A stretch of 64,000 nt of DNA from Pristiophorus japonicus (taxonomy: Eukaryota), in the NCBI RefSeq assembly GCF_044704955.1, contig NC_091983.1, positions 100,440,001 through 100,504,000 on the forward strand. The letters are read 5' to 3'. The notes beneath the pieces are model-generated. The model ran no database searches and had not been told where the DNA came from. It worked only from the letters and a program-made list of their open reading frames with translations. Every line of letters starts with the position of its first letter. Positions within the stretch are counted from its first letter, which is position 1. Positions 1 through 64,000 of this stretch are shown piece by piece. The translations under genes were made by a program, and so were the position numbers.

Positions 1-303
1 TGCTGTTTTTCAAGCAGTAGGCTTCCCCTGCAATAGCTTGTGCTCCCATTATGGTAGGCAGCTGAGATCCAGCTATACTTTCAGTCACATGCCAAGAATA
101 TTTAAAGTAGGGAACCTCCTCAGTCAGCAGTGGAGGTTCCTTGTGAGCGGATCCTGGCATTTATATTGGGATCACTGGCTCCTGGATTTCTAGGGTCAGA
201 ATTATCACTAGAAGAATGAAGAGGAAGTTAGAAGAGTTATTTTCACAGAGAGAGATTATTATCAGCTCACAGAAGAGGTGATTTAATTTTGGAGCACTAT
301 TCT

Positions 304-2490
304 GGCAGGCGGTGGTCAGGGCAAGCGATGGTCAGGGCAGGTGGTGGTCAGGGCAGGCGATGGTCAGGGCAGGTGGTGGTCAGGGCAGGCGATGGTCAGG
401 GCAGGCGATGGTCAGGGAAGGCGGTGGTCAGGGCAGGCGATGGTCAGCGCAGGTGGTGGTCAGGGCAGGCGATGGTCAGGGCAGGCGATGGTCAGGGCAA
501 GCGGTGGTCAGGGCAGGCGATGGTCAGGGCAGGTGGTGGTCAGGGCAGGCAATGGTCAGGGAAGGCAGTGGTCAGGGCAGGCGATGGTCAGGACAGGCAG
601 TGGTCAGGGCAGGCGATGGTCAGGGCAGGCGATGGTCAGGGCAGGTGGTGGTCAGGGCAGGCGATGGTCAGGGAAGGCGGTGGTCAGGGCAGGCGGTGGT
701 CAGGGCAGGCAGTGGTCAGGGCAGGCGATGGTTAGGGCAGGCAGTGGTCATGGCAGGCGATGGTCAGGGCAGGCGATGGTCAGGGCAGGCGATGGTCAGG
801 GCAGGCAGTGGTCATGGCAGGCGATGGTCAGGGCAGGCGATGGTCAGGGAAGGCGATGGTCAGGGCAGGCGATGGTCAGGGCAGGCGGTGGTCAGGGCAG
901 GCGATGGTCAGGGCAGGCAGTGGTCAGGGCAGGCAGTGGTCAGGGCAGGCAGTGGTCAGCCGATGGTCAGGGCAGGTGGTGGTCAGGGCAGGCGGTGGTC
1001 AGGGCAGGCAGTGGTCAGCCGATGGTCAGGGCAGGTGGTGGTCAGGGCAGGTGATGGTCAGGGCAGGCAGTAGTCAGGGCAGGCGGTGGTCAGGGCAGGT
1101 GGTGGTCAGGGCAGGCGATGGTCAGGGCAGGTGGTGGTCAGGGCAGGCAATGGTCAGGGAAGGCAGTGGTCAGGGCAGGCGATGGTCAGGACAGGCAGTG
1201 GTCAGGGCAGGCGATGGTCAGGGCAGGCGATGGTCAGGGCAGGTGGTGGTCAGGGCAGGCGATGGTCAGGGAAGGCGGTGGTCAGGGCAGGCGGTGGTCA
1301 GGGCAGGCAGTGGTCAGGGCAGGCGATGGTTAGGGCAGGCAGTGGTCAGGGCAGGCGATGGTCAGGGCAGGCGATGGTCAGGGCAGGCGATGGTCAGGGC
1401 AGGCAGTGGTCAGGGCAGGCGATGGTCAGGGCAGGCGATGGTCAGGGCAGGCAGTGGTCAGGGCAGGCGATGGTCAGGGCAGGCGATGGTCAGGGCAGGC
1501 GGTGGTCAGGGCAGGCGATGGTCAGGGCAGGCAGTGGTCAGGGCAGGCAGTGGTCAGGGCAGGCAGTGGTCAGCCGATGGTCAGGGCAGGTGGTGGTCAG
1601 GGCAGGCGGTGGTCAGGGCAGGCAGTGGTCAGCCGATGGTCAGGGCAGGTGGTGGTCAGGGCAGGTGATGGTCAGGGCAGGCAGTGGTCAGGGCAGGTGA
1701 TGGTCAGGGCAGGCAGTAGTCAGGGCAGGCAGTAGTCAGGGCAGGCGGTGGTCAGGGCAGGTGGTGGTCAGGGCAGGCGATGGTCAGGGCAGGCACTGGT
1801 CAGGGCAGGCGATGGTCAGGGCAGGTGATGGTCAGGGCAGGCAGTAGTCAGGGCAGGCGGTGGTCAGGGCAGGTGGTGGTCAGGGCAGGCGATGGTCAGG
1901 GCAGGTGATGGTCAGGGCAGGTGGTGGTCAGGGCAGCTGCTGGTCAGGGCAGGTGGTGGTCAGGGCAGGCAGTGGTCAGGGCAGGCGATGGTCAGGGCAG
2001 GTAATGGTCAGGGCAGGTGGTGGTCAGGGCAGGCGGTGGTCAGGGCAGGTGGTGGTCAGGGCAGGCGATGGTCAGGGCAGGTGGGCAGGCGATGGTCAGG
2101 GCAGGTGGTGGTCAGGGCAGCTGGTGGTCAGGGCAGGTGGTGGTCAGGGCAGGCAGTGGTCAGGGCAGGCGATGGTCAGGGCAGGTGATGGTCAGGGCAG
2201 GCAGTAGTCAGGGCAGGCGGTGGTCAGGGCAGGCGGTGGTCAGGGCAGGCGATGGTCAGGGCAGGTGATGGTCAGGGCAGGTGATGGTCAGGGCAGGCGG
2301 TGGTCAGGGCAGGTGGTGGTCAGGGCAGGCGATGGTCAGGGCAGGTGATGGTCAGGGCAGGTGGTGGTCAGGGCAGGCGATGGTCAGGGCAGGCAGTGGT
2401 TAGGGCAGACGATGGTCAGGGCAGGCAGTGGTTAGGGCAGGCGATGGTCAGGGCAGGCAGTGATTAGGTCAGATGGTGGTCAGGGCAGGC
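304..2490. repeat. 16-bp G-rich minisatellite, consensus GGTCAGGGCAGGCGAT (variants ending GTGGT, GCAGT, GCGGT), about 135 copies
   Basis: Tandem array directly visible. The repetitive ORFs in all three + frames arise because the unit has no stop codon. Confidence 0.97.
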
Positions 2491-3397
2491 ACGGGACCTA
2501 ATCCATTTTAGTCCTTGGTCTTTATTATAAGGCGATTGGAGAACTGTCAATGCAAAATTCACTCGTCAGTAGGCAACTCGCTGATCTGGAGATAGGAAAT
2601 TGGGTGGGTAGGGGCAGGGAAGATAAATGTGAAGGGCCTGCAGCAATAGCTTAAAAGGGAGGCGTATAAGTGTCAGGAATAAAAAGAAGCAGCACTTTAG
2701 AGCTGCAGGTATCTTGTATGCAGAACCTACAGGAACAAACATATTGAATTTGGAAGCCTTCAAGGCTCAAAATCCATAAGTGAATGCCATAAAAAAGCTA
2801 ACCATCTGTCCAGCTTTGCCTGACTGAAGCTGATGATCCCTTGAATTATTGCTGAAAATGGCCAGTACTAGACTTATACTGTCTATGTTTGGTGGGCAGG
2901 ATATTCAGGCTGGCAAAGGCGAAAATGGTGTTGGAGGTCAAAGCTGCATTATTAGCATATATGGATGAGGCTTCTGCCTGTTTCTGAGCAAAGCTGCTTG
3001 GATGGAAGTCTGCCCCAAAATCGGGACAGCCCACACAGGGAGGTGTTAGCTGCCACCAGTACTATCATGTTAATCCTACTTCAATCCCGTTTTAAGCACA
3101 CATGGGTCAGTAGCGACAAGAAATCACCCCCAGAACGTTGTAACTCTACTAACACAAATGGCAGAGTGTAAATCATTTAAAAGGGAATTCGACAAGTATT
3201 TGAATAGGAATCTTATGGAAGGATACAGTGAAAAGGCAAGCAGAATTGAAGTAACTTGTTCTAGCTGAGGAGATAGTACAGGTTAAGGGGTTGAATGGCC
3301 TCTGTTTTCTGTGATTTTGGCTTTTATGAATGAAATTATTTAAAATACTTCAGGAATATAATTATTGCAACTATATATTGGCAAGACTTAATATATA

Positions 3398-5959
3398 GGA
3401 TCAAAGATGTCTTAGAGCGGCTGCAGGGCATTCTGGAGGGGGAGGGTGAACAGCCAGTTGTCGTGGTGCAAATAGGTACCAACGATATAGGTAAAAAATG
3501 GGATGAGGTCCTACGGGCTGAATTTAGGGAGCTAGGAGTTAAATTAAAAAGTAGGACCTCAAAGGTAGTAATCTCAGGGTTGCTATAAGTGCCACGTGCT
3601 AGTCAGAGTAGAAATAGCAGGATAGTTAAGATGAATACGTGGCTTGAGGAATGGTGCAAGGAGGAGGGATTCAAATTCCTGGGACATTGGATCCGGTTCT
3701 GGGGGAGGTGGGACCAGTACAAACTGGACAGTCTGCACCTGGGCAGGACCGGAACCGATGTCTTAGGGGGAGTGTTTGCTAGTACAGTTGGGGAGGGTTT
3801 AAACTAATATGGCAGGGGGATGGGAATCTATGCAGGGAGACAGAGGGAAGTAAAATGGGGGCAAAAGCAAAAGGTAGAAAGGAGATAAGGAAAAGTGGAG
3901 GACAGAGAAATCAAAGGCAAAAATCAAAAAGGGCCACATTACAACATCATTCTAAAAGGACAAAGAGTGCTAAAAAAAACAAGCCTGAAGGCTCTCTGTC
4001 TCAATGCGAGGAGCATTCGTAACAAGGTGGATGAATTAACTGCGCAGACAGCTGGTCACAGATATGATATAATTGGGATTACGGAAACATGGCTCCAGGG
4101 TGACCAAGGCTGGGAACTCAACATCCAGGGGTATTCAATATTCAGGAAGGATAGACAGAAAGGAAAAGGAGGTGGGGTAGTATTGCTGGTTAAAGAGGAG
4201 ATTAACACAATAGTAACGAAGGACATTAGATTGGATGATGTGAAATCTGTATGGGTAGAGCTGCGGAACACCAAAGGGCAGAAAACGCTAGTGGGAGTTG
4301 TGTACAGACCACCAAACAGTAGTAATGAGGATCAAACAAGAAATTAGGGATCCACACAATAAAGATACAGCAGTTATCATGGGTGACTTTAATCTACATA
4401 TAGATTGGGCTAACCAAACTGGTAGCAATACGGTGGAGGAGGATTTCCTGGAGTGTATAAGAGATGGTTTTCTAGAACAATATGTCGAGGAACCAACTAG
4501 AGAGCTGGCCATCCTAGACTGGGTGTTGTGTAATGAGAGAGGATTAATTAGCAATCTTGTTGTGCGAGACCCCTTGGGGAAGAGTGACCATAATATGGTA
4601 GAATTTTTCATTAAGATGGAGAGTGACACAGTTAATTCAGAGACTAGGGTCCTGAACTTAAAAAAAGGTAATTTCAATGGTATGAGACGTGAATTGGCTA
4701 GGATAGACTGGCAAATGATACTTAAAGGGTTGACAGTGGATAGGCAATGGCAGACATTTAAAGATCACATGGATGAACTTCAACAATTGTACATTCCTGT
4801 CTGGCGTAAAAATAAAACGGGGAAGGTGGCTCAACCGTGGCTAACAAGGGAAATTAGGGATAGTGTTAAATCCAAGAAAGAGGCATATAAATTGGCCAGA
4901 AAAAATAGCAAACCCGAGGACTAGGAGAAATTTAGAATTCAGCAGAGGAGGACAAAGGGTTTAATTAGGAGGGGGAAAATAGAGTATGAGAGTAACCTTG
5001 CAGGGAACATAAAAACTGACTGCAAAAGCTTCTATAGATATGTGAAGAGAAAAAGATTAGTGAAGACAAAAGTAGGTCCCTTGCAGTCAGAATCAGGTGA
5101 ATTTATAATGGGGAACAAAGAAATGGCAGACCAATTGAACAAATACTTTAGTTCTGTCTTCACTAAGGAAGACACAAATAACCTTCCGGAAATACTAGGG
5201 GACCGAGGGTCTAGCGAGAAGGAGGAATTAAAGGAAATCCTTATTAGTCAGGAAATTGTGTTCGAAAAATTGATGGGATTGAAGGCCGATAAATCCCCAG
5301 GGCCTGATAGTCTGCATCCCAGAGTACTTAAGGAAGTGGCCCTAAAAATAGTGGATGCATTGGTGGTAATTTTCCAACATTCTATAGACTCTGGATCAGT
5401 TCCTATGGACTGGAGGGTAGCTAATGTAACCCCACTTTTTAAAAAAGGAGGGGAGAGAAAACAGGGAATTACAGACCGGTTAGCTTTACCTCGGTAGTGG
5501 GGAAAATGTTGGAATCAATTATTGAAGATGTAATAGCAGCGCATTTGGAAAGCAGTGACATGATCGGTCCAAGTCAGCATGGATTTATGAAAGGGAAATC
5601 ATGCTTGACAAATCTCCTAGGATTTTTTGAGGATGTAACTAGTAGATTGGACAAGGGAGAACCAGTGGATTTGGTGTATTTGGACTGTCAAAAGGCTTTA
5701 GACAAGGTCCCACACAAGAGATTAGTGTGCAAAATTAAAGCACATGGTATTGGGGGTAATGTATTAACGTGGATAGAGAACTGGTTGGCATACAGGAAGC
5801 AAAGAATAGGAATAAACAGGTCCTTTTCAGAATGGCAGGCAGTGACTAGTGCGGTACCGCAAGGTTCAGTGCTGGGACCCCAGCTATTTACAATATACAT
5901 TAATGATTTAGCCGAAGGAATTGAATGTAATATCTCCAAGTTTGCAGATGACACTAAAC
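3398..5959 (+). mobile_element. CR1 LINE, truncated at both ends: ORF1 esterase C-terminus plus ORF2 APE endonuclease and RT (decayed)
   Basis: ORF1 GTNDIG motif and end VGEGLN* (3807). ORF2 motifs LNARSIRNK, GITETW, GDFN, SDH, GPD, QHGF, PQGSVLGP, FADD, with stops and frameshifts. Confidence 0.95.
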
Positions 5960-6252
5960 TTTCTTTAAATGTTTGCCATTTCTTATCTACCATCATATCT
6001 TTTATTCTAATCTCCCAATCTACCTCACCCAATTCACCCCTTATACCTCTGTAATTGGCTTTGTTTAAATTTAAGATCCCAGTTTCGAACTTAACCACAT
6101 CAATCTGAAAATTAACATTAAATTCTACCATATTATGATCACTCTTCCCCAGAGGATCCTTTATTATAAGATTACTAATTAACCCTGTCTCATTACACAA
6201 AAATTTAAAATAGCCTGTTCCTCACTTGGTTCTTCGACATATTGTTCTAGAC
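5960..6252 (-). mobile_element. CR1 ORF2 fragment (endonuclease C-terminal part) of another subfamily
   Basis: Minus-strand translation CNETGLISNLIIKDPLGKSDHNMVEF...KWQTFKE. Confidence 0.85.
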
Positions 6253-7071
6253 CACGGTCAGGATTGTCCTCCCAGCAGTGATGATCCAGCAGGGAGAGAC
6301 TTCTATCTACCCTTCCGTTACTACCAGAATGCCAAACCAGTTGCGACAGTATTGGAATCCCGACCCAGTTTCCTCGGTGCGGTTTCATCCTGTATGCATG
6401 TCGGGTTTCCTGTCGGATTCTTCCATTAAGAGGGAGCCCGCCATGGCCTAGTCATGAAATCCCAGCAGTGCTGCAGCACCAGAGAAGGTGACCGGGCAGG
6501 TAACAGGGCAGCAGTGCCCTGGAGCTGGGAAGATAGTAGGCCTCAGCAGAGCCCGAAGCTGATAAAAGGTAAGTGGTGTCCAGAACAGAGGGAGAACAGC
6601 TAGTAGCAGCCCCCGCTCCAGCAGAGAGCGCCGAGGTCGTTACCACTACTTCCTGGGGCCTACCACCAGCTTCCCCATGGCACCCCCAGAAGCAGAAGTA
6701 AGTGGGAGGAATAGGAGGGAAATTGATTGGGGACCCAAGCTGGTCCAGCAGGGAGGGGAAGGAAATCATAGTCGGTGCCATAAAGCCTCACTTTCCATCA
6801 TCGTCACCCTAGTGCCGTCTGATTTTGGGTAGGATCGTGGAGGAGAATCCTAGCCAAGGAGTGTATGGATTAGGGGACTCACAACAGGAGATAATTGGAA
6901 ACGGTGGAGTTGGAAAGCGTTTCATGACCCCATGCAAGAATAACATATCCTTTAAAAATAAAAATAAACAAAACAATGTGGTTTGTAAATTGATGTGCAA
7001 ATGGCTCCCTCTTCTTGTAGGTGATTATGCTAATATTCTAATCTTTGTTTGGATGTGTTGGCCTCTATACG

Positions 7072-8089
7072 ATACCGCAAGGTTCAGTGCTGGGACTCCA
7101 GCTATTTAGAATATACATTAATGATTTAGACGAAGGAATTCAATGTAATATTTCCAAGTTTGCAGATGGCACTAAGCTGGGTTGCAGTGTGAGCTGTGAG
7201 GAGGATGCTAAGAGGCTGCAGGGTGACTTGGACAGGTTAGGTGAGTGGGCAAATGCATGGCAGACGCAGTATAATGTGGATAAGTGTGAGGTTATTCACT
7301 TTGGTGGCAAAAACAGGAAGGCAGAATATTATCTGAATGGTGACAGACTAGGAAAAGGGGAGGTGCAACGAGACCTGGGTGTCATGTTACGTCAGTCATT
7401 AAGTTAACATGCAGGTACAGCAGGCGGTGAAGAAGGCAAATGGTATGTTGGCCTTCATAGCGAGAGGATTTGAGTATAGGAGCAGGGAGGTCTTACTGCA
7501 ATTGTACAGGGCCTTGGTGAGCCCACACCTTGAATAGTGTGTACAGTTTTGGTCTCCTAATCTGAGGAAGGACATTCTTGCTATTCCCGAAGGTTCACCA
7601 AACTGATTCCCGGGATGGCAGGACTGACATATGAAGAAAGACTGGATCGACTCGGCTTATATTCACTGGAATTTAGAAAAATGAGAGGGGATCTCATAGA
7701 AACATATAAAATTCTGACGGGATTGGACAGGTTAGATGCAGGAAGAATGTTCCCAATGTTGGGGAAGTCCAGAACCAGGGGTCACAGTCTAAGGATAAGA
7801 GGTAAGCCATTTAGGAGCGAGATGAGGAGAAACTCCTTCACTCAGAGAATTGTGAACCTGTGGAATTCTCTACCACAGAAAGTTGTTGAGGCCAATTCGT
7901 TAGATATATTCAAAAGGGAGTTAGATGTGGCCCTTATAGCTAAAGGGATCAAGGGGTATGGAGAGAAAGTAGGATTGGGGTACTGAAGTTGCATGATCAG
8001 CCATGATCATATTGAATGGTGGTGTAGGCTCGAAGGGCCGAATGACCTACTCCTGCACCTATTTTCTATATTTCTATATGTTTCTATGT
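7072..8089 (+). mobile_element. CR1 LINE 3' part (RT C-terminus, 3' UTR, TTTCTATG-type tail)
   Basis: PQGSVLG...KCEVIHFG...RTRGHSLRI...LWNSLP, followed by the tail ttctatatttctatatgtttctatg. Confidence 0.95.
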
Positions 8090-9452
8090 AATACCCAATA
8101 ACACTGTAAATTGAATGCTTTTAAATTAACCTTCATCAATCTGAGTCTTGGAAGAGGGCTGGCAAACTTGTTAAGACTGAGATTTTAAAAAGTGAACCAG
8201 GACCTTTTGATTCCGAGTTCATCTGTCCATACTATTACAAAGTATATATTAGGACAATTTTCTGTTTGCAAATCTATCCGTATTCCACTGGCTCAAAATT
8301 AAACATTTTTTCCCATCATAATTTAAATAGTTTCTACTAAATCAAGTCATGTGCAATTGTAAATCTGATGCTTGTCCAATCATGAAAAGCTTAGGGTGCA
8401 GAGTTCAGAAGCGCATGAATTTGTACCAGAACCAGCACACACCAGTAGAGCAGTCACAAATCTGTTTCAACATCACACAATTGAACACAGATACTTGATG
8501 TCGCTTATACATGTATAGTTGTTTACTGGTAGTGGATGTAAATCAGTAACAGAATAAATGCAGTCACTATATTTACAGAGTTTACAGCTTTTCAGCCTCT
8601 TTTCTGCCAATCCCGGATTTCAAGAAAAGAGGAAAATATAATAAATTAATGCAAGTAGCACACAAATCACAACTTCTCTGTATCAAGCTGCATCAGGGAA
8701 AGCTAAATATCAAAAACAAATTCAGTTTGGGACAATGTCTCTGCATGTAAATTTATTTAGCTCGTACCTATCTGAAAACTCCAGAATGTGTAACAGTATA
8801 GCTTCTCCAATGCCTCATTCTTTCCTGAACTCAATTGTGGGAAACAATCTCACAGGCTCCAGATTCCCTCTTGTACCCCACTTAACTGGTGACACCTGAA
8901 CTGTAAATGCAGTGGATGACTACAGGTTATTTGACCATGCAGGGCATCATAGCCTAGTGCAGTTCAATCCTGTTCATGTGGCATAAACGCACACAGATTT
9001 TCCAGCAGGATTCACTTAATAGTGATCAACAGCAGGAAACCTGGATGATTATTCCCATCCTTACATCAGGACCAATATCGCACCCTCACCATCCCATCAG
9101 AGATTTTGGTTCAAATCTTCTACCTTCCTGTTTTGCATAGCTCAGCAGCACACTAAGGCCGATGGGCTGTTGTGGATATTGGACATTTACCTCCTCAACC
9201 TCTCAAACGTGGATAATAAATAAACATCTCAGCTTTCTCGGGTAACTGGCCTTTCAAAGTGTGTGCTACAATCGTGGGTGCAATCATGGGAAGGGGCAAG
9301 AGTGTATCACCTACATTATTTTTGAATGGACTATGTTTCGCTTTTCCTATGCTCCAAAACCCAGAATAGCCGCTGATGCTCCCCGGCCTCAACAATCATG
9401 TGGTTGTGCCTCTCATTGTAACAAGCGCACCCTATCAAAATCAAATCAACTG

Positions 9453-9656
9453 TGTACTAATCCCGGGATACGGGTGTTCTAATCCCGGGATACAGGATGT
9501 TCTAATCCCGGGATACAGGGTGTTCTAATGCTGGGATACGGGGTGTACTAATCCTGGGATACGGGGTGTTCTAATCCCGAGATACGGGGTGTACTAATCC
9601 CGGGATACGGGGTGTTCTAATGCTGGGATATGGGGTGTTCTAATCCCAGGATACGG
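9453..9656. repeat. 23-bp tandem repeat CTAATCCCGGGATACGGGGTGTT, about 9 copies
   Basis: Head-to-tail copies directly visible; the unit contains the palindrome ATCCCGGGAT. Confidence 0.93.
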
Positions 9657-12232
9657 AGGAAAGAAACTGGTTATCTGTTGTTTAGTATTTTATACACATA
9701 TTTTAAATAAAAGGAATATTAGGAACATTAGGCAATTTAAAGTTATGTTAAAATCTGTTTGATCTATATTCTAATGGTTGATGGTGTCCATATACTATCA
9801 TTGCAATAACAGACTGACAAAAAAGGGTAAATTCTTTGTGGTTAGCCCCCCAATGGCGCAGATAAGAAAAAACACGCAGATTCCGAAGGGGAATAACAGT
9901 TTAAGCACATGTCCGCCAATCTCTTTCGCTATAAATGCTGTAAAATTGGACACGATTTTTTTTTAAGGCAGGTACAAAAGCAAATTTAAAAAATCCACCC
10001 ACTTTTTTCTGACACTTGGGCATTTGTTTTTCTGACCAAATAAATGGAGTGAGATCTAAAGGTACATGGAAAGCACTGGGACAGCTCTGCTCACCTGTAT
10101 TTACTGAGACTGGGACGGATGAATCATCACACGCTGCCGGTCAGTGCTGCTCCCGTTGTACATGCTGTAGGTTTCTGCACCGGGAGCAGTGGCCTGTGTC
10201 CACCATCTACCTGCACTCATCAGTGTGTTTTTCTGAATGCAAGTCCCTCGCCCTGGGAAAAGACTGGGATTTCTGCGTCAGGACCGTTGCCAGGCGACCG
10301 CAAAAGGTATGTTGCAGCCAGTTGTTTGTGTGTATGGTGCAGACTCCTATCTGTCCCGCCTCTGCTCTCTGCCACTGACAAGGGATGCAGCACCATCTAG
10401 CTGGGTCCTAGCGCCTCCAGGATCATATTCTCTGAGACAACCACCACAAGGAGCGCTTTCCACAACAGGCTTTTACCCTCACTTCTCAAATGAAGAATTA
10501 AGGTTCTTAATTTTAATGTCTCGGTGATAGCTGATGGATATTTACATTTTTCCTAATCAAATTTTATTAATTTAGCTCCCAAAATTTACAACTATAATTT
10601 TCTGAAATCCTTAGGGCTAGATTTTGCACTTTTTTTGCATGCTTAACGCCCACTTAACGTCCATTTTACCGCTGAAATGAGGCATAACGCCCAGATATCG
10701 CCCATTTAGCCACAAAATGGAAACTGATGGGCATTTTCGGACACTTATCACTGAACATTACTTTCCCCATGTGCCGGGAAAAAAATAATACCGCCCGCCC
10801 ACTTTTTTGGGGCGGAATCATCAGAATGGGCGAAATCAACACCCATAATATCGGCCAGTGTTAGTTTCCGCACGGAATTAATGCCGAGATTCATTAATAC
10901 CACCCGGCCGCTTTTTATTATCGTAAAGATCACATTTGCCAAAACTAACGCCCAGGAGATCGCCCAGTGTCACTTTCATCACCTCGCACACATATCGCCA
11001 ACAATATTGCTCGCCCAAAAAAACACCCGGAAAAACTGGAACTGTTCTGAACTAAACCCAGCGGTGTGGCTGCCATTTTTAAAATCACAGGTCGCTTCAT
11101 TCAAAAGGCTGTTTCCACTTAAGGGGAGTTTGGATTGACTCTGGAGTTCTTCTCAGGTGAAGTGACCATCTCAACAGACATATTTTCAGACTCTGGACTA
11201 TTGGGGGTTTACTGTAGGTGTATTTTAGTGAGGAAATTATTGCTTCTGATCAATCACTATTATACTTTCATTGTAATGGGACCAGCATTTCTCAGCCTGC
11301 AGCGATTAATACGCAGATGCTGCAGAGTGCAGATGGCTCAATGTGTGATGCACATCATTATGTCCCCAATTTAAGATGTGTAAGAATGAGGAGGAGGGCC
11401 AGACCATACACACCCCGCACGTACAGGGAAAAGAGGTCTTACCTCGACGTGTCTGAGCACATCTGCCTTTAGAGACTGCGCTTCCACAAGGGGGTGATCA
11501 ATGAAATATGTGAGCTCATCAGGCCACATATGCAGCCTGCCATCAGGACATCAGTGTCGGTCGAGGTCAAGGTCACCGTGGCATTGTCTATCTACGTGTC
11601 CGGTTCCTTTCAGGCCTCCACGGTCGAGATTTCACCTCTGTGTCACCATGCCACCCATCGCTGCATTAGGCAGGTCACGGAGGCCCTGTACGTGCAAAGG
11701 GTGGACTTTATCAACTCCCCATGAACACGGAGGCTCAGACTGACAGAGCTGGAGCATTCTACCACATTGCTAATTTCCCCAGTGTGCAGGGAGCAATACA
11801 GTGCACTCATATTGCCATGCAGGCACCTTATCAGGACCCAGAGCTTTATCTTAACAGAAAAGGATTTCACTCCCTGAAAGTCCAACTAGTTGTCGACCAC
11901 AACCAGATCCTAATGGCAATGAATGCCAAATATCCGGGCAGCTTCGATGAGGCTCACATCCTGCGTGAGAGCGCTGTCTCTGACATGTTTAAGCGTCAGT
12001 CACAAGAACAATGCTGGATGCTTGGTGATAACCGATATGGCCTAGCAACCTGGCTGATGACCCCCCTGCGTGACACCCACACCGAGGCCGAGAAACGATA
12101 CAACCAGAGCCACAGAGACACACGCAATGTGGGCCAGAAAACAATAACTGTGCTTAAGCAGTGCTTCAGATGTGAGGACCACTCAGGAGGGGACCTACAA
12201 TACAACCCTGAGCAAGTAGGTAAATTCGTGGT

Positions 12233-12492
12233 TGTCATGTTTGTAACCTTCACAGAACTGTAACCTTTATGCAACAACACTGTATACTGTATACACCTGA
12301 GAAATGCACACCTTGACCACAGGGGGTGAAGTTGTGGGAGACACTCCTCACCTGGTCATCCAGGTATATAAAGGGAGGTCCCACGCAGGGTCATCACTTC
12401 TTGGTCCTGTGAATAAAGGTACAGGTCACAGAGTGACCTTGTCTCCAGTATGTGCCTCGTGTTGATTTGCTGTAGTGTGTAAGGACACAACA
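12233..12492 (+). repeat. 5' LTR of the Gypsy element
   Basis: TGTCATG...CACAACA with TATATAAA and AATAAA; differs from the 3' LTR by about 6 substitutions and 1 indel (hand count). Confidence 0.95.
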
Positions 12493-15400
12493 TTTGGCGA
12501 CGAGAAACGGGAATCAACGACTCAAGAGAATGGCCACTGGTAGCACGGAGGAACGGTACTGTGTTGGTGAGGACTGGGACAATTTTGTTGAGAGACTCCA
12601 GCAGAGTTTTGTCACGAAGGACTGGCTGGGAGTGACAGCGGCTGACAAGTGAAGGCCGCATCTACTGACCAGCTGTGGGCCTAAGACGTACGCGCTGATG
12701 AAAGACCTGCTCGCACCCGAGAAGCCAGTGGACAAGACCTTCGAGGAGCTCAGCAAACTGATCAGTGAGCACCTCAAACCAGCGAGTAGTATACACATGG
12801 CCTGCCACCGATTCTATACCCACCGACGTTGGGAAGGGCAGAGCATACCGGACTTCGTTGCGGACATTCGCCACTTGGCCTGCCTCTGTAAGTTCACAGA
12901 CGCTTGCAGGGGGGCGATGTTACGGGATTTCTTCATTGAGGGTATTGGTCATGCTGAGATTTTTAGGAAGCTAATTGAGACCAAGGACTTGATCTTGGAA
13001 GCAGCTTGATGGCTCAAACCTTCATGGCAGGGGAGGAGGAAACCAAGATCATATACGCATGCAACTCTGCTCCCAACATGGCGATGGGGCAGGGAGTTAA
13101 CATGGTAAACACGACTCAGAACCCCGCAGGCAGGCAAGGGCAATTCGACACCAAGCAGGCAGTAACAGACTATAGGGTGGGTCCTCAACAAAAACAATGG
13201 CAGGTTGAACAGACATTTACACCATCACAAGGGACAATACATCCCGGGATGGGACCACTGACACCCACAAACAGAGTGCTCAAGAGTAATCAAAGAGACA
13301 ATCAGAGAGGAATGCCTGGCAACAGCTCTTTTGTTCACAACAATCTCAGCTCATGCTGGAGGTGCAGGGGCAAACATGCTGAGAAGACCTGCCGGTTTCA
13401 ACAATCCATCTGCAGAAATTGTAACTTGAGTGGACATTTAGCCAGGATGTGCAGGAAGCCCGCAGTGAGGCTGGTTTACGAAGTGGATGAACTACAAGAG
13501 GGGTCTGCAAGGCAGGGGTATGCCTGGGACACAGCAATGGATGCTGAATTTCAGCGGGTCCAGGTGGCAAACATCCACAGCTCATGCACAAAAACGCCAC
13601 CTATGATGATGAGAATACTGTTAAACGGCATCCCGGTACGCATGGAGCTGGACACAGGAGCCAGCCAGTCACTTATGAGTGCTCAACAATTCGAGAAACT
13701 GTGGCCACTCAGAGCTAGCAGACCCAAACTAGAACGCATTGACACGCAACTACGGATGTACACCAAAGAGATCATCCCAGTGCTAGGCAGTGCAATGTTG
13801 GTGGTCACACATAATGGATCTCAGAACCAGCTGCCACTCTGGATTGTCCCGGGAAATGGTCCCGCGCTTTTGGGGAGGAGCTGGCTAGCCGAGATGAACT
13901 GGAAATGGGGGATGTGCACGCCATTTCATCTGTGGAGCGAAGTTCATGCTCACAGGTCCTACAAAAGTTCGAGTCATTATTTCAACCTGGCATCAAGACT
14001 TTCAAAGGCACCAAAGTAAGGATACGCATCACCCCGGACGCCACACCAGTGCACCACAAAGTCAGAGCTGTGCCGTATGTGATGTGGGAGAAAATTGAGA
14101 GTGAGTTGGACAGGTTGCTAAGAGAGGGCATAATTTCGCCCGTTGAATTCAGTGACTGGGCAAGCCCCATCATTCCTGTTCTAAAAACGGATGGCTCGGT
14201 CAGGATCTGTGGCGACTGCAAGGCCACTATCAACTGAGTGTCCCTTCAGGACCAATACCCGCTTTCGAGAGCGGAGGATCTTTTTGCCATGCTGGCAGGC
14301 GGCAAGCTGTTCACCAAGTTGGACCTCATTTCGGCCTACATGACCCAGGAACTGGCCGAAGAATCCAAGCTACTGACCACAATCACCACGCACAAGGGGC
14401 TATTTGTCTACAACAGATGTCCGTTTAGCATTCGTTCAACAGCCGCTATTTTTCAGAGGAACATGGAAAGCCTGCTCAAATCCATCCCCGGAACAATCGT
14501 ATTTCAGGACGACATCCTTATCACGGGTCGAGACACCGAGGAACACCTCCACAACCTGGAGGAGGTGCTACGCCAACTGGACCGGGTAGGCCTGCGACTA
14601 AAGAAGTCCAAGTGTGTGTTTTTGGCCCCAGAGGCCGAGTTTTTGGGCAGGAGGGTTGCTGCAGACGGGATCCGGCCCACCGAATCCAAAACGGAGGCGA
14701 TCCGTTGCGTGTCCAGGCCCGGCAACACATCGGAGTTGCGTTAATTTCTGGGACTATTGAATTATTTTGGGAACTTTCTATCGAACGTAAGTACATGGCT
14801 GGACTGCTACACGTGCTCCTGCGTAAGGGTTGCGATTGGTTTTGGGGCGACTGTCAGGAACGGGCTTTCAATCGGACGCGGAACCTGTTTTGTTCTAATA
14901 AGTTATTGACCCTGTACGACCCCTGTAAGAAATTGGTTTTGACAAGCGATGCATCATCCTATGGGGTTGGGTGCGTGTTGCAGCAGAGTAATGATGAGGG
15001 CCAACTCCAACCTGTGGCTTATGCCTCCAGGTCACTCTCCCAAGCAGAAAGGGGATATGGGATGGTTGAAAAGGAAGCACTCGCATGTGTCTATGGGGTG
15101 AAAAAGATGCACCAGTACCTTTTTGGCAGAAGGTTCGAATTAGAAACGGACTACAAGCCGTTAACATCCCTGTTGTCCGACAGCAAAGCTGTCAATGCCA
15201 ATGCGTCAGCTCGCATACAGCGATGGGCTCTCACGCTGGTTGCATATGACTACACCATACGGTACCGGCCAGGCACCGAAAATTGCGCTGACGTGCTCAG
15301 CAGGCTTCCACTGGCCACCACTGAGGGGGCAGCGGAGCAAAGCACTGAGATGGTCATGGCTGTCGATGCCTTTGACAGCGCAGGCTCCCCCATCACAGCC

Positions 15401-16744
15401 CACTAGATCAAAACCTGGACAAACAGAGATCACCTCCTATCTCTGATTAAGAAATGTGTCCTGACTGGGGATTGGGCGCCCGCACACGAAGCATGCCCTG
15501 AAGAGGTCAGACCATTTCACAGACGGATGGATGAGCTCTCCATCCAAGCCGACTGCCTACTATGGGGCAGCCGGATAGTCATGCCCCAGAGGGGTAGGGA
15601 AGCATTCATCAGGGAACTCCACAGCGAGCACCCAGGTATTGTGCTTATGAAGGCCATTGTCCAGTCACATGTATGGTGGCATGGAATTGATGCAGACCTG
15701 GAGCACTGTGTTCGCAGGTGCACGATGTGTGCCCAGCTGGGCAATGCCCCCAGGGAGGCCCCACTCAGCCCGTGGCCCTGGCCCACCAAGCCATGGTCAC
15801 GTATTCACGTAGACTACGCAGGCCCGTTCATGGGAAAAATGTTCCTCATTGTTGTTGATGGGTACTTGAAACGGATCGAGTGCATCATATTGAATTCGTG
15901 CACGACATCCACCACAGTGGAGAGTCTGCGTGCGGTCTTTGCGACCCACGGCTTGCCGGACATCCTAGTTAGCGACAACGGCCCGTGTTTCACTAGCTAT
16001 GAATTCCGGGAGATCATGTCGGGTAATGGCATCAAACATGTCAGGACAGCGCCGTTCAAGCCGACTTCCAATGGCCAGGCGGAACGTGCGGTCCAAATCA
16101 TAAAGCACAGCATGCTCCGGATTCAAGGACCCTCCCTTCAATACCGTCTATCGCGCCTCCTGCTGGCCTACAGGTCCCGACCGCACTCACTCACGGGGGT
16201 CCTGCCAGCGGAACTACTCATGAAACGCACAGTAAAAACACGGCTGTCCCTCATTCATCCAGTCTTGTCAGACATTGTTGAGGGCAAGCGCCAGTACCAA
16301 AATGAGTGCCACAACCGTAACTCAAAGGGGAGATGGATAGAAATCGATGACCCTGTATTTGTTCTTAATCACGCTGTGGGGCCCAAGTGGCTCGAGGGTA
16401 CTGTAATTGGTAAAGAAGGGAATAGGGTCATAGTGGTCAGACTAAACAATGGGCAGATATGCCGCAAGCATCTGGACCAAGTAAAAAGAAGGTTCAGCAT
16501 GGACACTGAGGAACCTGAGGAAAATCATGAGATGTTGCCCACACCACTACCAGTGAATGAGCAACAAGAACCGTCAGCAGCATGCACAGTCCCTGCGGTC
16601 AGCCCGGACAAGCCGGAATCACCACAGGTGACAAAGACGCATGCCAAGGCTCAACAACCAGAGCCCCAACTGCGGCACTCCACGAGAGAGCGCAGACCAC
16701 CTGAAAGACTCAATCTTTAATCCAAAGACGTTGGGGGGAGGTGA

Positions 16745-17003
16745 TGTCATGTTTGTAACCTTCACATAACTGTAACCTTTATGCAGCAACACTGTACACT
16801 GTATACACCTGAGAAATGCACACCTTGACCACAGGGGGTGAACTTGTGGGAGACACTCCTCACCTGGTCATCAGGTATATAAAGGGAGGTCCCACGCAGA
16901 GTCATCACTTCTTGGTCCTGTGAATAAAGGTACATGTCACAGAGTGACCTTGTCTCCAGTATGTGCCTCGTGTTGATTTGCTGTAGTGTGTAAGGACACA
17001 ACA
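16745..17003 (+). repeat. 3' LTR of the Gypsy element
   Basis: Direct repeat of 12233-12492, preceded by the PPT and followed by the TSD GTGGT. Confidence 0.95.
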
Positions 17004-18040
17004 GTGGTCGTGTGCTCCATGCTGCACAACCTGGCTATCAGAAGGGGACAATAATTGCCAGAAGGGATTGATGCTCCACCTCAGGGGAGAGAGGAAGAGG
17101 ATGATGAGGGGCTGGACACTGACCTAGGGCCAGACAATCAGGCTGGCTATGCAACCATGCCCACGATCCCGTCCAGACCGCAGGAAAGTGCCCGTGGTGG
17201 CTACATAGCTGCAAGACTCTTGCGTAAGGAGCTGATATCTGAACGATTTGCCTGAAAGAACATTGCTGTGAGTGACAACGCTGACACACTGCTGTGTGTG
17301 CAGCTCAGACATCAATGGTGCCCATCAACTTGGTGCCAGTTAATGTTTACGTTGATTGAAGTTAAGTTTTATTTAACCCTTTCATGTTAAGGAATCACCA
17401 GTGTGTAACAGTCCAGCTATCTGAGACAATGCGCAACAAGGTTATGTTCAATAAAAAACATTTTATTCCAACATTGGTTTGAAATCATAAGTATCACGGG
17501 CAAAAATACCCAACCCCCGCCCACACCCCACTTTTTCCACCATTGACATCAATCAAATGTTCAACATGTCCAGCAACACAGAATACAAAGGCAAAGCAGG
17601 AGGGTGGTCCCCAGCCCCCAAACATTACAACAAATTGCATACACCCAGATGGAGATATAACACAGCCAGCACCTGTGGACATGCACCTCACTTTCCCTCC
17701 CCCCTCTCCTTCTCCCCACCTCTACCCCTTCCCCTCCTCGCTCCACGCCGCCTGGCTGAATAGATCCTCAGTCGGTGCCTCACTGGGGGGGGGGGGGGAT
17801 CGAGGCAGAGGCAGTGGTTGCATGGGTACGGGAGCGGGGGGTGCCAAAGGGGGAAACATTCTCTGATGCAGAAGCAGGATCTTGGTCCTGTCTCTCATTT
17901 ATCGTTCACAGTGGTGATGCGGAACCTAGGGGTGGAGTGCCGCGCTCCGGGACCACTGGGAGTCCTGTGCCAGAAGTGTTCCTGGCTATCGCCTCCAGGG
18001 CCTCCGCCATCCACGGAACGTACTCAGTCATGGTGGCCAG

Positions 18041-21000
18041 TGTAGTGTATGAAATGATACAATTAACTCCGTACTGTGAGCCAGTGACTAGGTGTAACCT
18101 GGTCAGTCTTTGATGGCTTCCAGAAGTAAAGATACAAAGGTGAAGTTCAGGTTATATACTGGGCCCAGCATGAGTGTACCTATGACCCTAGGACCTCCGA
18201 CGGTAGTGCCCCCTGTTGGTGGCATACATACATTACATCATTTCCCCCCCCACCACCGCCACCCCCCCAGTTCTTGGCACAAGTCCATATTACAAGTTTA
18301 GACGGTCTGGAGCCCTTCGCTCCGTGGTTGACCGTCTCAGTACAATCCCAGTGCTCCCAGTGCTTTCCGAGTCCCTCACAACTTGGGGGTGGGCGTTGAC
18401 CACAGTGGGTTCTTCTGATGGCTGGACGTGAGTTGGTTGGTCGTCTAAGCTCGCGGTGTCTTCTTCCAACTGTTCCGGTTCGTCAGTGTGTCTTAGCTTG
18501 ATTTGATCAATGTGTTTCCTGCACATCTGCCCATTCTTAAGCTTAACCATATACACCCGGTTACCCTCCTTATCCGTAACATTGCCCGGGAGCCACTTGG
18601 GCCCTTGACCATGGTTAAGTACATACACTGGGCCATTTACAGATATGTCACGTGACACTGCAGCGCGGTCGTGATACCACTGCTAGCATTGACGTTGGGT
18701 TTCGACATGATCATAAAGATCAGGATGGACTAGAGAGAGCCTAGTTTTGAGGTCTCTCTTCATCAATAGTTCCGCAGGCGGGACCCCGGGTGAGCGTGTG
18801 TGGCCTTGTCCTGTAACTGAGTAGTATGCGTGGCAGGCGTGTCTGCAAGGAACCGTGAGTTACGCATTTCAGGCTGTGCTTGATGGTTTGAACTGCCCGC
18901 TCTGCTTGACCATTGGACATGGGTTTGAATGGGGCTGACCTCACATGTTAGATGCCATTGCATTTCATGAACCCTTGAAACTCCAGGCTCGTGAAACACG
19001 GTCCGTTGTCGCTGGCAACGATGTCTGGCAGACCATGTGTGGCAAACATGGCTCTCAGGTTCTCAATGGTGGCAGTGGAAGTGCTGGATGACATGATCAC
19101 ACATTCTATCCATTTGGAATATACATGCATCATCACAAAAAACATTTTACCGAGGAAGGGACCCGCAAAGTCGATGTGGATTCTGGACCATGGTTTGGAT
19201 GGCCATGACCACAGACTGAGCGGAGCTTCCTTTGGGGCATTGCTTAACTGCATGCAAGTGCTGCACTGATGCACGCATGACTCTAAGTCCAAGTCAATGC
19301 CAGGCCACCAAACATGGGACCGAGCGATGGCCTTCATCATGACAATACCGGGTTGCATACTATGTAACTCCCGTACAAATCTCGCCCTGCCTTTCTTGGG
19401 CATTACGATATGGTTACCCCACTATAAACAGTCGGACTGGATGGAAAGCTGATTTTTGCGATGGCTGTATGGTTTGGTTTCATTACCCATTTCCTTGGGG
19501 ATGGTCGACCAGTCCCCGTTAAGAACACAACGTTTTACAACCGATAAGGTCGGATCCTGGCTGGTGCAGGTCCTAACTTGTTGAGCAGTGACAAGCGACC
19601 CTTCACTCTCAAAGGCATCCATGACCATGAGTAGCTCTGCTGGCATTGGCATTTCCACCTCTGGTGTGGGCAACGGTAACCGGCTCAATGCATCAGTGCA
19701 GTTGTCGGTGCCTGGTCTATGGCGAATGACAATTATAGGCAGATAATGTCAATGCCCACCTCTGGATGCGGGATGACACGTTGGTATTGATACCTTTATG
19801 TTCCAAGAACAACGATATAAGTGGCTTGTGATCGGTTTCCTGCTCGAAGTGAAGCCCAAACAGGTACTGGTGCATTTTTTTTTAACCCCATAAACACATG
19901 CTAAAACCTCTTTCTCTACCATGCTGTAGGCTCTTTCCGCCTTGAACAGGCTTCAAGATGCATATGCAACTGGTTGTAGTTTGCGTGACTCATTGGCTTG
20001 CTGGAGTACGCAGACAACGCATCACAGGTCAAAACTAGATGCTTGCTTGGGTCATACAGTACCAGTAGCTTGTGGGAACACAACAGATTTCTAGCCTTCT
20101 CAAAGGCTCTGTCTTGAAGTTCACCCCATACCCAGTTGTCTCCTTTCCTGAGCAGCTTGTGCAAAGGCTTTAATACTGTGCTCAATTTGGGTAAGAAGTT
20201 ACCGAAGTAGTTGAGAGGACCCAGGAACGAACGCAGCTCCGTCACATTCTAGGGCCTGGGCACGTATTTGATGGCCTCTTTTTTCGCGTCTGTAGGCCTG
20301 ATTCCGTCTGCAGCAATCTTTCGTCCAAGGAATTCGACCTCTGGTGCCATGAAAATGCACTTCGAACGTTTCAGCCTGAGTCCCACTTTGTCCAGATGAC
20401 GCAGAACCTATTCCAGATTGTGCAGGTGCTCGGCAGTGTCACGATCTGTGACTAGGATGTCATCTTGGAATACCACGGTCCTGAGGACGGATTTAAATAG
20501 GCTCTCCATGTTTCTCTGAAATATGGCTGCCGCCGAACGAATGCCAAAAGGGCGCCTCGTGTAAATAAACGGTCCTTTGTACGTGTTGATGCACGTAAGT
20601 TTCTTTGATGATTCAACCAGTTCCTGTGTCATGTAGGCCGACGTTAGATCCAATTTGGTGAACGATTTTCCCCCGGCTAGCGTTGCAAACAGGTCATCAG
20701 TTTTCGGTAGTGGGTACTGATCTTGTTTCGAAACTCGGTTAATTGTGACCTTGTAGTCTCCACAAATCCTGACCGTGCTGTCGCTCTTTAACACCAGAAC
20801 AATCGGGCTGGCCCATTCATTAAATTCAACCGGTGAGATGACCCCCTTGCATTGTAGCCTGTCCAATTCGAGCTCGACCTCTTCTCTCATCATGTTTGGG
20901 ACCGCCCTGGCTTTGTGATGGATGGGCCTTGCGTCTGGGCCTAAGTGAATCTACACCTTGGCTCCCTTGAAGCTGCCAATTACCGGTTCAAACAGTGAGG

Positions 21001-21546
21001 GAAATTTGCTCAGCACTTGAGCACACAAATCATCATCCGCTGATGACAAAGCTTTGATATCATATCATTTCCACTTTATTTTCTCGAGCCAACTCCTGCC
21101 GAATAACGATGGGCCATTGCCCGGGATAATCCATAATGGTGGATCATGAACTGCTCCCTCGTACGACACTCTTACTGCTGCACTACCGATCACTGGTATG
21201 AGCTCTTTGGTGTAGGTACGCAACTTCGCATTTATCGGACTCAGCTTGGGTCTCTCTACCTTGGTCTCCCACAGCTTTTCGAAAGTCCTCTGGCTCATTA
21301 TCGTGTCTAACTCCATGGATACCGGCACGCCGTTTAATTTTACCTCCATCATTATCAGTTGGCTCTTTGTTAGTAATTATATCCATCATTATCGGTTGGC
21401 TCTTTGTTAGGAATGCACGTAGGCTGTTCACTTCCTCCTCGGAGCTCTCAAATGCCTCGGGCTGCATCGCCAGATCCACACGGAATTGATCATCATCCAC
21501 GTGGTGTGTCGCAGCTCGCTTGCTCTGCTGTGGACACGTCTGCTGA
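18041..21546 (-). mobile_element. Gypsy (Mag-like) element, second subfamily, 5'-truncated; 3' LTR at 18041-18237
   Basis: Minus-strand protease, RT (VFQDDIL), RNase H and integrase (IHIDFAGP, SDNGP, SNGQAER) fragments; G-rich PPT; LTR TGTAATG...CTACA. Confidence 0.93.
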
Positions 21547-22482
21547 AACATAGAAACATAGAAACATAGAAAATAGATGCAGGAGTAGGCCATTCGGCTC
21601 CTCGAGCCTGCACCGACATTCAATATGATCATGGCTGATCATTCCCTCAGTACCCCTTTCCTGCTTTCTCTCCATACCCCTTGATCCCTTTAGCCGTAAG
21701 GGCCATATCTAACTCCCTCTTAAATATATCCAATGAACTGGCATCCACAACTCTCTGCCGCAGAGAATTCCATAGGTTAACAACTCACTGAGTGAAGAAG
21801 TTTCTCCTTATCTCAGTCCTAAATGGCTTACCCCTTATCATCAGACTATGTCCTCTGGTTCTGGACTTCCCCAACATCGGGAACATTCTTCCCGCATCTA
21901 ACCTGTCCAGTCCCTTCAGAATCTTATATGTTTCTATGAGATCCCCTCTCATCTTTCTAAACTCCAGTGAATAAAGGCCCAGTTGATCCAGTCTCTCCTC
22001 ATATGACAGTCCAGCCATCCCTGGAATCAGTCTGGTGAACCTTCGCTGCACTCCCTCAATAGCAAGAACATCCTTCCTCAGATTAGGAGACCAAAACTGA
22101 ACACAATATTCCAGGTGAGGCCTCACTACGGCCCTGTACAACTGCAGTAAGACCTCCCTGCTCCTATACTCAAATCCCTTAGCTATGAAGGCCAACATAC
22201 CATTTGCCTTCTTCACCGCCTGCTGTACCTGCATGTCCACTTTCAGTGACTGATGAACCATGGCACCTAGTCTCGTTGCACCTCCCTTTTTCCTAATCTG
22301 CAGCCATTCAGATAATATTCTGCCTTCGTGTTTTTGCCCCCAAAATGGATAACCTCACATTTATCCACATTCTACTGCATCTGCCATGCATTTGCCCATT
22401 CACCTAACCTGTCCAAGTCACCCTGCAGCCTCTTAGTGTCCTCGTCACAGCTCACACCGCCACCCAGTTTAGTGTCATCCGC
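21547..22482 (-). mobile_element. CR1 3' fragment abutting the gag/protease region of the second Gypsy
   Basis: (TTTCTATG)n tail read as gaaacatagaaacata at 21547; RT C-terminus ORF 21785..22261. Confidence 0.93.
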
Positions 22483-25343
22483 TAGTGGAAATCGAGCTGG
22501 ACAGGCTGCAACGCGAGGACATCATCTCCCCAGTGGAATTCAGTGAGTGGGCTAGCCCGATTGTTCCAGTACTCAAAAGTGATGGCACGGTCAGGATTTG
22601 CGGCGATTATAAAGTAATTACTAATCGTTTCTCACTACAGGACCAATACCCGCTACCTAAGGCAGATGACCTATTTGCGATGCTGGCAGGAGGCAAGACG
22701 CTCACAAGCTCGACCTGACTTCAGTCTACATGACGCAGGAGCTGGAGGAGTCTTCGAAGGGCCTCACCTGCATCAACACGCACAAGGGACTGTTCATTTA
22801 CAACAGATGCCCGTTTGGAATTCGGTCGGCTGCAGCGATCTTCCAGAGAAACATGGAGAGCCTACTCAAGTCGGTACCACGCACGGTGTTTTTTCAGGAC
22901 GACGTATTGGTTATGGGTCGGGACACCATCGAACACCTACAAAACCTGGAGGAGGTCCTCCAGCGACTGGATCGCGTAGGGCTGCGGCTGAAGAGGTCGA
23001 AATGCATCTTCATGGCAACAGAAGTGGAGTTATTGGGGAGAAAGATCGCGACGGACAGCATTCGGCTCACAGACGCCAAGACTGAGGCTATCAGGAACGC
23101 GCCCAGGCCACAGAACGTCACAGAGCTGCGGTAGTTCCTGGGACTCCTCAACTATTTTGGTAACTTCCTACCGGGGTTAAGCACCCTTTTAGAGCCCCTA
23201 CATATGTTATTGCGTAAAGGTGAGAACTGGGTATGGGAAAAAAAACTAAGTAATTGCTTTTGAGAAAGCCAGAAACATTTTATGCTCCAACAAGCTACTT
23301 GTATTGTATAACCCATGTAAAAGACTTGTGCTAGCATGTGACGCATCGTCGTATGGAGTCGGGTGTGTATTACAACAAGCTAACGTTGCGGGGAAGTTGC
23401 AAGCTGTCGCCTATGCCTCCAGGAGCTTGTCTAAGGCCGAGAGGGCCTGCAGCATGATTGAGAAAGAGGCATTAGCGTGTGTGTTCGGGGTAAAGAAAAT
23501 GCATCAGTACCTGTTTGGCCTCAATTTTGAGCTGGAAACCGATCACAAGCCCCTCATATCCCGTTCGCTGAAAACAAGGGGATAAATACTAATGCCTCAG
23601 CCACATACAAAGATGGGCACTCGCGCTATCAGCATATAACGGGGGTGGAAATGGCGCAGCCTGCAATCTTGTTGATGGTGGCACAGCCCGCAGACTTGTT
23701 GATGGTCATGGAAGCGTTTGAAAATGAGAAATCACCTGTCACGGCCTGCCAGATTAGGACTTGGACCAGCCAAGATCCTCTGCTGTCCCTAGTAAAAAAC
23801 TGTGTACTGCATGGGAGCTGGGCCAGCATCCCCGTTGAAATGCAAGAGCTAATCAAGCCGTTCCAGCGGCGAAAGGACGAGCTGTCCATTCAGGCAGACT
23901 GCCTGTTGTGGGGTAACCGCGTAGTGCTACCCAAAAAGGGCAGGGAGACGTTCATCTCGGATCTCCACAGCACACACCTGGGTATAGTAATGATGAAAGC
24001 GATATCCAGATCCCATGTGTGGTGGGTCGGTATCGACTCTGACTTAGAGTCCTGTGTACGGCAATGCAGCGTGTGTGCTCAGTTGAGCAACGCGCCCAGA
24101 GAGGCACCACTAAGTTTGTGGTCCTGGCACGCCAGATGATGGTGAAGGATCCATGTCGACTATGCGGGCCCGTTTCTCAGTAAAATGTTCCTGGTGGTGG
24201 TGGATGCTTTTTCAAAATGGATCGAATGTGAAATAATGCCGGGAAGCACCGCCACCACCACCATTGAAAGCCTGAGGGCCATGTTTGCCACCCATGGCCT
24301 GCCTGACACACTGGTCAGTGACAATGGGCCATGTTTCACCAGTGCCGAATTTAAAGAATTCATGACCCGCAACGGGATCAAACATGTCACCTCGGCCCCG
24401 CTTAAACAAGCCTCCAATGGGTAGGCAGAGCGGGCAGTACAAACAATCAAACAGAGCCTTAACCGATTTACAGAAGGCTCACTCCAAACCCACCTGACCG
24501 AGTACTGCTCATGTACCGCATGAGACCCCACTTGCTCACAGGGGTGCCCCCGGCTGAGCTACTCATGAAAAGGACACTTATAACCAGACTCTCGCTGGTT
24601 CACTCCAACCTGCGTGATCAGGTAGAGAGCAGGTGACAGCAACAAAATGTAAACGATGGTCGCGCCACTGTGTCACGGGAAATTGATCTAAATGACCCTG
24701 TGTATGTGCTAAACTATGGACATGGTCCCAAGTGGATTGTGGGCACGGTGATAGCTAAAGAAGGGAGTAGGGTGTTTGTAGTCAAACTAGACAATGGACA
24801 AATTTGCAGAAAGCACCTGGACCAAACGAGGCTGCAGTTCACAGACTGTCCTGAACAACCCACAGCAGACACCACCTTTTTCGAGCCCACAACACACACC
24901 CAAAGGATCAACGACACCACCCCGGACCAGGAAATCGAACCCATCACGCCCAACAGCCCAGCAAAGCCAGGCTCACCCAGCAGCTCTGCAGAGCCAACAA
25001 CACCCCAGTCCAGCGAGGGCACAGCCAACACACCAGAACAGACATTTGTACCGAGGCGGTCCACCAGGGAAAGAAAGGCACCCAACCGCCTTATCTTGTA
25101 AATAGTTTTCACTTTGACATTGGGGGGGAGTGATGGTGTGCATCTGTACAGCATGCACTCCCATGTTCTGCCACCAGGGAGCGCATCCCCTGAAGTTCCA
25201 AGGTATCCCAGCATCCCTTGAGAGCACTGTATATAAGCCGGCCCTAAGACCTGTTCCTCACTCTGGAGTGTCTTAATAAAGACTGAGGTCACTGTTACTT
25301 TAACCTCCCTGTGTGCAGTCTCATCTGTGTTAGGAACACAATA
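22483..25343 (+). mobile_element. Gypsy (Mag-like) element, third subfamily, starting inside RT; 3' LTR at 25134-25343
   Basis: RT (FFQDDVL), RNase H (CDASSYG) and integrase fragments; PPT GGGGGGGAG; LTR with TATATAA and AATAAA, ending ACACAATA. Confidence 0.93.
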
Positions 25344-25560
25344 GTGTCCAGTCTGCCATGTGGCATCTTATCAAAAGCCTTGCTAAAATCAATATAGACT
25401 ACATCAAACGCACTACTCTCATCGACCCTCCTTGTTACCTCCTCAAAAAATTCAACCAAGTTACTCTGACATGACCTTCCCTTAACAAATCCATGCTGAC
25501 TGTCCTTGATTAATCTGTGTCTTTCCAAATGAAGATTTATCCTGTCCCTCATCCAACTGA
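25344..25560 (-). mobile_element. CR1 RT fragment
   Basis: SQHGFVKGRSC...DVVYIDFSKAFDKMPHGRL. Confidence 0.85.
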
Positions 25561-25749
25561 CCATGATTCATATGCAAGCATAGAGAATGAGTTCCAGCAG
25601 ATTACTTGATCATAAAAGGTGAAGGCAAATTCTGTTAGCACCTGACATCTCCATACACACATTTGTTTTGGCAAGGGTCACTCCATGAATCTGCTCATTT
25701 TTCCCTTTACTCCAGCGGTCCTAAACTCAGTTGTGCCCAAAATGCCACT

Positions 25750-28700
25750 CTGGCAAACAGTAACTCGTGGGGTGCCGCAGGGATCGGTGCTGGGGCCTCA
25801 ACTATTTGCAATCTATATTAATTACTTGGTTGAAGGGACCGAGTGTAATGTAGCCAAGTTTGCTGATGATACAAGGATGGGTGGGAAAGCAAATTGTGAG
25901 GAGGACACACAAAATGTGCTAAGGTATATAGACAGGCTAAGTGAGTGGGCAAAAATTTGGCAGATGGAGTATAATGTGGGAAAATGTGAGGTTATCCACT
26001 TTGGCAGAAAAAATAGAAAAGCAAATTATAATTTAAATGGAGAAAAATGCAAAGTGCACAAGATTGTGCATGAAACACAAAAAGTTAGTATGCAGGTACA
26101 GCAAGTAATAAGGAGGCAAATGGAATGTTGGCCTTTATTGCAAGGGGGTAGATTATAAAAGCAGAGAAGTCCTGCTACAACTGTACAGGGTATTGGTGAG
26201 GCCACACCTAGATTACTGCACACAGTTTTGGTCTTCATATTTAAGGAAGGATATACTTGCATTGGAGGCTGTTCAGAGAAGGTTCACTAAGTTGATTCCG
26301 GAGATGACGGGGTTGACTTATGAGGATAGGTTGAGTAGGTTGGGCCTATACTCGTTGGAGTTCAGAAGGATGCGAGGCGATCTTATCGAAACATGTAAGA
26401 TAATGAGGGGGCTCGACAAGGTGGATGCAGAGAGGATATTTCATAGAAACATAGTAACATAGAAAATAGGTGCAGCTGTTGGCCATTCGGCCCTTCGAGC
26501 CTGCACCACCATTCAATAAGATCATGGCTGATCATTCACCTCAGAAACCCTTTCCTGCTTTCTCTCCATACCCCTTGATCCCTTTAGCAGTAAGGGCCAT
26601 ATCTAACTCCCCCTTGAATATATCCAACGAACTGGCATCAACAACTCTCTGTGGTAGAGAATTCCACAGGTTAACAAATCTCTGAGTGAAGAAGTTTCTC
26701 CTCATCTCAGTCCTAAATGGCTTACCCCTTATCCTTAGACTGTGTCCCCTGGTTCTGGACTTCCCCAACATCGGGAGCATTCTTCCCGCATCTAACCTGC
26801 CCAGTCCCATCAGAATTTGATATGTTTCTATGAGATCCCCTCTCATCCTTCTAAACTCCAGTGAATAAAGGCCCAGTCGATCCAGTCTCCCTCATATGTC
26901 AGTCCAGCCATCCCGGGAATCAGTCTGCTAACCTTCGCTGCACTCCCTCAATAGCAAGAATTAGGAGACCAAAACTGAACACAATATTCTAGGTGAGGCC
27001 TCACCAAGGCCCTGTACAACTGCAGTAAGACTCCCTGCTCCTATACTCAAAACGCCTAGCTATGAAGGCCAACATACCATTTGCCTTCTTCACCATCTGC
27101 TGTACCTGCATGCCAACTTTCAATGACTGATGTACCATGACGCCCAGGTCTCGTTGCACTTCCCCTTTTCCTAATCTGCCGCCATTCAGATAATATTCTG
27201 CCTTTGTGTTTTTGCCCCCAAAGTGGATAACCTCACATTCATCTACATTATACTGCATCATGCATTTGCCCACTCATCTAACCTGTCCAAGTCACCCTGC
27301 AGCCACTTAGCATACTCCTCACAGCTCACACCGCCACCCAGCTTAGTGTCATCTGGAAACTTGGAGATATTACACTCTATTCCTTCATCTAAATCATTCA
27401 TGTATACTGTAAATAGCTGGGGTCCCAGCACTGAGCCCTGCGATACCCCACTAGTCACTGCCTGCCATTTTGAAAAGGACCCGTTTATCCCAACTCTCTG
27501 CTTCCTGTCTGCCAAGCAGTTCTCTAGCCACATCAGTACATTACCCCCAGTACCATGTGCTTTAATTTTGCACACCAATCTCTTGTGTGGGACTTTGTCA
27601 AAAGATTTTTGAAAGTCCAAATACACCACATCCACTGATTCTTCCTTGTCCGCTCTACTAGTTACATCCTCAAAAAATTCCAGAAGATTTTTCAAGCATG
27701 ATTTCCCTTTCAAAAATTCATGTTGACTTGGACCGATCCTGTCACTGCTTTCCAAATGCGCTGATATTTCATCTTTAATAATTGATTCCAACATGTTCCC
27801 CACTACTGATGTTAGGCTAACTGGTCTATAATTACCCGTTTTCTCTCTCCCTCGTTTTTTAAAAAGTGGTGTTACATTAGCTACTCTCCAGTCCATAGGA
27901 ACTGATCCAGAGTCAATAGACTGTTGGAAAATGATCACCAATGCATCCACTATTTCTAGGGCCACTTCCTTAAGTACTCTGGGATGCAGATTATCAGGCC
28001 CTGGGGATTTATCGGCCTTCAATCCCATCAATTTTCGAACACAATATCTTACCTAATAAGGATTTCCTTCAGTTCCTCCTTCTCACTAGACCCTCGGTCC
28101 CCTAGTATTTCCGGAAGGTTATTTGTGTCCTCCTTCGTGAAGACAGAACCAACGTATTTGTTCAACTGGTCTGCCATTTCTTTGTTCCCCATTATAAATT
28201 CACCTGAATCTGACTGCAAGGAACCTACGTTTGTCTTCACTAATCTTTTTCTCTTCACATATCTATAGAAGCTTTTGCAGTCAGTTTTTATGTTCCCAGC
28301 AAGCTTCTTCTCATACTCAATTTTCCCCCTCCTAATTAAACCCTTTGTTCTCCTCTGCTGAATTCTAAATTTCTCCCAGTCCTCAGGTTTGCTGTTTTTT
28401 CTGGCCAATTTATATGCCTCTTCCTTGGATTTAACACTATCCTTAATTTCCCTTGTTAGCCACGGTTGAGCCACATTCCCCATTTTATTTTTACTCCAGA
28501 CAGGGATGTACAATTGTTGAAGTTCATCCATGTGATCTTTAAATGTTTGCCACTGCCTATCCACCGTCAACCCTCTAAGTATCATTTGCCAGTCTATTCT
28601 AGCCAATTCACGTCTCATACCATCGACGTTACCTTTCCTTAAGTTCCGGACCCTAGTTTCTGAATTAACTGTGTCACTCTCTATCTTAATAAAGAATTCT

Positions 28701-29586
28701 ACCATATTATGGTCACTCTTCCCTAAGGGGCCTCGCACAACAAGATTGCTAATTAGTCTTTTCTCGTTACACATCACCCAGTCTAGGATGGCCAGCCCGC
28801 TCGTTGGTTCCTCGACATATTGGTCCAGAAAACCATCCTTAATACATTCCAGGAAATCCTCCTCCATCGTATTGCTACCAGTTCAGTAGCCCAGTCAATA
28901 TGTAGATTTAAGTCGCTCATGATAACTGCTGTACCTTTATTGCACGCATCCCTAATTTCTTGTTTGATGCTGTCCCCAAACTCACTACTACTGTTTGGTG
29001 GTCTATACACAACTCCCACTAGCGCTTTCTTCCCTTTGGTATTCCGCAGCTCCACCCATACAGATTCCACATCATCCAAGCTAATGTCCTTCCTTACCAT
29101 TGCGTTAATTTCCTCTTTAACCAGCAATGCTACCCCACCTCCTTTTCCTTTCTGTCTATCCTTCCTGAATGTTGAATACCCCTGGATGTTGAGTTCCCAG
29201 CCTTGGTCACCCTGGAGCCATGTCTCCGTGATGCCAATTATATCATATTCATTAATTCTACTCATAGGGGTAACTAAAACTAGGGTGCATAGTCTCAGAA
29301 TAAGGGGCAGCCCTTTTAAAACTGAGATGAGGAGGAATTTCTTCTCTCAGAGGGTTGTAAATCTATGGAATTCTCTGTCCCAGAGAGCTGTGGAGGCTAG
29401 GTCATTGAATATATTTAATGTGGAGATAGACAGAATTTTAAGAGATAAGGGAATAAAGGATCATGGGGAGCGGGCAGGGAAGTGGAGCTGAGTCCATGAT
29501 CAGATCAGCCATGATCTTATTAAATGGCGGAACAGGCTCGAGGGGCCAAATGGCCTACTCCTGCTCCTATTTCTTATGTTTTTATG
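25750..29586 (+). mobile_element. CR1 3' half (TTCTTATG-tail subfamily), split by an antisense CR1 at 26442-29257
   Basis: GVPQGSVLGP, FADD, RPHLDYC up to ...GAGAGGATATTT; resumes CTACTCATAGGGG...LWNSL, 3' UTR and tail. Confidence 0.9.
26442..29257 (-). mobile_element. CR1 LINE, nearly whole ORF2 (decayed), nested antisense in another CR1
   Basis: ORFs 28783..29265, 28049..28867, 27258..28031 and 26541..26846; tail catagaaacatag at 26442. Confidence 0.95.
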
Positions 29587-29967
29587 CCTAAGCTCAGCAC
29601 AGAGCAGGGGCCTTCTGGTTTGTACGGCTTAGTAATGCACCACATGGTGTAGTTAGCCACTGCACCTCCCAATTTTCTGCATTACTACTTCCCGCCTCTT
29701 CTGTAATATAACAATTAGATTATTGTTTTATCCCCCTGCCTTCTCACATGCACGGAGGCAACATGGCCTACCACCCACCTCTGTTCTCCACCCTGCACCA
29801 CATGAAGCTGATGGAGTGATGTACCATTCCATGGGCACCAATGGCTCTTTAATATCTTATCCACGTGGTCAATGTGTTAGTCTTCAAAACAAGTGCCAGC
29901 AGGCTATTTGACTGCAGAGCTCATCATACACAAGGTGAAGCCTCTTCACCTGACATTCACACACATG

Positions 29968-30140
29968 GCGGGTAGTTGTGACTTAAGGCGACAGTGTAAA
30001 ATGGGCGTTATCGGATCAGCCACCAATTATATATACGTCCCAATTTTTATTTCCAGAAATTAAAATCGAGAGAGATGTAAAACTTGCGGCAGATCCGATG
30101 TCACCTGTTTTACACTATTACCAACGTCACAATTACTCCC
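29968..30140. mobile_element. Short hairpin MITE (Harbinger/Tourist-like)
   Basis: Imperfect inverted arms GCGGGTAGTTGTGAC...AGTGTAAAA...ATCGGATC and GATCCGAT...TTTTACACT...GTCACAATTACTCCC; 3-bp flanking duplication ATG. Confidence 0.7.
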
Positions 30141-30599
30141 ATGAACTTTCCAGCTCTGGTTGCTGCATAGCAATTAGGGAAGTGGGGAATCCAGGCTGTT
30201 TTTCACCCTTCCGAATCCAGTGATACTGAAAAAAAGTTGAAGTTCCCAGATTGTTGCTCTGCCTGACAACTGCTAACACAGCATAGTCTGAATGGCTCTA
30301 TAACACACTGGGCAGTACCTTTACCCACTGAACTATTGGGAATGTGTTTTATGCCTTTCTAAGCCACACATTGATACCTGATTTTTAATGGCTGGAAGAT
30401 GTACTGTAATATTACTCAAACCTGCTACTGCTGAAACTGTCTCATTTATCCATGGGGTGGATTTAACAACTACGCATGCATAAGATTTGCACATTTGCCA
30501 TTGCTCAGAAGTAGTGAATGCTTCATTAAATCAACTTCGCACGTGCAAAACTTGTGTTTGCATGGTTTGATACAAAGTCATGAATGCAATGACTCTGCT

Positions 30600-30975
30600 C
30601 CACTAGATGGGACTGCCCTCGCTTGATTCCACTCTTACCTGTTTGATCATAGCCAGCGAATCTATAGTAATGGCTTCTCTTCCCACCTCCATACTGTTAC
30701 CTCTGGAGTCACCATGATCTATCCTTGGCCCCCTTCTCTTCTTTATCTACATGCTGCATGTTGGTGACATCATCCACAGACATGAGGTCAGCTTCCACAT
30801 GTATGTTGATGACAACCGGCTCTACCTTTCCAAAACTTCTCTTGACCCCTGAACCACCTGAGTGTTGTCAGATTTGCCTGACAGCATGTCTTGGATGGGC
30901 TGTAATTTCCTTAATGAAGCCTTCATCTTCCACCCCTGCCACAAGCTCTGTACCCTTGCTACCAATTCCACTTCA
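30600..30975 (+). mobile_element. Old L2-type LINE RT fragment
   Basis: Degenerate GTALA*FHSYL, VTSGV, SILGPLLFFIYML, HEVSFHMYVDD. Confidence 0.75.
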
Positions 30976-31449
30976 GCATGGAGGCAGTGACAGACTTGTG
31001 CCTTCTGCTCAAATCTGATCATCAGGCAACTTCTGCGATAGGGATGGCACTGCCAGAATAACCACAGCCATGACCTTTTAAGCCTTAGGCTTGCCACCTG
31101 GGACATTAGCAACATCAATCAATCCACACTACATAGCATCATCAAGTAGGTCAATGTTCACCAGGGGAAACAACTTCATTTCACACCTGTACAACCCAAT
31201 TTAATTCCCTAAAGGTTATTAGTATATGTGGCTAGTTCTTTTGTGGCCCAATGCTTTCCCTTGATGGTACTCTGTTTTGTGCACTCTACATTCCAACCTT
31301 GTGCTCCTGCTAGGTGTTTGCCCAGTGGAAAGAGTGGTCCATAGTTGGCTGCTCTTCAGATTGAGATGTCTCTGTACATCCTTGTGCTGTGCCATGAGGT
31401 AGTCCTGTAACTGATGTCTCCACATCCGATGCTATGGTGGCTAGGTAGC

Positions 31450-34400
31450 TCTGCCTGCTCTCGTTTGTGGAGGGGCGGCCTCCCGGCTGGACCTCTTGCG
31501 GCAACTGGACCGAGCTATCGGGCCTCCACCCCCCCCCCGCCGCCATCTGGAGCTCTCCTTCCCCACTGATGGCCTGGTCTCCTCTCCTCCTTCAGCACAT
31601 GGTGAGTACAATGGCTGTGACCCCCCCTGCACCCCCCCCCCCATTCTCAACCCCAGTGCACCACTGGCCCCCCCAATGCCTGCCCCCAACCAAGCCTTGG
31701 ACTACCGACCATCAAGGGCGCTACCCAGCGCCGAGCCTGCGGCAAACATCTCGCCATAGGCAAATAGGCCCATATAGCAGTGCCTGATCTCCCGTCGTCT
31801 TGGACCCCCTTGCCACTGGGCCAAGATCTTGCTCAGCTTAGCCCATGTGGTAGCTGGTGTGCAACGACCACCCCACGTTAAATGAAATCACACACAGGAC
31901 TCTTCCACTCCTCTAACATGAAGTTCGGGACCTGGAACGTCAGGACCCTCATGGACAACCCCAACAGCGACAGACCGGAACGCCGCACCGCCATAGTTGC
32001 CCGGGCACTTAGGCGCTTTGATAGCGACATGGCCATCCTAAGTGAGACCCAGCGGGCAGGGGAAGGCCAGCTCAAGGAACAAGGTGGAGGTTACACCTTC
32101 TTCTGGAAAGGGAAACCAGAGGCAGAACGCTGCCTCCACAGAGTCGGCTTCGCCATCAAAGACGAGCTGGTCAACTGCGTCAAAGACTCCCCCTGCGGGG
32201 CTAATGAATGCCTCATGACGCTTCGACCCACCCTATCCTGGAACCAGTGCGCCACAGTCATCAGTGCTTATGCCCCAACACTCGATGCAACAGATGAGGC
32301 CAAAGAGGGTTTTTACTCCAACCTCGAAAAATCCCTGACCTGCGTCCCCGCGGGCAACAAACTGATCCTCCTTGGCGACTTCAACACCAGGGTCGGCAAG
32401 GACACAGACCTCTGGGGAGGCGCGATTGGCAGAGAGGGGGTAGGGAAAGCCAACTCCAGCGGTAACCTACTCCTGACAAAATGTCTAGAGCATGAACTTG
32501 TCATCACCAACACCTTGTTCCACCAGAGGGATAAATACAAGTCACTGTGGCAACACCCTCACTCCAAACACTGGCACCTGCTCGACTATGTCATCAGCCG
32601 AGTCAGGGATCGCAAGGATGTGCGCATCACCCGTGCCATGACAGGAACTGACGACTGCTGGACAGACCACCGCCTAATCCGATCCATCATTGACATCAAC
32701 ATAGCCCCAAAGTGAAGGGGACAGCAGAAGCAGTGTCGCAAAAAAGTCAATGCTGGGGCACTTAAGGACCCGGCTAAGAGAGCCCTTTACAGTCAGCATC
32801 TCACAGCTAACCTGGCATGCCTTGATGATCCCGAGACACAGAATGCCCAAAGCGCTTGGTTTGCCCTCCAGGCCTCCATAACCAGTGCCTGAAAAGAGAT
32901 GCTCAGTCACTCAACCAGGAAACATCAGGACTGGTTTGACGAGAATGATCAGGAGATTCAAGAGCTAATAGATTGCAAGCACAGGGCATTTCTGAGCCTT
33001 AAATAGCAACCCAACTTGGGAGCAGCAAAGCAGCATTACAGACAGCTAAAGGCTAAGGTCCAACAAAAAACCCGGGACCTAAAGAACAGGTGGTGAATGG
33101 AGAAAGCACAGAAGATACAGCAGCTGGCCGACAGCCATGATGTGCGAGGATTCTTCATCGCAGTCAAGACCACCTACGGTCCAAACACCCAAGGCCCCAT
33201 CCCGCTGCTGGCCAAGAACAGGGAAACACTCATCAAGGACACCGAGGCAGTCAGGGCCCGCTGGAAGGAGCACCTCGAAGATATCCTCAACTCGAGTGTT
33301 CTCGACTCCATTCCGCAGCATGCTACCCGCCATCACCTCAGTGAGACCCCAATACTGCATGAGGTAGAAAAAGCCATAAGACAGCTAAAAAAACAAGACT
33401 ACGGGAGTGGATGGAATCCCTGCTGAGGCACTGAAGTATGGCGGAGAGGGACTGCTGGTGTGAATACACGACTTCATCTCTCTGATCTGGAGGGAGGAGA
33501 GCATGCCGGGGGATCTTAGAGATGCAGTGATCGTGACTATCTTTAAAAAAGGGGCAAGTCCAACTGTGGCAACTACAGAGGAATCTCCCTGCTATCAGCC
33601 ACTGGGAAAGTCATCGCTAGAGTCCTCCTCAACCATCTTCTCCCCGTGGCCGAGGAGCTCCTCCCAGAGTCGCAGTGTGGATTTCGTCCCCTCCGGGACA
33701 CAACGGACATGATTTTTGCAGCACAACAGCTGCAGGAAAAATGCAGGGAACAGCGCCAGTCCTTATACATGGCCTTCTTCGACCTTACAAAGGCCTTTGA
33801 CACTGTCAAGCGCGAGGATCTATGGAGCGTCCTCCTCCATTTCGCCCCCAAAAGTACATCACCATCCTCCGCCTGCTCCACGACGACATGCAGGCCGTGA
33901 TCCTTACCAATGGATCCATCACAGACCCAATCCACGTCCGGACCGGGGTCAAGCAGGGCTGCATCATCACCCCAACCTTCTTCTCAATCTTCCTCGCTGC
34001 CATGCTCCACCTCACAGTTGATAAGCTCCCCACTGGAGTGGAACTAAACTACAGAACCAGTGGGAAGCTGTTCAACCTGCGCCGCCACCAGACCAGGTCC
34101 AAGACCACTCCAACCTCTGTCGTTGAGCTACAGTACGCGGACAATGCCTGCATCTGTGCACACACAGAGGCTGAACTCCAGGACATAGTCGACGTATTTA
34201 CCAAGGCATAAGAAAGCATGGGCCTTGTGCTAAGCATCAGTAAGACAAAGATCCTCCACGAGCCTGTCCTCGCCGCATAGCACTGCCCCCCAGACATCAA
34301 GATCCACGGCGTGGCCTTGGAAACGTGGACCACTTCCCTTATCTCGGGAGCCTCTTATCAACAAGAGCAGGCATCGGCGACGAGATCCAACACTGCCTCC

Positions 34401-35116
34401 AGTGCACCAGTGCAGCCTTCGGCCACCTGAGGAAAAGAGTGTTTGAAGACCAGGCCCTCAAAACTGTCACCAAACTCATGGTCTACAGGTTTGTAGTAAT
34501 ACCCACCCTCCTGTATGGCTCAGAGATGTGGACCATGTACAGTAGACACCTCAAGTCGCTGGAGAAATACCACCAACAATGTCTCTACCAGATCCTACAA
34601 ATCCCCTGGGAGGACAGATGCACCAACATTAGCGTCCTCGTCCAGGCCAACATCCCCAGCATTGAAGCACTGACTACATTTTATCAGCTCCGCTGGGCAG
34701 GCCACATAGTTTGCATGCCAGACACGAGACTCCCAAAGCAAGCGCTCTACTCGGAACTTGTCCACGGCAAACGAGCCAAAGGTGGGCAGAAGAAACGTTA
34801 CAAGGACACCCTCAAAACCTCCCTGATAAAGTGCGACATCCCCACTGACACCTGGGAATCCCTGGCCAAAGACTGCCCTAAGTGGAGGAAGTGCATCCAG
34901 GAGTGCGCTGAGCTCCTCGAGTATCGTCTCTGAGAGCATGCAGAAATCAAGTGCAGGTAACGGAAGGAGCATGCAGTAAACCAGGCTCCCTGCCTACCCT
35001 TCCCTTCAACCACTGTCTGTCCCATCTGTGACTGTACAGCCACCTAAGAACTCATGCTAAGAGTGGAAGCAAGTCTTCCTCGATTCCGAGGGACTGCCTA
35101 TGATGATGATGACGAT
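31450..35116 (+). mobile_element. Near full-length RTE-clade LINE; single APE-RT ORF, decayed
   Basis: FGTWNVRTL, SET, SAYAPT, GDFN, TDH endonuclease; QCGFRP, DLTKAFD, GVKQGC, QYADN RT; LRWAGH; (TGA)n tail at 35101-35116; GC-rich 5' UTR. Confidence 0.95.
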
Positions 35117-35829
35117 AGCTAGATGGGTCACATGTGATGTCACCCTGACAGGCAGCGGTCTCATCTCTGCTTAATCCAGCCATGCTACTGCTGTTGGGCA
35201 CCTCCACAGATCTGAAAGGGGCCAAAGCTCTGGGCAGTGGCGAAGCTTTATGTAATGGCTGGGCATGAAAGCCAATTGTAGAGTGGAGCCCAAGGCAGCA
35301 GCCTGACAATCATAAGAGATACTCTGACCAGCCTTAGAAACTCATGCACTGCGGACACACTGCAGTGTCCCTGAACTTGTCATGAACTTCCTACTGGCAG
35401 GGAATTCTGTTAAGTGGTTATGCATGAGTGCATGTTGGGAATTCTCCATTGTAATCATCAGACTTTGCAGGGTGCTTGGCAAACTATCTAATGACAGCAA
35501 GCAATTTTGGTAATAAGATAATATCTTCATTTTAAAAGCAGGACCTTGGCGGTCTGAAGCCCTGTGCTCTATATCAGACTGGAAAAGGATAGGACTATCC
35601 ATGAGTTTCGGGGATGCCTCCATCTTCACCTTGGGCCACTTCCTCTATATTTTCAGCCACTAAGATGTTGACCATGACACATTCAAACTGGTTCAGTGGG
35701 CCGATTTTATCATTTGGTGCAAAACGGGTAGGCGACAGCCAAGGCTCGCTGGGTTGGAAGGGTGGGAACTCAGTCAACTCCTACATGTAGCTAGCTGAGA
35801 TCTGGGCCTCAAACCGCTTCAATAGCTGC

Positions 35830-36125
35830 TACAACACCAACAACAACCTGCATTCATTAAGTACCTTTAACATAGAAAAACATCTCAAGGCGTTTCACAG
35901 AGGCACAATCAAAAAGTTAAAAAAATTGACACACAACCAAAGAAGGAGATATTAGAAAGTGTGACCTGGTCAAAGAGTAGGAATTCCAGAGCATGGAACT
36001 AAGGTGGGCCAAGGCATAGCCACCAATAGTGGGGAGGGGTGATGCACAAGATGCCAGAGTCACAGCAACAGAGAGATTTGTGGATGGGGGTTGTAGAGCT
36101 GGAGGAGGGAAGGGATTTAGGAAAG
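35830..36125 (-). mobile_element. L2-type 3' end fragment
   Basis: (CAA)n tail remnant and resemblance to the L2 3' UTR; recalled similarity only. Confidence 0.5.
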
Positions 36126-36129
36126 GATA

Positions 36130-36540
36130 GGACTTGCTTTTATATAGCACCTTTCATGACCTCAGAATGCCCCAAAGTGTTTACTTCCAATTAAGTACTT
36201 TTTGAAGTGTAGTCATTGTTATAATGTACGGAAATGTGGCAATCGATTTGCGCACAAACAGCAATAAAGTACATTACCAGATAATCTGCTTTAGGAATCT
36301 TGATTGAAGGATCAATATTGGCTCAGGCACCAAGCGAACTTCCATATGCTTCTTCAAAGGGTGCCATGAGATCTTTTACGTTGACATGAGAAGGAGATGG
36401 ATGACTCGGTTTAGCCTCTCATCTGAAAGATGGCTCCTCCAACAGTGCAGCACTCGCTCAGAACTGTACTGAAGCGTTAGCCTGAACTATGTGCTCACAG
36501 TTCTGTAATGGTATTGAACCCATGACCTTCTGACTGAGGC
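36130..36540 (-). mobile_element. Deu-domain SINE (SacSINE1/AmnSINE-like)
   Basis: Recalled blocks TTTATATAGCACCTTT...GTACTTTTTGAAGTGTAGTC...CATCTGAAAGATGG...CAGTGCAGCACT and a tRNA-like B box (TTGAACCC); related copy at 40940-41305. Confidence 0.65.
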
Positions 36541-36566
36541 CAAAACAGTAGAATACAAGTCATAGG

Positions 36567-36872
36567 TGTTGTATATGCAGACTATGGATGTACTCTCTGT
36601 GCAGTCACTGTGTGGTTGCATAAGATGGAGACTTGTTTACTTGATGTACTGTCAATAAGGTTTACACTGTGTATATACATGCTGGCACCACTAGAGGGTG
36701 CAACTGGTGGAGACCGGGGGTTTCCTGCCCTGGTGGCAGGGCTCAGTATAAAAGGCTGCACACCATGCTTGTGCCTCACTCTAGAGTTTGGAATAAAGGA
36801 CCAAGGTCACTACAGTTTGAGTACAACATATTGCCTCGTGGAGTCATTCATAAGTACATTACAGACATAATA
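36567..36872 (+). mobile_element. Solo LTR (Gypsy-type)
   Basis: TGTTGT...ACATAATA termini, TATAAAA, AATAAA, flanked by the near-perfect 5-bp TSD ATAGG/ATAGA. Confidence 0.85.
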
Positions 36873-37179
36873 ATAGAAAGTCATGTTCAAACTGCATGCT
36901 GCTCTGGTTAGACCGCACCTTGAGTACTAGGCCCATTTCTGACCACCAAAACACAAGGGAGACACTCAAACTCTGGAGGCAGACCAGAGAAGAGCTGCAG
37001 TAGAGGACTGAGATAAGGAGAAAGACTGGAGATTTAAACTCGAGGACAAGAACTGAAAATTTGAGACGTTGAGGGCTATGTTCCTTGTAATATTTTTTGG
37101 CCCTGTGCGACCGTACATCTTACAGGGAGCACAGTTTGAGGGACTAGGAGTCATTGTAGATCAATAAGGATAAAGGTGA

Positions 37180-37570
37180 TAGTGAGCGTGACTTGATGCG
37201 GGATAGGATACAGGCAGCAGAGTTTTGGATGATCAGGAGAGCATTGTAAGCATCACATCTGGAAGTGACATAGATGAGGGTGTCAGCAGCAGATGGGCTG
37301 AGGCAGTGGCAGAGACAGGTGATGTTGCGAAAGCAGAAGTCAGAAATCTTTTTGATGGAGAGGAATATGGGTTCGGAAGCTTAGCTTGAGGTCTAATGGG
37401 ACATCAGGGTTTCGAACAGTTGCTTCAGTCTGATACAGAGACTGGTCAAGTGGATGGAGTCAGTGGCAAGGGAGTTTTTGGCAGGGGCCGAAGACAATTG
37501 CTTTGGTTTTCCGAATGTTTAACAGGAGGAAATTGCAACTCAACGAAGACTAGAGAAGTCTGACAGCACA
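37180..37570 (-). mobile_element. Old L2-type LINE fragment
   Basis: Recalled similarity to the L2 RT C-terminal region; heavily degenerate. Confidence 0.5.
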
Positions 37571-37879
37571 AGAAATTGAGAGGACGAGGGAGTGCGGCCG
37601 TGTACAAATTACTCCCCCTTTATTGTGCACATTGTGGCCCAAGTGTTTGAACTGACTGTTAAATGGGAGAACCTGAATATTTTCACATTATTGGGCATGT
37701 GGAGCATGGGTGGTCACATTAGAAAAGCCACCTTCGTATCTCTGAGTAAGCAATTCCATCAGAGTGCAAAAAGCCATCTTAACCTTGACATGTCTTGACA
37801 CATTTCAGGACTGTTAATCCTGCTGCCACCAAGTGGTGATTTAAGAGGCATCACTTGAGAAAATAGAAAATTAATTCAT

Positions 37880-38447
37880 AATGGGGATTTTAACTCCCTC
37901 CAATGGGCGGTATGGAAATTAAAATCCACTTATTGCTGTTTCCGCCCACACTATCTTAAAGTCGGGCGACTGAAGTGCCTGCCCGACTCAGGGAGCCTCA
38001 TGAGTTTATGCTAATCGGGGTAGTGTAGATTGGACCCCAAAGCCATTTTCACAGCCTACTAAATGGAGCATTCGCCATCAAACAGTCAAACGAGAAGCAG
38101 AGACCCTCCAAATTAAGTTAAAAAAACCAACTTATTTTTGTGCGGTCAGGAAGAGCAGGACAGCTCCTCAGGAGCCAACAAAAACAGTTTGGGCCGCTGC
38201 TGCCCCGGGATCTCCCCCTTCTGTGTTCTCAAAACCCTCCTGAATACCCCCCCGACGACTCATCACACTGCTAGCGGGACCACTCGATAATGAGCCGACC
38301 AAACCCGGCAAGCCACCTCTGTTCGCCTGTTTGGGACGGGCAGCTCACTGGCTCCGTTTGAATGAGACCCGGACCTATCGCTACATCTCCCAGGTGGTCT
38401 GCCTGAGCATTCTGCCAGCCGACTGTCTGGGAATTAAAATTACCCAC
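37880..38447. mobile_element. Probable Harbinger-type MITE
   Basis: Imperfect terminal inverted repeats GGGGATTTTAAC and AATTAAAATTACCC around a CpG-rich interior. Confidence 0.5.
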
Positions 38448-38499
38448 CATGTCTCCTGAACTTCAACTTATTCCTGTCTGAGATAAACCATTATCTTAT

Positions 38500-38712
38500 G
38501 GGTTATGGTAGTGTAATGGACTAGTAATCTAGAGGCAGGAGTTAAACCATCGTGGCAGTTTGAGAATTTTAATTAAGGTAAAAAGCTGGAATAAAGAGCT
38601 GATATAAGAATAAGTGACTGATAAGCTGTCAGATTATTCAACTGGTTCACTAATGTCCTTTTAGGGAAGAAAAGCTGCCATCCTGATTCCAGATCCATGC
38701 TGTTGTGACTTA
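38500..38712 (+). mobile_element. Degenerate tRNA-derived SINE
   Basis: A-box-like GGTAGTGTAATGG, B-box-like GAGTTAAACC, and the recalled body motif CTGGTTCACTAATGTCCTTTTAGGGAAG. Confidence 0.45.
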
Positions 38713-38929
38713 GAGTGAAAACTAATGGCACTGGTGGGCACTTGGTGACTTGGCGTGGGTTATTGCTCTGAGATTTAAACAGTTGGCCTGAGCTCGTTTG
38801 CTCCTGTAGAGCCTGGTTCCTAGCTGAATTAAGTCTTTTTGTATGACTTAAATCATATAGAAACTTCACTCACAGTTTATTAAAATTGGATGCCAGAAGA
38901 GAGTTTCCAAATTGGAATAATTAAATCAG

Positions 38930-39200
<271 letters not shown>

Positions 39201-39461
39201 TTCGCTGCCATGCACACTGCGGCCTATTCTAATTAGAAATGCAAAAAAATATGGAGTCGGTAATTGGCGGTGAGATTGGCGTCCTCAATGACTAAATTTA
39301 TGGCGTACATCGCAGATCTCACTGTTGCATGGAAATCTGGGCAAATGTCACTTCAAACTCTACTTACTGCTCACTGCAACAGGCCTGTTATGTTTAATCT
39401 AACCATGTGATATAATGCAGTACTCAATTGTCCTCAAGGTGTCAGCAGTTCCACACTTTAA

Positions 39462-40268
39462 GGGGTAGAAATTTCCCTCCGCCCGAAACAGGGCACGCCT
39501 GCCATTTTTTAAAGTTTTTCTCCGCCCCATACCGGAGAGATTAAGCACTTTGTTTTTTTTTTCTCCATGGTGCGGTGTTCTGGTTAGGTGAGGGGCGGAA
39601 GTGTCCTCACAGTGGGTCTGCCACCCCGCTCAGTCATCAGCACCGCGCTGATGATGTCAGCACGACATTGACGTGCTACGTTACGCTGATGCGTCACAAC
39701 GTCTCTCCCCTTCAGTTAAAAGGGAGAGCCGCTGTGAACTCTGCAGCCACTTCAGTGGTGCCCACTGCACCACCAGGGAGGGTTTCGGCCAGGCCAGCGG
39801 CCTGGTACCCGAGGAAAGATGCCGCCAGGCAGCCAGTTGGCGGCCTGGCCAAACCTGGGGACATAATTATCGGGTCGACCTGGTAGTCGGCCGACAAAAA
39901 AAAAATTATATGACAGCCGTGGCCGTGCGCTCTCCCCTTTAAGGGCGGCTGTGCTACCAGTTCACAGAGAATGCACTGACAGCAAAGGCTGTCGGGGGCA
40001 CCGCTCAGTGGTGGGGCCGCTCCTGCGAGGCAATTTCGGGCAAGGGGCAACTTCGCGAGGGAGTCCCTGCCAGACGGTAAGGGGTCGGCGTCTGCACGCC
40101 GTGGTGGGAAAACGGGTGGAGTGGTCATGGACACCGCTCCGCTCCTGAGGAAGGGCAATTTCTAAAATGGCGGCCCCTCCACGGAGAGTCGGCGGCCATT
40201 CCGCACCACCCTGTGGCCGCCGCTTTCCAGCGGTCAGAGACCTTATCGAATGGGGCAATTTCAGCCTC
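39462..40268. mobile_element. Harbinger-type MITE, related (in inverted orientation) to 43034-43791
   Basis: TIR-like ends GGGGTAGAAATTTCCC and GGGGCAATTTCAGCCTC; preceded by TAA; interior shares reverse-complement blocks with 43330-43570. Confidence 0.7.
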
Positions 40269-40939
40269 AGAGTTTGTACTACTACCTTATCCCAGGCCTG
40301 TCTGCTTGTGTAGTAACAATGTGTAATGAATATCGGTTTCTCCACTTCACAACATTAATAAGAGCAGGTTCTGATTCAGGGTAAACGTGGGCGATGTGTC
40401 GATTTGTTCACCATTAATTTCTATGGCTATAAATTCGTGTTGGGGAAAAAGGAATCCACTTAGAAAACTGTTTTTTCTTTGCACTACAATCTAAAGATCC
40501 AAATTGACCTTGCACCCTGGTGTCAATGTGTAATTGCCAAAAAATATATATTTAAAATGATTTACTTTGTATTAGCTGATCTTTTATGTTGTTGCTCACA
40601 GGTTTATATGGATGGATTACGGCTCCACACTGCTGCCAGGATCTGCTTCAGCACCTTGTGATTGGAAGTTCTTTGATCTGATTGGTTGGAAGTTCTGGAT
40701 CCGGTTGGTTGAAGGGATTCTACAACAATACAGCACTACAGCGACAAAACTTTTATTAAAAGAACATATGAAATGAAAAGTAAGAAAAGTCCTTTAGGGT
40801 CAGCCTATCTGTTAGACAGTGCAACCTCGTGCATCCCCTCCCCGAATGCAAGTAATGATAACTTCTGCGGGAGGCCAAAAAAACAAAGGAATAAAAACCT
40901 GTGGCCGGTTTCAGGAAAACCACCCTGAATTCCCCAAGA

Positions 40940-41305
40940 AAGAACTTGCATTTATATAGTGCTTTCTTACATCCTCAAGATAGCCCAAAGTATTTCATTG
41001 CCAATAAAATATTGTTGAAGTGTAGTAATGCTATGTATGTAAGTGTGGCAGCCAATGTGTATACACTGAGGTCCCACAAATTGTAAATCAAATGACCAAC
41101 CAGTTCAACTGTTTTGGGTGATGATGGTTGAGAGAGGAATATTAACTACGATACCAGGAGAAGTTATTGCTCTTCAAAAAATCTTTTACATCCACCTGAA
41201 CAGGTCCTTAATTTCAAATTTTTCATCCGAAAGACAGTACTCCCAACAATGCAGAATTATCTCATTATTGCACAAGTATCAGTCTGGATTATGTGCTCAA
41301 ACTCC
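40940..41305 (-). mobile_element. Deu-domain SINE, degenerate
   Basis: Same block order as 36130-36540 (ACTTGCATTTATATAG...TTGAAGTGTAG...CATCCGAAAGACAG...GATTATGTGCTCAA). Confidence 0.6.
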
Positions 41306-41689
41306 AGGCCCAGCTGATGAATTTTGTGGCGGCAGACGCAAACCATTTGCCAGCGCAAAATTTATCGCTCCACCCAGGACACCCACCCCACCCCAACTGC
41401 GGCGTGACCAAATTTCTCCCCCAGTGAGTCTGCACTTCCACCAGATTGTAGACAACATACTTATTGCTTGACAGGTCAGGAGACATATAACCCCATTTGG
41501 TTGTATAACCCAGTCAAAGTTTCCAGAATAATTGTGCTTTTCTGCATTCCCACAAATTGGCAATTGAAAAATACAACCAAATAGAGGAGTTGCAGCAAGG
41601 GTTCCCTGAAGAGCAATCCGAGGACTATACTGAGACTCTGGGGAACTAGAGTTGAGAGCATCTTTGGCAGCTGCAAGAGCCAGCAGAAT

Positions 41690-42580
41690 TATTAAAGGCA
41701 AGTTGTATTTGACAAATTATTAATTATTTTGGAGAAATTACCAATTGGATGAAGGGAATAAAACAAAAAAAGTTGGAAATGCTCAGCAGGTCAGATGAAA
41801 GGTCATCAACCTGAAAGGTTAACTCTGTTTCTCCCTTCACAGATGCTGCCTGACCTGTTGAGCATTTCCAGCATTTTCTGTTTTTATTTCAGATTTCCAG
41901 CATCTGCAGTGTTTTGCTTTTGAATTGGATAAAGGGATTGCAGTAAATGTGGTGGATTATGGATTTTAAGAAATCGTTTGAAAAGTTATATTGGAGGCGG
42001 TTCATGGTACAAGCTTGGATAAAAAGTTGGTTGCTGGGCAGCAAACAAAGAGTTAAGATTAATTGGTGTTGCTCAAATTTAAGAGTTCCAAGTGTATACC
42101 TGGGGGCAGTGCTGGTTTTGTACTCAGTTTACATGGCTAATTTGGTTTTAGTTATAGGGTGCATGCTATCAAAATATGCTGTTGGCACAAAAGTAGAGGG
42201 CTTGGCAAACAGCAGGTTATAAGATTCAGGGAATAGACAGGTTAACAGAATGGTCAGATGTAGCCGACACAATTAATGTGAGGTAACAGATTTTGTAAAG
42301 AAAAACAAAGAATGGGAATATACACACAATGGAAAGATTGAAGGGTAAACAGAGACCTAGGGGTTCAATATATAATTCCCTGAAAGTGAGTGCAGGAAGA
42401 TAAAGTCATAAATATGGATAGAGAGTAAAGAGTTAATAACAACAGGTACAAGGCAATGATTAGGCCAGTTAGTACTGTGTGCAGTTTTGGACAAACCCAT
42501 TATAGAAAGAACATTAACACATTAAGAACATATAGTGTAGATTAACCACAATTATGCTAGAGATGGGAAGCTGTAATTAT
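41690..42580 (+). mobile_element. Very old CR1 RT fragment
   Basis: Degenerate KGKLYLTN, MDFKKSFEK, WIKSWLLGSKQRV, SKYAVGTKV motifs. Confidence 0.65.
41760..41922. mobile_element. Penelope-type palindromic short repeat with a degenerate hammerhead core
   Basis: Inverted arms TGGAAATGCTCAGCAGGTCAG and CTGACCTGTTGAGCATTTCCA; 17-bp flanking direct repeat AATTGGATRAAGGGAWT (41743-41759 and 41923-41939). Confidence 0.7.
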
Positions 42581-44157
42581 AGGAACATAGGAATAGGAAT
42601 AGACCATTTAGCCCCTCGAGCCTGTTCCGCCATTCAGTAAGATTATGGCTAATCTGTGACCTAACGCCAAATACCCACCTTTGCCCCATATCCCTTAATA
42701 CCTTTGGTTAACAAAAATCTATCAATCTCAGATATAGAATTAACAATTGATCTAGCATTAATTGCCATTTGCGGAAGAGAGTTCCAAACTTCTACCACCC
42801 TTTGTGCATAGAAGTGTTTATTAATTTCACTCCTGAAATGTCTGGCTCTAATATTTAGGCTAGACTAAACCTAACCTGTCCAAACAGCAGAACTAATTTC
42901 TCTCTATCTATCCTATCTGTTCCCCTTAATATCTTGAAAACTTCGTTCAAATCACCCTTTAAGCTTCTAAATTCCAGGGAACACAACCCTACTTTGTATA
43001 ATCTCTCCTGGTAATTTAACCCCTGGAGTCTGGGGGGCCGAAATTCAGCCTCCCAATAAGGTCTCTGGACTCCTGAAAGAGACAGCCACAGGACGGTGCC
43101 AAATGGCCGGCGACTTGCGGTGGCCTGGCCGATGCTCGCTAAATTCACCTATTTGCTGCAGTGTGACCATCCGCCCCGCTCCTGCAGATGCGCCTTAAAG
43201 ACGCCATCAGAGCATGCACCGCACCGGAGCTGCCCCGGGAGGGAAATTTACCTACAAAAGTCTCTCGCCCACCGCTCGGTGCCCCTGCCAGTTTTTTGTG
43301 TCAGTGCACTCCTTGTTGGGCCTTGATAGTTGGGCACGTGGCCACCCTTAAAGGAGAGGTGGTGCTGCCGGCGACACCATTTTATTTTTTTTGTCGGCCA
43401 ACTGCCAGGTCGGGGAGAAAATTATGCCCCTGGGTTCAGCTGGGGCGCCAACAGGCAGCCTGGTACCCCCTCTTGGGTGTCAGGCTGCTGGCCCGGCTGA
43501 AACCTTCCCTGGTAGCCCAGTGGACCTAACTGAAAAAGATGCAGAGCTCGCAGCGGCTCTCCCCTTTAATCGGTGGAGATTCCGTCCTGCCCCCACTTCC
43601 ACCCCGTTAGTGCTGCCCACTGTGCTCCGCTCCCACTTCCGCCCCCATGATGAGGCCGCTGCCACCTCGCTTGAAAAAATTTTTCGAGGAGCTGAATGTC
43701 TCTGGATAGGCCACCGCATCCATTACGGTGGCCAGAAGACTTCGAAAATGGTAGGTCCATGCCGTTTCAGGCGGAGGTGAATTTCAGCCCCTGGGTATCA
43801 TGTTGCACTTCCTCCAAGCCCAATATATCCTTCCCAAGGTGTGGTGCCCAGAATTGCTCACAGTACTCCAGGTGTGGTCTAACCGGGGCTTTGTATAGCT
43901 GTAACATAACTTCTACCCCTTGTAGTCTAGTCCTCTCGATATAAAGGCCAGCATTCCATTAACCTTTTTGATTATTTTCTGTTCCTGTTCATGACATTTT
44001 AATGATCTATGTACCTGGACCCCCAAGTATCTTTGGACCTCCACTGCTTTTAGCTTTTCACCATTTAGAAAGTACCCTCTTCTATCCTTTTTAGGTCCAA
44101 CGTGAATGACGTCATATTTGCCTACGTTGAAATCCATTTACCACAGTTTTGTTCATT
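42581..44157 (-). mobile_element. CR1 3' fragment split by a MITE
   Basis: Tail aggaacataggaatagg; RT C-terminus ORFs 42855..43148 and 43913..44137. Confidence 0.85.
43034..43791. mobile_element. Harbinger/Tourist-like MITE
   Basis: 14-bp TIR GGGGCCGAAATTCA / TGAATTTCAGCCCC (13 of 14 match); 3-bp TSD TGG; removing it rejoins the host CR1. Confidence 0.88.
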
Positions 44158-47100
44158 GTCCTGGCCATTGGAAGCCGGCTTGAACGGCGCTGTCCTGATG
44201 TGTTTGATACCATTACCCGACATAAACTCCTGGAATTCATAGCTAGTAAAGCACAGGCCATTGTTGCTAACTAGGATGTCTGGCAAGCCGTGGGTCACAA
44301 AGACCGCACACAGACTCTCCACAGTGGTGGATGTCGTGCACAAATTCAATATGATGCACTCGATTCATTTTGAGTATGCATCGACAACAATCAGGAACAT
44401 TTTTCCCATGAACGGGCCCGCGTAGTCTACGTGAATACGTGACCATGGCCTGGTGGGCCAGGGCCACGGGCTGAGGGGGGCCACCCTGGGGGCATTTCCC
44501 AGCTGAGCACACGTCGTGCACCTGCGAACCCAGTGTTCCAGATCTGAGTCAATTCCCGGCCACCATACATGTGACCGGGCAATAGCCTTCATTAGCTTGA
44601 TGCCTGGGTGCTCGCTGTGGAGTTCCCTGATGAATGCTTACCTTCCTTTCTGGGGCATGACTACCCGGCTGCTCCATAGCAGGCAGTCGGCTTGGATGGA
44701 GAGCTTGTCCATTCGTCTGTGAAACGGCCTGACCTCCTCGGGGCACGCTCTGTGTGCGGGCGCCCAATCCCCAGTCAGGACACATTTCTTTATCAGCGAT
44801 CGGAGGGTATCTATGTTGGTCCAGATTTTGATCTGGTGGGCTATGATGGGGGAGCCTGCGGTGTTGAAAGCCTCAATGGCCATGACCACCTCCGCGCTTT
44901 GCTCCAACGCCCCCTCAGTGGTCGCAGTGGGAGCCTGCTGAGCGCGTCAGCGCAATTTTCGGTGCCTGGCAAGTGCCGTATGGTGTAGTCATACGCAGCC
45001 AGCGTGAGGGCCCACCGCTGTATGCGAGCTGATGCGTTGGCATTGACAGCCTTGCTGTCGGACAACAGGGATGTTAACGGCTTGTGGTCCGTTTCTAACT
45101 CGAACCTTCTGCTGAAAAGGTACTGGTACATCTTTTTCACCACATAGACACATGCGAGTGCTTCCTTTTCAACCATCCCATATCCCTGTTCTGCCTGGGA
45201 GAGCGACCTGGAGACATAAGCCACAGGTTGGAGTTGGCCCTCATCATTACTCTGCTGCAACACGCACCCAACCCCGTAGGATGATGCATCACGTGTTAAA
45301 ACCAGTTTCTTATAGGGGTTGTACAGAGTCAACAGATTGTTAGAACAAAGCAGATTCCGCACCTGATTGAAAACCCGTTCTTGACAGTCCCCCCAAAACC
45401 ATTCACAATCCTTACGCAGCAGCATGTGCAATGGCTCCAATAATGTGCTTAAGTTTGGCAGAAAGTTCCCGAAGTAGTTCAATAGTCCCAGAAATGACAG
45501 CAACTCCGTTTTTGATTCAGTGGGCCGGATCCCGTCTGCGGCAACCCTCCTGCTCAAAAACTCGACCTCTAGGGTCAAAAACACACACTTGGACATCTTT
45601 AGTCGCAAGCCTACTCGGTCCATTCGGTGTAGCACCTCCTCCAGGTTGTGGAGGTGTACCTCGGTGTCTCGACCCGTGATTAGGATGTCATCTTGGAATA
45701 CGATTGTTCGAGGGATGGATTTAAGCAAGCTTTCCATGTTCCTCTGGAAGATAGCGGCCACTGAACGAATGCCAAATGGACACCTATTGTAAACGAATAG
45801 CCCCTTGTGCGTGGTGATGGTGGTCAGAAGCTTGGATTCTTCAGCCAGTTCCTGAGTCATGTCGGCTGAAGTGAGGTCCAACTTGGTGAACAGCTTGCCA
45901 CCTGCCAGTGTGGCAAAAAGATTCTCCACTCTCGGAAGCGGGTATTTGTCCTGTAGTGACACTCGGTTGATGGTGGCCTTGTAGTCGCCACAAATCCTGA
46001 CCTAGCCATCCACTTTAAGGACAGAAACGATGGGGCTTGCCCAGTCACTGAATTCAACAGGCGAAATTATGCCCTCTCTTAGCAGCCTGTCCAACTCACT
46101 CTCAATTTTCTCACGCATCACAAACGGCACAGCTCTGACTTTGTGGTGCACTGGTCTGGCATCCGGGGTGATGTGTATCACTACTTTGGTGTTCTTAAAA
46201 GTCCCGACCTCTGGTTGAAAAAGTGGCTCGAATTTCTGTAGGACCTGTGAGCATGAACTTTGCTCCACAGACGAAATGGCGTGCACATCCCCCCATTTCC
46301 AGTTCATCTCGGCTAACCAGCTCCTCCCCAAGAGCGCGGGACCATTCCCCGGGACAATCCAGAGTGGCAGCCGGTTCTCCGATCCATTGTGTGTGACCAC
46401 CAATTTTGCACTGCCTAGTACTGGGATGATCTCTCTGGTGTACGTCCGTAACTGCGTGTCAATGCGTTCCAGTTTGGGCCTGTTAGCTTTGAGTGGCCAT
46501 AGTTTTTCAAACTGTTGGGCACTCATAAGTGACTGGCTGGCTCCTGTGTCCAGCTCCATGCATACCGGGATGCCATTTAATAGAACTTTCATCATCATAG
46601 GTGGCGTTTTCGTATACAAGCTGTGGACGTCTGCCACATGAACCCACTGGACTTCAGCATCCATAGCTTTGCCCCAAGCATCACCCTGCCTTGCAGACCC
46701 TTTGTCTGGTTCCTCTGCTTCATAAACTAGCCTCGTTACGGGCTTTCTGCACATTCTTGCCAGATGTCCACTGAAGTTACAGTTTCTGCAGACAAATTGC
46801 TGAAAGCTACACGTTTTCGCAGCATGTCTGCCACCGCACCTCCAGCATGAGCTGAGATTGTTGTGAACAAAGGAACTGTTAACAGGCATTCCTCTCTGAT
46901 TGTCTCTTTGATTACTCCTGAGCACTCTGTTGCTGAGTGTCAATGGTCCCATCCCGGGACGCATTGTTCCTTGTGATGGCGTGAATTGCCGATCCCCCTG
47001 CCATTGTCTCTGTTGCTGGCCCACCCTAGAGTCTGTTGCTGCCTGGGTGGTATCGAATTGCCCTTGCCTGCCTGCGGGGTTCTGAATCTCATTTACAATG

Positions 47101-47970
47101 TTAACTCCCTGGTCGATCGCCACGTTGGAACCAGGGCTGCGTGCATAAATTATCTTGGTCTCCTCTTCCCCTGCCATGAAGGTCTGAGCTATCAATGTTG
47201 CCCTTTCCAAAGTCAAGAACTCGGTCTCAATAAGCTTCGTGAAAATCCCGGCATGACCAATGCCCTCAATGAAGAAATCCCTTAACATCTCCCCGCTGCA
47301 GGCATCTGTGAACTTACAAGGCTGGCTAAACGCCAAAGGTCCGCAACGAAGTCCGATATGCTTTGTCCCTCCCGACGCCGGTGTGTGTAGAACCGGTGCC
47401 GGGCCATGTATATACTGCTCACCGGTTTGAGGTGCTCACCGATCAGAGTGCTGAGCTCTTCAAAAGACTCATCCGCCGACTTCTCAGGTGTGAGCAGGTC
47501 TTTCATCAGCGCATATGTCTTGGATCCACAACTGGTCAGTAGATGCGCCCTCCACTTGCCAGCGCTTCCTCTCCCAGCCAGTCCTTCATGACAAAGCTTT
47601 GCTGGAGCCTCTCAACGAAATCGTCCCAGTCCTCACCAACACAGTACCGTTCATCTGTGCTACCGGTGGCCATCCTCGTGGGTTGTTGATTCCCGTTTCT
47701 CGTCGCCAAATGTGGTGTCCTTACACCTTACTATAGAATCACATGAGGCATTTACTGCAGACAAAGTCACTACATGACCTGAACCTTTATTCCCAGGACC
47801 AAGAAGTGCTAACCCTGCGTGGGACCTCCCTTTATATACCTGGATGACCAAGTGAGGAGTGTCTCCCACAAGTTCACCCCCTGTGGTCAAGGTGTGCATT
47901 ACTCAGGTGTATACAGTGTACAGTGTTGTTACATAAAGGTTACAGTAATGTGAAGGTTACAAACATGACA
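44158..47970 (-). mobile_element. Gypsy (Mag-like) element of the same family as 12233-17003, 3'-truncated within integrase; 5' LTR at 47711-47970
   Basis: LTR TGTCATG...CACCACA, PBS TGGCGACGAG, gag-protease-RT ORF 46002..47336, RT-RNase H ORF 44841..45962, integrase ending at FKPASNGQ. Confidence 0.95.
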
Positions 47971-48763
47971 AGGAGGACCTGGCTGCAGTGGCGCAAACCT
48001 TTCAAAGATCCCAGTAGATCACAAAACGTTACTGCAAAGCTACACTCAGTCTCATCCTGCTGTGCCTTTCATCATATCCCCATCACTCTGCCTTCCCTAC
48101 CCTACTCTGGCACATCCTTACTCACACCAACTTACCTTGAAACTCCACCCATCCCTCTCTATCTATGTTATCACATCCCCATCTCACTAGCCACCCCTCA
48201 TACTCACCCTCATCCTAGTGCAATCATACCAACTAACAACACACACGGTTGGGTGTTTTATGCAATGTTCATGTAAAGTTTCTGCTAATGTAGTGTCAAA
48301 CATTGAAAGCTTTATTTTCAACTTTGCCTTCGTAGACAGATTTGTGTGCACCTTTGGAAGTGGCTTAGTGAGTTCCAGTGAATGGTGAGACATAACGGTA
48401 CCCCCCCGCAATGGTGAAAGGAATGGCTTGGGCATTGTAGGGATGTTTTATGGTGTTGGAGTGGGGTGGTGCCAACCTGGTGCATCATGTGGTAGCCAGG
48501 GTGTACAGTGTCAAGTGAAGTAAATCTGGCCATGGTGAGGCCATTCCTGGCCTCCCAGGCAGCAATGTGCTCAGGTACTGATGCCCTACGTCTTGTGCAG
48601 CATCAGTTAATTGCGGAGAAGGTTGGTGTTCTTGTTGGTGCTGCTGGTGTGCCTGGTGATGTTGGTTTCAGCAGATCGTGGTGGGATTCTGAGGACCAAT
48701 GTGAGAGAGTTTCAAGGGCATTTATGCTGATGGAATAGATGGCAGGTGAAGTAGAGATGAAAG

Positions 48764-51700
48764 TAGAGTTGAGGACTTTAAACTAAATAGTGGAGGGAAG
48801 GGTTAAGGTGAAGGGAAATTTAAAAAGTCAAAGAGCAAGGAGAAGGCAATAAAACATGATTGCGTTGGGGGAAATGATAACCAGAGTGTGACAAGAAGGG
48901 ACAAAATGTATAAAAATAAGAGTGTATCAGAAAGTGGGGTCAAAGCAGCGAAAAATAGTAAAAAGTCAAAATTAAAAGCTCTTTATCTGAATGCATGCAG
49001 CATTCATAACAAGATAGATGAGTTGATGGAACAAATAGATATGACTGGGTATGATCTGATAGCCATTACAGAGATGTGGTTGCAAGGTGACCAAGGCTTG
49101 GAACTGAATATTCGGCGGTATTTGACAATTCAGAAGGATAGATAGAAAGGAAAAGGAGGTGGGGTAGCTCCAGTAATAAAGGATGAGATCAGGGCAGTAG
49201 TGAGAAATGATATTGGCTTAGAAGATCAAGATGTAGAATCAGTTTAGGTGGAAATAAGAAATAATAAGGGGAAGAAGTCACTGGTGGGCGTTGTCTATAG
49301 GCCCCCTAACAATAACTACACCATTGGACAGAATATAAATCAAGAAATAATGGAGGCTTTTAAGAAAGGTACGGCAATAATCATGGCCGATTTTAATTTT
49401 CATATTGATTGGACAACTCAAATTGGCCAAAGTAGCCTTGAGAAAGAGTTCATAGGGTGTATCCGGGATGGTTTTCTTGAACAGTGCATTGTGGAACCAA
49501 CCAGGGAGCAGGCTATCTTAGATCTGGTACTGCGTAATGAAACAGGGTTAATAAATGAGCTCATAGTAAAGGATCCTCTAGGAAAGAGTGATCATAACAT
49601 GGTTGAATTTCAAATTCAGTGGGAGGGTGATAAAGTTGGGTTTCAAACCAGTGTCCTGATCTTAAATAAAGGCAATTACAAAGGTATGAAGGCAGAGTTG
49701 GCTAAAGTGGACTGGGAAAATAGATTAAAGTGTAAGACGGTTGATGAGCAGTGGCAGACATTTAAGGAGATATTTCATAACTTTCAACAAAAATATATTC
49801 CAGTGAGAAGGAAAGACTTTAAGAGAAGGGAGAACCATCCGTGGCCAACTAAGGAAGTGAAGGATGGTATCAAATTGAAAACAATGGCATACAATATTAA
49901 GAGGATTAGTGGGAAGCGAGAGGATTGGGAAATTTTTAAAAACTAGCAAAGGACAACTAAAAAAATAATAAAGATAGAAGATAGTTTATGAGAGTAAACT
50001 AGCAAGAAATATAAAAACAAACAGTAAGAACTTCTACAGGTATATAAAAAGAAAAAGAGTAGCTAAAGTAAACATTGGTCCCTTGGAGGATGAGACTGGG
50101 GAATTAATAATGAGAAACAGGGAAATGGCAGCGACTTTGAACAAATATTTTGTATCGGTCTTCACGGCAGAAAGCACTAAAAACATCCAAATAATAGATA
50201 ATCAAGAGGCTATAGGGAGGGGGGAACTTAATACAATTGCTATCAGTAAACAAAAAGTATTTGGTAAAATAATGGGACTAAAGGTGGACAAGTCCACTGG
50301 ACCTGATGGCCTGCATCCTAGGGTCTGAAAAAAAGTAGCTGTAGAGATCGTGGATGCATTGATTGCAATCTACCAAAATTCCCTGGAGTCTGGAGAGATC
50401 ACAGTGGATTGGAAAACTGCAAATGTAATGCATTTTAAAAAGAAGGGAGACAAAAAGCAGGAAACTATAGACCAGTTAGCCTAACATCTGGCATTGGGAA
50501 AATGCTGGAGTCCATTATTAAGGAAGCAGTAGCAGGATATTTGGAAAATCATAATGCAGTCAAGCAGAGTCAGCATGGTTTTATGAAAGGGAAATCCTGT
50601 TTCACAAATTTGCTGTTGTTCTTTGAGGATGTAATGAGCATGGTGGCTAAGGGGGAACCAGTGGATGTGATGTATTTGGATTTCCAGAAGACATTCGATA
50701 AGGTGCCACATAAAAGGTTACTGCATAAGATATGAGCTCATGGGGTTGGGGGTAATATATTTGCATGGATAGAGGATTAGCTAACTAACAGAAAACAGAG
50801 AATCGGGATAAATGGGTCCTTTTTTTGTTGGCAAACGGTAACTAGTGGGGTGCCACAGGGATCGGTGCTGGGGCCTCAACTATTTACAACTATATTAATG
50901 ACTTGGATGAAGGGACCGAGTGTAATGTAGACAAGTTTGCTGATGATGCAAAGATGGGTGGGAAAGCAAGTTGTGAGGAGGACACAAAGAATCTGCAAAA
51001 GGATATAGGCAGGCTAAGTGAATGGACAAATATTTGGCAGATGGAGTATAATGTGGGAAAGTGTAAGGTTATCCACTTTGGCAGGAAAAATAAAAATGCA
51101 AATTATTATTTAAATGGAGAGAGATTACAAAATGCTGCAGTACAGAGGGACCTGAGGGTCCTTGTGCCTGAGATGAAGGGGTTGTCACATGAAGAAAGGT
51201 TGAGTAAGTTGGGCCTATAATTGGAGTTTAGAAGACTTAGAGGTGAACTTATTGAAACATATAAGATTCTGTAGGGGCTTGACAGGGTAGATGCAGAGAG
51301 GATGCTTCCCCTTGTGGGGGAATCTAGAACTAGGGGGCATAGTTTCAGAATAAGGGGTTGCCCATTTAAAACGGAAATGAGGAGGAATTTCTTCTCTCAG
51401 AGGGTCGTGAATCTTTGGAATTCTCTACCCCAGAGAGCTGTGGAGGCTAGGTCATTGAATGTATTTAGGGTGGAGATAGACAGATTTTTGAGCAATAACG
51501 GAGTCAAGGGTTATGGGGAGCGGGCAGGGAAGTGGAGTTGAGGTCAGGATCAGATCAGCCGTGATCTTATTGAATGACGGAGCAGGCTCAAGGGGCCAAA
51601 TGGCCTACTCCTGCTCCTATTTATTTTCTTATGAAACACAAAAAATTAGTATGCAAGTACAGCACGTAATCAGGCAGGCACCTGAAATGTTGGCCTTTAT

Positions 51701-52332
51701 TGCAAAGGGGATGGATTATAAAAACAGAGAACTACTGCTACGACTGTACAGGGTATTGGTGAGACCACACCTAGAGTACTGCATACAGTTTTGGTCTCCT
51801 TACTTAAGGAGGGATATACTTGCATTGGAGGCAGTTTAGAGAAGATTCACTAGGTTGATTCCTGAAATGAAGGGATTGACTTATGAAGAAAGGTTGAGCA
51901 GGTTGGGCCTATACTCATTGGAGTTTAGAAGAATGAGAGGTAATCTTATTGAAACATATATGATACTGAGGTGGCTTGACAGGGTAGATGCAGAGAGGAT
52001 GTTTCCACTCATGGGGGAATCTAGAACTAGGGGGCATAGTTTAAGCATAAGGGGTTGCCCATTTAGAACTGAGATAAGGAGGAATTTCTTCTCTCAAACG
52101 GTCGTAAATCTGTGGAATTGTCTGCCCCAGAGAGCTGTGAGGCTTGAATATATTTAAAATGGATATAAGACATTTTTAAATGATAAAGGAGTGAAGGGTC
52201 AAGGGGAGCGGGCAGGGAAGTGAGCTGAGCCGAAGCTCAGATCAGCCATGATCTTATTAATTGGCAGAGCAGGCTCACGGGGCCAAATGGCCTATTCCTG
52301 CTCCTATTTCTTATGTTCTTAATGTTCTTATG
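48764..52332 (+). mobile_element. CR1 LINE (TTCTTATG-tail subfamily) from the ORF1 stop through the 3' tail, decayed
   Basis: APE and RT ORF pieces 48888-51220 and 51631-52157; flanked by the direct repeat ATGAAAG (48757-48763 and 52330-52336). Confidence 0.93.
51168..51633 (+). mobile_element. Short CR1 3' fragment nested in the same orientation inside a CR1 of the same type
   Basis: Removing it restores the host ...CTTGTGC|ATGAAACACAAAAA (LVHETQK); it has its own 3' UTR and tail. Confidence 0.85.
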
Positions 52333-52859
52333 AAAGAAGTAATCTATCAATGGTGGGAGAGTTAATGAGGTCAGACTGGATGGAGACTTGTGCAAAGACT
52401 TGCAGCATCCTGAATCTGTAGTGGAATTACAGTTTAGAGATGCTAGTGGTTAAGGGAACATGTCTCAATCAACTGGGAACTTTACTTGACATTTGAAGCT
52501 GTCAACTCATCAGCTGATTCAATGGCCACTAACCTCCCTCCTCAGATTCACAGACGATGTCTAAGCACAGCAGGAAACCAGTGGGCAACCCGTCAAATCA
52601 AAAAAGCTGGGAAAAAGACATCGATAAGTGGCTGTAAACAAGCCACTCATGATTTTAATTACCTTCTCCGCCACTGCTTGTCGGGTCTGCTCAGCGCTGA
52701 CAGACCCGACAGTTGGTAAAGGCGCGTGGCGGCAGTTTCACAGTAGGGTCCCGACCCGCTAGGGAAAACACTTTCCCACCCGACCCACCACCGATTGCGA
52801 TCGCTGACCCCCCGCAAAAACCAGTCTGAGGAAATATGACTGCACGAAAGCAGAGGGCT

Positions 52860-55800
52860 GAATCATAGAATCATGGAAGTTTACAGCACAGAAGGCGGCC
52901 ATTTTGGCCCATCGTGTCCGTGCCGGCCAACAAGAGGCTATCCAGCCTAATCCCCCAATGTCCCAGGGGGAGTGTTTGCTAGTGCTGTTGGGGAGGAGTT
53001 AAACTAATATGGCAGGGGGATGGGAACCAATACAGGGAGACAGAGGGAAACAAAAAGGAGACAAAAGCAAAAGACAGAAAGGAGATGAGGAAAAGTGGAG
53101 GGCAGAGAAACCCAAGAAAAAGAACAAAAAGGGCCACTTTACAGCAAAATTCTAAAAGGACAAAGGGTGTTAAAAAAACAAGCCTGAAGGCTTTGTGTCT
53201 TAATGCAAGGAGTATCCGTAATAAGGTGGTTGAATTAACTGTGCAAATAGATATTAACAAATATGATGTGATTGGGATTACGGAGACGTGGCTCCAGGAT
53301 GATCAGAGCTGGGAACTCAACATCCAGGGGTATTCAACATTCAGGAAAGATAGAATAAAAGGAAAAGGAGGTGGGGTAGCATTGCTGGTTAAAGAGGAGA
53401 TTAATGCAATAGTTAGGAAAGACATTAGCTTGGATGATGTGGAATCTATATGGGTAGAGCTGCAGAACACCAAAGGGCAAAAAACGTTAGTGGGAGTTGT
53501 GTACAGACCTCCAAACAGTAGTAGTGATGTTGGGGAGGGCATCAAACAGGAAATTAGGGGTGCATGCAATAAAGGTGCAGCAGGTATAATGGGTGACTTT
53601 AATATGCACATAGATTGGGCTAGCCAAACTGGAAGCAATACGGTGGAGGAGGATTTCCTAGAATGCATAAGTGATGGTTTTCTAGACCAATATGTTGAGG
53701 AACCAACTAGGGGGGAGGCCCTCTTAGACTGGGTGTTGTGTAATGAGAGAGGATTAATTAGCAATCTTGTTGTGCGAGGCCTCTTGGGGAAGAGTGACCA
53801 TAATATGGTAGAATTCTGCATTAGGATGGAGAATGAAACAGTTAATTCAGAGACCATGGTCCAGAACTTAAAGAAGGCTAACTTTGAAGGTATGAGGCGT
53901 GAATTGTCTAGGATAGATTGGCGAATGATACTTAAGAAGGGGTTGACTGTGGATGGGCAATGGCAGACATTTAGAGACCGCATGGATAAACTACAACAAT
54001 TGTACATTCCTGTCTGGCGTAAAAATAAAAAAGGGAAGGTGGCTCAACCGTGGCTATCAAGGGAAATCAGGGATAGTATTAAATCCAAGGAAGTGGCATA
54101 CAAATTGGCCAGAAATAGCAGCGAACCCGGGGACTGGGAGAAATTTAGAACTCAGCAGAGGAGGACAAAGGGTTTGATTAGGGCAGGGAAAATGGAGTAC
54201 GAGAAGAAGCTTGCAGGGAACATTAAGACGGATTGCAAAAGTTTCAATAGATATGTAAAGAGAAAAAGGTTAGTAAAGACAAACATAAGTCCCCTGCAGT
54301 CAGAATCAGGGGAAGTCATAACAGGGAACAAAGAAATGGCAGAACAATTGAACAAGTACTTTGGTTCGGTATTCACTAAGGAGGACACAAACAACCTTCC
54401 GGATATAAAAGGGGTCAGAGGGTCTAGTAAGGAGGAGGAACTGAGGGAAATCCTTATTAGTCAGAAAATTGTGTTGGGGAAATTGATGGGATTGAAGGCT
54501 GATAAATCCCCAGGGCCTGATGGACTGCATCCCAGAGTACTTAAGGAGGTGGCCTTGGAAATAGCGGATGCATTGACAGTCATTTTCCAACATTCCATTG
54601 ACTCTGGATCAGTTCCTATTGAGTGGAGGGTAGCCAATGTAAACCCACTTTTTAAAAAAGGAGGGAGAGAGAAAACAGGGAATTATAGACCGGTCAGCCT
54701 GACCTCAGTAGTGGGTAAAATGATGGAATCAGTTATTAAGGATGTCATAGCAGCCCATTTGGAAAGAGGTAACATGATAGGTCCAAGTCAGCATGGATTT
54801 GTGAAAGGGAAATCATGCTTGACAAATCTTCTGGAATTTTTTGAGGATGTTTCCAGTAGAGTGGACAAGGGAGAACCAGTTGATGTGGTATATTTGGACT
54901 TTCAGAAGGCTTTCGACAAGGTCCCACACAGAGTTTAATGTGCAAAGTTAAAGCACATGGGATTGGGGGTAGTGTGCTGACATGGATTGAGAACTGGTTG
55001 TCAGACAGGAAGCAAAGAGTAGGAGTAAATGGGGACTTTTCAGAATGGCAGGCAATGACTACTGGGGTACCGCAAGGTTCTGTGCTGGGGCCCCAGCTGT
55101 TTACATTGTACATTAATGATTTAGACGAGGGGATTAAATGTAGTATCTCCAAATTTGCAGATGACACTAAGTTGGGTGGCAGTGTGAGCTGCGAGGAGGA
55201 TGCTATGAGGCTGCAGAGCGACTTGGATAGGTTAGGTGAGTGGGCAAATGCATGGCAGATGAAGTATAGTGTGGATAAATGTGAGGTTATCCACTTTGGT
55301 GGTAAAAACAGAGACAGATTATTATCTGAATGGTGACAGATTAGGAAAAGGGGAGGTGCAACGAGACCTAGGTGTCATGGTACATCAGTCATTGAAGGTT
55401 GGCATGCAGGTACAGCAGGCGGTTAAGAAAGCAAATGGCATGTTGGCCTTCATAGCGAGGGGATTTGAGTACAGGGACAGGGAGGTGTTGCTACAGTTGT
55501 ACAGGTCCTTGGTGAGGCCACACCTGGAGTATTGTGTACAGTTTTGGTCTCCTAACTTGAGGAAGGACATTCTTGCTATTGAGGGAGTGCAGCGAAGGTT
55601 CACCACACTGATTCCCGGGATGGTGGGACTGACCTATCAAGAAAGACTGGATCAACTGGGCTTGTATTCACTGGAGTTCAGAAGAATGATTGGGCACCTC
55701 ATAGAAATGTTTAAAATTCTGACGGGTTTAGACAGGTTAGATGCAGGAAGCATGTTCCCAATGTTGGGGAAGTCCAAAACCAGGGGTCACAGTCTAAGGA

Positions 55801-56515
55801 TAAGGGGTAAGCCATTTAGGACCGAGATGAGGAGAAACTTCTTCACCCAGAGAGTGGTGAACCTGTGGAATTCTCTACCACAGGAAGTTGTTGAGGCCAA
55901 TTCACTAAATATATTAAAAAGGGAGTTAGATGAAGTCCTTACTACTAGGTGGATCAAGGGGTATGGCGAGAAAGCAGGAAGGGGGTACTGAAGTTGCATG
56001 TTCAGCCATGACCTCATTGAATGGCGGTGCAGGCTAGAAGGGCCGAATGGCCTACTCCTGCACCTATTTTCTATGTTTCTATCCCACTTTCCAGCTCTTT
56101 GGTCTGTAGCCCTGCAGGTTACGGCACTTCAGGTGCACATCCAAGTACTTTTTAAATGTGGTGAGGGTTCCTGCCTCTCCCATCCTTTCAGGCAGCGAGT
56201 TCCAGACTCCCACATGAAGATATTTCCTCAAATCCCCTCTAAACCTTCTACCAATTACTTTAAATTGATGCCCCCTGGTTGTTGACCCCTCTAAGGGAAA
56301 TGGTCCTTTTCTATCCACTATATCCTGGCCTCTCATAATTGTATACACCTCAATGAGGTCTCCCCTCAGCCTCCTCTGCTCCAAGGAAAACAAACCCAGC
56401 CTATCCAATCTGTCCTAATAGCTAAGATTCTCCACTCCTGGCAACATCCTCGTAAATCTCCTCTGTCCCCTCTCCAGTGCATCACGTCCTTCCTGTAATG
56501 CGGTGAACAGAACTG
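52860..56515 (-). mobile_element. CR1 3' fragment with a (TTCTATGA)n-type tail, split by an antisense CR1
   Basis: Tail gaatcatagaatcat at 52860; RT C-terminus LGLFSLEQRRLRGDLIEVY at 56079-56408. Confidence 0.85.
52955..56080 (+). mobile_element. CR1 LINE, the best-preserved copy; ORF1 end plus ORF2 with two frameshifts
   Basis: 617-aa APE-RT ORF 53085..54938 continued by 54938..55336 and 55269..55991; flanked by the ATCCC duplication. Confidence 0.96.
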
Positions 56516-58070
56516 TGTCGCAGGCGATCGCGAATGTAGCCTCTTCCACGGAAAGGGTGGCCACCTGCATGGAGCAACCGATGTGCCACTCACATGAGCA
56601 TATGCTATCTATGGGGAATAGATGGCAGAGGCTCATTGGCCTTCTCTCTCAAAGGGATGTCAGCATAGACGTGAGTCCTCATGGCCCCACTGATGTGCAG
56701 CAAGGTACTCTCCTGCTCCTTGCCAGCAGGGAAGTACGGGTGGCCCATGAGATGGGTGATGGTGAGCGGGGACATGGAAGTGTGGGCTCCTCTCAAGACG
56801 ATTATAATAATTCTCCCTCATTGCCACCCCCTCAGTCAGTGCCCCAGATGCCTCCTTGGACAGCGATGGCCGAGTTTGCCCCTGCACAGTCGCAGATGCA
56901 GACTTTCGCGGGGCCATCAGGAGGCTCCAAAACCCATAGGACATCTGCTGAGAGTGTCTAAGCAGTCGCAGCAGGGAAGTGAGCAGGCTTCCTTTATCGC
57001 CGCTGAAGCCACAGGGGTAGAAACTCGTGGAAGAACACGTAAGAGAAAGATGACACACAAGTTGATTCACAAGGGTAGTCACTTAGGTGTTTTATTTAAT
57101 ATTAATGTCAAGTTTCCATTAATGTGATCTCAACCATAAAAATCTTTATTTCCACCACTTTCCGGTCTTGGAGAAATGTGTGTGCACCTTTGGAAGTGGC
57201 TTAGTGAGTTGCAGTGAATGGTGAATCATAACGGTACCTCCACTAACGGTGAATGGCTTGGTCATTGTGGGAATGGTTTGTTATTGCTGTGGGGTGGTGC
57301 CAACTGGGCGCAGCATGTGGCAGCCATATGGGTATACAGCATAAAGTTAAGTAAATCTGACTATGATGAGGACATCCCTGGTCTCCTGGACAGCAATGTG
57401 CTCGGGTGCTGATGCCCTGTCGAGTGATGCATCAGGTGGTTGTAGAGAAGATTGGTGTTATTGTTGGTGCTGCTGGTGTTGGGGTTCATCGTGGTCAGAT
57501 ACTGAGCACCAAGGTGAGATAGTATAAACGGCACCCATGCTGATGGAATAGATGGTAGGTCAAGTGGAGTTGACCGAAGCAATCTGTCAAAGGTGAGAGG
57601 GGTTCTACCAATGAGATGACACTGGATACTTTGCTGAAAACACTTCGAGCCTGCCGAAAGTTAAATCTGTGCTGGCAATGTAGTCAGCAACAGCTTCTGT
57701 CCAAGGAAAGTGATCAGCTATGCGGTTGGAGCTTTTATAGAACATTTGATGCTGTCAAGTAATCAGCTGGATAAATGGGCACTCAACATCCGCCTCAGGT
57801 TGACAGATGTGGTTCTCGAGCTGCGCTATGCAGCGAAATTTGAAAGGTATGAGGAAAAGGGCACTTACATGTCTTGACAACAAGCTAATAATGATTTCAA
57901 CTACGTCGCCTACCTCTGCCGGTCAGGTCGCTGCTGCACCGGCAAACACGCCTGAATGAAAGGCAGGTGGGGGTGGGATGACAGCGGGTTCCCAATCCAC
58001 TCCGACTTTTTCACATTTCATACCTGACCCGCCTCTGATCGTGCCCGCATGGACCCCAGAAAATTCCGGC
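56516..58070 (+). mobile_element. Harbinger-related remnant with right terminus
   Basis: Shares about 400 bp with 48340-48760; ends GAAAATTCCGGCC, a TIR-like end similar to the MITEs in this window. Confidence 0.5.
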
Positions 58071-58865
58071 CTATTTTCCCTTTTTGAGAAGTCAGTGAGT
58101 GGGGTTAAAAGTTCAAATTGCCACGAAGAGAATGACGTGAGTGGTTAGGAGAAATCTCTTTCAGTGCATAATTACATAGAATGGAATTGCCTACTTTTAG
58201 GCAGAAACCCTTGCATCTTTTAAGGGGTATTGGGAACCGAGGAAGATAGAAGGCTTTGTGGAAAGACCAGAGCAGTGGAATTAGTTTTGAATTGCTTGAC
58301 AAAGAATCGACAGACATGATAGGCTGAATCGCTTCTGTAGTGTATGGTCCTATAATAAACCATTGCAATAGATATATATAGCATTTTTATTGTGAAAACA
58401 GTTAATTGAGACATAGATAATACAAATATTTTTATAAAGTATTTTCTCCAGCCATCAGTGGCATCATTATCTATCTTAATTACCACTGATGGGTTTTACT
58501 GGACCAGGACGATTTTTCAAGTGTGGCAATTTCATCTATCCTGACGAAGAGGCCTCAGTATTGATTTTACTCAGTGAGTGTGTGTGATGTTGTTTAACTA
58601 ATTCGGGCATTTAAGATGCTTTCCCTGTTTTTATTCAAGTCCCTTGTAGCCAATCAATATGGTTACTGTAATGACAAAACCAGAGCGTTCAGAATTCCTG
58701 GAATATCACACCATACCTGGTATTTTGAGCAGATTGGGTTGCAATAGTTGCTCAGCATTAACAGTGTCTGAAGCTTCTGTGGACACAATTAAGCGATAGA
58801 ACCACCAACAATGAAAAACGAGGGCATCCAGAACCATGAATTTGTAACGACACAACCCAATTAGA

Positions 58866-59675
58866 TTAGTCATTCACCTTCTCAGCTTTCTTATCTACAA
58901 CACTCACACATTTGTTGCCCTTTATGTAAAATCTCAGAGGTTTGCTGACCCACTCCCCTGCATAACCTATGCCAATGCGGCTGGTGGCGACAATATCTGC
59001 CCCCTGAATGATTTCGGGGCCAGGTTCCATCCAGAGCTCGGTGCCTGTAGCCAAGTCCCCCCGGTCAAACGCCTTGGTGATATTAAACGCCTGGCACAGC
59101 TTCGAGGGCCCATTGCACAGCTCGTGGTCTCTGAGCGGCTTGCCACTTGCTTTCCTCCGCTTGCTGCGAAGTTGCCTCATTGCATCGAGTCCTTGCAGAG
59201 GCTCCAGCGATCGCAACAACACGGCCGCACCGTCGCCCTGACTGGACACGTTCAAACAGAAATACAGCCCGTAGATCTGATAAACATACATGGTGCCGGG
59301 ATTCATGAACATCGCGACATTCCTGACGGTCTGCCTGCCCCCGCGGGAATGGGACGCTTGGTCCTCACCGCCCAGGTAGGCTTCAGTCTCCACGATTCGG
59401 CCCTTCAGCTCACTGCCATCTGCAAAGCTGCGGACCAGCACCTGGCCCAGAAACTCTTTGGCCAAAGTCACACAAGGCCGATTGAAGAAGCCCGAGGTCA
59501 GGCTGCCGTGAGCCGCTGTGCCAGGGCTGAAATACACACTGCTGACCCGATCCCGGGGCTCCTGCTCCGCTCCCGGCTCCCGCTGCTGCCGGGGCTCCCG
59601 CTCCGCACACAGCCCGCTCGCCCCGGTGCTCCCCTGGGGCGGAGCGGCCAGCAGTTTTCTTTTCTTCGGTCCCAT
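58866..59675 (-). CDS. MPG: DNA-3-methyladenine glycosylase (MPG/AAG), 269 aa, uninterrupted ORF
   Basis: GRIVETEAYLG (catalytic Glu), SHSRGG, YVYQIYGLYFCLNVSS (intercalating Tyr, Asn), VLLRSLEP, GPSKLCQA, RIGI, PLRFY; NLS-like PKKRK at the N-terminus; AATAAA on the minus strand at 58630-58635 and 58386-58391. Confidence 0.96.
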   Translation of the reverse strand: MGPKKRKLLAAPPQGSTGASGLCAEREPRQQREPGAEQEPRDRVSSVYFSPGTAAHGSLTSGFFNRPCVTLAKEFLGQVLVRSFADGSELKGRIVETEAYLGGEDQASHSRGGRQTVRNVAMFMNPGTMYVYQIYGLYFCLNVSSQGDGAAVLLRSLEPLQGLDAMRQLRSKRRKASGKPLRDHELCNGPSKLCQAFNITKAFDRGDLATGTELWMEPGPEIIQGADIVATSRIGIGYAGEWVSKPLRFYIKGNKCVSVVDKKAEKVND

Positions 59676-59835
59676 TTAAACAGGGCTCGCTGCGGCCTCG
59701 AGTCCCGCAGAGTTAGCCAGAGCTGGGATTGGCATCGCTCGGCCCTCTGACCAAGGCATCAGCTGCCGTCGCACTCACACTTCCCTTCGGCTTAACCACC
59801 ACCACAGCGAAGCAGCATGGGAACAGGAAGTAGCA
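59500..59835 (-). promoter_or_regulatory. CpG-rich 5' end and probable promoter of MPG
   Basis: Local CpG enrichment in non-repeat DNA, CCAAT on the minus strand at about 59728-59732, ETS-like CAGGAAGT at about 59824. Confidence 0.5.
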
Positions 59836-59864
59836 ATTGCTTAAAGGAGCAGGATTGTCTTGTA

Positions 59865-59980
59865 CTTCCCAGCCCCAACTCCTTACCTACCAGGGCTTCC
59901 CATTCCAAACTCCTTCCCTTCCAGGGCTTCCCAGTCCCAACTCCTTACCTTCCAGGGCTTCCCAATCCCAACTCTTTACC
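59865..59980. repeat. 31-bp tandem repeat CTTCCCAGTCCCAACTCCTTACCTTCCAGGG, about 3.7 copies
   Basis: Directly visible, about 190 bp upstream of the MPG ATG. Confidence 0.9.
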
Positions 59981-61314
59981 ACACATAACAACATTATGAT
60001 TTAATTGGGAAGGTTCCCTTTGTTTTTCTTGGGACTTGTTTTGCTTATGTTAACCTTTAAGTTTGATTGGACCATATGATTGTCACATTAGTGGTGCCCT
60101 TAAAAGGGGCACTTGTATTGGTTTTGTTAGGTGACACTCGTGACAATGTCACTCCAGTGGTCCCTCAAAATCGGCTTAACTCCATACCTATAAATGCTCC
60201 CCAGTCCCAACTCGTTACAGATCAGTGCTTCCAAGCCCTGAATGCTTCCCTGCCCCTCATAGAGTGCTCCCTGTCTCTCAAGTGCTCATGCTTTCCAGCT
60301 CGAGTGCTTCCCCACCTGTCAATTTTAAATTCATCTGGCCCCTACTGCTTTCTCAACCACATGACTGTTTCCCACCCTGAGGTTCTTTCAGACCAGCTGG
60401 CCCACTCACCTCAAGTAGTTCCTGGAACTGAGTACTTCCACATCTGAGTGCTCCAAGTGTTTCCCAGCTCTCAACGTTTCATGTTGCCTGGAACATAAAT
60501 ATCAGCTTAAATGGGAGAAAAATAAAATGTACATTTTATGGCCATTGAGAATTGATTATTATCACTACAAAGAATTCAATGCAGAACATGCATTTCATGA
60601 ATATCTTTGTATTAATTTAAATGTTGTAAATTTGAATATGTTTTTCAATGTTACAAGGTCCATACAACTACGAGCAGTGGCGCCACATAACAGATTTGAT
60701 TTATAAGTTACTCTCCTTTTTGTTTACTGTTTATGTTTCGGTGTTTTACAGGACCTGATCAGTATCTTTTCCACAGCCAAATCATTGGCTTTTTCACAGA
60801 ACAGAAACCAGACTCCTGTCTGGGAAAGTTACTTTGCAATTATGGTTTAAAGTGCAAATGCCTTTATAAAGTTTTGATAACATTTGCAACATCAAATTTT
60901 TTTTTTAATACAATGATTAATTGCAATGAAAATGATACAAAGCATTACATGGGTAATTGTGCCAGAATGTGACCCGTTTACATGGGGGGATGATATAATG
61001 TTCCTTTTACAAACAGAATATTTTTTAATTGACAGTGGCCATCATTATGGGACATTGGATAGTTTTTGATTAAAGCATCTGTTTAATTTTACTCAGTAAA
61101 TGTTTTTTGTATGCTGATATTTCTGACACCTGATTTCATGTAATTTGTGCCCTTCTATTGACAAATGTGATATTTTGTTGCCGTACTGTTTTAATTCTAT
61201 GAACTCAATCTGTTTATGAAGACTCAGTTTTTCATGGTGATATCTGACCTTAACCCCCATGCCACTTCCTTGCTTGGAAGCGTTAGCAAAAGGAAACATT
61301 GCACTGATGTACCT

Positions 61315-64000
61315 TTAAGGGGAGGAAAACCGATACCCGAACTGAATTGTAGAGCTTATCAGTATTAGGAGGTTCTGAGGAATCGGGAGTTCCTGTCTTT
61401 ATAGCGATTGTAATTGTATGCAAAACACGCTTATGTATGTAAAGCATACTTATACACTTGCTTGAATGGGTTTTAAGAAGGGGAAGCAGCAAAGCTTGTT
61501 ATGTTACAAAGCTTGATGGTTAATGAACCATCATAAATGGATAGAGAACTGGTTGGCAGACAGGAAGCAGAGAATGGCAGGCAGTGACTAGTAGAGTGCC
61601 GCAGAACTCAGTGCTGGGACCCCAGCTCTTTACAATATACATTAACGATTTAGATGAAGGAATTGAGTGTAATTTCTCTAACTTTGATTATGATACTAAA
61701 CTGGGTGACGGTGCGAGCTGTGAGGAGGACGCTAAGAGGCTGCAGAATGACTTGGACAGGTTAGGTGAGTGGGCAAATGCATGGCAGATGCAGTATAATG
61801 TGGCTAAATGTGAGGTTATCCACTTTGGGGGCAAAAACACAAAGGCAGAATATTATCTGGATGGCGGCAGATTAGGAAAAGGGGAGGTGCAACGAGACCT
61901 GGGTGTCATGGTTCATCAGTCACTGAAAGTGGGCATGCAGGTACAGCAGGCGGTGAAGAAGGCAAATGGTATGTTGGCCTTCATAGCTAGGGAATTTGAG
62001 TATAGGAGCAGGGAGGTTTTACTGCAGTTGTACAGGGCCTTAGTGAGGCCTCACCTGGAATATTGTGTACAGTTTTGGTCTCCTAATCTGAGGAAGGACA
62101 TTCTTGCTATTGAAGGAGTGCAGCGAAGGTTCACCAGACTGATTCCAGGAATGGCTAGACTGTCATATGAGGAGAGACTGAATCAACTGGGCCTTTATTC
62201 ACTGGAGTTTAGAAGGATGAGAGGGGATCTCATAGAAACATCTAAGATTCTGATGGGACTGGACAGGTTGGATGCGGGAAGAATGTTCCCAATGTTGGGG
62301 AAGTCCAGAACCAGGGGACATAGTCTTAGGATAAGGGGTAGGCCATTTAAGACTGAGATGAGGAGAAACTTCTTCACTCAGAGAGTTGTTAACCTATGGA
62401 ATTCCCTGCTACAGAGAGTTGTTGATGCCAGTTCTTTGGATATATTCAAGAGGGAGTTAGATATGGCCCTTACGGCTAAGGGGATCAAGGGGTCTGGAGA
62501 GAAAGCAGGAAAGGGATACTGAGGGAATGATCAGCCATGATCTTATTGAATGGCGGTGCAGGCTCGAAGGGCCAAATGACCTACTCCTGCACCTATTTTC
62601 TATGTTTCTATGTTTCTAAGTAGCCAAAAATGCATTGACACTTAGCACAAACTGATAGAAGATGAAAACATACACTCAGTACTGAATAACAAGGGCAGTG
62701 GAGAGTCACAGCCTAGAAAGATAGCATACTCTTGGAAGCAAGGTCAATTCACACGTCATGAGGAACTGAGACAAAGTTGACACCATGGGAGATGGACAGA
62801 TGGGGGAGAACCACTCAGAGCCAGTCTGAGCAGTAGGCCAATCAGTGGTTTTGTAGGAAGGTCGCACCCCTCGAAAAACTGTATAATTGTAATTGTAAAA
62901 CCTCTGATCGGGGAAGTGTCCATCGGAACCTTCCTGAGCATGTTCGAATAACCGGTTAACCGAGGTTTCATCTGAGTGATTCCGTGGTCGCTGTACAATA
63001 CGGGCAGGTGTCGATTCCTTATATCAGGGAGTCCACCTTGAGGAAGAAAAGTCTTCCTTTTACCCCAACAATTGGTGCTGCGAGCAGGGTGCAGACAGTC
63101 CGACCCGGATGATGTGGCAGCTAGCAATGGCAGTGAGTATGTTTACCACCTGCAGAGCTGCAGCATTGACGGGGAAGGAGGTAATCTGTATAAAGAACTA
63201 GAAGGGGATAATCTGTATAACTAAGTTATAGCGAACTTCGGAAGGACGAAAACCAAGGTAGGGGATAGGTGTATGTCCTGAAGCGTGACGAGTGACACGG
63301 TAATAACAGGGAGAAGCCTGTATTAATTGTGCATGGCGCAAACAAGAAGGAATACAATCTAAAGGGGGGGTGGGGGGTGGGACCCCAGGATGTTTAGGAG
63401 AAACTGGCCAGTAGGATGAAATGAAGACCAAGGGGGATCTCTGAGATATGGACCAAAAGGGTCCCAGGTATAAATGCTAGCAGGAAAGAATGTGAAAATA
63501 ATAAAAACTTACGAGTTCAAACCGACAGAAGCTGCAGCTTTTGTGCCGAGAAAGAGACAACAAAAGGTGTTTAATGATGGACTGGAGGAAGGCCATCAAA
63601 ATATTATTAAGTTAGGATTCAAAAGGGGGGGAGACGATGAATTTGTATGTTTGTTCTAGATTAAAATTACTACCTTGAAGCTAGATTACTGAAAGAAGAA
63701 ACCATTGAATGTTTAATGGAGAAAAAAAAGATTTTGCAATTGTCTTATTAGTTTAAATTAACAATGGAAAAAGATGTAACTTACTGGATGCTATTTGATA
63801 TTGGCTGTGAAAAAGATATTGGTTTAATTGGAGGGTAATTAACCAATGAAAACTGGACTTTCCTTGTGGCCACAGTGAAATTCCGATTTTGTTTCAAAGT
63901 GTAAATATTGGCAAAGAAATAAAAGACACTTTATATGATAAAAGTTGCCGTTTTGGATGTTTGGAAAATGCTATTTTAAATTAGGAGACAGTTTTACTTC
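61315..64000 (+). mobile_element. Probable ERV-like element: 5' LTR ending at 63070 (start uncertain, split by CR1), PBS and decayed leader/gag region
   Basis: CCAAT (about 62838) and TATAA (about 62882); LTR end ...CCCCAACA followed by AT and TGGTGCTGCGAGCAGGGT (63073-63090), 16 of 18 matching the recalled tRNA-Ser(TGA) PBS; donor-like GTGAGT at about 63134. No convincing ORF. Confidence 0.6.
61538..62618 (+). mobile_element. CR1 3' fragment
   Basis: 312-aa RT C-terminal ORF 61584..62522, then 3' UTR and (TTTCTATG)n tail. Confidence 0.95.

Follow-up and report, generated by a model that had tools for sequence, protein, structure and literature searches.

For LINEs, whose RNA carries two genes, translation of the second open reading frame has been a question for many years, and the worked cases, L1 and SART1, use reinitiation. 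The locus considered here raises this question for a CR1 element: how is ORF2 reached when ORF1 ends at a stop codon and ORF2 lies in the −1 frame? The window, meaning the whole 64,000-nt stretch of DNA that was analyzed, carries three copies (A, B and C) in which a candidate slippery heptamer is directly followed by a stop, and an earlier note had read this arrangement as a frameshift cassette producing an esterase-ORF1/ORF2 fusion, possibly stimulated by a G-quadruplex. Frameshifting at CR1 has reportedly been suggested before. In the open literature covered, with the early CR1 papers (1997, chicken and turtle; 2003, Kapitonov and Jurka) lying outside that scope, no statement or test of frameshifting at the CR1 junction was found; the term 'CR1' is absent from the first 300,000 characters of a 2016 frameshift review (PMC5009743), as is 'frameshift' from a 2026 CR1 survey (PMC13343379).

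By its domains and sequence, the element is a CR1 LINE with an esterase ORF1. The ORF1 of copy A matches the SGNH/GDSL esterase family PF13472 and, at the profile level, 4C1B (E 1e-43), the PDB entry for the ZfL2-1 ORF1p esterase; CR1 subgroup 7 has a type IV (esterase) ORF1 (PMC4120745, PMC3905857). Among named proteins, the nearest relatives of its ORF1 come from sharks, so that an elasmobranch host is probable. The junction is close by eye to the published ScyCan_CR1-1a consensus. Elements of the CR1 group are the dominant retrotransposons in most vertebrates and account for 22–34% of shark and ray genomes (PMC13343379). The junction features of the three copies are as follows.

3397–3807, + strand: copy A, 3′ part of ORF1 encoding the SGNH/GDSL esterase and ending ...GEGLN-stop (tblastn 81% to P0001; Pfam PF13472, E 2e-9)
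3798–3807, + strand: copy A, slippery heptamer U_UUA_AAC (3798–3804) and ORF1 stop UAA; the DNA reads T_TTA_AAC_TAA
3815–3847, + strand: copy A, G-rich tract, of which runs 1 and 2 (3815–3824) are the conserved part
3798–3979, + strand: copy A, basic linker in the ORF2 (−1) frame, without stops; the frame is broken before the endonuclease by an extra A in the run 3972–3979
48777–48786, + strand: copy B (second subfamily), U_UUA_AAC and UAA at the 5′ truncation point; the DNA reads T_TTA_AAC_TAA
48777–49973, + strand: copy B, ORF2 (−1) frame with linker and decayed endonuclease region; one stop at 48804–48806, first ATG at 48906
52957–53007, + strand: copy C, last 16 codons of ORF1 (...GEELN, 52957–53004) and stop; the element is 5′-truncated at ~52955
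52998–53007, + strand: copy C, slippery heptamer G_UUA_AAC (52998–53004) and UAA; the DNA reads G_TTA_AAC_TAA
53015–53047, + strand: copy C, G-rich tract G5-N2-G3-N10-G3-N7-G3, of which only G5-N2-G3 (53015–53024) is widely conserved
52998–54938, + strand: copy C, ORF2 in the −1 frame with a basic linker of ~60 codons, APE endonuclease and the start of the reverse transcriptase; premature stop at the end

Coordinates and frames bear out the earlier description of a heptamer, a stop and an ORF2 in the −1 frame in all three copies. The −1 frame of copy C is open from 52983 to 54938, and thus from the heptamer at 52998 into the 617-aa ORF described before (counted from the first ATG, 53085); PF03372 and PF00078 are matched within 52998–54935, corresponding to the APE endonuclease and then the reverse transcriptase. 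Copies A and B each carry one lesion in this frame. That of copy B is the single stop already noted, and that of copy A is, as proposed, an extra A in a later A-run: there is no earlier −1-frame stop, and the run at 3972–3979 is A8 in the window versus 7 nt in family contigs (loose ends at 3973/3976: 82 + 25 in run X2 and 36 in run X9). The statement that ORF1 ends at the heptamer holds for copy A, where ORF1 homology spans 136 codons (3397–3804) of a 5′-truncated frame with one internal stop (3586–3588), and for copy C, through its last 16 codons only, but not for copy B, which is 5′-truncated at about the heptamer and has no detectable ORF1 homology upstream. Locus searches found nothing in viral contigs, in prokaryote genomes or, with P0001 as the query, in metagenomes.

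Copies A and C belong to one subfamily (87% over 2.2 kb) and copy B is 67–68% to both, so the window supplies two lineages rather than three. The cassette is present as sequence in three copies, but we rejected their use as three independent cases. The string TTAAACTAR occurs four times in the window, against 0.82 expected, and three of the four are CR1 junctions; the other, TTAAACTAA on the minus strand at 63756, lies outside any CR1 junction and was taken as chance. The linkers of A and C differ by 17 non-synonymous and 6 synonymous codons over 58, a pattern of drift at the protein level.

Is the junction kept in other subfamilies and species? We searched the consensus sequences in Supplementary Table 2 of PMC13343379 over the first 400 nt of each, with junctions judged by eye and species taken from the row prefixes; the sequences are gap-compressed, so that the counts concern the heptamer and stop and not the frames. 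There were 23 matches to TTTAAACTA, 16 of them CR1 junctions with T_TTA_AAC and a stop at the apparent ORF1 end (alligator, two; crocodile, three; catshark, two; dogfish, three; and one each from bowfin, bullfrog, coelacanth, elephant shark, stingray and sawfish). Of the other seven matches, one is an end of similar kind in a row carrying the label Crack; six lie elsewhere. Because this search presupposes the motif, a second one used the upstream esterase motif, giving 17 matches, of which nine are CR1 ORF1 ends; eight of the nine reach the heptamer and stop, and the remaining one ends before the heptamer. Other heptamers added no new junction among the 21 matches listed of 135 in the same supplement.

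Contigs from four sequencing runs, representing four organisms, were compared over positions 3680–4060. No variant within 3799–3807 appears among the 40 variant rows listed of 93, and no indel at the junction site reaches 5% in any of the four runs. Position 3798 varies between T and G, with G making up 42% of the contig depth in the run that matches best but less than 1% in the other three; its depth in the former indicates that G_UUA_AAC, as found in copy C, is a real subfamily form.

The C-terminal tails of ORF1 proteins appear to carry the imprint of the heptamer over a broader range. All nine of the close ORF1 proteins end in LN. Of 150 ORF1 representatives at 50% identity, 87 were evaluable (last catalytic motif plus a tail of 20–45 residues) and 63 were not. 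LN (39), GN (10) or KN (2) was found in 51 of the 87 tails, compared with a background of 0.8% per position; with any heptamer-type dipeptide at the tail end the count is 53, leaving 34 without. These counts are not independent, and the corresponding P-values overstate independence, since the representatives are related to one another. L-N, G-N and K-N are the dipeptides encoded by X_XXA_AAC, with UUA, GGA and AAA as the P-site codons. LN tails measure 25–39 residues and GN tails 24–28, and the named members of the set include turtles, anole, sturgeon, an eel and a frog.

More distant relatives were found at seven metagenome loci (L001–L007), two of which, L002 and L003, represent one family. 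In L001, Q-G-N is encoded as G_GGA_AAC one codon before the stop. In L002/L003, U_UUA_AAC lies at the homologous T-L-N, and the stop follows 8 codons later, inside a hairpin of 12 bp located 10 nt downstream (−17.2 kcal/mol, z −4.2, 0/200 shuffles). In L002, 374 codons of the −1 frame, reaching into the endonuclease, contain no stop, and the first Met, at codon 54, falls in the endonuclease's first strand. The weakly matching L004 and L007 have no heptamer and no −1 ORF2, and L005 and L006 end before the junction. Stop adjacency, which the earlier note had made part of the mechanism, is common in vertebrate families but not universal; given the stops 1 and 8 codons later in L001 and L002/L003, it is not required, and we rejected it as an essential element.

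For one frog family, only two back-translations reconcile the C-terminus of the P0062 ORF1 with the ORF2-frame peptide carried by the gene models P0213, P0215 and P0216, namely G_UUA_AAC_UAG and G_UUA_AAU_UAG, and from this fit we infer that these proteins derive from one family. The −1 frame then extends over 51 codons as far as the endonuclease motif, and two of the three models have no Met for 49 codons. Natural ORF1–ORF2 fusion proteins were also sought; there were six matches, and the four frog models examined lack the C-terminal half of the esterase, as expected if the gene model had been spliced over the junction, and do not seem to be natural fusions.

The heptamer variants seen are U_UUA_AAC, G_UUA_AAC and G_GGA_AAC only, all of them shift-prone. 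U_UUA_AAC and G_GGA_AAC rank, together with A_AAA_AAC, among the most shift-prone heptamers (PMC5009743), and GUU is tolerated as a P-site in equine arteritis virus (PMC3542737). Because the heptamer switches between shift-prone forms while the encoded amino acids change, these comparisons indicate that the site is likely to be selected at the RNA level. The heptamer stands in the zero frame as X_XXY_YYZ (with the tolerated GUU), and the −1 ORF is open in copy C, L002 and the frog models. No stem-loop or pseudoknot was predicted 5–9 nt downstream in the window copies, the only such structure being the L002/L003 hairpin at 10 nt, and for this reason the vertebrate form was not classed as a canonical −1 signal. 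Seven local folds at the window junctions did not exceed shuffles in stability (z −1.0 to +0.6; pseudoknots are outside the folding model).

What might stimulate slippage in the vertebrate copies? Four runs of G3+, with loops of 2, 10 and 7 nt, do lie 10 nt past the heptamer in copies A (3815–3847) and C (53015–53047), as had been pointed out; they are the sole such site in these two elements and rank in the top 0.5–0.7% of G4Hunter-type windows. RNA quadruplexes are also able to stimulate −1 shifting in reporters, to at most 7% (PMC3919603). That a three-tier quadruplex built from the four runs stimulates the shift is nevertheless improbable. The pattern is absent from copy B, and four G3 runs with loops of ≤12 nt are found by eye in none of the 15 evaluable consensus junctions, so that conservation across subfamilies extends to the heptamer and stop but not to the four G-runs. 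Contigs of the three other organisms diverge from the window at 3824–3826, just past the second run. In addition, the 10-nt spacer and 19 loop nt of the window tract are poor values against the reporter optimum, a 6–8-nt spacer with activity dropping as loops lengthen (PMC3919603), and ViennaRNA prefers a two-tier quadruplex that uses the first runs only (beginning at +6 in A and C, −5.8 kcal/mol). A pair of closely spaced G3+ runs that begins 2–10 nt past the heptamer is present in 12 of the 15 evaluable consensus junctions. Taken with the divergence of the contigs after run 2, these counts point to G5-N1–2-G3 as the conserved unit, and the four-run quadruplex was rejected as a general stimulator.

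The best candidate for a stimulator, and the least certain part of our interpretation, is accordingly this G5-N1–2-G3 motif, ~6–10 nt downstream, which might serve as a protein-binding site or form a two-tier quadruplex. Its conservation could come partly from a G-D/E-G peptide. The best long-range duplexes with the G-motif (−15 to −19 kcal/mol) equal those of shuffles, and Rfam gives no matches across the 64-kb window. It is also possible that slow termination at the adjacent stop helps shifting; a nearby stop matters for frameshifting in pea enation mosaic virus (PMC5009743).

Several explanations dispense with a frameshift. Termination-reinitiation, the main rival, would yield free ORF2p by restart at an overlapping UAAUG or a near-cognate codon, in the manner of SART1 or influenza B, or, in the manner of L1, at an AUG further downstream, for example 53085; SART1 is reported to use this mechanism, and it has been proposed for L1 (PMC5972666). 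The stop directly after the heptamer in most vertebrate families would suit this mechanism, as would the UAAUG, with its AUG in the ORF2 frame, at 3 of the 16 consensus junctions (some shark CR1 families) and the annotation of an ORF2 relative, P0206, from that position. The window copies have UAAUA or UAAAU at the ORF1 stop, with a near-cognate AUA in A and C but no SART1-type overlapping AUG, and all three have an in-frame ATG before the endonuclease (3855 in A, 48906 in B and 53085 in C). These ATG positions are not common to the copies, however, and the overlapping AUG is missing from 13 of the 16 consensus junctions. There is no Met before the endonuclease's first strand in L002 and in two of the three frog models, and the L002/L003 stop is placed 8 codons past the heptamer, within a hairpin. 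Reinitiation also leaves unexplained both the conservation of the heptamer and its exchange for G_GGA_AAC, and we consider it unlikely as the general route to ORF2, although frameshifting and reinitiation may coexist in some shark families.

A constraint on the ORF1 protein is a much poorer candidate still. Here the heptamer would be a by-product of selection for a C-terminal L-N, with ORF2 made by internal initiation or from a spliced RNA. In 27 of the 39 LN tails the spacing between the catalytic motif and L-N is indeed constant, but L, G and K, which are unlike residues, interchange before N while tail length varies, and TTA AAC is the only one of 12 possible codon pairs used for L-N in the DNA examined. 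Moreover, the alignment with the ZfL2-1 esterase structure extends to residue 169 of 171 without L-N, and tails bearing the ZfL2-1 DGLHP motif mostly lack a heptamer-type dipeptide, which makes this explanation very improbable. Polymerase slippage on the TTTAAA run, restoring the frame in RNA, would account for the frame relation and for nothing else listed here. Its chances are close to nil: the runs are 3 nt long, the site shows no indel reaching 5% in the four sequencing runs, and indels in a retroelement would be inherited as fused copies.

Programmed −1 frameshifting at the CR1 junction, giving an ORF1–ORF2 fusion, is the probable explanation of these sequence patterns. The heptamer persists across vertebrates, always as a shift-prone variant, the −1 relation is retained, and an early AUG is missing from two distant families; of the original proposal, the fusion is well supported by these comparisons and the quadruplex is not. 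Most ribosomes would terminate ORF1 after ...L-N, and a minority would re-pair the Leu and Asn tRNAs one base back at the heptamer by tandem slippage. The slipped ribosomes would read ...E-L-N-L-I-W-Q-G-D-G..., followed by a basic linker of ~50–70 codons, the APE endonuclease and the reverse transcriptase. The predicted product is an esterase ORF1p made at low ratio that carries the endonuclease and reverse transcriptase, much as Gag carries Pol. In the distant L002/L003 family, the plain 12-bp hairpin would take the place of the vertebrate G-motif.

The junction itself is real, deeply conserved and of the recoding type, while the frameshift mechanism is putative. A more far-reaching proposal would be that esterase CR1 elements have followed a Gag-Pol strategy since before the split of sharks and bony vertebrates, and that the vertebrate signal is structure-free, a stop-adjacent heptamer driven by a G-rich motif acting as a two-tier quadruplex or as the site of a trans-acting protein (a host G-run binder or ORF1p). 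We regard this combination as speculative and rather doubtful. If true, −1 frameshifting stimulated by a quadruplex or a protein would have a natural, chromosomal example, and the reverse transcriptase would be tethered to a membrane-binding ORF1p.

The conserved −1 site offers a 10-nt target that makes CR1 ORF2 translation directly testable. A fusion of ORF1p and ORF2p, as predicted, would alter models of CR1 particle assembly and cis-preference, and it would imply errors both in ORF2 annotations starting from an internal AUG and in gene models spliced across the junction. It would also be relevant to the engineering of CR1-type elements as insertion tools.

Among retrotransposons, ZfL2-1 and the other members of CR1 subgroup 7 resemble the window element in joining an esterase ORF1 to an APE/RT ORF2, but ZfL2-1-like tails lack the terminal heptamer-type dipeptide. 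The Dictyostelium elements TRE5-A and TRE3-A need a −1 frameshift for ORF2, according to a review legend (PMC5911963), and are APE-type non-LTR elements like CR1; they belong to another LINE lineage, with no esterase noted. For LINE elements of Paramecium, +1 shifting or readthrough has been suggested. SART1, with its UAAUG coupling, and L1, with reinitiation, face the same bicistronic ORF2 problem, but their solutions produce ORF2p in free form and do without a slippery heptamer (PMC5972666). In PRRSV nsp2, a −1/−2 shift occurs at a slippery site that has no RNA structure but is followed, 11 nt downstream, by a short linear motif (PMC7939443), which recalls the CR1 G-motif at ~6–10 nt. The PRRSV motif, bound by PCBP and nsp1beta, is C-rich, and a protein binding the CR1 motif would be hypothetical, so the likeness is an analogy only. 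The coronavirus IBV (U_UUA_AAC), equine arteritis virus (G_UU in the P-site) and retroviral gag-pro/pol share with CR1 both the X_XXY_YYZ heptamer and a polymerase ORF in the −1 frame behind an abundant first protein (PMC3542737, PMC5009743). CR1 differs from these viral systems in that the host element is a non-LTR retrotransposon and, in its vertebrate form, in having the stop directly after the heptamer and no predicted stem 5–9 nt downstream, while the downstream hairpin typical of the viral −1 signals is shared by L002/L003.

Within the first 400 nt of the published consensus sequences (PMC13343379 supplement), the slippery heptamer and a UAAUG stop-start occur together in three shark CR1 families, ScyCan_CR1-1a, SquAca_CR1-17a and SquAca_CR1-6c. 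Because the two signals co-occur, these families could, judging from their junctions, produce both the ORF1–ORF2 fusion and free ORF2p.

The 5′ ends of two CR1 copies and of one published consensus lie at or near the heptamer. Copy B is truncated at the heptamer (window 48770–48790), copy C at window 52955, about 43 nt upstream of it, and the ScyCan_CR1-1b consensus, in its published opening portion, has the heptamer start as exactly its first base. The heptamer region is possibly a truncation hot spot in CR1; possibly, too, these coincidences are due to chance.

Among the protein relatives, additional ORF1 groups (P0115, P0128, P0129, P0145, P0148 and P0149; P0048, P0082, P0100, P0137 and others) are of two kinds: some retain K-N in a constant position while the tails after it vary, and others have F-F, F-L or G-F close to the C-terminal end. 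These endings suggest, at the level of protein sequence, A_AAA_AAC and U-type heptamers. The frog gene models P0213–P0216 contain an apparent splice from mid-esterase to the ORF2-frame linker, which appears to be an annotation artefact masking the frame change. The database entry for P0005 names it an SGNH hydrolase from Pseudomonas aeruginosa; the protein is a CR1 ORF1 of shark type, and the bacterial label is likely to reflect assembly contamination.

The window also carries other repeats:

304–2490, G-rich tandem array, 16-bp unit, about 138 copies, 86% matches
12233–17003, + strand, Ty3/gypsy-type LTR retrotransposon (terminal repeats and domains)
31882–32715, ORF with endonuclease domain, other LINE family
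about 44160–47971, − strand, second Ty3/gypsy-type copy, 86% identical to the first

The 260-bp terminal repeats of the first retrotransposon (12233–12492 and 16745–17003) are 97% identical; its frames are broken, with protease, RT, RNase H and integrase recognised. A tblastn search with CR1 ORF2 gave no match to the endonuclease-domain ORF.

A distant esterase LINE family, represented by two metagenome loci, has its own −1 cassette:

L002, 2235–2290
L003, 1909–1964

In both, U_UUA_AAC is followed by a 10-nt spacer and then a 12-bp hairpin, inside which the ORF1 stop sits. As read from sequence, this arrangement is that of a textbook −1 cassette, and it makes a good candidate positive for reporters.
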